Made by a program: the position numbers and the translations under genes. From assembly GCF_964355755.1 (NCBI RefSeq), contig NC_092678.1, forward strand, positions 2,806,422 through 2,870,421: DNA of 64,000 nt. Reading direction: 5' to 3'. Position 1 is the first letter of the stretch; each line of letters starts with the position of its first letter. The notes beneath the pieces were generated by a model. That model had not been told where the DNA came from. It searched no databases and worked only from the letters and a program-made list of their open reading frames with translations. Shown in pieces: positions 1 through 64,000 of the stretch. The stretch is from Antedon mediterranea (taxonomy: Eukaryota > Animalia > Echinodermata).

Positions 1-210
1 TTTTTTTATTAGGTCTAAATTGAAGTCTAATTGAAGCTCTAACAAGCAAACAGCAGTAAGTAATTCACACTCCTGGTTTTAACTAAGCTAATTAATATTT
101 TTTTTGTTTTTTGTGTGCACTTAAAATAAATCTGTTCGGTTACACATGTCACTTTTTAATCAACTTTATAATTTTTTTTTTTCAGTTTATTGGCCAATAA
201 AATGTTTTAC

Positions 211-3200
211 CATTGAAGCTTTCTTCTTTGCATATGCCACGAAAAATGTCAAAATCTTTGAGCTAGCCAGGCACCTGTAACGAGTAAGTAAAGGTAAGGT
301 AAAATAATCTTGCAGACAAATATTTAGATACTGTAATATGGATGGATAATTGCTTAAAACAGTCATCATTGCACTGTACTGATTATTAATATATGCAATG
401 TCAATGGCTTCTTTTGATATAATACACACTGTTTATTGCAGTTTATACATTTACAGTCATTATTGCTATAATAATAATAATGTTACTGCAGTAAACACAC
501 TGCAAGTGCCATAGAATAATGTGACTTGATCCCTTTCTAACAAACAATTGTTACCATTTTGTCCAGAAAAGGATGACGGTTGGATTCCTATTGGTTATTT
601 TAGTTGGAATCAATAAATGCCATGAGCCATCAAATACGTCAACCACGCTAACAGATGCTGGCGGGATCTTGCGCCTTTTGAAGCCTTGATGCAACGCAGT
701 GATGTTGTTGAAATTATTCGGGCTGATTTCTCTCATAAGACTGTCAATATATGCACAGCTACCAACTCTTGGAAACCTTGGAAAGACATTTAGAATAAGT
801 AAGAATTATTTATTATTTTTATTTTATAAAGATGATTATAATATCTTTTGAATTAACTATGGTGTGTCTTTCTTTAAAATTCTGTAGACTAACACAGTAG
901 AATAATTATTTTATAACACAAGTTACTAGTTACAAAAACTACTAAAACCCAGTGAAATTCTAAAAGTTGTATTTAAATAATTATTCTATTTATACCTTGT
1001 TTCCTTTGAATGAATAGAGTGAAAACAATAACTAGAAAAGGGTTTGAAAGGAGATGTGTTGACAATGATGACATCAGAGGGTTCACTGTCTCCTACAGCA
1101 TGATTCGTTGTTGCTACCACAGTAATCTTGTTGTTTGGATGGTAAGCACTCAACTATAAACAAGATTATTATGAAATGTATATAAATGTGCAGGCATAGA
1201 AAAACTCTAAAAATTAATAAACTTGAAATTATTATGAATTTATAAATGTGAAGATGATGAAATCTGTGAGAATGAGAAAAGGCCACTCCAACCGGAATCT
1301 TCTGTTTTTAAAACAAGGCATATATACAAATAACAATAAAAGAAATGTTTTCACATCACTAGGTTTTACCGTCATTTCTGTTTCCTTGATTTGATGTTGA
1401 TAACAATATCAATTCAAAGTATTTAATTTCAAATATCTTCTTTCTAGGATCAATAGTACTAAATTGACTGATAATGAAGCTGTAAATGTTCTAGTTACCT
1501 TAAGCACCATTTCATTAACATGTTCATGGACTTGGAAGCCATTTTGTTTGCCATTCACATAGACTTTGTATCCAGTGACAACTGCATCACCATCATCTCT
1601 CACCTGTTCCCAAGTAAGCATTACTTCTACTGCTCCTGTCACAGTACAACAATAAATATGTAAAGTAAGTTTATTATGTTTTGTTTTTTAACTTTAAAAG
1701 TTTTAAAAATTGAATTCAATTAAAACATAAATCCCTACATACCTGTGAAAGCATGTAAAGCCTCTAAGCACTGTTTTAAATAACCTTCGACCTCTCCCAA
1801 GGAACCCAAGACATCTGAAAGCTGTGGATAAAGTTGTATGTGTTAGTATGCTTTGATTGAATATTAAAACTATTCATTTTTAATGTCTTAGTTTCGGAAA
1901 GTAAGTTAGAGAAAGTCTTTGATTGTAATTGGTCTAACCTGAAGGTCAGTCTGTGTGCTCGCTGCTGCATGACGTAGACCCTGACTGCTATGAAACACAA
2001 TTAGCTGCTGTAATAATCTGTCAAATAATGATATCACAAAGGTAATATTTTGTTCTTGATTTATAGGTACCATTTCAATTGTTTTTTAATAGTCTAGCCT
2101 TTAATATAAACATTCAAACTTACTTGTCCCGCTTGTTAATGAGTTCACATGCATCTTTTTCCAATGTCTGTCGTTCTGACACCCCACGAACCACGTAGCA
2201 GACTATAGGTTTCGAGGGTTTCTTAGCTACTTTAGTTGCAATGGACCTTGTGCGTACTGGTCTCTCAAGACTTTCTAGATGGACTTCAAGAGATACCTTG
2301 TATGTTGATGTTATCAATAGATCATAGAACTCGGCAGTGAATGTTTCTGGGTCGATGACTGGTGACATGATGGTGGCAGCACGTCTTTGCACTTTGTTCT
2401 GGCACGCTGATTCATCAACTAAGACAGCCTAGAAAAGAAAGCACATTGTAAAATTTAAAAATTATATTGCTGTTTGATATTTCAACGTAACAAAATTTAT
2501 TACAAGTACACACAATCTAAAACTCCAGTTTCTGTAGCAAGCTGTTACCATGCTTAAAGTTATTCTCCAGTCGAAAGAGCTGGCATCTTACCCTATAATG
2601 TGCCACTTTAGCTCCCCCAGTTAGTGTTGGTTCAGTCCATTGTATCTTGATGGATGCAGCCTTGGTTGTTGGTACTCGGTTGATGGTTGGTGGAAGAGCA
2701 CCAGGCCATTCGATCTCTACTTTTTCCGAAATCTCACTGTTTAAGTACCTCACATTACACAAAGCCTATATTATAAAAAGAAGCCATATAAATTGTAACT
2801 GTTCCATTGTTCTTGGAGATAACATTTCTTCCTATTTTTGTTCCTTTTGTTTCTCTCTGAACAAACACTGCAAGTAATAATTTTTACCTGTATTGAAAAT
2901 GAATATTTTCTACACATTCTTCCTTGTGTAAACACAAACATTGTTTCTTGTGGAAGAAGATTCTTAAGGTCACTTCCATTGACCTTTAACCTATAACTTG
3001 TGAGTAAGGTATCGCCAAAAACCTTTGGCTTATCCCATTTTAAAGTACACTGATGAAAATCACAACTTCTAAAATAGGAAAAAAATTGAGAAATTTAAAA
3101 TGTTTATTTTGTTTACACCATACAGATTATTATATATAAATATGAAGGAAATCTATTGCATGTGAAAGAAGATCAAGAAGGAAGTTTCTTGTTGACTTTT

Positions 3201-6200
3201 ATGATGAGGTGAGTAGGTAGCAAGATGAAAAAAGTACACTTACTGAATGCTGAGTGTTGGTGTCTGTATTGGAGCGGCAGTATGTATGCTAATTTGTTTT
3301 GACCTGTTGATGACCTGGTCATTAGAATCTAGCATGAAAATGGTGACAAAGTGGGCTGCACCAGAAGAACAGTTTCTGATGGTGTACTGACTGGCAATTG
3401 GCTTCAGCAGCGCTTCAATTTCCTAAAGTAGAAAAGGTAATGTAGTTAACATACTTCAAGTAATTATCTAGAAATTGTACTTTAAAATAAACTAATTACT
3501 TCTCTTCTTCTTACTCCTTCTAACCATAAGATTATTACAGAATATTACCTTTGGTTTTAGAACACTGCTCCACTGAATTTTGACTCTTTTAATATTTTCA
3601 TCACCTGAAATTTAAAGTGTATCATTTATGTACAATCTTGTGATTTCGAATAAGTTATTTTTGTATTTTTACTGTGTTTGGTATAAATGTTTGTTAGAAT
3701 TTATAACACTTACCTTCAAATGAAGGCCGACTCCATCTTATAGAGATTGTGGAATCCGTAACTTTGGAAACATTAATGAACACATCCTCTGGGATTGATG
3801 TAGAGTTTGAATGAGTTGGACTTGCTGTATTCTTACTGTCAGTATTTGTACATTCAGGAATATTACCTGGAGATCTCAGTTGTAATTCTTCTGATAAAAG
3901 GGAGTCTTGGTAGGAGCTGGGATCTGCTGTCAATGCCGCAAGACTCACATGGTATGTTCTAACAAGCAAAGATTTTATTATATTTCGCACAATTAATTTA
4001 GAAATAGGCCCATAGTATTGTGTGAATTTTAATCACCTTTACTGTATGTCCTTTTTAGCAATCGCATAGTGTACGGAAATCACTAATTTCACTAATATAA
4101 ATTTACCTGTTTGGTCTGCATGGTAGAACTGCCCTATGATGGCTAACACTTAGGTCATTACCAATAGGCTTATCATTCATGTATACTTTGTAGCCCCGAA
4201 TCCCAACTCCACCAAACAGTCTTGGAGTTCCCCATTCTAGGATGAACTCATATGGAGTTATGCTAGAACATCCAATGATTGGTGGATCTGGTGATCCAGG
4301 AATAATCCATTCGATACTAGGGGTGTTCAGATCTTGCCACATATCTTCTTCTTTCAGTATGTTGACCGTCACATCATACACACATCTAAAAGAAAATGAT
4401 TGTCGAAAATCAATGTCCATGTACTCTCATTTAATATAGCGCATTTATACCAAAGTCTCAGTGCGGTTTTAAATTCATTATAATGGATTCTCACTTGATA
4501 CTTAAAGCTTTGTCTACTCTATCAAACTAGGTTGACAAAAAAAATGTGATGTGCCCCAATATGGTAGTGGTATGACATCATCATGTCCATATATGGGCAC
4601 ATCACATTTTTAGTCGCGTGCAAACACGACTCTATAGCTCACTATGTTGGTTGGTTGGTTGGTCGGTAAACACTAACTCAAATTTGCACCCACGATTTTA
4701 TATGGCCTTGTTTAACATAAAGTTTGATAGTGTAGACCAAGCTTTACTGACCTTTGGTAATGTACTGGAATATTGTAAGACAATACATCTGGTGCCACAG
4801 TAGCAGTATGCTCTTTACCATCAGCTGTACTCATCCAGTTCAGGTTGTATCCCACAATGCCTTGCTCTTCTGCTGTTCCACAATCTGCTACAGACCAGGT
4901 TACAATCAGTTCAGGAAATTCTTGTTTTCTACAAAAACAAATCATAAAATAATTTGTCTGATAGCTGTCCATTGACCCAGATAATTAGGCCTTTGTTTTT
5001 ATTTGGACATCGACTGAAATAATGATATTTTTAATTTGGATGCTTACTTATCTCCATTTAGATTGTTTGATTCAAAAGAAGCCATCACTGTCAACAGGTT
5101 TCCTGACTCGTACTTTGGAAGAGTAACCTCAAGAGGACGTGACAAGGATTCATCTTGATCATCTCTATCAAATGACTGCTTGTTGCTACCTCCTGTGTTA
5201 CTAGTAATCACTGCAATCTGAAACCTGTAGAGTTTGCCAGCAGTGAGGTTGTGGAGAGGACATGACAGAGCACTGGGTTCAATGTTGCTGTGGTGCTCGC
5301 CATTCACTATCAGCCGATAACAAACAAGGTTGCGATGAATACACAACTGACAAGATTTGTCTAAGAAGAAAAGAAGCTCCTATTATTCTAGGTAATTTTA
5401 TTTCATTGTTTGATATAAGAATTTACATAAAAGAAAATGTTATTATGTACAAATGATAATGCAAAACGTACCGGATGATTTGAGAGCTGTGAATAAAACA
5501 GGTTTTTGCCAATGCAGCTCCAGAGAAGATGTCGTGAACTCTTTTAAATATAGTGTGGGTGGTTCAACTGGTGTTGGTATCCTGACCTGAATCATGTCAG
5601 AACTAAGACATGTGATATAACCATCAGTTGAGTCTCCATCGTTTGATGCTTGGTAGAAGTCTGACAAATGAGCTTCCACTGCCATACTGTAAGTCCTTCC
5701 TGGAAAAAGTTTTACATCTGCTACCGTTTCTTCAGTAAATATTTCTAAGGTTCCTTCACACGATTGAGTTTGTTTTTTCTTATTACTGAAAACCATCCAA
5801 CGTACTACATATTTCAGAAGGCGGTCACTGCCATATTGTGGTGCATCCCAAGCAAGAGTCACAGAACTCTCGGAGTACTTTACACAACGAAGGTTGTTTG
5901 GTGGTTCCGTCCCTGCAGTTTTAGCAGTAACTGATACAAATGGCAACCAAGGAGAATCTTCTGGTATTTCCACCCATTCCTCTGGCAGTGATCTTGCAGA
6001 TTCTGGCTTGTCTTTCTCGTGTACAGCATCAAAATACTCTTTTGTTACAACAACTAGAATTAATTTGTATGTAGTATTTTCCATGAGACCAGGAATGACA
6101 GCAGATTCAGAATCTGGAGATAGATCTAGGTGACTTTCTGTGATGCAGTAATCATCATCTTCTGTCACCACATACATTCTCTGTCCTATACAAATTAAAT

Positions 6201-9200
6201 GTTTAATTTCTTTAAAAATGATTAAAGATGATTATAGCATAACTGAAGCGTTCTCGTCTGTATTTTATTGCCTTTTTGGAAACAAAAAACCATTACTTTA
6301 CTTTATTTTTAATTATATATTTCTATTTATTCCCATTGATAGGGGACTTAGGAACATTTGGGATGTGGCTCCTCCTCTTCCTCCTTGGAACAGTTTTGGC
6401 AGATTATATGTCTAGGCAGCGACAATGTCTAGGCAGTGACCATGTCTAGGCAGTGACCATGTCTAGGCAGTGACCATGTCTAGGCAGTGACCATGTCTAG
6501 GCAGTGACCATGTCTAGGCAGTGACCATGTCTAGGCAGTGACCATTTCTAGGCAGTGACCATTGAACAATAATATACGTATGTCATAGAGCATCACAAAT
6601 CATAAGCCCCTATTTACTAACCTAAAATTTGCGTTCCATTGCTTATTGGTTTTGTCCAGGCTAGTTCAATTGAGCTGCACGTTGTTGAGATCAGTTTGAT
6701 ATGTGGAGGTGCTTCTGGTGGCTTGCTTGTCAGAATATGAACTTGCTCTGATTGGCCAGACAGTATGAATGTGTAGCTGTTTCTGTCACCTTTATAATAG
6801 TCAAACAGAAATAAAAATGAGACTTGTTTTATATCTCACTTAGTGTGTTAATAGTATGCCATTGACAACTCCACTTCCTTTTTGTTTGCTCTCTACACTA
6901 TGTCTACACTATCAAACGAGTTTGACCAAAACATTGTGATGTGCTCAAATATGGTGGTGATATGCTCAAATATGGTAATGATGTGACAGAGTTTTACCTT
7001 TTCTTGTTGCAGTATAGTTATCTTGTTTCCTTGCTTCTACTACAATAGTGTAATTTGTATCCGGTTCCAATAAACATAATTTTAGGCAATTGTCTTTATA
7101 AGAAAAAGAAATATATTAGAAAGTATAAAGTATATTATAAACTGCTTGAGTTTAGACAAGAAAAGAGGTATTTACCATGTGTTATTTGGCTCTGGACACC
7201 TCTGTCCTTGTTCTCGGTTGCCCACCATGTCACCTGATGTTGATCGGCTGATATATAATGAATAGAGGTATCATTATCTGTAATGCAATTAGAATTACAT
7301 TTTTATGGTTCCTTAGAATTATATATGAAAAGAAATATTGTGAAATAACCAATAAACAATATTTTACTTTGTTCCCAGGTGATGTAGGCAGACTGTGAAG
7401 TGACATTAAGGCATTGTACATTTGTTGGAGGCTGCACTAGTCCTGTATACTCTACTCTCAACTTTGACCCTGGTCGACATGCAGAGTATTTTTCTGCTTC
7501 AAAATATCGGTTACCAGGTTCTAAAATTCAAAAAAAGAATTAAAGGCAATTTCAATGTTGGTTGATGATTCAAAGAAAGTAAGAGAACTATATAACAACT
7601 ATACAATAACAAACACTTTAAACACTGCGACACTGATGATCAGCAAATGAGTGGTCGTGCGGTTAAAACAGTTAAACCGTATTTACGTAGCCATAACATC
7701 AGCAAGGTTTCAAAGTCGTCTCGGACCAGGACTATAAACCGTAGGTCCGGTGTACACTTTACAGAACCTAGTACATCGTTCAAGACCAGTAGGGAGTTAC
7801 CAACCAGTGTACTAGTACACACACAGGCACTGTCACTTTTACTGAAGCGGTCACCTAGTATAATATATAATTTACCTTCCATGTAATCATGGCCAATCTT
7901 CTCACCATTCCACTTGAGTCTTCCCACAGGATGATCAGTTAGGGCTACAATCTGCAGGGTGACACTGGTGCCAAGTACCAGGCCTGAGAGTGTGTGGTGT
8001 TGGGTGTTTGGGTCCATTATGGGTAACACTGGTTTGCCATCTTTTAGTAACAGATATCCCTGAATATAGGATCAAAGAAACATATAACTAATTTACCAGT
8101 TTTAGGTAAAAGTTGAATTAAAAACTGTATTTTAGGACTGTTATTTACAGAAATGGCAGCATCTGCAAAAGGTTGAACTGCATCCCATGTAATGTCGATC
8201 CCTGTACCATGCATGCCTGCCAGGCGTGGAGTTGGTGATGCTGGAACAGCTGGACAGCAGACAGTAAGAGGTGATGACTCGTCACTCATTATTCCACACA
8301 GTACATCAGAAGAGGGTTTCATTGTCCGCCATCCTGCATATGTCTAAAACGCAAGAGGACACCAAATGGTTTAGTCTATTCGAAGTCTGTCAAATATTGC
8401 TTAACACAGGTTAAACATACAATGAATGATTCTATATTCAATTCCTGTTTTACATATTACTAATCGAAACATTTTCATGAATCTTGAGTGTAATTGTATA
8501 ATTGAACGAAAATTGTGCCATTTACCTTAGCTGTCACTTCATAGTACTCGCCTGGTTTAAGATTGTTTAGTTTATATCTGATCTGTGTAGCCTTGGAATG
8601 TTCAACATCAACTGTGACATCACCATGAAGTTTACCATTCACATAAACACTAACAAACAGAATTAAAAATTCACTTAATGATAAAATAACAAACTAATCT
8701 ATGTATATTGAAGCCATATGCCTCAATTGTTACATGTATTTATGGATAATATTAGAATCCTATCGCAATATCGTGTTTCTCATAGCGTTGAATAGGGCCT
8801 AAGTATTATACTTTTGTCTTTTATTTATAAACATAACCTGATTTATATTTCTTCAGGTTCCAACTGTCTGTGTACTTAAAAAACATCAATTGTTGGACCA
8901 ATTTGTACAAGGTAAAGAATTCTATATAAACACTTTCTAACCAGTATGATGAGATGACTTTGCCCTTTGATCCTTTCGCCTTCGACCAGCTGATTTGTGC
9001 AGTATAAGCTTCACTAGATGACTCCACCATGAGGTTTGGTGGATTGGGTTTCATTGGACATGTAATTCTGATGTGATCAGAAAGGTCGCTGTTTCTACCA
9101 TCGTCGGTAATTGACTGGATTTGGTATCTATGAGTTGTGCCTATCCAACATATAAATAACAAAGTTAGTGTTAGAGCAATTTAAGTACTAAGTTTTGATG

Positions 9201-12200
9201 TTTTTACATGTACCAGGGATTTTTCTGCAGTATTCTTTAGGTTTTGGAGAAATTATTAATTAGTAATTATTAATACTTACCAGGTTTGATATTTGAGATG
9301 CATTTTTCTATTGTACCAATCGCAATGATCGATCCTTTCCTTTTTCCATTCTTATAGAACTGGTACCCTATGATCTCAATAGATTGATGGCAAATCCCTG
9401 GCTTCCAAACCAGTACAACTTCTTGAACACCAAGACTTTTTACAACCATAGCAGGTGCCTGGGCACGACCTCCTGTTAAGCACTGATGGATCTCTGACAC
9501 TGTCTGGAGAGTTCCTCTTTTAGGGTCTGAGTGAGAGAAGCTGGCAGTAACAAAAGCTCTGGAAAACAAATGGATTAAAACATGATTTGTTTTTAGGTGA
9601 GGTGTATAAGCGCATCATTTGTAGGCTTGTTCGTGGCCTTTTCATTAATTGTATGGGCAGTAGGGCTAGTATGTGTCATGGTTTATAGCAGCCTTTTAAT
9701 CAATTGCGTAGACAGTACCTGTATACACTGTTGTCCATCAGTTGTTTAATAGTGATAGCATTGGCTAAGTCTGCATTCCAACTGTGTCTAATACATTCAT
9801 TGCCAGCATCATCCATCACTTCACATCTACAATATAAACAAATTCTGTTACTTTTACTCTCTCTTATTCAGATCTTTAACAAAGCAAGCCTGTATGAGAA
9901 AAAGATAATAGTGGAAAAAAGAACACAAAGAGTTATACCTGCCATGGCTTTGGATGTCACCAGAGAACGTCATTCCTTCAACATGAACCATGTAGTGTGA
10001 GAATGTGTATGTGGCACTGATCACTCTTGCACACTGCCATTGTAAGCTAATACTGCTGTCTTTTGCATTAGTTCTGACAACTACCACTGGGGTTGGAAGT
10101 ACCACATTGGCCTAAAGTAACAAGAGAGATGGTCAAAGGTTATACTTACTTTATCATTGATTGAAATTTGTTATTATATCAATCTCAAATATTTGGTGCA
10201 ACTTGTAGATGTGAAGGGGTAAAGGAAATGTTGACTTAAAATAGGAAAAACCATACAAGAAAATAACATAAAAAAATGCATGCCAATATACAAGAGACGA
10301 ATTCAAGTACCTGTTGTTTAAATTCATGCGTACTGTATAGGTAGAATTGTTGTATCTGTTTCCATTTCTAAATTTACAAACTGTATTACTAGTATTAAAT
10401 TTCTAATTTTGATCATCTACCTTATTTTCAGGCTCACTACTTTCACCATTTAAAATCAAATTGGCTTTATCATCACTTTCCGTCACCATACTTTCACTGT
10501 TGACATCAGAAGATGAACTTAAAGAAGAGTCACTGCTATCTGTATCGCTATCAGAGGAGGAAGTTGTAATCTCAGTGTGGTCTGCATTTTCTTTAAGGGT
10601 GTTGCCACTTATTTCAACGTTACTCACACCTTCATCTCTGACACAATGTTGTCTGTCTGAAGTATCTCTAGGTTTGTTTTCAAAATCTTTATCCATCTCC
10701 TCTCCTCTGAACATTTCATTATCATTCATTTCTTTACTTAAACTTAAAATATTGTCTTCTTTTTTCCCATTTGATAATTCATTATTATTTAAAGCATTCC
10801 CATTGTTTGTTTCATTTATTTCATCTTTGGTATTACTATTATTATCTTTAATTTCCCTGTTGTCTTTTTTTACCAGTACATTACAGGTTTGTTCATGCAA
10901 CATAGGGTCATGCAAAGGAATCTGGGAGAGGTCATGCACAGGGTGAGATAACTCATTATTTATATCTTGCTCATGTTGAACCAATTTTGAAACCAGTATG
11001 GTTTTTGAGTTTTCAATTTGATTGGATTGCTGAGTTGGATTGGCATCTGTCAAATCTGATGATCTGTCATCGTTTACATCATTTTCAACATTATCTCTTT
11101 CAATGAGAACATCTCCATTATCCTCATCATCTTCAGGTTTCTCTAACATGCTAAATGTGTCCCTATATTCATACTGACTTTCATAACATGCAGAATTAAT
11201 GTTTACCTCTTCACGCTTTACATCAAATGTCAGATTTCTGTAAAAGAAACATGAATAATCTTGATGAAAAAACAAATATTCATAGAATGAGTATTGTATC
11301 ATGTAATATAAATGAATATTCATATTTATATGATATTCATAGTATATATCACAGACATGTTTATTTATAATGATTGCAATTTTTATTCTGTTTTATATAA
11401 ATTCTATGTTACCGGGTTGTTAAATGTTTATTCTTGTTAATGTTATTTTGCCACCAGCACTATCAGGAGAGTCTTTTATAGCGATATTTTTTGCTTTTTG
11501 ACAATCCGTCAGGATAATGTTCTGCGCTTTTTCTCTGCTTGTTGTTGTTCTATGTAATTTATGCTTTTTGTATTGTTTTTGTTTTTTTTTTACTGGATAA
11601 TAAATGAATATGAATATGAATATGAGTTTATGCAAATTAAGTTGTACTTGCCTTCCTTGGGCGTCGTCAAATAATGGCTTTCCAAAATTATCCAATAATT
11701 TGGAATGTTCCATTGATGTATCAACTGTCGGAAGGAGCTCCTTACTTAAACCTAGTAGAAAAAGTTGTAATAGATTACTAAAGAATTATTCTAAACAAAT
11801 GTAACAAAAATGTATAATATATACATTATGTATTAACCATAGAATATTATTTATAAGATATTCTAATTTGATTCATAGATACTCTACTATGCTTGCTTAA
11901 TAAGAATATGTTTATTATACTTACAATGTTTAATATACTTACAATGAGTTTTCTGTTTTGCTTCAGCAACTTGTATGAAAGGGAGCTCTACCAGGGTATT
12001 TCCAGCTGGAGGTACGAAAGCGCTTGTGTCCAGGGGTAAGGTCAATTCTAATGGGTTTGATTTCAATGCTTCGCTTGACCCTAAAATAAAATATTTCATA
12101 CTACAATGCAAAAAATTAAAAATACAGTATTTTATACTATAATGCAAAATTATAAAACACAATTGTGTCCCAAAGATATTCAATTCAATGATGGACATTG

Positions 12201-15200
12201 TTGCATTTTTAAAGCTTCTTTAGAATCAGTTTTTTTTTCACATTGTGCCTTCCATACTACTATTAATTTGTTAATGTTATTTTCTCACCTTCAGCTTTGG
12301 CCTGAATGTAGAAGTTATATTCAGTGTTCAGTTCACAGTCTTCAATTAAAACTTTACATTGTCTGCTTTCATTCTTTGGCTGTACCTGAAATGATCACGG
12401 TACGTATTCAGAATTTATTATATTTTCTGTTTCACAGATAAATACAAATAGGTAGTTAGATTATAGCTTAAGACTAAAAGACCTAAAAAAAACAATAACA
12501 TAAGTGTCATAAAGAGGCTTTTAATTGAAGTTACTTTGATTTGTTGATAGATAAAATGGGGTCTAGATATTAAAATGCAAAAATGCAAATAAGTTGTAAT
12601 GTATTCTACACTATATGCACATATTACAGTAAGTAGGAAAGATACATTTGTTCAAACAGCAAAGAAATAGTGTATTTCATATAGCAAAATATACATTTAC
12701 CTTGTGTCCGCATTGCTTTCCATTGGCATATATGGTATAAAAAACAGCACACGATCGATTGTCCAATGTTGGCCAACTTAAGTAGAATGAATGGTCATTT
12801 TCAGCGATTAAACACGACACCAATGGCCCACCAAATGTGCTCGTCACTTGACGTTTTACTAACTGTAAACAAAATAAAGAATGAATGTGTCTATTGGTCA
12901 ACATTTATATCAAGGTTATTGCATGTAGTGTAGTTAATGTGCATCATTAGCTATTAGTGTAAGGTCATCTAATTGCATATCACTTAGATCAGTTGGTGAT
13001 AATGTTTAATGGCAATTTATGAGTTGGTAATACATTAGTTTACAACATTAATTAAATCTGGAATAAAGAAGTAAAGAATTTTTTAATTAAATTCATAAAT
13101 AGCTTGATATATTATGATACTACTAATGCAATAATTATAATAATGGACTTTACAAATTGAAACCAAAAACCGAATCTTTTATTATTTCTACCTGTATTAA
13201 AATATCAACTCACCAGCTTATTTGATTCCAGAGGGAGGAAGGTCCTTTCTGATGGAACAGCCACAACGGATACAACGTGTGACTCACCCCCTGGTAACCC
13301 TGATACGACAACACTTGTACATGTTACTGGTATGAAATTCCTGAAACATACCCCATCAATAAACACCTACAGAAGGGAAAATAGCCAAAATAAATATGAA
13401 TAGGAATAAATGTTTAATTACAAACCTTTTTACAGACAGATGAGGAGCAATGGAACCAATGACAGACACAAAGGATTGGAACAGACAAGAAGCAATGACT
13501 TTGCAGTAGATGTACGTTGACGTAATTCCAGAAACTGTGATTGATCACCTCTCCACTAATCAATGTAAACAATGGTAACAAACAAAGCATAACTACAACA
13601 ATAGAGTTAACTTTCTGCCATTGTTCAAGAAACACAAGTAGATATAATCTTCTATTCAGATTGGATTTTCATTCACAACAAAAAGACACAGGTAAGATTT
13701 CACAGGTCATAAACTCATTTCTTTTTCAATACATTTGATTTGTTACAAATAATTTCATACCTGATACTTTTGTAGCTGCATTGCGTCCTCACTAGCAAGA
13801 GTTTCCCACGTAACTTGTACCGCACCAGGCTCTATGATCCAGCCCTTAATCTCTGGCACACAATTCCACCACTGCCATCTGTTTGTCTAAAAAGAAATAA
13901 ACTCGTTAGACATTAACTTCACAGGGATAGTCTGCTGTATTAGTGGTGTCCATCAGAAGGTCTTTCCTCCCTTTGAAATAAAATGGTCAGATAAAGACCC
14001 ATTATTACTGCGCTATAATGAAGGACATTTTGGAAATCTGGGTTCTGTTAAACATAACTTACTGGTCCCAATTCATCTTCTTCGAAGTCCTCTGTTGCTA
14101 TAGAAAAAGTATCTTCTTCATCATAACTGTCGTCTTTGTCTGTTTTAAGTACCCAAAATCGGCTGGTGATAGAAAATGAAATAGAATTGAACTAAAACTG
14201 AATAATTTGATCTTTTTTTTTTACTCTCATTTTAGGCAAATTGCCAAAGGTAACCACAAGTGAATTCCTTCATTATCCTTCTCAAAGGTGGCAATCCTGT
14301 TGACAAGACAAACATATACACAAGATGCTCATACATATCATGCCTATTGTGGTTCACAATGTTTAATATTTTCAATTTTGGGACTCTTTGTAGAATAGAA
14401 TGATGACCAACCAAGAACAAGAGCAAGTCTACTCCAGGAAGAAGGAATCTTGTATCTGGAAAGATACCAGAAGACAATGAGGTATGAGACCTTTTTTTTT
14501 ATAGGACTTACTTTGAGGTAAAAATACTGCTGTTCAGCGAATCAAATCCAACAGCTAGTGCTCTCACAACAACTAATCCAGGCCGCTTTAGACAGATAGC
14601 TTGCTCATCCTTATATATCTACAAAATGATTATATAATATATTGCTTAAAGTGCATAAAATAATGTAATTTGAATAAGGGCTACAATCTGTGGGATGAAC
14701 TTACTGTGTAGGGTTGAGTGTGCAGCTTTTATAAAAACACAGGTTTGGCATTTTGTATTCCTGGATATCTCTTAATAGTATTTTTTGTATTTCCCTTTAA
14801 AAACAGTTGATAACAATTCTACCCCTAAGGTCCCATATGAGTCTCCAATTAGATAGACCTACCCTTGTGGTAGCACTATGCAATTCAGGAACAGATCCAT
14901 CCAACGTATAGAGAATAGTCGCATCTTCTGTTGGACTCTTTAGTAAAACCTTGTGCCATTGTTTCACGATCCCTCCATTGCATTCTGATGTAATCATTGG
15001 GGTACTGACATAATTATCTGTAAGAAAACCAAAATTTAAAAGGCTTTTGTAAATTCTATTTCCTGGTGTGACAATAGTTTGTTCCTGGTATAAGGCCATG
15101 TACAGTCATGGTCCGGACAATACAACTTTGACCTGGACTAATATGTCTAGTTTTCAAGAAATCCTGATTAAATCTTGAATGCTTTTAATAGTAAAAACTA

Positions 15201-18200
15201 ATTAAAAACATTTTGGGGTTTAAGAAGTCTGGTTTAGGGAGAATTTCTGGTTTTCAGAGTGTCTGGTTTTGGGGAAATTTTCAGTCTTAAAGTTCCCAAT
15301 ATTCTTCTTCGTTGGTCTAATACTATAAACATTTTTCAAACTACAATTGTTCAAATAAATTTCAGTACCATCATTAATAACATTGACAATAAAAATGCAT
15401 CCTGGTGCTCCGACAGATGTGATATGATATTTTCCATAATTTTGAAACTTCTGTAAGAAAGATTTGTCTTTGTCGCTGCTCGCAAAAGCATCTGTTCCTA
15501 CAACGGGCTCATACGGTTCTGAATGATCTGCTGAATTCACATATATGATGTTGTGATGTTCTTGATCATCATTCCATGTCCACATGATTGACTGACCCTG
15601 GAGAAAGGATATGAAGTGAATATCAGTGAAATAAAACTATATTACATTTTCTACTATAGGCTCCAAAATACTTTTTTTTCGCCTATCATATTTAGTAAAT
15701 GTTCAGGTTGTTAGTATGTGTTCTTTATTTTTTGTAGATATGCCATTTTATTTATTCAAGGTGTTTATACTTTTACACTTTTTGCCATTTTTTAGTCCGT
15801 TTATGTGTGTGTATCTTTTTAATCGGATTTGCCGACAACCGACATTTCTTTGTTTTTTACGAAGACAAATAAAGTTTCTTCTATCTTGTATCTTGTGATA
15901 CAACATTGTACCACTCCATTCATACTCATGTGACGCCAACAGAGTTCAACCTCAATACATACCTTTTGAATTGTGACCCTTGCGGGCTTGAAACCTTTCT
16001 TTGTGACATTCACTAAGACATATTCTGGGTTGTTGCTAACGACAACAGAACTTAAGATGCTGCAACTAATGTCTTCATCCTATAAGAAAAAATATTACAA
16101 TTAATAGTTACATCTCCTTTTAGGCTAAACATGACTACCTAATAAAAAAATAGGAAGATAAATATAATATTTACCATGAATTTGTCCCCTTTAGTAGAAA
16201 ATGCCCTGCTGTAGTAATGGTAGAGTCCTGATTGTGTAAAACGCTTAGCAATGCACCTCCTAAAAAAATATCAAATTATTATTACCACAAGATATCCAGA
16301 TAAACTTTAAAAATGCTATAAATATTGACCTGTATTATGATTACCTTGGCAGAAGAATGTCTTCTGTATACATCTTAAGATTGTGTATTTCATGTGTATT
16401 GTTGACCTTTGTGACCCCATGCTTACTCATCTGTGACCATAACCAAGCAACGCAATCATTGACATCTACTAGAACGGGATCTGGCAGAATCACATTGTTA
16501 GCTATGGACACCTCATGAACCTGTAAATAACACAAAATTTATTTTACCCGTCCATGATATCTATCTGGCGCTTTACAGGCAGTTGACCGTTGTGTCTCAC
16601 TTAAGTTTACATTTGTGGGGTTATATTTGACCTTGGGATAATGATGAAGATAATGATAAAGTTTGTAATTTTACCTTGGCCTGTGTCTTCACCACAAATG
16701 ACCCAAACATATCTTGAATTCCAGAACTAAATAACCAAATTTTTAAATGTTATGTTTATTTTCATCAATTTCCTTTTACATCGCAATTATTATGTAGTGG
16801 TCTTTTAAAAGTTTTAAAAGTATGTTTAACCTTTTGTAGAAAAACTCTCCTGTATTGACAACTTCATATAGATAAGCTCCTGCATAAGAGTGTGGTTGTC
16901 CACTGCAGAAGCCATCAGCAATAGGATGTCCACTACTGGTCACCTACAAAAAGCATTGAATTAACTTTATCTATAAAGTATAAATTGACAACATTATCCA
17001 TTGTGTTTTTTAGGTTTCTTTTGTGTGGCAATATTCACTATAGTTCCCTTCATGAAATTAGCTTTGGAACTATTTGTTCAATAGTTTGTCAATAAAGTAA
17101 TAGCAACTGCTCGTTTCGGAATCTTTCATTTATAAACCAAGGAAATTATTTTTATATTTTATACCTGAATAATGTTATGCTCTATCTTAGATCCTTCCCA
17201 CGACCACCACATTCTGTCACCAACATGTACAGTTTGCGTTTTTGGTTGTAATCCGGTTTCAGTCACTTTGATAAAATGGTCCTGCAAACAAGATCATAAA
17301 ACCGAATCATCAGATTTGCTGTTTGCTAGGATTGAACTACTGTTGACTAAAGGCCAACACAGACAACATCGTACAACGAGGCCTGACGAAAAGTCTTGGC
17401 TCGTCGGTGCTGTCTGAATTGAATCCCAGCAAGACTAGTCATCTTGAGATAGGATCAAGCATAGTTGTTAGGTCGTTTTTTCCTGACAAGACGAGTCTCC
17501 AGTTTACCTTAATATGGCTTATATTTGAATTTATTAAATATTATAAAGTCCATACCTGCGAACCTGGTTGGACAATGATAGAGCAGCTACCAACACTCAT
17601 CGTTGAGTCTGATATTCGATACTGAAATACTCCTGTAGTGTTAAACTGCACACTGGTGACCCCAAAACATGTTACAAGAGATTCAGCAGTATGATCCAGA
17701 TATTGACATTTGTCTAGAAAAAAATTATTTATTGGCATTGTGGAATGTGAGTAGGCAAGACTTGTGTCACTATCTTCAGATAAAAGCAATGTCACTAGAT
17801 GGACATTGATATATAATGGTCTCATGATTTTGACATCATTTGGCACAATCTTTATTATAGTTACACCCGGCAAAATGGCGAAAGGTTATGAGGTCAATCA
17901 GGTGTGTTTCTGTCTATATTTGTTGGTTAGTAGGATTACTCAAAAAGTTATTGCCTGATTTTCTTAAGATTTAAAAGGATGGTTTCATAGCTGTATGGGA
18001 ATACATGATTTGACTTTCATATGTCTAGGTGCAGGTTTGTGCTACCTCAGTGCCCTTCTAGTTTCTTTCTAGGTTTGATACCTTAATATGTAATATAGTT
18101 TTTGACATCTAGATTTATTAGAATGACTTACTGTTGCAGTCAACTTCAGAACCACTCTTTCCATCACCTGCCACACAACTATCAATCTGTGAAAAAAACG

Positions 18201-21200
18201 TAAGTAAGAATAAATTGAAAAGCTCATTATCATTAATTTGTATGTTTAGATAAGATATACATTTTATGTATATTACTTACCAACATAATTGAGAATGTAT
18301 TAATGACTGTATCGACATTCCATTCCCATTGAATACGATCCCCAGAACAAATTGTTTGCAATTCTGAAAATGCAAAAAAAAAAAACAACCAATGATTCAA
18401 TTTAGATCTTCCATTCTAACCATATTGGTATGATAACTGCAGAAGGCAGATGATTGGTATGAGACCTTTAAAATATAATACAGTTTGATTTCACCTACCA
18501 GGGTAGAATCCTTCTGCTGATACCTCAATCGGATGCACGGTCTGTTTTGGTTTTACAAGGATAATTCCAAAGTTTTTATTCAAACCATCGATAGTTTGAT
18601 CGCCATAGTAATAAACACCTCTAGACTTGAACACATGACACAGCATTCCAGAACGACTGATAAAAAAATTATCTTTTAATTAAAAGAAGGAAAACTGTTT
18701 TGAGCCTTATGGCTAATCTCTAAGATTCCCCGAATTTCATACCCATTCCCTACTACTGTGTGCTCTAACATAAACTCTTTATAAGATGGTTAAAAATCTA
18801 AACATAGAGTGTATGCATCCTATCTAACTCATGAAAATAGTCTTTCGATTCAACTCCATCCTTCGTATAGTATTTACCTGGGACCTTCTGAAATAAATCC
18901 ACCTCTAACCGAACTCAAGTTCTCGCTTCCTGTCAATGAGGCCGACTGTACTTGTATAATTTGATGTTGTTTCTTGCACTGTAACATAAATAGTTTATCC
19001 AATTAAATTGTAGCTTTTAGTTTACAAGCTCAGGCCATTGATGCACATCATTGTACACTGTACCATTTTTCTGTATAGTATTATGTCTATTTGTTTCAAG
19101 ACAGTTCAATTTAGGGTGAAGGTCTAATCATAGAGATCTCTATGGTCTAATGCATAATTTAGTCTTGTGTTTGTGTCTAAACAAAGGGTAATAGTTTAAT
19201 GGACTTTCCTAATGTAATTTTACTACTTTATAAATATGGAAATAAAGGTCCATGTTGATTCACTCGAGTACCTTAGGCCTTAGAGTTTAGCCCTCAACAT
19301 ACCTTAAGTCTACTCCATTCCCACCAGACCTTATCACCTTCTTCTATAGTCAGAATGCGTGGATTGAAGCGTATATCTGTAACATCAACCTTGTGTTCTC
19401 TTTGTATCTCTTTTACTTGAACGATGCATAACTGTAATTGCCCTCCTGTCTTTCCCACTGTTTGAAAATAGAACATTCCAGGAGATCTACAACAAAAATA
19501 AAAGTTACAGTCATCTTTTAAAAAGAACAAACAAAGAGCATTTATTTTAAGGTACTGTAAGCGCAGGTGTTTGACCTTTGTACCCAATTGTACATCTGGG
19601 TGGAGAGAGGCAAACGTAAGTAAAGTGTCTTGTCTAAGGATACAAGGAATGCGACGAGTGTTGGACTTAAACTCCCGATTAGTATTCCAACGTCAGTGGT
19701 GTAACGCATATATTATTGCCTGTTTTTTTCTCTGGGCACTGCTCATGGGCCCCATAAACTCCAGGGCCCCTGGGTTTATCAAGTGAGTGCTTGTAGCCAT
19801 TGTCCAACGTCCAACACACTGCGCCATACAGCCTTACAATGAAGTAAAGATTTACCTCAAACCTAATTTCCTTATGTTAAATTTAAATCCAATTTCGACT
19901 TACTCAAATTTCTTTTTAAAACTTCCTGTCTTTGAAGGCTCCACACCACTACAAGAATAAAAACCGCCAATATGTTATATTTATTAAAAGCAACCTGAAT
20001 GACTATACTTGGAATAAATTTCAACAAAATTGTTACCTAGATTTTGTGGTAAGAACACCTGTGTGTCTGGCACAAAGTTGTACCTCATTGATGCTGCGTA
20101 GACTCCCACATCCAGACCAAATCCATTTGATGGTGTTACCTTGAAATATCTGCCAGGCATTGTCTTTAAACCCTTCATCTGTTACCTGGCAACAGAACAA
20201 ATTAATAATTTGATTATTAAATATGTCTAATTATGACTAAAAATGTCATAAAATCAAATACTAACAATGTTTGATAATTATCTATTTATCATTACTGTCA
20301 TTATTTTTAATTTACAAACTAAATAAATATATATTACCTCGGCTTGTATTATTAATTGAGAATAGACTGTAATATTTAGAAATTTTCCCGTTCCTATGCC
20401 AGCACTAAAAACATAATAATAATAATATTAATAAATACTAGTATAATGACGTCAAAATAAATTACAATGTTGCTTTACAATATTCATACATTGTGTGGAA
20501 AAGGTTGCATGCATATTTTTTAATTTCTAATACATTACAATCAATTTTTTAGTTTTAGGACTTTAACCGTAATTGTACATCTCATGATAAAACCACCATA
20601 AAATAATTCTAGTTATATAGATTAACCAATGACTAATTGGTTTTTGATTGAAAGCAAAATCAGATATTGTCAGTGATTGTGATTTATTTGTTGATTTTAA
20701 TCATGAATAATCTTTTTGTAAATATACACCCTACAAAGCTAATATTTACATAGAGGGGGCTAACAATGAATTCCAAAAGTTAGTAAACATCCATATTTGT
20801 CAAAAATTTTATTTCATGGGTACATTTTTTTAATCCATCAGTGGTTCCTCTTCCCCCTCCACTCCACCCTTTGAATCTATTTAAGAAATATCATTTTTTA
20901 GACCCATTTCACCATGGCAGATCGAAGGTAGTTAGGTAGATAAAATTTGTATATTTTTCCTTGAAAAAGTTACTCTAAGGTAAAATCGTACAAACTGCTA
21001 CAGGTTTTTAGTGTACCTACCTAAAAAATCGAAAATCGCCTTCTAAGTTGAATTCAATATCGTATTGACCTTCAAAGGTCGGTTCACCAGAATCATACCC
21101 TCCAATGACCTCTAAGACTAACTGGTTGTCAAGAACAACCTGATGACATAATGTTAGAAATATTACATTAATTTAAATTTACAATAGGCCTACATATTAC

Positions 21201-22407
21201 TTATGAATTATGTATTTAAAAAAAATAAATAAAATAATAGGAATAATAATAATAGACGGATTTGCATAAAGTATAAATTGAACTGTGATCTGCATTTCTA
21301 ATTGTTTTTACTGATTTCAAAATAAAAATTCAAATTCTTACTTGTTTAACATTTTGACTTGTACCGCATGCCCACGAAATGGAAACAACCTATTAAATCA
21401 CAAATTATTATACTTCTGATATTCAATTTCAACAAAAATAGAAACTGCTACTTCTTGAACTCTTCCTGAAAACTTGGCTATTTTTTATATTGTTTAATTT
21501 AGATTGTTTTTTGTATCTCTTTTGAGATCTATCTATTGTTGGTCATATAACATACACATTGAACATGTTAATCAGTAATTTGCCTTGGAATATATATCGC
21601 ATTTTATTCCATTGAGAATTAATATAGAATAAAAAACATTTGTAATAAATTGACAATTATAAACACACGTTCATTTTAAAAACAATTTTTGTTTGTCAAA
21701 TTGAGAAACAGGTGTGTCACTATGACAACCTTTGATGCTGTTCTTTTTATTAAATATCATAATGGCATCTTAATGAAGTTATCACAATGTTACAAACTCC
21801 AACAATCAATAATGTAATAAAATATACTATATCTTATTTCAAAACCTAATTATTACAAAGCTTTGGATATTGTTGTTTTATGATGTTTGAAGACAATTTA
21901 AATTGCTAGTATTTGGTATTTGATCAATTCTTATAAAATATTATTATACTTGTTGGACATTTGTGAAACTGTTTTATTGGCTCTTTTCTAATCGGTTGAA
22001 AATAAATATTATATTCATAATAATGCATATTCTGAAATAATTTACCATCTGAAAAGCATACAAAACAGTTATATTTTCCTCCTTTTAAGCAACTGCTTAA
22101 ATCACCATTCTTACCTGTCCACTTGTTATAATTAGGTCGTCAGGAGTGAATCCGTCCTTAGTTAACTGGACATGAACCACGCTACCTGGTTCTACAAAAA
22201 TACAGAAAAGACTGTTTAAATTCAAGTCAACTTTTACTACTTAGTTGTCCCTTTGGTACATAAAATTGTTTAAACTAATGTTATTATTTTACTTTTAAAA
22301 ACGATTATTCATTTAAAATTTTTACCTGGTCTGGTTAATTGATGACCAGGCTTTGGCCGGTGTAGACCATCCCATCGGTCATCTTCTTTAGAAGCACCTG
22401 TCCCCAT
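211..22407 (-). CDS. Large uncharacterised multi-exon protein (>3100 aa, 3' end outside window): myristoylation signal, 7 cupredoxin-like repeats, CHB_HEX_C/Fn3_assoc-like domain, FN3 array, thioredoxin-like domain
   Basis: Phase-consistent exons in transcript order: 22326-22407 (MGTGASKEDDRW), 22115-22191, 21342-21389, 21021-21139, 20338-20404, 20037-20185, 19904-19948, 19303-19486, 18878-18978, 18499-18656, 18281-18363, 18132-18186, 17556-17713, 17165-17281, 16831-16943, 16675-16726, 16345-16520, 16175-16259, 15963-16079, 15369-15597, 14863-15017, 14512-14618, 14063-14162, 13761-13886, 13214-13366, 12701-12862, 12289-12385, 11943-12080, 11652-11751, 10421-11237, 9939-10111, 9719-9826, 9281-9558, 8942-9140, 8526-8649, 8149-8343, 7876-8059, 7368-7520, 7176-7277, 6998-7093, 6622-6789, 5472-6185, 5048-5360, 4752-4928, 4107-4385, 3714-3958, 3549-3604, 3244-3422, 2888-3068, 2592-2765, 2124-2428, 1939-2017, 1743-1821, 1499-1635, 996-1153, 555-776, 211-274. 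Summed length is 9312 nt in frame, ending at a phase-0 donor. The 10.3-11.8 kb joins are the least certain. Confidence 0.85.
996..13886 (-). CDS. Fibronectin type III repeat array of large gene
   Basis: Many FN3 signatures: EPPNNLRCVKYSESSVTLAWDAPQYGSDRLLKYVVRW, GSPDPPIIGCSSITPYEFILEWGTPRLFGGVGIRGYKVYMND, PPTINRVPTTKAASIKIQWTEPTLTGGAKVAHYR, LKPGEYYEVT, LMENTTYKL. Confidence 0.88.
4505..4745. mobile_element. Harbinger-like MITE copy with a nested Helentron/DINE-like insertion at about 4610-4712
   Basis: TIRs aagctttgtctactctatcaaac / gtttgatagtgtagaccaagctt. Internal ttttagtcgcgtg...(ttgg)n...ggccttgttt segment is absent from other copies and recurs inverted at about 59995-60118. Confidence 0.75.
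6408..6562. repeat. Tandem repeat, 17-bp unit, about 9 copies
   Basis: Unit tgtctaggcagtgacca. Confidence 0.93.
10421..11237 (-). CDS. Large acidic, Ser/Asn-rich low-complexity linker exon of large gene
   Basis: Lies within ORF 10403..11323. Acceptor at 11238-9, GT donor at 10420. D/E/N/S-rich (TTSSSDSDTDSSDSSLSSSS). Confidence 0.75.
14512..15017 (-). CDS. CHB_HEX_C_1/Fn3_assoc-like domain exons of large gene
   Basis: VSTPMITSECNGG...VLLKSPTEDATILYTLDGSVPELHSATTR|IYKDEQAICLKRPGLVVVRALAV matches the recalled TP-x-I...V-x-L...T-x-x-A-x-IYYT-x-DGS-x-P...Y...I-x-L...V-K/R-A-x-A signature. Confidence 0.7.
15369..22191 (-). CDS. N-terminal region of large gene: seven cupredoxin/plastocyanin-like repeats
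   Basis: Repeated motif V-x-V-T-x-x-G-F-x-P...I-x-x-G-D-x-V-x-W-x-W...H-N-I...F-x-x-x-G-x-Y/F-x-Y. Examples: VQLTKDGFTPDDLIITSGQVVSISW, VDVTDIRFNPRILTIEEGDKVWWEW, IKVTETGLQPKTQTVHVGDRMWWSWEGSKIEHNII, VNVTKKGFKPARVTIQKGQSIMWTWNDDQEHHNII. Confidence 0.75.
17855..18064 (+). mobile_element. Helentron/DINE-like element, diverged copy
   Basis: Shares ttagtaggattac...caaaaagtt.ttgcc.gattttc.taagatttaaaa.gatggttt.atagctgtatg with 43585-43780 and ends ...agtgcccttctagttt. Confidence 0.65.
19560..19835 (-). mobile_element. tRNA-derived SINE fragment interrupted by a MITE
   Basis: Minus strand reads ccttagacaagacactttac...gcctctctccacccagatgtacaattgggtac, resembling the recalled conserved body of widespread invertebrate SINE2 families. 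Confidence 0.6.
19694..19802. mobile_element. hAT-like MITE inserted into the SINE
   Basis: Termini cagtggtgtaac / gtagccattg with a perfect 8-bp TSD tccaacgt at 19686-19693 and 19803-19810. Internal gggccc motifs. Confidence 0.75.
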
Positions 22408-24579
22408 GATGACACTCACAGAAAATCAATAGCCATCCTAAAAAAAAAATATCGTACCTACTATTAGTTTGATTTTTGGTACATACCTCATCCGGCCTTG
22501 AAACTTTTTATAATCATGAAAAATACCGTATTGGATCATTTTTTGATACCTCCATGGTTGAATTATCTGGTCAAAATTAAACTATACAAACTAGAATATA
22601 ACTTTGCGATATCCAAGAACTCAATGAATCATTTTGATGATAGTAATCACGCGATATCTTCTTTTTCTTTGTTTCCTTACCACATATTGTCCACAAAAAA
22701 GAGCGATATCACTTAATATTCAGTTCAGTATTTGTATAAAGAGATGTTTTTTTTAAATGATAACTAAGAATATTCTGGCATGTATTCCTTTACACTTAGC
22801 TGTCTGATGAGTTGTTTTAAGATTGTCCACAAAACAGAGAGTTCAATTTAGATACTACTTTTAGTAATGAATTCTCTATAAAAGAGATTTTTTTCTCGAT
22901 TAAACTAAGAATATAGTGGCGTAATGTATCCCTTTTGACAACAGTCTACCTTTACACCTACTGTCTGACGAGTTGTTTCCTTGCTGCTTCCTGGATACAG
23001 TATCACAAAGAATAATCAATGAATACCAGGTGTTTTTTATGACTGTTGCTACTTTTCAAATCACAGTATTAAACTAGTCAGTATAATGTATTTATATGCA
23101 TTACATTATAATATACTCATGTAACCTGATAACTGATGAAGTGCATAATGTAATTCTCACAATTTATGTACGCCCTCATTTATGCCACTAATCTAATTTT
23201 TCTTTAGAAATTTTTCATAAATAAATAGTAGTAACAGCAACAAAAATGCTTTTTATTGCACAATATTGCTCTGTTTTATCAGAAAATACAAGAAGTTTAA
23301 CAATATAATTTAGGCTAAAGATGTTTCCTGTAATTGGCGAGATAGCAGTTAGATGCATGTGAAAAAAAAGTCATTTCAAAATTATTCTACTGCATTTTTG
23401 ACTGCATTAACATTTTATGTTTTTTAATGTGTCTCAAAGTAGTAGTTTTAAGGCAAAGAGGTTAAAACAAATTAGTAACCACAGTACAATAATTTTGACA
23501 CGATCCCTAAAGGAACAATATAATTATTACCATGCATTTCCCTACTGAAACCGGCTACTAACATTTGATCATAAAGTTTATATAACATAAAACTTTGATC
23601 CAAGTCTCGTCCATAATCCAATTATTATATCATATTATATCTGAAGCAGATTATTGAGAAGTTTAAAACTTAGAAAAGTCAATATACCTTATTCCTTTGC
23701 GTAGTCTAGAGTAAAGGTACCTAAACATTATATTATGTGGTGTTGTTGATCTTAGATCTCCAACTTGACACCAACATGCTCCACTAACCTTGAAAGGAGA
23801 TTTACTTTGGGGGCAGTATACTATTTAGTTGTTGTCAGTTGCCAAGGTTCTTTTGATTGAAGGCACAGGTTCTATTTACACGGCAAACAATTACAACTAC
23901 AACACAATGGTACTTTAATTTCTTTGTTGTACTGCAGATCTAGTGATAAGAACATCCAGGTAATAATGATTTGATTCAATAAATTCCACTAAAAATTCAT
24001 TCAAATTGAAAATGTTTATGTTTTATGTGAATAAAAGAAAATAAGGTACTTTCATAATGAGTTTAAACATCATATTTATTTTTAATAACAACATATATTT
24101 TATTACCTCCATTGTTCTGGCAATAGTTTTTAATCAAATTAAATTGAACAAATTGGAAAAAATAAAGCACACACGCATACGATTTTTAATAATAAACTTT
24201 TAATATAGTTTTGTAATTCACATCAAACACCACACACAAGGGTAGTCACAATTGCATTACAATTGGTGCAGATAAACTCAATCTTCATATAATTATTTTA
24301 TTTTACCAAAACCCACAAACACAGAAAGACAATGATGTAGAAATATTTAAACTTCTTAATCTTAACTATTTAATTTCAGGTGGGAAATTATTCGAAACAA
24401 GACATAAAATAATGTAATGCAGTTATTAAGAGTTTTTGTTAATTCAAGCCCTAACTTCTACAGACATACACAAAGTAAGTGACATTAGTAATGTTAATTT
24501 AAAGGTATGACATGGAAATGTTAATATATCTGCATTTTCTGAATATATTATACATTTCTAAATGTCTATTGACTTTAAT

Positions 24580-25001
24580 AGGGAGGTTTCGCAACCTTAC
24601 GAATACGATAACGAAAACGGATACGTCATACATTTTTTAAACTTTTGAGCTGATCCCCATTTCATATTCGTAAGCGTATTTGTGTTGACGAATATCACCA
24701 GTCATATTCGTAACTACAAAACGAGTATATACTAAAGTAATTTACTAAAATGCCAAGTCAATTTTGATAAATAGCAGTTTTTAAGGGCCTCACTCGCCTT
24801 GATGTTACGCTAGGCCTAGGCAGCCAAGCACCAAGCAACACGTACCTGCGCTTCGCTCAAATTTACCGCAGTCATATTTTGGACGCGCCTCAATATTTCG
24901 TTGCCATGCGAAACAGATTTTTTTATGGCTTACGAAAACGAATACGTGTGCGTGATGTATCTGTTTTTGTTATCGTAATCGTAAGATTGCGAAACCTCTC
25001 T
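24580..25001. mobile_element. Non-autonomous DNA transposon (MITE) with long TIRs, ISL2EU/Harbinger-like termini
   Basis: agggaggtttcgcaaccttacgaatacgataacgaaaacggatacgtca ... tgatgtatctgtttttgttatcgtaatcgtaagattgcgaaacctctct: about 50-bp imperfect inverted repeats flanked by AT. Confidence 0.85.
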
Positions 25002-25290
25002 ATTATTATCAAAATTGAGAGAGACAGAGATGCACCTATTGTATAAACCAAGGTAGTTTTTTTGTAAAGAAGCTTCAACTATATTAGAATCAACAATTAC
25101 CTATTTTACAAAACAATTTTAAAATGTATTATATTTTATTACCACACCCCTGGAATGTCTCCTTTTTTCATATTTCAATATAGTGAATATAAAACTCAAG
25201 ATTTAGTAGTTTTCTTTACAAATTTTGGACATAATTCACTTTTACATAAAACCTCAATCATAAACTTTTCATGTGATCAATTAATTATAC

Positions 25291-25511
25291 CAAGGCAATC
25301 TAATAACAGGACACTGAGCTCGCCTTGCCAAGACAGGAACGTGTAACAGTCCTTTGATCTTATGTCTGGCTGCAAGAAATACCAACACAGTACATACATG
25401 TACATATTCTCTGCGGCACGCAATTGCCTGTTAAAAGGTGTGGAATTGATCGTGTCAAAGCCACAGAGAGACCCTTTGATCTCCTCTGGAGCTCAGCATC
25501 CTGTTGTTAGG
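25291..25511. mobile_element. hAT-like MITE, second copy of the 32619-32750 family
   Basis: caaggcaatctaataacaggacactgagc ... gctcagcatcctgttgttag. Confidence 0.72.
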
Positions 25512-26877
25512 ATAAGCATACAGATAAGATAGTTTTTTCAACAAATATTGTGAGAACAATTCCTAGCCTTAAAACAGACTTGGGATTGCTAGGTACAAAT
25601 TTTCTTAATTATGACAGAGGCACTTTCTTACTCGGTAGTTTCTCGCTCAAGGCAGAACATAATATTAGTATTTGAAAAAACAATTGAACATAATTTCTAA
25701 AGCAAGTATTCTCAATGTACTTAATTAGTATAAAGTACAAACATAAAGACAAACATCTGACCTAAGTTAATATAAAAGTTCTACCTAATTTCACCACAGG
25801 AAGCCCAAACAAAACACACCTGATGAACTATAGCATTCCTGAGTCTACACACATATACCTGCTACACCATACTATTAATTCCATATATGTATATCTTAAT
25901 CTATATATATATATAATTTATTTTACAAACAAATGAAATAATTTGTAGTTGCATTGTTTTCTACACCAGAATAATTTATTGCACTACAACATCAGCAATA
26001 AATTAATTTAGCATTGTTTTTCTTTTTGCATTGAAAGCTCTGTTACGACACTATGGCAAATATCAAGTATCTTTATATTCTAGCTAGGCGTATACATGAT
26101 TTTCTCTAAAAAGTTTAAAGGGATTCGCAAATGACATTTTCCTATTAAGCAAGTAAAAAATTAAGTAGTATCTGTTGAAAATTTAAAAAACAAAACTGCA
26201 TTTTAAGGCGGATGGAAGCAAGATTTGAAATTGAAAATTGAATCTTAAAAAGGGTGTTTTCTATGAAATAAAACAAGCTTAAATGTCCCAATACAATAAT
26301 TATCACAATACAATAATTATCACAAGGGATTCAGAATATATACATGTAGTGAGAATATTCCATATAAAAAGAAATATATTTACAATAAATTTTACCAAAG
26401 AGTAATCTTATAGCTATTTAAATATACTTTGTTTTACTTTTAAATCACAATAATTTTTTCATTTCAAAGACTTATCTACATTGATTTCTATTCATAAAAG
26501 GCATCTGATAATAATTTAAAGCAAAAATATCTTCTAAAAATATAAACAATGATCAAAAACATAGTACTTCATATACATATAGTCACACGTTTTAAACAAT
26601 TCAGCCCAAAATCTTATTCAATACTTTTGTATCTGCAAATAAAGTGAACGATTTTGTTCATTGCGAATTACCATTTCAACTAAGTATCAAGATACACCAC
26701 TAGCGTTGGGAAGGTGTTGTTCCGTTTACCCTCCCCTACAAAGTGGCATGTTGGGAAGGTTTTGTTTCGTTTACCCTCCCCTACAAAGTGGCATGTTGTA
26801 TTTTAGAAACCAATATGCTATGATCATGGTGAGAGCATCTAACAATTCTTGAAAATAATGCAATAGACTGCAACATC

Positions 26878-27885
26878 GTGTGCAATGTCACTTATCTTCA
26901 AGTCGCAAGTTTATTTGAAGAAGTTTAGTTGTGTGCAATGTCACTTATCTTCAAGTCGCAAGTTTATTTGAAGAAGTTTAGTTGTGTGCAATGTCACTTA
27001 TCTTCAAGTTGCAAGTTTATTTGAAGAAGTTTAGTTGTGTGCAATGTCACTTATCTTCAAGTTGCAAGTTTATTTGAAGAAGTTTAGTTGTGTGCAATGT
27101 CACTTATCTTCAAGTCGCAAGTTTATTTGAAGAAGTTTAGTTGTGTGCAATGTCACTTATCTTCAAGTTGCAAGTTTATTTGAAGAAGTTTAGTTGTGTG
27201 CAATGTCACTTATCTTCAAGTTGCAAGTTTATTTGAAGAAGTTTAGTTGTGGGCAATGTCACTTATCTTCAAGTTGCAAGTTTATCTGAAGAAGTTTAGT
27301 TGTGTGCAATGTCACTTATCTTCAAGTTGCAAGTTTATTTGAAGAAGTTTAGTTGTGTGCAATGTCACTTATCTTCAAGTTGCAAGTTTATTTGAAGAAG
27401 TTTAGTTGTGTGCAATGTCACTTATCTTCAAGTTGCAAGTTTATTTGAAGAAGTTTAGTTGTGTGCAATGTCACTTATCTTCAAGTTGCAAGTTTATTTG
27501 AAGAAGTTTAGTTGTGGGCAATGTCACTTATCTTCAAGTTGCAAGTTTATTTGAAGAAGTTTAGTTGTGTGCAATGTCACTTATCTTCAAGTTGCAAGTT
27601 TATTTGAAGAAGTTTAGTTGTGTGCAATGTCACTTATCTTCAAGTTGCAAGTTTATTTGAAGAAGTTTAGTTGTGTGCAATGTCACTTATCTTCAAGTCG
27701 CAAGTTTATTTGAAGAAGTTTAGTTGTGTGCAATGTCACTTATCTTCAAGTTGCAAGTTTATTTGAAGAAGTTTAGTTGTGTGCAATGTCACTTATCTTC
27801 AAGTCGCAAGTTTATTTGAAGAAGTTTAGTTGTGGGCAATGTCACTTATCTTCAAGTTGCAAGTTTATCTGAAGAAGTTTAGTTG
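26878..27885. repeat. Minisatellite, 53-bp unit, about 19 copies, just downstream of the CERK stop codon
   Basis: Unit gtgtgcaatgtcacttatcttcaagttgcaagtttatttgaagaagtttagtt. Confidence 0.96.
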
Positions 27886-27993
27886 TTCTTTGGGTTTCAG
27901 AACATAATGGAAATGTTGATCATTGTCTCAAGGTGACTAGTCTCAATACTGTCATTTTATAGCGTAATAACTTAGACTCCTAACACTAACTGT

Positions 27994-30900
27994 TCAAGTG
28001 ACTGTATTGTTTTTATTTGCTTTGCAGCAGAAGTTACAAGATGTTTTGTCTTCAAATTGTTCTATTCCTCTGGCGAACACATTGATCAGCTGACAGTGAA
28101 CACTGTAAAATAAAGAAGAGAACTCAACATTAATATAAAGGAAAAGAGAATAGTTTGGTGACTACATACTTAAAGGTTAGAATTTTAATTTTGTTTTAAT
28201 AAATGTTTATTTAATTGGTACGAAAGCCTTAAAGGTGTTCATAGGGTGTACAGGCATTTTGGTTTATGGCTGTCATTTAGCGGGAAGATGCAAGTATAGT
28301 GCTGAGGTCCCTTAAGCTGTAGCTCATCTTTTTTTTTTAACCTACTTAACATCTATCGCAGGAAGTCTGTTAATTTCTCCATCAATGTTCCAAGAGCTTG
28401 AACTAATCGTACTCGTGGAACGTGGAAGGTTGTAGCTACCCGATGACCTCCTAAATAAACCACTATCAAGGTCTAGGCTATCCATTGTAGCACTATAAGC
28501 TGGGATTGATGTCTCGTCAGGTGTCAAAGGTCGGAATTTGAACTTCTTTACACGGTGGACCTCAACGAAATTAAAATCAAACTGAAATGTATAAAAAACA
28601 AGAAATATTTTGAGCAGTATTATTGTGATACCAAGGATTATATTGGCATAATCAAGATTAAATTAAATGATTATTTGTGCTAATATTAAAAAGAAAACCA
28701 TGGTTTCTTACATGGTTGGCCGATGAACTCAATCGCATCAAATGTCTGAGGTAGTTTAATCGTGAACATTTGCGAACAACAATTAAATCGACACAACCGT
28801 TACCAAGATGTGCTGCTGGCGAGACACCGGTGGGTGATTTGTCGCACATGCCACTCACAAGGGCAGCATTCACGTACATATATTCTCCCTTGATGCTATT
28901 CCAATGATCTAAATTTTAACAAAATTACAAAGTTTTAATCATTAATTTCACGACATAACCAGACTACAAGAGCCATTATAAATGTAACCAACTAATATTT
29001 TGTTTACCAGTTTCATCAAGGTCTATTTCACCTACTCCTCCCTCTGCTTGCTGTGACCTTTGATTCGTATTTATATCTAACATAGATTTCTTCCGAGTAC
29101 ATATATTGCACCTGTAAATTGAAAACAAAATAAAATTAAAAAGTAGCCTCCAAGATATCTGATGTACTACTCAACTAACATTTAAATTTCTTCATTTCTT
29201 GTCCTTACCTCCCTTAATTATTGTTTAGTATCCATTTTCAATTTAATAATCAATAATTATTTTCATTCATATAAATAACCAACTCAACGATATAATGAAT
29301 CAAAATGATCTCAAGTTTGTCAAAGGCATTTATTTTCAATCAGCTTTTATGTATTGGAGCATTGATGCTTAACACAGTTTCTACTAAAAATGTACCTTGC
29401 TCCACAAGGGTTCTGGTCCATAGGTGAATGACCCTCATCTAAATTTGGTACATACTTCACCTCTCCATGGTATGACTTGTTCCCCATGAATTGCATGGCG
29501 CCTATTAATGAAAATATAAGACATTTTTAGAATGAAATTAAACATTTTTTTATAGTAAATTTGGTGAAATGCTTCTTTTAAGCTCTGTCTACACTATCAC
29601 ACTAGTATGACAAGTGTTATGTGCTCATTATATTCATCATGTCCATATTTGGGCACAGCACATTTTTTGTCGCATAAAGTTTGATAGTGTAGACAGAGAT
29701 TTACACTTATTAGTGTCGATATCAATAGTTGTAAATATATTGATTAGAAGGAATTTTAACTTATTTTTTTTAATAAACAAGTTTTATTCTTCATTTCAGC
29801 CTACCTGCTAATTCATATCTTTTTGGGCCGACCCATCGGTAGTTCTCGCTTTCACGCACAACATCACCGAAGAACCCATAGCCAAGAAACGAGACTGTGT
29901 ATCGTATCAACTCGTTATCATGAAACACAGAACAGACATCCATTCCAAGAGTCTCTCCTAGAAAAGGTAATTAAGATGTCATATCACTATCATATTGAGA
30001 ATATCACTACCATATTTGGGCACATCACACTTTTTTGTCAAACTAGTTTGATAGTGTAGATGGGGCTTTAGATCCAATTTAGTGGTAGATGTTTTAATAT
30101 ATTTCATTCTGAAAAAAGTAGTAATTTTTAATGAAGAGAGAAATTAAAAAAAAAAAGTCCTTGTGAATTTGTAACAATGCTAACACTTACCAAGTATTAT
30201 TTGAAGTGCTGATGTCACAGGGTCATTGTACCCTGTAGTGTCATAAACAACAACATCTGTAGAGCCTAAAAAGACAAATAAATAATGCATACAGTAAGAA
30301 AAAATTTAATTAAAATGAGTGAATTAATATTATAAAAAAACAAACAAAAATAAGATGTATGTACTTTTAAAATGCTGCCACCAAAAAATATTTGAAATAT
30401 TAATACTTTTATAGATTAAAAAAAAAAATAAAACCCATAAAAAATATGAATAAAACACACACACAAAATTGCTTAAATAAACATTTAATAGAACAATCAC
30501 CAATAAATTTTAAAATAAAGGAAAAATTCTGTTATTTTAGTTTACCAGTTTGGCTTGCAAAATGTTAATTAGCTGAAAATATAAGATTTGTTTTAAAATT
30601 ATAAATTTTTTTTTTAAAGGTATAACCAACCAACCAAGCTGCTAGGAATCCATCTTGTGCTGTGGCACGTCAATGACTTCTTCTACAGGTAAGCTTATTT
30701 ATACATTTACAACTTGGGGCTTCTTTTAAAAAATAAAATGAGTATTTGTAATTACTAGAATACATTATTCAAGGTTTTACTGTGCAGTATGTGACGACTA
30801 AACTTAAGCTCTGTCTACACTGTGATGTGCCCATATATGGAAATGGTGTGGTGTATTAATTTTATACCTGCTGGGATGATTCCAATCTTCAGTTTGGGCG

Positions 30901-33900
30901 GAATCAACTTTGACCCTTGGTCATTGATATCTATCCCAGCATCCTTTTGTGTTCGGAGTATCAACCCATTGACAACTTCAGCAAATGTACCATCCCCGCC
31001 AACGCACACAATTCTGAAAAGAAAGTACTTCCAAATTATTATTTATAATATACAGTACATACCTGTATAGGTTAAATTGTTTTTTACAAAATCCAATTTG
31101 GAGAAGAACACTTAATTTACATACTGTAATGAATAATTAAATAATTATTAATAATTTAGTTTGTTATGACATTTTGCCGCTGCATAAATTTATTACAACA
31201 TCTAGCAACATTGTCTGGGTGATGTTTAGCTTGTCAAAATAAATTATCAATGTAGTCAATAAATTAGACAACAACAATTATCCTGTTCTATTTGGATAAA
31301 GATTCTTAGAAAAACATTGCGACCTAATACTCTACACAACGTTCGCATTTTGTAATGTAAATGTGCTGAATCACCTAAGGCTAAACCAGGGTTGATTGAA
31401 ATTTTCTATTACATGTTGTCGATCAGTTGACTACCTTAGGGTAACCAAGATTCAGTCAACATGTTTCTTTTTAAATATCCCATTTAAATAAAACATCTCT
31501 TAATATGTCAATTAGTCCAGAAAAAAGTGAGGCAAAATTCTATATTTCAAACTTTATTTTCTCATCTTTAGACGAATAAAAAATAGATTTAGATTTTGTT
31601 TTAAATCTGGTTTTATCAACCCACTTAAATCAAACCACTTAAATCAAACTGCTGTGATCCTTAGTGTTCAGTATAAATAATTCTTTAGAGAACAAACATT
31701 TACACAAGGTGTTATACAAAGACTTAGGGAGTGGAATAATTATCTTACCCATCAACGTCATTGAAATCTATATCTAGCATTAGTTGCCATGCATGGTTAG
31801 CGTGTGTAGTCTCTGAAAGGAGATCAGATTGTGTTGATAAATGGCATTTAATACAATCATTCATGCTAAATGGACGTAATGAACTCAAAGTTGATTTGAT
31901 AACTGAATGTACAGTATAATGTGCTATCAGAAGTAATAATAATTATCCATAATGATTTCTTTATCATTTTATCACAACCGTGTATATATAAACAAGTAAA
32001 CGCTGTTGTAACCAGTGTATCACTATGCTTTGTACATTTACTGTGAAATATTTCAGAAGACCAATAAATAAGGACTCACCTATAACTTCAGTACTAATAC
32101 CTGCAAGCTCAAACAAAGGTGCGACCTTCTTCTGGTATATTTTAGGGGCTTTCCCTTTTCCACCATAAGGATTAACTATCACAAATATCCGTTGTGGTCT
32201 CACTGGCCCTAAAGTAAAAGTAAATCTTATTACAAAGCCCTTATTATGAAATTAATAATCTCCATTTTGAGAACAATGTTTTTTATGACGCACAACCAAT
32301 ATTTACTTTGTCATGCAATATTGTAATAAAGTTAACCGGACTTACGCTTTCTTCTTGTTTTTTAATATTTGGTTTCTATTAGCTTTTTAATTGAAATTGT
32401 AAACAACTTGCCAGTTTCAATTGATGTCTGTATACGTTTTATCCATTTATCTCTTGTTGCTGCGTCAGGACACACAAATGTTTCTGAATATAACCTCCAT
32501 TTGTTTCCCTTTTTTCTCTTCACAGAATGAACTAAAAGTGGAAGAGATGGTAACATGAGGCATTTGTTTTTGACAAAAGGTACAGTATTTTTGCATATCA
32601 CACATTTCACAATCTAATCAAGGCAATCTAACAACAGGACACTGAGCTTGCCTTGATATGAACTTGACCATTAGTCCTTTGATCTTAAGTCACAGCCACA
32701 GATAAACCCTTTGATCTCAGAGCTCATCATCCTGTTGTTAGATTTCCTTGAGTCTAATTCACACTATACTCCACATGCTTACAAATTCATATTGTAATAT
32801 CAAATCATATCAAATACATCTTGAAAATTAATTTCCTCTTCTCGAAGCAAAAAACAATTTAATTCATTTATTCGAATTAGATATACAGTAGCGTCTTAGT
32901 GTGTCTCAGAATTCTGTTTCAAGTTGAAACATTAAACTAAGTAATTAGATAATTGTAAATAAGTTCATATATCCATGAATTGTCAAAAGTGTCCTTGAAC
33001 AACTGGAAGAAAATTAATCTTACCTGAAGCACATGACTTACATACATACATATATTATACAATACAATAGATATAGATTATGAGATCCTGGTAATAAGTC
33101 AAGTTTAATATTTGTGGTTTTCACCTTTCCTGATGTACCAGTTCCCAATATGGTACAAGGTCAAAGGTCCTTTAATAATAGTAAATAATCTCAAAGTATA
33201 TCAAGGTAATTGTATTTTGACTATTGCATCCTATTGCAAACACACTGCTAGCTACTGTACATCTAAACTCAGTTAATAAGAATTTAATATTTATTTTAGT
33301 AAAATAAGAAAACAGACCTGTAAATTCTCTATTGTTTGATTGAGAAGGTTTGTCTGTTGGTCCTGCTTTTATTGCGACTATTTCGGTAAGCTTTGCTCGA
33401 TTGATGGATCGATCTGCAAAATGAAATGGCTGTTAAATTTGACGAAAGATAACATGAGCAGCTGAAGATTATAAAAACATTGTTGTCTCTGCTAATTAAA
33501 GTATCTGCGAATAGATTTGACACCATCAACCTAACCAATGACCTTGATAAGCCAATCATAGCTGCTACCTTAAGTAACACTTTTAAGTGTTGTGTATATG
33601 CCATAAGAAATGTAAATTAATTGTTTAATATTAAAAAACCCTAGGCCTCAACCCGATAAAGGCCTCACACTCACATAATTGGCAAGCGAAACACAATGAT
33701 TAAATTTAAATAACAACATAAACACCATATGGTTTGTCAACACATTAAAACTGCGCTATATGGAATAATATAAAAGAGAAGCACAACATAATACAGTTGA
33801 TTTAACATAGGATATAGTATTTCTTCCAAGTGAATTGTATAAAATACTTTGAAGACATATTTTTGGTGTACAGTATGTTCAATAATTAAGGTTTTAAATT

Positions 33901-35840
33901 TATTTTAAAGAGAATAAAAATGATGTATAAATAAATTTAAATGGACAAAATTCATAATGTTGGCAAAAACCCTCCAGTATTTGTTTTTATTATAATTAAT
34001 TATACTGGTCTAAGTGGATATATTCTTTTAACTAATAAAATGTTAACATTACCATGGATACAGTATTCAAAGTCAAAATTTTCGTATAAATTCTGCTCTG
34101 GCAAATCCAAAGAAAATTCACGCCTTTTTTCTGTTCCTAATTTAACAACCAAACATGAGAATCAGTTTGAAAATTATTATTCTAATAATATATTACGTTA
34201 ATAAAGTGAATGGCAATTTTTTTTTAATTGATAATGATACAAAATATCTTGCATTAATTAGATTATGTTAATTAATAGCAACGATTTATACTGTAGGTAG
34301 TAATTACTGTAGAAGTTACAATGTTAAGATATATAAATCCAAGGGCAAATTACTCAAAAAATGACAATGCTGACATGGGTATCAGTGGCTGGATTTCAAA
34401 GGAGATACAAAATAAAATAAGCAAAAGGCTAAAACAGCCATAAAAATGTGCAGAGCTTTCGGGCAAAACTAGACCTTCATCAATGCAAGTATATATGTAT
34501 ACACTGTCTTATTGTAATCTCAGTTTGAGTGTACACTTTGTAACCATTTAATGACTGTTTTATAGCTCAATTATTGTATAGTGAAAGGTCAAACAATGGT
34601 GTATACAATTTTGTGATGAAATAAAGGAGATGAAATAGAAATACAGTAATACGATTATAGGAAGTCCAGTAAGACACTTAAATATGCATAATTCAGGAGT
34701 GATTTATTGTGAAAACAAAGGTTTTCAATGGCTAGTGAGTAATCTGGAATACTGTACTTTTATTACTATTGAGTATTTTGCAAATTATTAAAACTATTTT
34801 ATTTTTACGCTTTTTTAAAATTAAAACATTTTATGCTGTATAAAGGGTAAAAAAATAATATTTAGTACTTTAGTCAGATGTGAAGAACTGATAATAATAA
34901 TAATATTCATATAACATATATAGTACACTAATTATACGATTAAAATTAGTATAGTATTAAAATAAATGATATCCTTTATCAGTTATAAATACTAATAGTA
35001 ATTTGTAAATGGGAAGGAATTCTAAGAAATAGCCAAGCAATTTTTACTTATTAAAGGTGTGAAGTAGGAAGGCAAAACTAAATAAAAGCACATTGTTTTT
35101 ATGAATGCAAGTGTGAATTAACAGTATAATCTTTTTGATTGATCTTTTTGTTAGGGTTACATGCTTAAAGCACTTGTGCTTATTTTGTATCCCATTCCAT
35201 TATCTTATTATTTGTATTGTATTTGTATATGTTTTTATTTTGATTATGGAATAAAAATGTCGATGAATTGAATTAACAGTATAAAAGGAACATTTTGCAA
35301 TCTGTGTTTTATTTATATATATATATGTATATGAATGTTTATTTTACTGTAGTTAGTGCGGACTTTCTATATTTAACCTCAACCACGATTTATTTATGTA
35401 TAATTTATTTTGTAAATAATTTGAGAAACCTTTTTATATAAAAAATGGTGAACTAGTTATGCTGCAAGCTAAAGCGTGTTCTTCTACAGTAAATAGTATA
35501 TTATATAAATGTGCAAAAACATTTGATTAATATAAGTTCTATTTCTAGAGTAGAAAATAAAAAAGTAGGCGTTTCCCATCATCTTCAGATAAACATCATC
35601 ATGATGTAGGCCTCATAGATAGATGCAAACATAAGTTTTCTCAACAATTTAGCAAACACTATACATGGGCCTAGGCTTAATATACACAATTTTAGATACA
35701 AAATACTAGGCCTCTGTTTTTAGTATCAAGAACTTACGTCGTAGAGCCACTTTATCCCACGTTAGCACTTTGGAATTTAAGCAGACTTCGTATGGTTGAT
35801 CGTCAATTTCCAGAACTGCGGATAGTGTTTCTAGTGCCAT
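27994..35840 (-). CDS. CERK: Ceramide kinase (PH-like N-terminus plus DAGK catalytic domain), about 545 aa, 13 coding exons
   Basis: Exons 35738-35840, 33318-33413, 32412-32531, 32080-32208, 31749-31812, 30868-31013, 30191-30265, 29805-29957, 29396-29501, 29008-29111, 28712-28908, 28346-28581, 27994-28102 (1638 nt in frame). Motifs: RPQRIFVIVNPYGGKGKA, VCVGGDGTFAEV, GIIPAGSTD, GYGFFGDV, CERK-type CxxxCxxC (CGARCNIC), AHLGNGCVDL, WNIDGE, VHCQLINVFARGIE. Confidence 0.95.
29581..29700. mobile_element. Harbinger-like MITE copy
   Basis: agctctgtctacactatc ... gatagtgtagacagagat. Confidence 0.8.
32619..32750. mobile_element. hAT-like MITE
   Basis: TIRs caaggcaatctaacaacagga / tcctgttgttagatttccttg, near-perfect 8-bp TSD aatctaat/agtctaat. 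A second, longer copy lies at about 25291-25511. Confidence 0.78.
34449..34487 (-). other. Degenerate minimal type I hammerhead-ribozyme-like motif (Penelope-type)
   Basis: Minus strand tgca-TTGATGA-aggtc-tagtttt-gccc-GAAA-gc-TC-tgca: core boxes with a C3U change, imperfect stem II, palindromic stem III and a 4-bp stem I. Confidence 0.4.
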
Positions 35841-36359
35841 GTCGATAGAAAACACCCATCATATTGTCTCCTTAACTTTATTGCTTTTTAATATACATAT
35901 TTCTAACGTTGCCAATCTATTATTTTAATGAAAATTCAATTTTTTAGAGAGACTCCTGCAATTGGTTCTGTTCTTCGTGAATGATCTTTACATACTGTGT
36001 TTGTTTTGTTTTGTTGATTACTAGACAGCCAATCAAAACGTCTTATCAGCAATCAATTAGTGACACCCTAGGTTTCTATTTATACATATTTTGATAATTA
36101 AAATCATATTATTTGACAGTTCATTAATTTTAAACAACACAAATAGATAATTTTAGGCATTAAATTACGTGTTTATAGGAATCTAGGATTGAATTATATT
36201 ATCAATATTTTTTACAACAAAAAAACGTTAAGGCATAATTTTAGTAAGTTAGGTAGGCTTGTGCGACGTAATCAGTATGGCGGATCTGAGTTTCAGAAAC
36301 TAAACATTAAAGTTCCAAGTTAAAAGTCTGTTTTAAGTCTTTCTGCTAAGTTTTTCGAT
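35841..36359. promoter_or_regulatory. Putative bidirectional promoter between CERK and TBC1D22
   Basis: Divergent start codons 520 bp apart. CCAAT boxes in both orientations (about 35912, 35961, 36029), a CRE-like gacgtaa (about 36265) and a YY1-like atggcg (about 36277). Confidence 0.65.
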
Positions 36360-38584
36360 ATGGCAAATTCAGAAAAAAGAACAACTACAATAGGTGGAGG
36401 GTTTGGCAGTACAAGTGCACCGAAAAAGGGGACGTATTGGAAGAAAGGAGCTGATAAAGTTCCAGGAAGGTAAGCCCACCCCCACCCCCTAACAGAAGAT
36501 TTTTTCGAAGGGATCGAGAGGCCTTATACCCCGATAAAGCTCAGCGGTTGACCGCCATGACGTCCTTAGGCCTAGCTTAGAAAATTTATTTCCCTCAATA
36601 AGTAATTCAAATGAATACAAATGAATAAATATATTTTCATGGCTGTGTGTAGGCCTACAGTAGGCCGAATTAAGATAAGTGTCAACTTTCGTTACTGTTT
36701 GTTTTGATGAAATAAATTAAAATTAAATAATTTTAGACCCTACCTAAAAAATAAAAGCTGTGGCTAAATAAAGATACGGTACTGTATCCTAACTTCCGTT
36801 AGGTACAGCAGGTAGGGTAAAATTGCATTGCGTCATAATCAGCCAATGGGTTGCTGGGACGTATAAGGACTTTGGATTTTTTTTCTTATTGCGTCTGTAG
36901 AGAATGCCTATCGGCAGCGCCAGGCTGCATGAATGTGTGCTCTGATTCTGTGACTCAGCCCCGGCACTAGACCTAGCAAAGTTTAACAACGGGTGACAAC
37001 GTCGATGCTGTATTAATAGAGCAAGTTTATGTGGTTGATGGACGTTACATAAAGCATTTAAAACATGCACTCAATCTCAAATATTATTCCATTACACAAC
37101 ATACAGTAGTAGTAGTATTATAGTCCGATATCTTGATACAGTAGCCAAATTAAAAGTAAAGGAATTATAATTCAATGTTGGAAATGAGATTTTGATTCCA
37201 AATGAAGTATTTAGGCCTATAATTGTTATTAATTTTGTTTACAGACACATAAACAACAAGCAAATGCGGACAATATAGGGGCCCTCAAATATTATGATTT
37301 AGACAGTAGTCCCAGGGCTTAGTCACAGACACATGCAGCTGGCCCCAGCCTGGTACTGCTTTCCCTACACAAACAAACTCATATAATGAGGCTATAGGTT
37401 ATAGTACGTAGTAGGCCTCTTTTGAAACGGTTTTGTGTATTCTAGAATTAAAATCAACTTGTTTTGGCTTTTTAATAATAACAGACGTAGGCTACATTTA
37501 GTTTTTGTCACACACGACGGTGATAGTAGCAATAAATGAAGCATAAAGAAATTTTAAGCGGTTGATCACTGTTTTCGCAATATGAAAACAAATCCAAAGT
37601 CCTTGCACAATGACGTTACACATGTACCACGTCCCCACTGGATGATTATGACGTAATGCAATTTTACCGTACCTTTAGCAAACGGAAGTTAAGATACGGT
37701 ACCGTATCTTTAGCCATGGCGAAAAGTAAACAGATTAATCAGTACTACTACTAGGCTAGTCAAGGCATAACTTTACTAGTAAGGCAGGGTAGCTATGAGA
37801 GGAGAATTCCCTTTCCGTTGGGGGAAACATCAAAAAAATTATGACAGCAGATGGTTGTACAATGTCTTAAATATTGTAAATTTGGTTGTGTGTACAGTAA
37901 GCCTTTTTGTTATATTTTAATGCAGAAAACAAGACACATAAATAAAAATTCAGTTTCTTTGTAATCCGGGAGAAAAAGCTTGTTAGGCCGGGAGACGAGT
38001 TTAGAATACACGGGTGTCCCGGCCAAAACAGGAGTGTTGGCGTCTATATAAATTAAATATATTTGCATGGAAAGGTCAAGACAGCTGTTTTAAATTGGGA
38101 TTTAAATACAGAATTTCTGTGCTGCTTATAAAATTAGTACTGCTAGGAGAAGTAAACAATAAGTTGTACTCTTATAGAATAATGTTATGAGTTTATTTAA
38201 CCCCTGAAAAAAAAAATGTAAAAGATAATTTTTTGTAAAACGTTGACCAATTTGATGCAATTATTTTCCTCAATATTTTTGTAATGCTAACATTTTAATT
38301 AATTTAAGTACATTTCACAGAAAGATTTAATGCATACAACAAAATGCTTATATACACAGTTTTGATTGCTTTTTAAGATTCAGAAATCCCATGCAAACGC
38401 TATACTACTGTCATTGTTTGTCATCTCGCAAAGATAAAACTTCTTTTTAAAATTGTGTAGCCCATATAGCTCTTTAATAATTTGAAAGCTTTTCCGTGCA
38501 CTGCTGTAATGTTTTAATATTCTGATGTACTGTAAATAGTAGAAATACTACAATTACATTATAGAAAGTAGGAAGTATTATGTT

Positions 38585-38618
<34 letters not shown>

Positions 38619-41600
38619 TGTCTACCATAGATATTTGATTGTGTTTTAATGTTTCATACTTCCTCATTGTTTTACAGAGTATGTATATTTTTCCATTTTG
38701 TACCATACAGTATAAGAAAAATATCTAGTTTGTATAATGCCATCCCAATTAGTTTAACCCAGTGGAACTATTCTAGCCTCATGTATGTTTTAGATTTTTC
38801 CAATTATGCCATAGTTTTTAATATTAACATTTTTACTTTGTTTAACTTGTTTATTTCATTATTGAAACTATTATTTTTTTATGTTCAGTGCATTTCATTT
38901 GGATGGGAGTGAAGTGTACGTTGGATTTATGAATTTGCTTTACTTTTTAATTGAATTTAAGAATATTTAATTTGGATTTATATTTTTTAATTTGACTTTG
39001 ACATTTAATTTTGAACAGGGTTGGTTTATAATTTCCTTTTTTGGAATTCTTCTAACCATAATGCACTGTTCTAAATCTACATTTGCCCTATGCTACAGTT
39101 ACCTGGTTCGAATGCATAGCAATACAGTAGTATAGTGCATGTTTCGCATGAATACACAAAAAATCTTATCAAGTTTAAAAGAAGTAGTAAAAGTTATATT
39201 AGTACATTACTGTTGTTACTTTAGTACCCTCCATGAATGTATAGCATTAACCTATATATTAGTACATTACTGTTGTTACTTTAGTACCCTCCATGAATGT
39301 ATAGCATTAACCTATCGTTATTATTTACTTAATATGCTAATTGCACTTTCACACTATATTGGTAACAACTTTTACTAAAAATGAACAACTATATTTTATT
39401 TATATAGACTGGGAAGTTAAATTCCTATTTGTTAGTAGGTAATGAAGTGTAAACAAAATAACACATTATGTAAAGTGTATCATGAGAGGTGATACTGCAT
39501 GATTTACGGAAAACAGGTCTTTTTATGTTCATTAAACTTCATTTAACTAATATTTCAAATGTTTGGTGCTTTCCAAATTTTGTTTTTTATAACAAAAAAA
39601 GTAATATTACCGTAATAACCAGAGAAGTTATTGTATTAAACTAATATTGTTTAACAAAAAATTCTTTAAAATTGCATATTAGCTATTATATCTTTACACA
39701 TTTTTTTTTCTAATTTTTAAAACATTGTTAATGAATACTGTTGTGTATTAATAATGTAGTAGCAAGTGATTAATTATTTGCTGTACTGTAGAAGTTATAA
39801 AGTATGATATGACAATAGTTATTATTACAGTAGTATAATATAGCAGGAAAAATAAACATCTTTTCACTCACCCCCCCCTCCCCCTCACTCTTTCACCCCC
39901 CTACCCCCTTACTCTTTCACCCCTTTCCCCTTTCTCAAACCCCTTTCTAAAAAATATATAAACATGTATGTAGTATAGTTAAAATACTAAATAGTTTTTG
40001 GTATTTACAGTTCAAACCATTTTTGTTATTGATTTTTTTTATATTTGATGTATTGGTTGCCTTATTTTAATATGCAAATTGTCTCTTATATCTCATTGGA
40101 AAGCACTTAAACTTCCCAAAAGCAATGCCATTATAATCCTCAACTATAGTAAATCGGTCACAATCATCAAGATATAATTGAACCATTGAGACCAATAGTC
40201 TATGCATGAACCAGTCAAGCATTACATGTTCTAACAGTGATAAATTCTATGTTGTTAGCATGCGTCCAGTGTACAGTGCGAAGTACGGCACCGAAGAGAT
40301 AGCAGCTCAGACTCGGTTACGGGATCATACGGCAACAAAAGGCAACAAAAAGAAGAAAGATACGTTTGCGGATTTCGATTATAGAATGAATGATGCGTGG
40401 GACGTTGACGAGGAAGAGTTGAACGCTATGGCTCTAAGTAAATTGCAGGAACGAGAACAATTAGCAATTCAGCAAGAGCTTAATGAAAGTGTTCATGATA
40501 CTGGGCAAAATGATGCAAAAGTTAAAGGTCAGGATTCATTATAGATTACTAATTACACTAATTTTGTCCATACCTACAGTACTTTTTATATTTTTTTGTT
40601 GTAATTTAAAATTAAGAAAAGACTCGTTCTACCTTCAGAACCATGGAGTGAGTGAGCCTCAAATTGTCAATGTTATGGCTACGTATAGTTCCACTGTCTT
40701 AACCGCTCGGTCACCCACTCTTTTATCTTACCACCAACTTCAGTTTTCTAATAATAAATTCTTTTTTCACCGCCATCAGATCCTTCAGTAAGTTCAGAAA
40801 TACCAACAGATGTAGCAATAATAAATGAACCCAGACCAACAAGTCCTATCAGGATGTCGTCGGAACCAGTAGCAGACGTCGAGTTGTCAAGGCAACATAA
40901 GTTTGGTCTATTATTATCAGGTCCAAACACAGATTTAGGTTGGTAATATTTACAGAAATAAATAACATTTTTATTGGTTTAATATTACAATGTTACCATC
41001 TTTTGGTTGAGATGTTGGGCTGTACATGGGCTGCTGCACGGCCTTTTGGGCTGTCCATGGGCTGCTCTACGGCCTTTTGGGCTATTCATGGGCTGCTCTA
41101 CAGCCGGTTGGGCTGTTCATGGGCTGCTCTAATGGCTTTTGGGCTATTCATGGGCTGCTGCATGGCTTTTTGGGCTATTCATGGGCTGCTCAATGGCCTA
41201 TTGGTCCGTTCATGGGCCGCTGAATGGCCTTTTGGGCTATTCATGAGCTGCTGCACGGCCTTCTTGGCTATTCATGGGCTGCTCAATGGCCTATTGGTCC
41301 GTTCATGGGCTGCTGCATGGCCTGTCGGGTCGTTCATGTGCTACTGCAAGGCCAAAAAGTCAATGTGGTAGTGTCACCCTTTTAAATTTACATAACACAC
41401 AAAATAATTTGTACTTCCATTAATTTTAACAAATCTAAAATGCCCCAACAAATTACCTATTGCTATTAGCTACTATTACTTTGTGAATATATGATAATAT
41501 TAAATTACCATAGTAAATTCATGCAGCAGTATTTAATACAATAATCTAAATTTATTATAAAAAATTCTCCAAAGAGACATCAATCATTATAATAGCTGTA

Positions 41601-44600
41601 AAATATTATAATCTGAACCATTGTAGAGTTTAACCAATCACTGACGTTGAGCACTTCACTTAAAATGATTACTAATATTGAGCATTGGGAATAGATTGCC
41701 ATAGCTTTACTTTTCTAATTCCATTTTAATTCAATCTAAAGACTGAAATTCAAAAATAATCCAGATTGAAATGCTATTCTTGAAGCCAATTTTGTAATTA
41801 TTTTAGGTGGAGATGAACACCGTTTTAACCTAACCAGTCAGCCAAACATTTAATAAAATCTTGCATGTGTATCGAACTCTTCTTTCCAACGATATTAATA
41901 GATAAAATTTTTTGTTTTATTTATTTTTATGAGAATTGATGCGGTTTTTAGATGCTTTTTATCTGTAAATATGTTATCACTGATAATAAAATTACTAATA
42001 AAATACCTACCCAACAGAAATAGAGATTCTTGATAGTACTAACATTTGACACTCGCTCCCTAGACTTATCTAACTACACCCTTGTATATCCTATATCATT
42101 AGTTGGTATAATTACACTATCAAAATGTGAGAAAAAAATGTGATGTGCCCATATATGAACATGATGATGTCATATCACTACTATTTAGGAATATCACAAC
42201 TATATTTGGGCACATCCTACTATTTTTTGTCAAACTAGTTTGATAGTGTAGACAGGACTTAAAGAATACGTTTTATCTCTCCTGTAATGTTGCACTGTTG
42301 ATTGTGTGTCCTCACATGATCACCAAATAATAAGGTAATTGTCACATTAAATTTTTCACTTGGAAAGCTAACAAATTTTATATATTTTTTATTATTTCAG
42401 AGGAATTAAGAAAACTCAGCTGGAAAGGAATACCAACGCATGTGAGACCAATGACTTGGAAAATTTTACTTGTAAATATAATTTCTTTGCATACAATAAA
42501 AATGATGATACAGTCAACTCTCCTAAAAAACGGGAAAATCTCCCAAAAATTTATTAAAAATATATTTGAAATACCAGAATTTTTTGAAACCAGACATATT
42601 AGGTGTCCAGTATTGGGAGAGTTGACTAGAAACCAACTAGATCACTAAAATATTGTAAGAACAATCCAAAAAGATAAAAAGGAAAATTATTGAGTATAAA
42701 CAAACATCTGTAAAATTTGCTATTATTAAGTATTCTTAAACTCTGTCTACACTATCAAACTTTATGTGACAAAAAATGTGATGTGTCCATATATGGACAT
42801 GACGATGTCATATCACTACCATATTTGAGCACATCACTACCATATTTGGGCACATCACACTTTTTTTGTCAAAATAATTTGATAGTGTAGACAGAGCTTA
42901 ACAAACAGTATGTCAAAGTTTGTCTGATTCCTTTGGGATTTGGTAATCTCATTTCCAGATGACGTTGATGTTACATTGTCTGCTTGTTTTTAAAATATTG
43001 GTATTCAAACTTTTGAATTTATGAGGCATGTATTGTAAGAGGAGATGTACTGTATTAGAAAAGGGCAATTAGTACATACATGTATCCTCAATTTACTCAT
43101 TAAAATCATCACTAACAAATAACAATTTATATTTGCATAAAGTTTCTTAAGACCTTTTAAAGAGAATTAAAATATTACACTTGTAGGGATATAGTTTAAG
43201 AATTAGTTGGGTGGGCGTCATCAATTTAAGTAGTTTTTTGGATGGGTGGTATCATAAAATAACCTCTAGGCTGGGGAAATAATTTTTCCCCATCATAATT
43301 TCATCCTTCATTTATTAGTTTTTTTTCTTCTAATTGTTCTTTACTTCTTTAGGGATACCTACCAGCAAATATCGATAGACGAGATATTACTTTAGACAGA
43401 AAACGAGAAGAATATTTTAATTTTATCGAGCAGTACTATCACACAAAAACAGAACCTCACAATGAAGAAATGTTTCGACAGGTAATTACAGTAAGATGCA
43501 AATTATCATTTTAGTATCGGTTCCTCTTGTTGAATGTATTTTTAATTTATTAAATATTAATAAATAAAGTTTATTTATTTTAAAAAAAGGGCACTTTAAG
43601 GAAGTGCGAACCTCCGCCTAGGCATATGAATATTAAGTGACGTACATACAGCTATAAAACCATCTTTTTAAATCTTATGAAAATCGGGCAAAAACTTTTT
43701 GATCCATTTGATTGATTTGTAATCCTGCTAACAAAAACACACTCGACTACATAACCTCTCGTCATTCTGGCGGAGGTAATTAAAAAGTAGCAAGATTAAA
43801 GATGTATTGTCCCCCTGAAAAAATAAATTTTTAGAATTTGTTTGTTGAATATGCCATTTTAATGTCACATAATAGTTATTCACTTTGACAAAAAATTGGA
43901 TCGAAAAAAAAAAAATTACTTACCTGAAAAAACTGTAATTTAGAGCAAAAAATAGTCAAATTGGCTGCCAGCCAATGGGTTTTGATTGAATTTAACTGTT
44001 TATTTTGTCATTTTATAAGTGAAAACATTATTTTTTCGGGATTTTTTTCTACGGAAGTAATTAACTTGGTTAAAATTACAAAATGGCATATTCGAGGTTT
44101 GATTTTAATAATCTTCATTTTTCATGTTTTTGGGGGACAATACATCTTTAAACAATATTTATTATGATTGTTTTTATAATACAGTAGAACCCCTATTTAA
44201 AGGATCATCGTTGGGTCCCAACAAAGTGTTCTCCAAAAAGGAGTGTCCTCTTAAAAGGAGTGTCCTCTTAAAAGGAGTGTCCTCTTAAAAGGAGTGTCCT
44301 ATGAATAGGGAAGCATGTCCTAAAGGAATTTTACTGTTTAAATTCACTTTTTCACTAAATCATTTTTATCTTGTAGTATACTTCTCGCTGAAACAAAGTT
44401 AAATGTAAATGTTAGGCTTAGACAAATACAAATATGTTGTTTGATTATTTTTCTAAATTATTTGTGATGTTGGCCTCCGTGCAGATACACATTGATATTC
44501 CAAGGACCAATCCCCTCATTCCCTTGTTCCAGCAAGAGTTAGTTCAGCAGGTAAGTGTCTGGATAGAGTCTATCATCACAGGGTTGATTAAACTGTTTCT

Positions 44601-47600
44601 CCACGACTAAGCTGCTATTTTAAATGCTGAATATAAGTATTTTTATTTAGCTTACCTAAATTTTGCAATGATTTTTTTTATACCAATAAAATATTTGTAT
44701 ATATTTTGCACAAAAAATCTAAATTTTATATTTTTAAAATGTGCTTTCTTTTTCAATGTTACTTTTTCATTCTTTACTTTCTAAACTTTTTATTCTTTCT
44801 TGCTTCTTAGTAAATTACCTTTAGGATCCATTCTCCTTGGTATGTTTTCAAAATACTGTAATTTTGTAATTTTAACCAACTTTTAATAACTACATAACCT
44901 TTTCTCATTTTTCACAGACTTAAGTCAACATTTCTTTTGTAAAATATTAAATTATAAATCTGCCCTCAAATTTCAGATATCTAAGCCTTCATGCCAAATA
45001 ATCCTTGGACTTAAATGTGACCAGGTTTCATGTTTTCATTCATTCATTCAATCTTTTATTTTTAAATCTCTGGTCCATAGAAAATAAAATTGCATATCAA
45101 ATTTTTTTTTTAATCAACTGTACCGACTAATTACTACAAGACGACGCATTCTCATCTCAGGATGGCATTCTACCTGAAGGGAATTTTTAACTTTAAGATG
45201 TCTATAATCAGTGAGATTAAAACATTTTCTCTGTCTACATACACACCAGGCATTATATTGATTTTCATAAAAAGAAGGAATTCTACATTCTGTATATTAC
45301 AGTATTTTCAATTTTGGTTAATTTTATAAAAAACCTGTAAACTTCCACCTATTATTGCAGTATAATGCCCTAAAGTGTCAGTTTTTCATTTCTTTTTTAT
45401 ATTTCTTATTTCTATTAATTTTTTTTTGCTTAGATGTTGTACAGTATTTTATAAAATGTCTTTACTTTAGCAATTTTGTCGTGGAGATATGGTAAATCTA
45501 TACCCTAGATTTTTCAAATATATTATATATTCTACAAATAGAGCATTTTCTTTTATTTTTGTTTGGTGGCGCTGTTTTCACAGATTCAGAAAGATATACC
45601 CCGAATGCCGCATCCGCTGTTACGTGAAGTAATTGTTCAAGAGGTAATTTATCCGTCCTGTTGTGGTACCGTCTATGAGAAGGAGGAGAAAGGGTTGCTT
45701 AGCATCCATCTTCAAATCAATTCATATCTGTTAAAATCATTTTTGTAATAATATTTTGTTGAGTTTATTTTTTGTTTGTAATTTAGTCCCTCCTATTGTA
45801 AAAACAATTAATATAGACATAATAAGAAATTGCTAAATTTATTATTACAGTAAACAATATTGCCAAAATAAGCCAAAAACAAAAAGGAATAAATTTGTAA
45901 AGTAAATAGCTATTAAAAAATAAATAAAAATAAAATTGGTAAAATAAATTCCCACAAACTTATTTCTTTATATCTAGTTTCAAAATAGTTGATATTTTTC
46001 TATATCCAAATTAATTTTACTAAATTGATATAAGATATTTAATATGGAAAAAAGTTATTGATAAAAGAAAGCTAAATTGATGGACTTAGATTGTCGTGCT
46101 CGTAATATTGTCTGTGACTGTTGTCATTTATGCTCCATCATCTTATCATCACTACATTTTGTGTTAATTTTCTTTCATTATTTACCACACACATTTTTAT
46201 GAATTCACATTGTTACTGCCCTTAATTAACCCTTACTCCTCCTTATCCTACACAGGAGCCTAAATGTACCCCACTTTGCATGCATGCTTGCTTTTTATAT
46301 ATATTTTTGGTGTTTTTTTTTGTTTCACTAAATTTGTTATGTTATGTTTGTGTTTTAACAAAAAAAAAACACAATTAACCTGAAATATTGGACACAAAGA
46401 TGCAGAATGTGGTAAAGTTTACGACAGCAAATTTTTGTTCAAATTTGTGGTTGAGGGTTCTGTTTACATCATCTTTTATTACATTTCTTAGTTCTTCATT
46501 TTTAGGTTATTCTTAATTCATATTATTTTGTATACATGATATGACACTTTAGTATCTTGGTTAAATATAATATGTTACACTCTCGCAATTAAAGTTCATA
46601 AAATGTACTACAGTCAACTCTCCCAATACTGGATTCTCGAAAAACCAGAGACTCCCAAAACCAGACCCTCTTCCAAAACCAGACTTTTCTTGAGTTCCAA
46701 CAGTTCCTAAATTTTTTTTAACCATAAAACCAGACATATTAGACCAGCCCAATGGTGTATTGGGAAAGTTAACTATGACTATACGTACACTGTTGAGAAT
46801 GTTTTTCCTGTTTCAATTATTTGTGAATACAACTTTAAACTGTTACAAATATTATTTCAATACTTTTCTTAGATATTTGAAAGGATATTATACATTTGGG
46901 CAATCCGTCATCCAGCAAGTGGTTACGTCCAAGGAATCAATGATCTAGTCACACCATTTTTTGTAGTGTTTTTATCTGAATATTTAGGTAAGTAATTTCC
47001 ATAAAAGTCCCTTTGTGCCGAGCTCAACCAAACAGCAAACTACTACTAAATGTTCACGTTCTTGATGCTCTTGCTTTCGCCAACAAATCACAGTCCTCTA
47101 CTAAATGTTGACGTTCTTGATGCTCTTGTTTTCGCCAACAAATCACAGTCCTCTACTAAATGTTGACGTTCTTGATGCTCTTGTTTTCGTCAACAAATCA
47201 CAGTCCTCTACTAAATGTTCACGTTCTTGATGCTCTTGTTTTCACCAACAAATCACAGTCCTCTACTAAATGTTCACGTTCTTGATGCTCTTGTTTTCAC
47301 CAACAAATCGCAGTCCTCTACTAAATGTTCACGTTCTTGATGCTCTTGTTTTCACCAACAAATCACAGTCCTCTACTAAATGTTCACGTTCTTGATGCTC
47401 TTGTTTTCACCAACAAATCGCAGTCCTCTACTAAATGTTCACGTTCTTGATGCTCTTGTTTTCACCAACAAATCGCAGTCCTCTACTAAATGTTCACGTT
47501 CTTGATGCTCTTGTTTTCGCCAACAAATCGCAGTCCTCTACTAAATGTTCACGTTCTTGATGCTCTTGTTTTCGCCAACAAATCACAGTCCTCTACTAAA

Positions 47601-50600
47601 TGTTCACGTTCTTGATGCTCTTGTTTTCGCCAACAAATCACAGTCCTCTACTAAATGTTCACGTTCTTCATGCTCTTGTTTTCGCCAACAAATCGCAGTC
47701 CTCTACTAAATGTTCACGTTCTTGATGCTCTTGTTTTCGCCAACAAATCACAGTCCTCTACTAAATGTTCACGTTCTTGATGCTCTTGTTTTCACCAACA
47801 AATCGCAGTCCTCTACTAAATGTTCACGTTCTTGATACTCTTGTTTTCGCCAACAAATCACAGTCCTCTACTAAATGTTCACGTTCTTGATGCTCTTGTT
47901 TTCGCCAACAAATCACAGTCCTCTACTAAATGTTCACGTTCTTGATACTCTTGTTTTCGCCAACAAATCACAGTCCTCTACTAAATGTTCACGTTCTTGA
48001 TGCTCTTGTTTTCACCAACAAATCACAGTCCTCTACTAAATGTTCACGTTCTTGATGCTCTTGTTTTCACCAACAAATCACAGTCCTCTACTAAATGTTC
48101 ACGTTCTTGATGCTCTTGTTTTCGTCAACAAATCACAGTCCTCTACTAAATGTTCACGTTCTTGATACTCTTGTTTTCGCCAACAAATCACAGTCCTCTA
48201 CTAAATGTTCACGTTCTTGATGCTCTTGTTTTCACCAACAAATCACAGTCCTCTACTAAATGTTCACGTTCTTGATGCTCTTGTTTTCGCCAACAAATCA
48301 CAGTCCTCTACTAAATGTTCACGTTCTTCATGCTCTTGTTTTCGCCAACAAATCGCAGTCCTCTACTAAATGTTCACGTTCTTGATACTCTTGCTTTCGC
48401 CAACAAATCACAGTCCTCTACTAAATGTTCACGTTCTTGATGCTCTTGTTTTCACCAACAAATCGCAGTGCTCCACTAAATGTTCACGTTCTTGATGCTC
48501 TTGTTTTCACCAACAAATCGCAGTCCTCTACTAAATGTTCACGTTCTTGATGCTCTTGCTTTCGCCAACAAATCACAGTCCTCTACTAAATGTTCACGTT
48601 TTTGATGCTCTTGTTTTCACCAACAAATCGCAGTCCTCTACTAAATGTTCATGTTCTTGATGCTCTTGTTTTCACCAACAAATCACAGTCCTCTACTAAA
48701 TGTTCACGTTCTTGATGCTCTTGTTTTTGCCAACAAATCACAGTCCTCTATTAAATGTTCACGTTCTTGATGCTCTTGTTTTCGCCAACAAATCACAGTC
48801 CTCTACTAAATGTTCATGTTCTTGATGCTCTTGTTTTCACCAACAAATCGCAGTCCTCTACTAAATGTTGACGTTCTTGATGCTCTTGTTTTCACCAACA
48901 AATCACAGTCCTCTACTAAATGTTAACGTTCTTCATGCTCTTGTTTTCACCAACAAATCGCAGTCCTCTACTAAATGTTCACGTTCTTGATGCTCTTGTT
49001 TTCGCCAACAAATCACAGTCCTCTATTAAATGTTCACGTTCTTGATGCTCTTGTTTTCACCAACAAATCGCAGTCCTCTACTAAATGTTCATGTTCTTGA
49101 TACTCTTGTTTTCACCAACAAATCGCAGTCCTCTACTAAATGTTCACGTTCTTGATGCTCTTGTTTTCACCAACAAATCACAGTCCTCTACTAAATGTTC
49201 ACGTTCTTGATGCTCTTGTTTTCACCAACAAATCACAGTCCTCTACTAAATGTTGACGTTCTTGATGCTCTTGTTTTCACCAACAAATCACAGTCCTCTA
49301 CTAAATGTTCATGTTCTTGATACTCTTGTTTTCACCAACAAATCACAGTCCTCTACTAAATGTTCACGTTCTTGATGCTCTTGTTTTCACCAACAAATCG
49401 CAGTCCTCTACTAAATGTTCATGTTCTTGATGCTCTTGTTTTCGCCAACAAATCACAGTCCTCTACTAAATGTTCATGTTCTTGATGCTCTTCTTTTCAC
49501 CAACAAATCACAGTCCTCTACTAAATGTTCATGTTCTTGATGCTCTTGTTTTCGCCAACAAATCACAGTCCTCTACTAAATGTTCACATTCTTGATGCTC
49601 TTGTTTTCACCAACAAATCACAGTCCTCTACTAAATGTTCACGTTCTTGATGCTCTTGTTTTTGCCAACAAATCACAGTCCTCTATTAAATGTTCACGTT
49701 CTTGATGCTCTTGTTTTCGCCAACAAATCACAGTCCTCTACTAAATGTTCATGTTCTTGATGCTCTTGTTTTCACCAACAAATCGCAGTCCTCTACTAAA
49801 TGTTGACGTTCTTGATGCTCTTGTTTTCACCAACAAATCGCAGTCCTCTACTAAATGTTCACGTTCTTGATGCTCTTGTTTTCGCCAACAAATCACAGTC
49901 CTCTACTAAATGTTCATGTTCTTGATGCTCTTCTTTTCACCAACAAATCACAGTCCTCTATTAAATGTTCACGTTCTTGATGCTCTTGTTTTCGCCAACA
50001 AATCACAGTCCTCTACTAAATGTTCATGTTCTTGATGCTCTTGTTTTCGTCAACAAATCGCAGTTCTCTACTAAAGGTTCACGTTGTTGATGCTCTTGTT
50101 TTCGCCAGTAAAACGCAGTCCTCTACTAAATGTTCATGTTCTTCATGCTCTTGTTTTCACCAACAAATCGCAGTTCTCTACTAAATGTTCACATTCTTGA
50201 TGCTCTTCTTTTCGCCAACAAATCGCAGTCCTCTACTAAATGTTCATGTTCTTGATGCTTTTGTTTTCACCAACAAATCGCAGTTCTCTACTAAATGTTC
50301 ACATTCTTGATGCTCTTCTTTTCGCCAACAAATCGCAGTCCTCTACTAAATGTTCATGTTCTTGATGCTCTTGTTTTCACCAACAAATCGCAGTCCTCTA
50401 CTAAATGTTCATGTTCTTGATGCTCTTGTTTTCACCAACAAATCGCAGTTCTCTACTAAATGTTCACATTCTTGATGCTCTTCTTTTCGCCAACAAATCG
50501 CAGTCCTCTACTAAATGTTCATGTTCTTGATGCTCTTGCTTTCGCCAAAAAATCGCAGTCCTCTACTAAATGTTCACGTTCTCGATGCTCTTGTTTTCAC

Positions 50601-53600
50601 CAACAAATCGCAGTTCTCTACTAAATGTTCACGTTCTTGATGCTCTTGTTTTCACCAACAAATCGCAGTCCTCTACTAAATGTTCACGTTCTTCATGCTC
50701 TTGTTTTCACCAACAAATCACAGTCCTCTACTAAATGTTCATGTTCTTGATGCTCTTGTTTTCACCAACAAATCACAGTTCTCTACTAAATGTTCATGTT
50801 CTTGATAATCTTGCTTTCGCCAACAAATCGCAGTCCTCTACTAAATGTTCATGTTCTTGATGCTCTTGTTTTCGCCAACAAATCACAGTTCTCTACTAAA
50901 TGTTCATGTTCTTGATGCTCTTGTTTTCACCAACAAATCACAGTCCTCTACTAAATGTTCATGTTCTTGATGCTCTTGTTTTCACCAACAAATCACAGTT
51001 CTCTACTAAATGTTCATGTTCTTGATAATCTTGCTTTCGCCAACAAATCGCAGTCCTCTACTAAATGTTCATGTTCTTGATGCTCTTGTTTTCACCAACA
51101 AATCACAGTCCTCTATTAAATGTTCATGTTCTTGATGCTCTTGTTTTCGCCAACAAATCGCAGTCCTCTACTAAATGTTCACGTTCTTGATGCTCTTGTT
51201 TTCGCCAGTAAATCGCAGTTCTCTACTAAATGTTCACGTTCTTGATGCTCTTGTTTTCGCCAGTAAATCGCAGTCCTCTACTAAATGTTAACGTTCTTCA
51301 TGCTCTTGTTTTCACCAACAAATCGCAGTCCTCTACTAAATGTTCACGTTCTTGATGCTCTTGTTTTCACCAACAAATCACAGTCCTCTACTAAATGTTC
51401 ACGTTCTTGATGCTCTTGTTTTCACCTACAAATCGCAGTCCTCTACTAAATGTTCATGTTCTTGATGCTCTTGTTTTCACCAACAAATCACAGTCCTCTA
51501 CTAAATGTTCACGTTCTTGATGCTCTTGTTTTCGCCAACAAATCACAGTCCTCTACTAAATGTTCACGTTCTTGATGCTCTTGTTTTCACCAACAAATCG
51601 CAGTCCTCTACTAAATGTTCACGTTCTTGATGCTCTTGTTTTCACCAACAAATCGCAGTTCCCTACTAAATGTTCACGTTCTTGATGCTCTTGTTTTCGC
51701 CAGTAAATCGCAGTCCTCTACTAAATGTTCATGTTCTTCATTCTCTTGTTTTCACCAACAAATCGCAGTCCTCTACTAAATGTTCACGTTCTTGATGCTC
51801 TTGTTTTCACCAACAAATCGCAGTCCTCTACTAAATGTTCATGTTCTTGATGCTCTTGTTTTCGTCAACAAATCGCAGTTCTCTACTAAATGTTCACGTT
51901 CTTGATGCTCTTGTTTTCGCCAGTAAAACGCAGTCCTCTACTAAATGTTCATGTTCTTCATGCTCTTGTTTTCACCAACAAATCGCAGTTCTCTACTAAA
52001 TGTTCACATTCTTGATGCTCTTCTTTTCGCCAACAAATCGCAGTCCTCTACTAAATGTTCATGTTCTTGATGCTCTTGTTTTCACCAACAAATCACAGTC
52101 CTCTACTAAATGTTCATGTTCTTGATGCTCTTGTTTTCACCAACAAATCACAGTCCTCTACTAAATGTTCACGTTCTTGATGCTCTTGTTTTCACCAACA
52201 AATCACAGTCCTCTACTAAATGTTCACGTTCTTGATGCTCTTGTTTTCACCAACAAATCACAGTCCTCTACTAAATGTTCATGTTCTTGATGCTCTTGTT
52301 TTCACCAACAAATCACAGTCCTCTACTAAATGTTCACGTTCTTGATGCTCTTGTTTTCACCAACAAATCACAGTCCTCTACTAAATGTTCATGTTCTTGA
52401 TGCTCTTGTTTTCACCAACAAATCACAGTCCTCTACTAAATGTTCACGTTCTTGATGCTCTTGTTTTCGTCAACAAATCACAGTCCTCTACTAAATGTTG
52501 ACGTTCTTGATGCTCTTGTTTTCACCAACAAATCACAGTCCTCTACTAAATGTTCACGTTCTTGATGCTCTTCTTTTCACCAACAAATCACAGTCCTCTA
52601 CTAAATGTTCACGTTCTTGATGCTCTTCTTTTCACCAACAAATCACAGTCCTCTACTAAATGTTGACGTTCTTGATGCTCTTGTTTTCACCAACAAATCA
52701 CAGTCCTCTACTAAATGTTCACGTTCTTGATGCTCTTGTTTTCACCAACAAATCACAGTCCTCTACTAAATGTTCATGTTCTTGATGCTCTTGTTTTCAC
52801 CAACAAATCACAGTCCTCTACTAAATGTTCACGTTCTTGATGCTCTTGTTTTCGTCAACAAATCACAGTTCTCTACTAAATGTTCATGTTCTTCATGCTC
52901 TTGTTTTCACCAACAAATCGCAGTCCTCTACTAAATGTTCATGTTCTTCATGCTCTTGTTTTCACCAACAAATCGCAGTCCTCTACTAAATGTTCACGTT
53001 CTTGATGCTCTTGTTTTCACCAACAAATCGCAGTCCTCTACTAAATGTTCATGTTCTTCATGCTCTTGTTTTCACCAACAAATCGCAGTTCTCTACTAAA
53101 TGTTCACGTTCTTGATGCTCTTGTTTTCGTCAACAAATCGCAGTTCTCTACTAAATGTTCACGTTGTTGATGCTCTTGTTTTCGTCAACAAATCGCAGTT
53201 CTCTACTAAATGTTCATGTTCTTGATGCTCTTGTTTTCACCAACAAATCGCAGTCCTCTACTAAATGTTCACGTTCTTGATGCTCTTGTTTTCACCAACA
53301 AATCGCAGTCCTCTACTAAATGTTCACGTTCTTGATGCTCTTCTTTTCGCCAACAAATCACAGTCCTCTACTAAATGTTCATGTTCTTGATGCTCTTGTT
53401 TTCACCAACAAATCGCAGTTCTCTACTAAATGTTCATGTTCTTGATGCTCTTGTTTTCGCCAACAAATCGCAGTCCTCTACTAAATGTTCACGTTCTTGA
53501 TGCTCTTCTTTTCGCCAACAAATCACAGTCCTCTACTAAATGTTCATGTTCTTGATGCTCTTGTTTTCACCAACAAATCGCAGTTCTCTACTAAATGTTC

Positions 53601-56600
53601 ACGTTGTTGATGCTCTTGTTTTCGCCAGTAAATCGTAGTCCTCTACTAAATGTTAACGTTCTTCATGCTCTTGTTTTCACCAACAAATCGCAGCCCTCTA
53701 CTAAATGTTCACGTTCTTGATGCTCTTGTTTTCGTCAACAAATCGCAGTCCTCTACTAAATGTTCATGTTCTTGATGCTCTTGTTTTCGTCAACAAATCG
53801 CAGTTCTCTACTAAATGTTCACGTTCTTGATGCTCTTGTTTTCGCCAGTAAAACGCAGTCCTCTACTAAATGTTCATGTTCTTCATGCTCTTGTTTTCAC
53901 CAACAAATCGCAGTTCTCTACTAAATGTTCATGTTCTTGATGCTCTTGTTTTCGTCAACAAATCGCAGTTCTCTACTAAATGTTCACGTTCTTGATGCTC
54001 TTGTTTTCGCCAGTAAAACGCAGTCCTCTACTAAATGTTCATGTTCTTCATGCTCTTGTTTTCACCAACAAATCGCAGTTCTCTACTAAATGTTCACATT
54101 CTTGATGCTCTTCTTTTCGCCAACAAATCGCAGTCCTCTACTAAATGTTCATGTTCTTGATGCTCTTGTTTTCACCAACAAATCGCAGTTCTCTACTAAA
54201 TGTTCATGTTCTTGATGCTCTTGTTTTCGCCAACAAATCGCAGTTCTCTACTAAATGTTCACATTCTTGATGCTCTTCTTTTCGCCAACAAATCGCAGTC
54301 CTCTACTAAATGTTCACGTTCTTGATGCTCTTGTTTTCACCAACAAATCGCAGTTCTCTACTAAATGTTCATGTTCTTCATGCTCTTGTTTTCACCAACA
54401 AATCGCAGTTCTCTACTAAATGTTCACATTCTTGATGCTCTTCTTTTCGCCAACAAATCGCAGTCCTCTACTAAATGTTCATGTTCTTCATTCTCTTGTT
54501 TTCACCAACAAATCACAGTCCTCTACTAAATGTTCACGTTCTTCATTCTCTTGTTTTCACCAACAAATCACAGTTCTCTACTAAATGTTCACGTTCTTCA
54601 TGCTCTTGTTTTCGCCAACAAATCGCAGTCCTCTACTAAATGTTCACGTTCTTGATGCTCTTGTTTTCGCCAACAAATCACAGTCCTCTACTAAATGTTG
54701 ATGTTCTTGATGCTCTTCTTTTCGCCAACAAATCACAGTCCTCTACTAAATGTTCACGTTCTTGATGCTCTTGTTTTCACCAACAAATCACAGTCCTCTA
54801 CTAAATGTTCACGTTCTTGATGCTCTTGTTTTCACCAACAAATCACAGTCCTCTACTAAATGTTCACGTTCTTGATGCTCTTGTTTTCACCAACAAATCA
54901 CAGTCCTCTATTAAATGTTCACGTTCTTGATGCTCTTGTTTTTGTCAACAAATCACAGTCCTCTACTAAATGTTCATGTTCTTGATGCTCTTGTTTTCAC
55001 CAACAAATCACAGTCCTCTACTAAATGTTCACGTTCTTGATGCTCTTCTTTTCACCAACAAATCACAGTCCTCTACTAAATGTTCACGTTCTTGATGCTC
55101 TTGTTTTCGCCAACAAATCACAGTCCTCTACTAAATGTTGATGTTCTTGATGCTCTTGTTTTCACCAACAAATCACAGTCCTCTACTAAATGTTCACGTT
55201 CTTGATGCTCTTCTTTTCGCCAACAAATCGCAGTCCTCTACTAAATGTTCATGTTCTTGATGCTCTTGTTTTCACCAACAAATCACAGTCCTCTACTAAA
55301 TGTTCACGTTCTTGATGCTCTTCTTTTCACCAACAAATCACAGTCCTCTACTAAATGTTCACGTTCTTGATGCTCTTGTTTTCACCAACAAATCACAGTC
55401 CTCTACTAAATGTTCACGTTCTTGATGCTCTTGTTTTCACCAACAAATCGCAGTCCTCTACTAAATGTTCATGTTCTTGATGCTCTTCTTTTCGCCAACA
55501 AATCACAGTCCTCTACTAAATGTTCACGTTCTTGATGCTCTTGTTTTCACCAACAAATCACAGTCCTCTACTAAATGTTCACGTTCTTGATGCTCTTGTT
55601 TTCACCAACAAATCACAGTCCTCTACTAAATGTTCATGTTCTTGATGCTCTTGTTTTCACCAACAAATCACAGTCCTCTACTAAATGTTCACGTTCTTGA
55701 TGCTCTTCTTTTCGCCAACAAATCGCAGTCCTCTACTAAATGTTCATGTTCTTGATGCTCTTGTTTTCACCAACAAATCACAGTCCTCTACTAAATGTTC
55801 ACGTTCTTGATGCTCTTCTTTTCACCAACAAATCACAGTCCTCTACTAAATGTTCACGTTCTTGATGCTCTTGTTTTCACCAACAAATCACAGTCCTCTA
55901 CTAAATGTTCACGTTCTTGATGCTCTTGTTTTCACCAACAAATCGCAGTCCTCTACTAAATGTTCATGTTCTTGATGCTCTTGTTTTCGCCAACAAATCA
56001 CAGTCCTCTACTAAATGTTCATGTTCTTGATGCTCTTGTTTTCACCAACAAATCACAGTCCTCTACTAAATGTTCACGTTCTTGATGCTCTTCTTTTCAC
56101 CAACAAATCACAGTCCTCTACTAAATGTTCACATTCTTGATACTCTTGCTTTCGTCAACAAATCGCAATCTACTAAATGTTCACCAACAAAACCATCTTG
56201 TGTGAGCTTCATTCTAATTTGTATAATTTTTTTCAGGTGATAATGTAAAGCGGGTTGAAGATTACGACGTAAAGCAACTTAACGGTGACAAACTTAGAGT
56301 AATAGAAGCTGACACATTTTGGTGTATGAGCAAACTACTTGATGGCATTCAAGACAACTACACATTTGCTCAACCTGGCATTCAAACCAAAGTGAAACAG
56401 CTGGAGGAGTTAATTAAAAGAATAAATGGTAATTATACTGTGTATGAGTGTTTGCAGTACTTGTACTCTTAATTGGAGTGTGAGTGTTTGCAGTAGCTGT
56501 ACTCCTAATTGGCGTGTGGGTGTTTGCAGTAGCTGTACTCATGCTTGGCGTGTGGGTGTTTGTAGTAGCTGTATACTCCTAATTGGTGTGTGAGTGTTGG

Positions 56601-59600
56601 TAGTAGCTGTACTCTTACTTGGCATGTGAGTGTTTGCAGTAGCTGTACTCTTACTTGGCGTGTGAGTGTTTGCAGTAGCTGTACTCTTAATTGGCGTGTG
56701 AGTATTTGTAGTAGCTGTACTCTTACTTGGCGTGTGAGTGTTTGCAGTAGCTGTACTCTTACTTGGTGTGTGAGTGTTTGCAGTAGCTGTACTCTTACTT
56801 GGTGTGTGAGTGTTTGCAGTAGCTGTACTCTTAATTGGCGTGTGAGTGTTTGCAGTAGCTGTACTCTTACTTGGTGTGTGAGTGTTTGCAGTAGCTGTAC
56901 TCTTAATTGGCGTGTGAGTGTTGCAGTAGCTGTATTCATAATTGGCGTGTGAGTGTTTGCAGTAGCTGTACTCTTACTTAGTGTGTGAGTGTTTGCAGTA
57001 GCTGTACTCTTAATTGGCGTTTGAGTGTTTGCAGTAGCTGTACTCTTAATTAGCGTGTGAGTGTTTGCAGTAGCTGTACTCTTAATTGGCGTGTGAGTGT
57101 TTGCAGTAGCTGTACTCTTAATTAGCGTGTGAGTGTTTGCAGTAGCTGTACTCTTACTTAGTGTGTGAGTGTTTGCAGTAGCTGTACTCTTAATTGGCGT
57201 TTGAGTGTTTGCAGTAGCTGTACTCTTAATTAGCGTGTGAGTGTTTGCAGTAGCTGTACTCTTAATTGGCGTGTGAGTGTTTGCAGTAGCTGTACTCTTA
57301 ATTAGCGTGTGAGTGTTTGCAGTAGCTGTACTCATGCTTGGCGTGTGAGTGTTTGCAGTAGCTGTACTCTTAATTGGCGTGTGATTGTTTGCAGTAGCTG
57401 TACTCTTAATTGGCGTGTGAGTGTTTGCAGTAGCTGTACTCTTAATTGGCGTGTGAGTGTTTGCAGTAGCTGTACTCTTAATTGGCGTGTGAGTGTTTGC
57501 AGTAGCTGTACTCTTAATTAGCGTGTGAGTGTTTGCAGTAGCTGTACTCATGCTTGGCGTGTGAGTGTTTGCAGTAGCTGTATTCATAATTGGCGTGTGA
57601 TTGTTTGCAGTAGCTGTATTCATAATTGGCGTGTGAGTGTTTGCAGTAGCTGTACTCTTAATTGGCGTGTGAGTGTTTGCAGTAGCTGTACTCTTACTTG
57701 GTGTGTGAGTGTTTGCAGTAGCTGTACTCTTAATTGGCGTGTGAGTGTTGCAGTAGCTGTATTCATAATTGGCGTGTGAGTGTTTGCAGTAGCTGTACTC
57801 TTAATTGGCGTGTGAGTGTTTGCAGTAGCTGTATTCATAATTGGCGTGTGATTGTTTGCAGTAGCTGTACTCTTAATTGGCGTGTGAGTGTTGCAGTAGC
57901 TGTACTCTTAATTGGCGTGTGGGTGTTTGCAGTAGCTGTATTCATAATTGGCGTGTGGGTGTTTGCAGTAGCTGTATTCATAATTGGCGTGTGATTGTTT
58001 GCAGTAGCTGTACTCTTAATTGGCGTGTGAGTGTTTGCAGTAGCTGTACTCTTAATTGGCGTGTGAGTGTTTGCAGTAGCTGTACTCTTAATTGGCGTGT
58101 GGGTGTTTGCAGTAGCTGTACTCTTAATTGGCGTGTGATTGTTTGCAGTAGCTGTACTCTTAATTGGCGTGTGAGTGTTTGCAGTAGCTGTACTCTTAAT
58201 TGGCGTGTGAGTGTTTGCAGTAGCTGTACTCTTAATTGGCGTGTGATTGTTTGCAGTAGCTGTACTCTTAATTGGCGTGTGAGTGTTGCAGTAGCTGTAC
58301 TCTTACTTGGCGTGTGAGTGTTTGCAGTAGCTGTACTCTTACTTGGCGTGTGAGTGTTTGCAGTAGCTGTACTCTTAGTTGGCGTGTGGGTGTTTGTAGT
58401 AGCTGTACTCTTACTTGGCGTGTGAGTATTTGTAGTAGCTGTACTCTTACTTGGCATGTGAGTGTTTGCAGTAGCTGTACTCTTACTTGGTGTGTGAGTG
58501 TTTGCAGTAGCTGTACTCTTAATTGGCCTGTGAGTATTTGTAGTAGCTGTACTCTTACTTGGTGTGTGAGTGTTTGCAGTAGCTGTACTCTTAATTGGCG
58601 TGTGAGTGTTAGCAGTAGCTGTACTCTTAATTGGCGTGTGAGTGTTTGCAGTAGCTGTACTCTTAATTGGCGTGTGAGTGTTGCAGTAGCTGTATTCATA
58701 ATTGGCGTGTGAGTGTTTGCAGTAGCTGTACTCTGAATTGGCGTGTGAGTGTTTGCAGTAGCTGTACTCTTAATTGGCGTGTGAGTGTTGCAGTAGCTGT
58801 ATTCATAATTGGCGTGTGAGTGTTTGCAGTAGCTGTACTCTGAATTGGCGTGTGAGTGTTTGCAGTAGCTGTACTCTTAATTGGCGTGTGAGTGTTTGCA
58901 GTAGCTGTACTCTTAATTGGCGTGTGAGTGTTTGCAGTAGCTGTACTCTTAATTGGCGTGTGAGTGTTTGCAGTAGCTGTACTCCTAATTGGCGTGTGAG
59001 TGTTTGCAGTAGCTGTACTCATGCTTGGCGTATGAGTGTTTGCAGTAACTGTACTCATGCTTGGCGTGTGGGTGTTTTTTTCAAAATTTCTGCTTTTAAT
59101 TGGCGTGTAAGTGATTGCAGTAGCTGTACTCTTAATTGGCATGTGAGTGTTTGCAGTAGCTGTACTCTTAATTGGCATGTGAGTGTTTGCAGTAGCTGTA
59201 CTCTTACTTGGCATGTGAGTGTTTGCAGTAGCTGTACTCTTACTTGGCATGTGAGTGTTTGCAGTAGCTGTGCTCTTACTTGGCATGTGAGTGTTTGCAG
59301 TAGCTGTACTCTTACTTGGCATGTGAGTGTTTGCAGTAGCTGTACTCTTACTTGGCATGTGAGTGTTTGCAGTAGCTGTGCTCTTACTTGGCATGTGAGT
59401 GTTTGCAGTAGCTGTACTCTTACTTGGCATGTGAGTGTTTGCAGTAGCTGTACTCTTACTTGGCATGTGAGTGTTTGCAGTAGCTGTGCTCTTTCCTGAC
59501 GTGTGTTTGCAGTAGCTGTATCCTTACCTTGCCTTTGTTTTTTTACCAACCATATAGTCAGTTTACTGATGATGTGATTATATAGCATTTGTAATCTGAA

Positions 59601-60866
59601 TGGTTTGGTATTTTATTTTTCAGTTCACTTACAAAAACACCTTGAGCAGAATTTAGTGGAATACTTGCAGTTTTCCTATCGTTGGATGAACAATCTGCTT
59701 ATGAGGGAGTTACCACTTCATTGTACGATACGTGTTTGGGATACATATATGGTAAGGAATATTCTGCATCATCAGTCGTATGGTTCACTTACACTAAAAG
59801 TATTATAATTCCTTAATGAATACTTGTAGGTGAAACATGTTCATGTATAGTGTGAATTAATAAAGCAGTTTAGGCTTGGTTTACTTCCTGGCAGCCTATT
59901 GTCTAGTGATGACCAATCACCTTTGACTTCGCTCACTTTTTACTAAATTTACTTATTCCATAAAAATGTTGAAGAGTACAATTGAAATGTTTAAAAACAA
60001 GGCCATATACATGGCTGCAGTCACATGCATGCTCAAATTTGTGACAGTGAGCTGTAGAGTCTACCACTAATTCCTTTCTGTGTAAACTGTAAACCAAGAT
60101 CATACTTGCGACTAAATAAAAGATTTTTATTTCAATTTTATTTTATTTTTTTTAGAGTGAACCGGATGGCTTTGCGGAGTTCCATTTGTACGTCTGTGCA
60201 GCATTTCTACAAAGATTTTCTAAAGAAATTCAAGATCAAAGAGACTTCCAGGTGAGAACCAGACGTTAGTCCATCTTTATGTTATTGTAAATTGAGAAAG
60301 CAAAGAATACTGTATGAGTCTGATGATACTGCAATTGGTTTTTTTATAGACATTTTTTGTGATATGAGATCCCAGACAATTTTTTTTTTCTTTATGAGTC
60401 TGATGATACTGTATCTACAATTTGTCCTTTATTATAGACATTTTTTGTTATACAAGATCCCAGACAATTTTTCTTTTCCACCAAAAGAAAAAAAAAGATA
60501 AAAAATTTAAATCGGGGACGTACAACAAAAGCAGAGTCTGAAAACATTGTACTATCTTAACAGTAGCAAAAACACAGACACTTATAAATATATCGCATAC
60601 GAATTCCCAATGTGATACTCTATTCAGCTTCTAACTCTATGATGTAGTTGTGTGTCATAGAATTTATCTATAAATTAAAAATTATAATGTAATTGTGTTC
60701 ACCATTTTAATTTGTTTTTCTTTTTTTAAAGGGAATATTACTTCTGCTACAAAATCTACCTACAGCTAAGTGGGGTGAAAACGAAATTGGACTATTACTT
60801 GCCGAAGCCTATAGTTTAAAATATGTATTTTCTGGAGCAAGGAACCATTTAAACCAAAGTAAATGA
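36360..60866 (+). CDS. TBC1D22: TBC1 domain family member 22 (Rab-GAP, Gyp1-like), about 489 aa
   Basis: Exons 36360-36469, 40259-40527, 40780-40938, 42401-42471, 43353-43481, 44485-44550 (or alternative 45584-45643), 46873-46987, 56237-56428, 59624-59751, 60156-60251, 60732-60866 (1470 nt in frame). Motifs: GPNTDLEELRKLSWKGIP, IHIDIPRTNP (R finger), RHPASGYVQGINDL (Q finger), EADTFWCMSKLLDGIQDNYTFAQPGIQ, YLQFSYRWMNNLLMRE. Confidence 0.96.
36757..37719. mobile_element. About 960-bp non-autonomous element with about 95-bp imperfect TIRs in TBC1D22 intron 1
   Basis: gctgtggctaaa...agatacggtactgtatcctaacttccgtt...ggtaaaattgcattgcgtcataatca versus tgattatgacgtaatgcaattttacc...aacggaagttaagatacggtaccgtatctttagccatggc. 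Confidence 0.75.
39196..39315. repeat. Perfect tandem duplication of about 58 bp
   Basis: tatattagtacattactgttgttactttagtaccctccatgaatgtatagcattaacc occurs twice. Confidence 0.9.
41015..41352. repeat. Diverged GC-rich minisatellite, 31-bp unit, about 11 copies
   Basis: Unit approximately atgggctgctgcacggccttttgggctattc, in a TBC1D22 intron. Confidence 0.88.
42511..42628. mobile_element. Tc1/pogo-like MITE
   Basis: ta|cagtcaactctcc ... ggagagttgact. Related copy at 46611-46775. Confidence 0.7.
42739..42898. mobile_element. MITE, PIF/Harbinger-like family (most complete copy)
   Basis: TIRs ctctgtctacactatcaaa / tttgatagtgtagacagag with TAA/TTA flanks. Related copies at about 4505-4745, 6890-6990, 29581-29700, 29965-30068, 30806-30850 and 42113-42260. 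Confidence 0.85.
43585..43780 (-). mobile_element. Non-autonomous Helentron/DINE-like element
   Basis: Minus strand has sub-terminal IRs acctccgcc ... ggcggaggt plus a 3' hairpin gcact...agtgc. Homologous copy on the plus strand at about 17855-18064. Confidence 0.72.
43800..44147. mobile_element. Kolobok-like MITE
   Basis: Perfect TIRs agatgtattgtccccc / gggggacaatacatct flanked by TTAA on both sides. Confidence 0.82.
44182..44337. mobile_element. Tigger/pogo-like MITE with an internal 18-bp tandem repeat
   Basis: ta|cagtagaacccc ... ggaattttactg, with internal aaaggagtgtcctcttaa repeated about 4 times. Confidence 0.6.
44485..44550 (+). CDS. TBC1D22: TBC1D22 arginine-finger exon, copy 1 (IHIDIPRTNPLIPLFQQELVQQ)
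   Basis: gcag|ATA...CAG|gtaagt, 66 nt, phase 0/0. Confidence 0.93.
45584..45643 (+). CDS. TBC1D22: TBC1D22 arginine-finger exon, alternative copy 2 (IQKDIPRMPHPLLREVIVQE)
   Basis: ttttcacag|ATT...GAG|gtaatt, 60 nt, phase 0/0, intact IxxDxxR motif, homologous to 44485-44550. Confidence 0.85.
46611..46775. mobile_element. Tc1/pogo-like MITE, second copy
   Basis: ta|cagtcaactctcccaatac ... gtattgggaaagttaacta. Confidence 0.68.
47043..56190. repeat. Intronic satellite, 55-bp unit, about 165 copies
   Basis: Unit aatcacagtcctctactaaatgttcacgttcttgatgctcttgttttcaccaaca, highly homogeneous, fills almost the whole TBC1D22 intron 46988-56236. Confidence 0.97.
56440..59522. repeat. Intronic satellite, 36-bp unit, about 85 copies
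   Basis: Unit ggcgtgtgagtgtttgcagtagctgtactcttaatt with occasional 1-nt deletions. Explains the NTHTPIKSTATA-type ORFs. Confidence 0.97.
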
Positions 60867-62743
60867 AACTATTAACATCCTAAGATGAGAACAAGATTAG
60901 CATAACAAATGGTATTTTATTATATTACTGGAAGATGAAAAAGAAGTCATGCACTGGATAGGAGGTATAGAAGGTGGGCTACATCAAACGAAACCAAAGA
61001 CCGTTCAAGTGATGGTGTTCATAGCACTGCAGCTGCTCCACTTGTTTATGGTTGCCTGGCTTTGTTGGTGTAAAGGAAGAAGTACTGCAACGTTACGCAT
61101 GTTTCATCTTCGAGGTATTGTTTCTGATTGTGATCCTACGAACTACATTGTTTTTTATTGCAATCCTACGAGAGGTATTGTTTTGCCACGCATCTATTGT
61201 AATGTGAATCAAGGGGAACGATATTTTTATTTAACCTAGCTAGGCCCAGAGTCTAGCGATTAATGTTTAAAAAGAAACAACGAAGTACCAGGCACCCTCT
61301 TCGTACAGAGCATGCAGTAGTACTAGATGGGCCTACCATAAATGAAACCTAAATAATAAAAATAAACATCACACGTGTGGCCGATTAACCCTTTTTTCAT
61401 CAAATAAGTATCAACATTTTTAATGAAATGTTTTTTTTCACTCCCAGTCGTCTGTGCACTCTGTAATGTGGGTCATGGGTTATTGGATTTTATTTTAGCG
61501 GTGTTCGTATATGGCCATATTTAGAATTGATCAAAAAATCAAAAAAGTTGCCGCAAATTGGTACAATCATGTTTTTTTTTATAAAGGCCATCAACCCGTA
61601 ATTAATTTAATCAAGTATTAGATTGGAGCTATGATGTTTAATCAAAATCATTTTTAATAACTTAATTTATTTAACAAAATATTGAATGTATTTTTTTTTA
61701 TATAAATCGCTTTTAATTTTACTTTTAAATTTTGTTTTGGCAACTCAATGAATTAATACTGACTGTATCTAAGCAATAATATTTTAAAAGTAAATGATAT
61801 AGTTGATATTGAAAGTTAATTTTTATAATGGATATCGCCTAAATGCCATACTATCTTTCTTGGGCTAATGTTACCTTTTGTTCTCATGAAATCATATTTG
61901 TTTGCCTTTATGTTTATACGCTAAATCATTAGTGTTAATGTTTATTATTTAGACTGACTTATTTAAGCTGCTTAAGCTCTGAGCCAGTTTAGTCAGTGAG
62001 TGCTCATAGCCGTTACGCCAATGATTTTATGGATCATAAGATTGTTGTTTTTTTTTAACATGCCACCATATGTACCACATTCGCATAGGCATTCTGTATT
62101 ATTGCTTTTCTCTAACAGTCAACATTTCAATTGATGAATTAGTTGTACTGTATTAATGTACATAAAATGTTAAGCCATGTCCACTTGTATAAATTGTATT
62201 TAAATTAGAATATTACATTATAAAAAAATAAAAGAAAAGTAAAAAAAGACAAATTTGTGACGAAAAATGGTGTTGGTGTACGCTGATATATTGAAGCAGC
62301 AGATTGATAGGTCTGTAACAACCCCAAGTAGTACTAGAGGTCAAAGGTCATAGTTCAAATCCAATTAATCAAGCATATTTATAGCTTCAAAGCACTGAAC
62401 TCAAAACTAGGCTGGCCATAGCGATACGTGACCACGGACGGCAACAGTTAGGATAGCCTTAATAAACAATAGCCTGTCGTAGACTGAATACGTTTGTCAC
62501 TCGTGGACTAACAACAAGGGCCTCGTAGAAAAATATTTGCTTGTGAACTGTGTTGTCTCATTGTAGTAGTCCGCTATGCAATGCACTACAGTATATGCAC
62601 ACACAATTACGTTTGCCAGAAACTCGGAACCCAACGTTTACTGTCTGTAAAGATGTATACGGATCACTAAACCGTTATAAATAAAAGAGCTGTATATGCA
62701 GGGTAGATATAACATATATGTAATAAATTTAAATTTATTAACG

Positions 62744-63633
62744 GACCATGCTTCGGGCATAGCCCATCATAGTAAGTGACCAATGCTTCGGGCATAGCCC
62801 ATCAAAGTGACCAATGCTTCGGGCATAGCCCATCAAAGTGACCAATGCTTCGGGCATAGCCCATCAAAGTGACCAATGCTTCGGGCATAGCCCATCATAG
62901 TAAGTGACCATGCTTCGGGCATAGCCCATCATAGTAAGTGACCAATGCTTCGGGCATAGCCCATCAAAGTGACCAATGCTTCGGGCATAGCCCATCATAG
63001 TAAGTGACCAATGCTTCGGGCATAGCCCATCAAAGTGACCAATGCTTCGGGCATAGCCCATCATAGTAAGTGACCAATGCTTCGGGCATAGCCCATCATA
63101 GTAAGTGACCAATGCTTCGGGCATAGCCCATCATAGTAAGTGACCAATGCTTCGGGCATAGCCCATCAAAGTGACCAATGCTTCGGGCATAGCCCATCAT
63201 AGTAAGTGACCAATGCTTGGGGCATAGCCCATCAAAGTGACCAATGCTTCGGGCATAGCCCATCATAGTAAGTGACCAATGCTTCGGGCATAGCCCATCA
63301 AAGTGACCAATGCTTCGGGCATAGCCCATCATAGTAAGTGACCAATGCTTCGGGCATAGCCCATCATAGTAAGTGACCAATGCTTCGGGCATAGCCCATC
63401 AAAGTGACCAATGCTTCGGGCATAGCCCATCAAAGTGACCAATGCTTCGGGCATAGCCCATCAAAGTGACCAATGCTTCGGGCATAGCCCATCAAAGTGA
63501 CCAATGCTTCGGGCATAGCCCATCAAAGTGACCAATGCTTGGGGCATAGCCCATCAAAGTGACCAATGCTTCGGGCATAGCCCATCAAAGTGACCAATGC
63601 TTCGGGCATAGCCCATCATAGTAAGTGACCAAT
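62744..63633. repeat. Minisatellite with interspersed 31-bp and 35-bp unit variants
   Basis: Units gaccaatgcttcgggcatagcccatcaaagt and gaccaatgcttcgggcatagcccatcatagtaagt, each containing the gggc-ata-gccc hairpin. Confidence 0.95.
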
Positions 63634-64000
63634 CGTATCCAACAATGCATTGAATCTAGTTAAATTTGAGCCAGAGCCAATCGGGCTTGCTTATTAAGCT
63701 TTATGCACAATTATATAATCTAATTTTCAAACGGATGTTTATTGAAGTGCCGCACACGATAGGCCATGTCACATGGTAAGTAATGTTTCTATTTATAGTT
63801 TATTGACACGAATAATAAAGAGATAATAAATGTATTTTAAATTTATCGGTTTAAATTTTCATATAATTTTTTTTTTTTTTTTCACATGTGGACAACGACA
63901 AATCAACATGTACTGCAACCAAGACTGGTAACAAACATAGTAAGTATGTTTTAGTTTGATAATTTATTGTAAAAATAAATAGCTATGCAAAGAAATATGA

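Follow-up and report, generated by a model that had tools for sequence, protein, structure and literature searches.

Mutually exclusive use of homologous exons, also described as tandem duplicated exon substitution, is already known as a class of event, with 236 events in human (PMC8373072, PMC9741552). In these cases, as in TBC1D22, the exons are homologous and similar in length and phase, one is used at a time, and key residues are kept. Splice isoform separation after gene duplication is described in part of PMC4494069 and, for CACNA1F/CACNA1S, PGM1/PGM5, and the FYN family, in section 12 of PMC9741552. There, too, the likeness to TBC1D22 is that the paralogues finish up differing in which exon or exons of a pair they carry; what sets TBC1D22 apart is that living lineages display both stages and that a catalytic finger lies on the exon. 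For MXE clusters, RNA pairing between docking site and selector is set out in part of PMC6071210, and excerpted accounts cover ATE1 and Dscam. At the protein level, TBC Rab-GAPs of the Gyp1/TBC1D22 type (PDB 2g77, 2qfz, and 6d0s) share dual fingers, IxxDxxR and YxQ. Part of PMC12631847 reports that human TBC1D22B is pulled down by RAB1B-GTPgS and TBC1D22A negligibly so, and that the two paralogues are unlike in how they bind RAB1B and affect trafficking, with the structural cause unexplained there.

The TBC1D22 exon pair was not found in print as a case. The supplementary table of PMC8373072 has no match for TBC (FYN and ATE1 are found there), and the supplements of PMC5740500 contain TBC1D19 and no TBC1D22. 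Absence from both human catalogues is as expected if neither human gene retained both exons. The supplements of PMC7954323 (36,517 characters) and PMC9741552 (15,271 characters) gave no match and, without a positive control, are uninformative. Our best explanation, on balance the probable one, is that crinoid TBC1D22 carries a tandem pair of arginine-finger exons that are annotated, and likely spliced, singly, that the pair is likely old, and that exchanging one exon for the other would adjust Rab binding.

Gene and exon layout

The window is the whole 64,000-nucleotide stretch of Antedon mediterranea DNA analysed here. RefSeq proteins P0001, P0121, and P0122, named Antedon mediterranea, were used as tblastn queries against it and placed a TBC1D22 gene (a Gyp1-type Rab-GAP) on the forward strand at 36360-60866, from start to stop codon, with exon cores that match these proteins unchanged. 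All features given below are on the forward strand. Further coding exons lie near 36360, 40257, 40779, 42400, 56236, 59623, 60156, and 60732 (edges approximate). Two homologous exons align to one TBC-domain position. Copy 1 (44485-44550, 66 nt) is of the canonical 22-aa type (Gyp1/TBC1D22B-like), and copy 2 (45584-45643, 60 nt) is of a variant 20-aa type (xKDxPRM); both have IxxDxxR. Each is flanked by AG/GT in phase 0/0, with donors gtaagt (copy 1) and gtaatt (copy 2), and 1033 nt lie between them. The pair sits between a constitutive upstream exon with a phase-0 end (43353-43481, 129 nt), which record 1 of run X1 spans precisely, and a constitutive downstream exon with the YxQ glutamine finger (46873-46987). 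Either copy keeps the reading frame between these two. An earlier note on this DNA had described two in-frame exons about 1 kb apart with intact motifs, their translations, the flanking exons, and the restored frame, and all of this was confirmed. A tandem alternative donor extends the upstream exon by 9 nt (43482-43490, +3 residues) in RefSeq isoform X1, and likewise in Anneissia isoform X1.

In a PDB search, copy 1 matched residues 109-130 of human TBC1D22B (6d0s, E 1e-7) and yeast Gyp1 (E 0.003); copy 2 searched alone against PDB gave no match at E<=10. An exon profile run over 43300-47000 gave exactly two matches, at 50.8 and 20.8 bits (copy 2 was part of the training set), and no relic third copy was identified in that interval. 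With copy 2 as query, a protein search limited by region gave one candidate and was too strict to count as evidence.

Isoform and transcript support

RefSeq isoforms X2 and X3 of both Antedon and Anneissia differ solely at this exon, each copy being an alternative isoform, and none of the six crinoid isoforms contains both copies. Run X1 is RNA-like; none of the runs listed is recorded as RNA, and its RNA nature is a guess, though two long X1 contigs exit the genome exactly at exon edges. The X1 contig on the upstream exon stops 2 letters beyond the donor, which is the number common to copy 1 and copy 2. An intronic X1 contig 5' of copy 2 ends at 45609. This is where a 43481>45584 junction was computed to merge, against 45610 for copy 1>copy 2 and 45613 for the alternative donor. 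Both copies are covered in X1, and the introns directly 3' of each are nearly uncovered. Splicing into copy 2 is consistent with these contig ends, and we infer use of the copy 1 junction in the same run; no direct junction row occurs among the X1 joint-table rows listed. Runs X2-X4, from one sample, have even cover across introns.

Annotation has the two crinoid copies one at a time, and their splicing probably follows suit. That a duplicated catalytic exon is used in mutually exclusive fashion, as the earlier note had proposed, is supported by the RefSeq isoforms, by the X1 contig ends, and by isoform pairs from other animals.

Exon pairs across animals

Same-species isoform pairs differing at this exon were found in oyster, octopus, and eight ray-finned fishes (TBC1D22A). 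Among 13 hand-picked pairs, 12 are identical outside the exon (the eight fishes, Magallana, Octopus, and two crinoids); the pair from the annelid Owenia, which has both exon types, is identical upstream of the exon only. Genomic exon pairs were present in 2 of 80 metagenome loci, one a fish 22A contig (L013) that retains both exons in one gene and the other an invertebrate locus (L029). The variant was absent from 11 loci spanning both flanking introns and from the sampled sea urchin, sea star, brittle star, sea cucumber, hemichordate, cnidarian, and chelicerate proteins. Methionine after the arginine was rejected as a variant marker because canonical protostome and Actinia exons carry it too.

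Vertebrate paralogues

All 40 sampled tetrapod TBC1D22A rows show the variant exon alone, in a sample without birds, squamates, turtles, or salamanders. Fish 22A rows (n = 62) divide into 38 variant and 24 canonical, and the TBC1D22B set (118 rows) has 95 canonical and 0 variant, with 23 that lack or skip the exon. Since fish isoform pairs fall in separate clusters, an exon type missing from a tetrapod cluster counts as weak evidence. The human proteins have one exon version each (PDB 2qfz and 6d0s), and human TBC1D22A and TBC1D22B appear to have retained one version each. Human peptides that the earlier note had given agree with these chains, except that the 22A exon is 21 aa long, not 20.

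These patterns suggest that loss came in stages and that its outcome in humans resembles partition. TBC1D22B would have lost the variant exon; 22A quite probably retained both exons in ray-finned fishes and dropped the canonical copy along the tetrapod line. Fish 22A and 22B together resemble the PGM1/PGM5 outcome, in which one paralogue retains both exons, and tetrapods resemble full separation. TBC1D22 would represent splice-isoform separation caught mid-course, with both exons retained in fish 22A, a case overlooked by human-centred catalogues.

Origin of the pair and alternative explanations

It is improbable that copy 2 is a dead duplicate or one at noise level, or that the copies are ordinary cassette exons also included or skipped together. 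In favour of such a reading, both lengths are multiples of 3, Owenia gene model P0440 contains both exons, two other gene models (P0444 and P0043) contain neither, and X1 leaves room for double inclusion or double skipping. However, copy 2 (45584-45643) is conserved at 19 of 20 residues between Antedon and Anneissia, versus 92% for the TBC core, isoforms are annotated in both crinoids, and the X1 contig ends fit the copy 2 junction. Still less credible is a clean partition in which the vertebrate gene duplication sent copy 2 to TBC1D22A and copy 1 to TBC1D22B. Such a split of an ancestral pair, raised in the earlier note, agrees with the human structures and the sampled tetrapods, and in outline its link to the human A/B difference stands; but ray-finned fish TBC1D22A carries both exons within a single gene (the eight isoform pairs and contig L013), so the clean partition is wrong as stated, barring a regained canonical exon in those fish genes. 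Nor does copy 2 specifically mirror the TBC1D22A exon, as had been suggested: its identity is 10/21 to the deer 22A exon and 10/22 to a fish 22B exon, and a clade made up solely of crinoid copy 2 and vertebrate variants is rejected (p-AU 0.029).

A weightier alternative, to which we give a little over a quarter of the probability, is that the exon was copied separately two or three times, in crinoids and/or lophotrochozoans and, after the A/B split, in vertebrate 22A. The human A/B difference would then reflect a 22A-specific duplicate whose original was lost later, with no ancestral pair. This would account for the patchy distribution, the unequal variant lengths (20, 21, and 22 aa), position 3 being Ile in vertebrate variants versus Lys in invertebrate variants, the rejected crinoid-vertebrate clade, and the reversed exon order in crinoids (canonical-variant in Antedon; variant-canonical in L013, L029, and Owenia model P0440); part of PMC9741552 also describes convergent tandem exon duplication as common. 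Yet fish, Owenia, and L029 have identical exon order, and the exon tree, built from 22 hand-aligned columns with long branches and a simpler model and with named rows lacking lamprey, hagfish, and amphioxus, rejected both a crinoid-only duplication (dlnL 12.1, p-AU 0.017) and a group of the vertebrate variant with both vertebrate canonical exons (dlnL 8.8, p-AU 0.008). Grouping the vertebrate variant with the gar 22A canonical exon alone was not rejected (p 0.106). The nearest group to copy 2 is the mollusc xKDxPRM exons (80/76), and crinoid and mollusc variants have xKDxxRM in common; an exon-only phylogeny of the kind proposed in the earlier note does not make copy 2 a crinoid-only duplicate and does not place it with the vertebrate variants. 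Constraining all variants together cost 0.00 lnL, at which the nominal p-AU of 0.016 is meaningless and is not support, and that grouping appeared in only 0-2% of bootstrap trees. On these sequence comparisons one ancient origin of the pair would be favoured. This exon pair is probably ancient among animals. The chances are slightly better than even that it predates the A/B duplication and was already there in early bilaterians, in which case it was lost many times and its order changed in crinoids.

Possible exclusion mechanisms

Frame-based (NMD) exclusion was rejected, as 66+60 nt together keep the frame. Steric exclusion via a distant branch point is unlikely given the 1033-nt intron and the AGs that lie 41, 43, and 76 nt 5' of the acceptor of copy 2, and mixed U2/U12 sites were rejected, the donors being ordinary GTAAGT/GTAATT. 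Because including both exons would preserve the frame and nothing points to a steric block, exclusion would call for an active mechanism.

Competing intronic RNA pairings are a tentative candidate for it. An arm 3' of copy 1 (44597-44625) is predicted to pair with a partner arm ~100 nt 5' of copy 2 (45460-45488) at -25.6 kcal/mol (0/300 shuffles, rank 4/239 tiles). Similarly, a candidate selector 3' of copy 2 (45668-45705) is predicted to pair with 46216-46257 of the downstream intron, a candidate docking site, at -33.3 (0/300, rank 11/239), with fixed probes giving 3/60 and 6/60. A weak candidate selector 3' of copy 1 (44580-44591) would pair with that docking site too, in a 12-bp helix for which 40/300 shuffles are equally good and which is not significant alone. 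Similar short elements 3' of each exon, complementary to one downstream site, are a likeness to docking-site/selector systems, but only one of the two predicted selector helices beats shuffles. These pairings were chosen after the repeat list was inspected, and L013 and L029 have no layout like them.

Catalytic fingers and Rab binding

Crinoid TBC1D22 has a TBC fold with IxxDxxR and YxQ, and D250, R253, and Q286 are invariant across 72 rows. The Arg-to-Gln spacing is 35 in copy 1, as in Gyp1 (R343/Q378), versus 33 in copy 2 and 34 in the vertebrate variant. A predicted model of the copy-2 isoform has pLDDT 87-96 at residues 241-270 and matches 2qfz with an rmsd of 1.2-1.5. The exon swap preserves Arg and Gln and reshapes the intervening loop. 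Both isoforms, with Asp, Arg, and Gln kept, are very probably active GAPs and would diverge in the loop and the short helix that follow the Arg; that they also differ in Rab preference we rate just short of an even chance. We predict that exchanging the exons tunes Rab binding instead of switching catalysis off.

The exon version kept by each human gene may explain the 22A/22B difference in RAB1B binding, and the published difference makes a role in specificity testable. Human 22A and 22B differ elsewhere as well (the TBC cores of deer 22A and lungfish/fish 22B-labelled proteins are 71-76% alike), and the RAB1B result may thus have its basis outside the exon. More speculative, and on present evidence doubtful, is the full scenario in which a catalytic-segment splice switch in TBC1D22 has set Rab preference since early bilaterians, was distributed stepwise to two vertebrate genes, explains the RAB1B difference through the exon, and lets fish tbc1d22a, molluscs, and crinoids toggle activities by tissue. 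Determinants of Rab selectivity in TBC GAPs are poorly mapped. The fish, mollusc, and crinoid pairs are natural swaps of 20-22 residues at the arginine finger in proteins that are otherwise identical, and a direct test of Rab selectivity is therefore possible.

Two arginine-finger exons in Antedon TBC1D22

An earlier note had assigned the gene to TBC1D22, and this was borne out: the exon upstream of the pair (43353–43481) is 100% identical to an Antedon mediterranea (crinoid) RefSeq protein, whose coding exons span 36360–60866. Copy 1 (44485–44550, 66 nt) and copy 2 (45584–45643, 60 nt) were confirmed as proposed, each with AG/GT boundaries and phase 0/0, between that exon and a downstream exon at 46873–46987. 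Copy 1 matches residues 109–130 of human TBC1D22B (PDB 6d0s) and yeast Gyp1, and is therefore the canonical type. The copy 2 peptide, queried alone against PDB, had no match; the human TBC1D22A exon at the corresponding position encodes 21 aa. A tandem alternative donor (43482–43490), annotated in both crinoids, adds three residues directly ahead of the finger motif, and oyster and scallop models have 6–8 additional residues at the matching junction.

The exon pair is real. RefSeq isoform X2 carries copy 1 and X3 carries copy 2, an equivalent pair is found in Anneissia japonica, and none of the six RefSeq isoforms from these two crinoids contains both copies. Copy 2 is identical at 19/20 residues between the species, comparable to the TBC core (92%). 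Indirect read evidence comes from a single RNA-like run (X1) as contigs, which can neither rank isoforms nor exclude double inclusion. An 821-nt contig covers the upstream exon exactly and runs two letters beyond its donor, a stretch common to copy 1 and copy 2, and equally to copy 2 and skipping; branching into the intron predicts zero. The intronic contig 5' of copy 2 terminates at 45609, which is where the 43481>45584 junction is calculated to merge. Coverage is present on both exons and almost nil in the bins after each, with residual depths balancing on either side.

This class of exon pair is already known; the accessible text of PMC4494069 and PMC9741552 describes all three fates that such pairs can meet once the gene duplicates, and both crinoid isoforms are in public annotation. 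We found no description of the TBC1D22 pair in the literature searched, which lay mostly outside subscription papers; fish or invertebrate tables of mutually exclusive exons may list it.

Predicted effect on the protein

IxxDxxR carries the arginine finger and YxQ the glutamine finger (available portions of PMC13090580, PMC3676764, and PMC3674391). Asp, Arg, and Gln do not change across 72 aligned rows, and Arg-Gln spacing is 35 residues with copy 1 (as in Gyp1), 33 with copy 2, and 34 with the vertebrate variant. The predicted copy 2 model has pLDDT 87–96 over the finger exon, which covers the end of helix 238–253, a loop that includes a short helix, and the first part of helix 262–278; rmsd to 2qfz is 1.2–1.5, though models lean on solved relatives. 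Residue invariance and the confident model suggest that both isoforms are likely active GAPs and that the swap alters the surface adjoining the arginine finger.

Distribution and origin of the pair

The survey drew on the best 120 of 5470 matches from a full-length search, the best 150 from a representative search, and cluster look-ups; 13 hand-picked same-species isoform pairs were compared. Among the matches listed, pairs identical except at the finger exon occur in eight ray-finned fishes (TBC1D22A), Magallana, Octopus, and both crinoids, and identity in an Owenia pair is limited to the portion upstream of it. Both exons are present in the DNA of two of 80 metagenome loci (retained from 117): L013, whose type is that of fish 22A, and L029, from an invertebrate closest to lophotrochozoan and unnamed rows. 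No second exon was found in 11 loci covering both flanking introns, each with a single exon. One flanking intron is gone in many invertebrate loci (L024–L028, L055–L063, L069–L079), where a splice switch would therefore be ruled out. The variant exon was not found in sampled sea urchin, sea star, brittle star, sea cucumber, hemichordate, cnidarian, or chelicerate proteins. Two TBC1D22-like Echinococcus (tapeworm) proteins (P0145, P0279), isoforms or paralogues, have a 19-aa xKDxxRM segment akin to the invertebrate variant.

Recent lineage-specific origin of copy 2 was disfavored, as crinoid-only duplication was rejected (p-AU 0.017) in a 22-column tree, aligned by hand and weak for such tests. 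Crinoid, mollusc, Owenia, and L029 variants cluster together (support 89/76; 80/76 without the Owenia variant and 16 other rows). These variants have Lys at position 3, and the order is variant-then-canonical in L013 (3323–3948), L029 (298–855), and the Owenia model P0440; like the clustering, both count for one origin. Against it, the order is reversed in the window, where no relic exon that could explain this was found; variant exon lengths are unequal among lineages; all variants join in 0–2% of bootstrap trees; an exclusive clade of crinoid and vertebrate variants was rejected (p-AU 0.029); and a clade joining vertebrate variants only to the canonical exon of gar 22A survives (p-AU 0.106). 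Also on the side of one origin, a clade joining vertebrate variants to both of the vertebrate canonical exons was rejected (p-AU 0.008), and constraining all variants together costs 0.00 lnL (nominal p-AU 0.016 not meaningful). From these sequences, a single bilaterian origin of the pair would be slightly favored.

Vertebrate paralogues

The proposed partition of an ancestral pair between TBC1D22A and TBC1D22B held only in part. A TBC1D22B-rich search (118 rows) gave 95 canonical and no variant exons, with 23 rows lacking or skipping the segment, and tetrapod 22A has the variant in 40/40 annotation-based rows, which come from 19 named species (mammals, crocodilians, and frogs) and from unnamed entries, but ray-finned fish 22A retains both exons (of 62 fish rows, 38 have the variant and 24 the canonical exon). 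Staged loss is the best reading, with 22B lacking the variant, ray-finned fish 22A keeping both, and tetrapod 22A having the variant only. Loss of the canonical exon from tetrapod 22A is likely, as judged from annotation; cluster absence is weak evidence because fish pairs split into separate clusters. TBC1D22 is not in the human tandem-exon event table (PMC8373072 supplement), where control genes are present, nor in supplements of a human survey of mutually exclusive exons (PMC5740500).

In the accessible text of PMC12631847, RAB1B-GTPgS is bound by human TBC1D22B and hardly by TBC1D22A, and of the two only 22B, when silenced, speeds ER-to-Golgi reporter transport. The exon pair is a sharp testable link to this paralogue specificity; the paralogues also diverge outside the finger exon, and the RAB1B difference need not map to it.

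Candidate exclusion mechanism and intron features

Exclusion by reading frame was rejected, and no steric or U12 cause was seen at the pair. Intronic helices are predicted between 44597–44625 and 45460–45488 (rank 4 of 239 tiles) and between 45668–45705 and 46216–46257 (rank 11 of 239), each with 0/300 probe shuffles as good; given these ranks, helices of such strength are not unusual in these introns. A 12-bp helix from 44580–44591, insignificant at 40/300 shuffles, would vie for 46216–46257, as competing elements do for one downstream site in docking/selector models (available text of PMC6071210). One run has a variant letter at 46223, near the end of this helix, and no comparable layout was found in L013 or L029. 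Intronic RNA pairing is a candidate mechanism and a lead.

The introns also contain a MITE-like element (43796–44151) that has terminal inverted repeats of 32 nt (84%) and a contig depth summing to >27,000 in all four runs, a 17-nt tandem repeat of 4.5 copies 5' of copy 1 (44225–44300), and long minisatellites at 47043–56184 (55-nt unit, ×166) and 56445–59493 (36-nt unit, ×85). On the minus strand, acidic stretches without stops at 10427–11257 have weak low-complexity tblastn matches and are likely exons of a neighboring gene.
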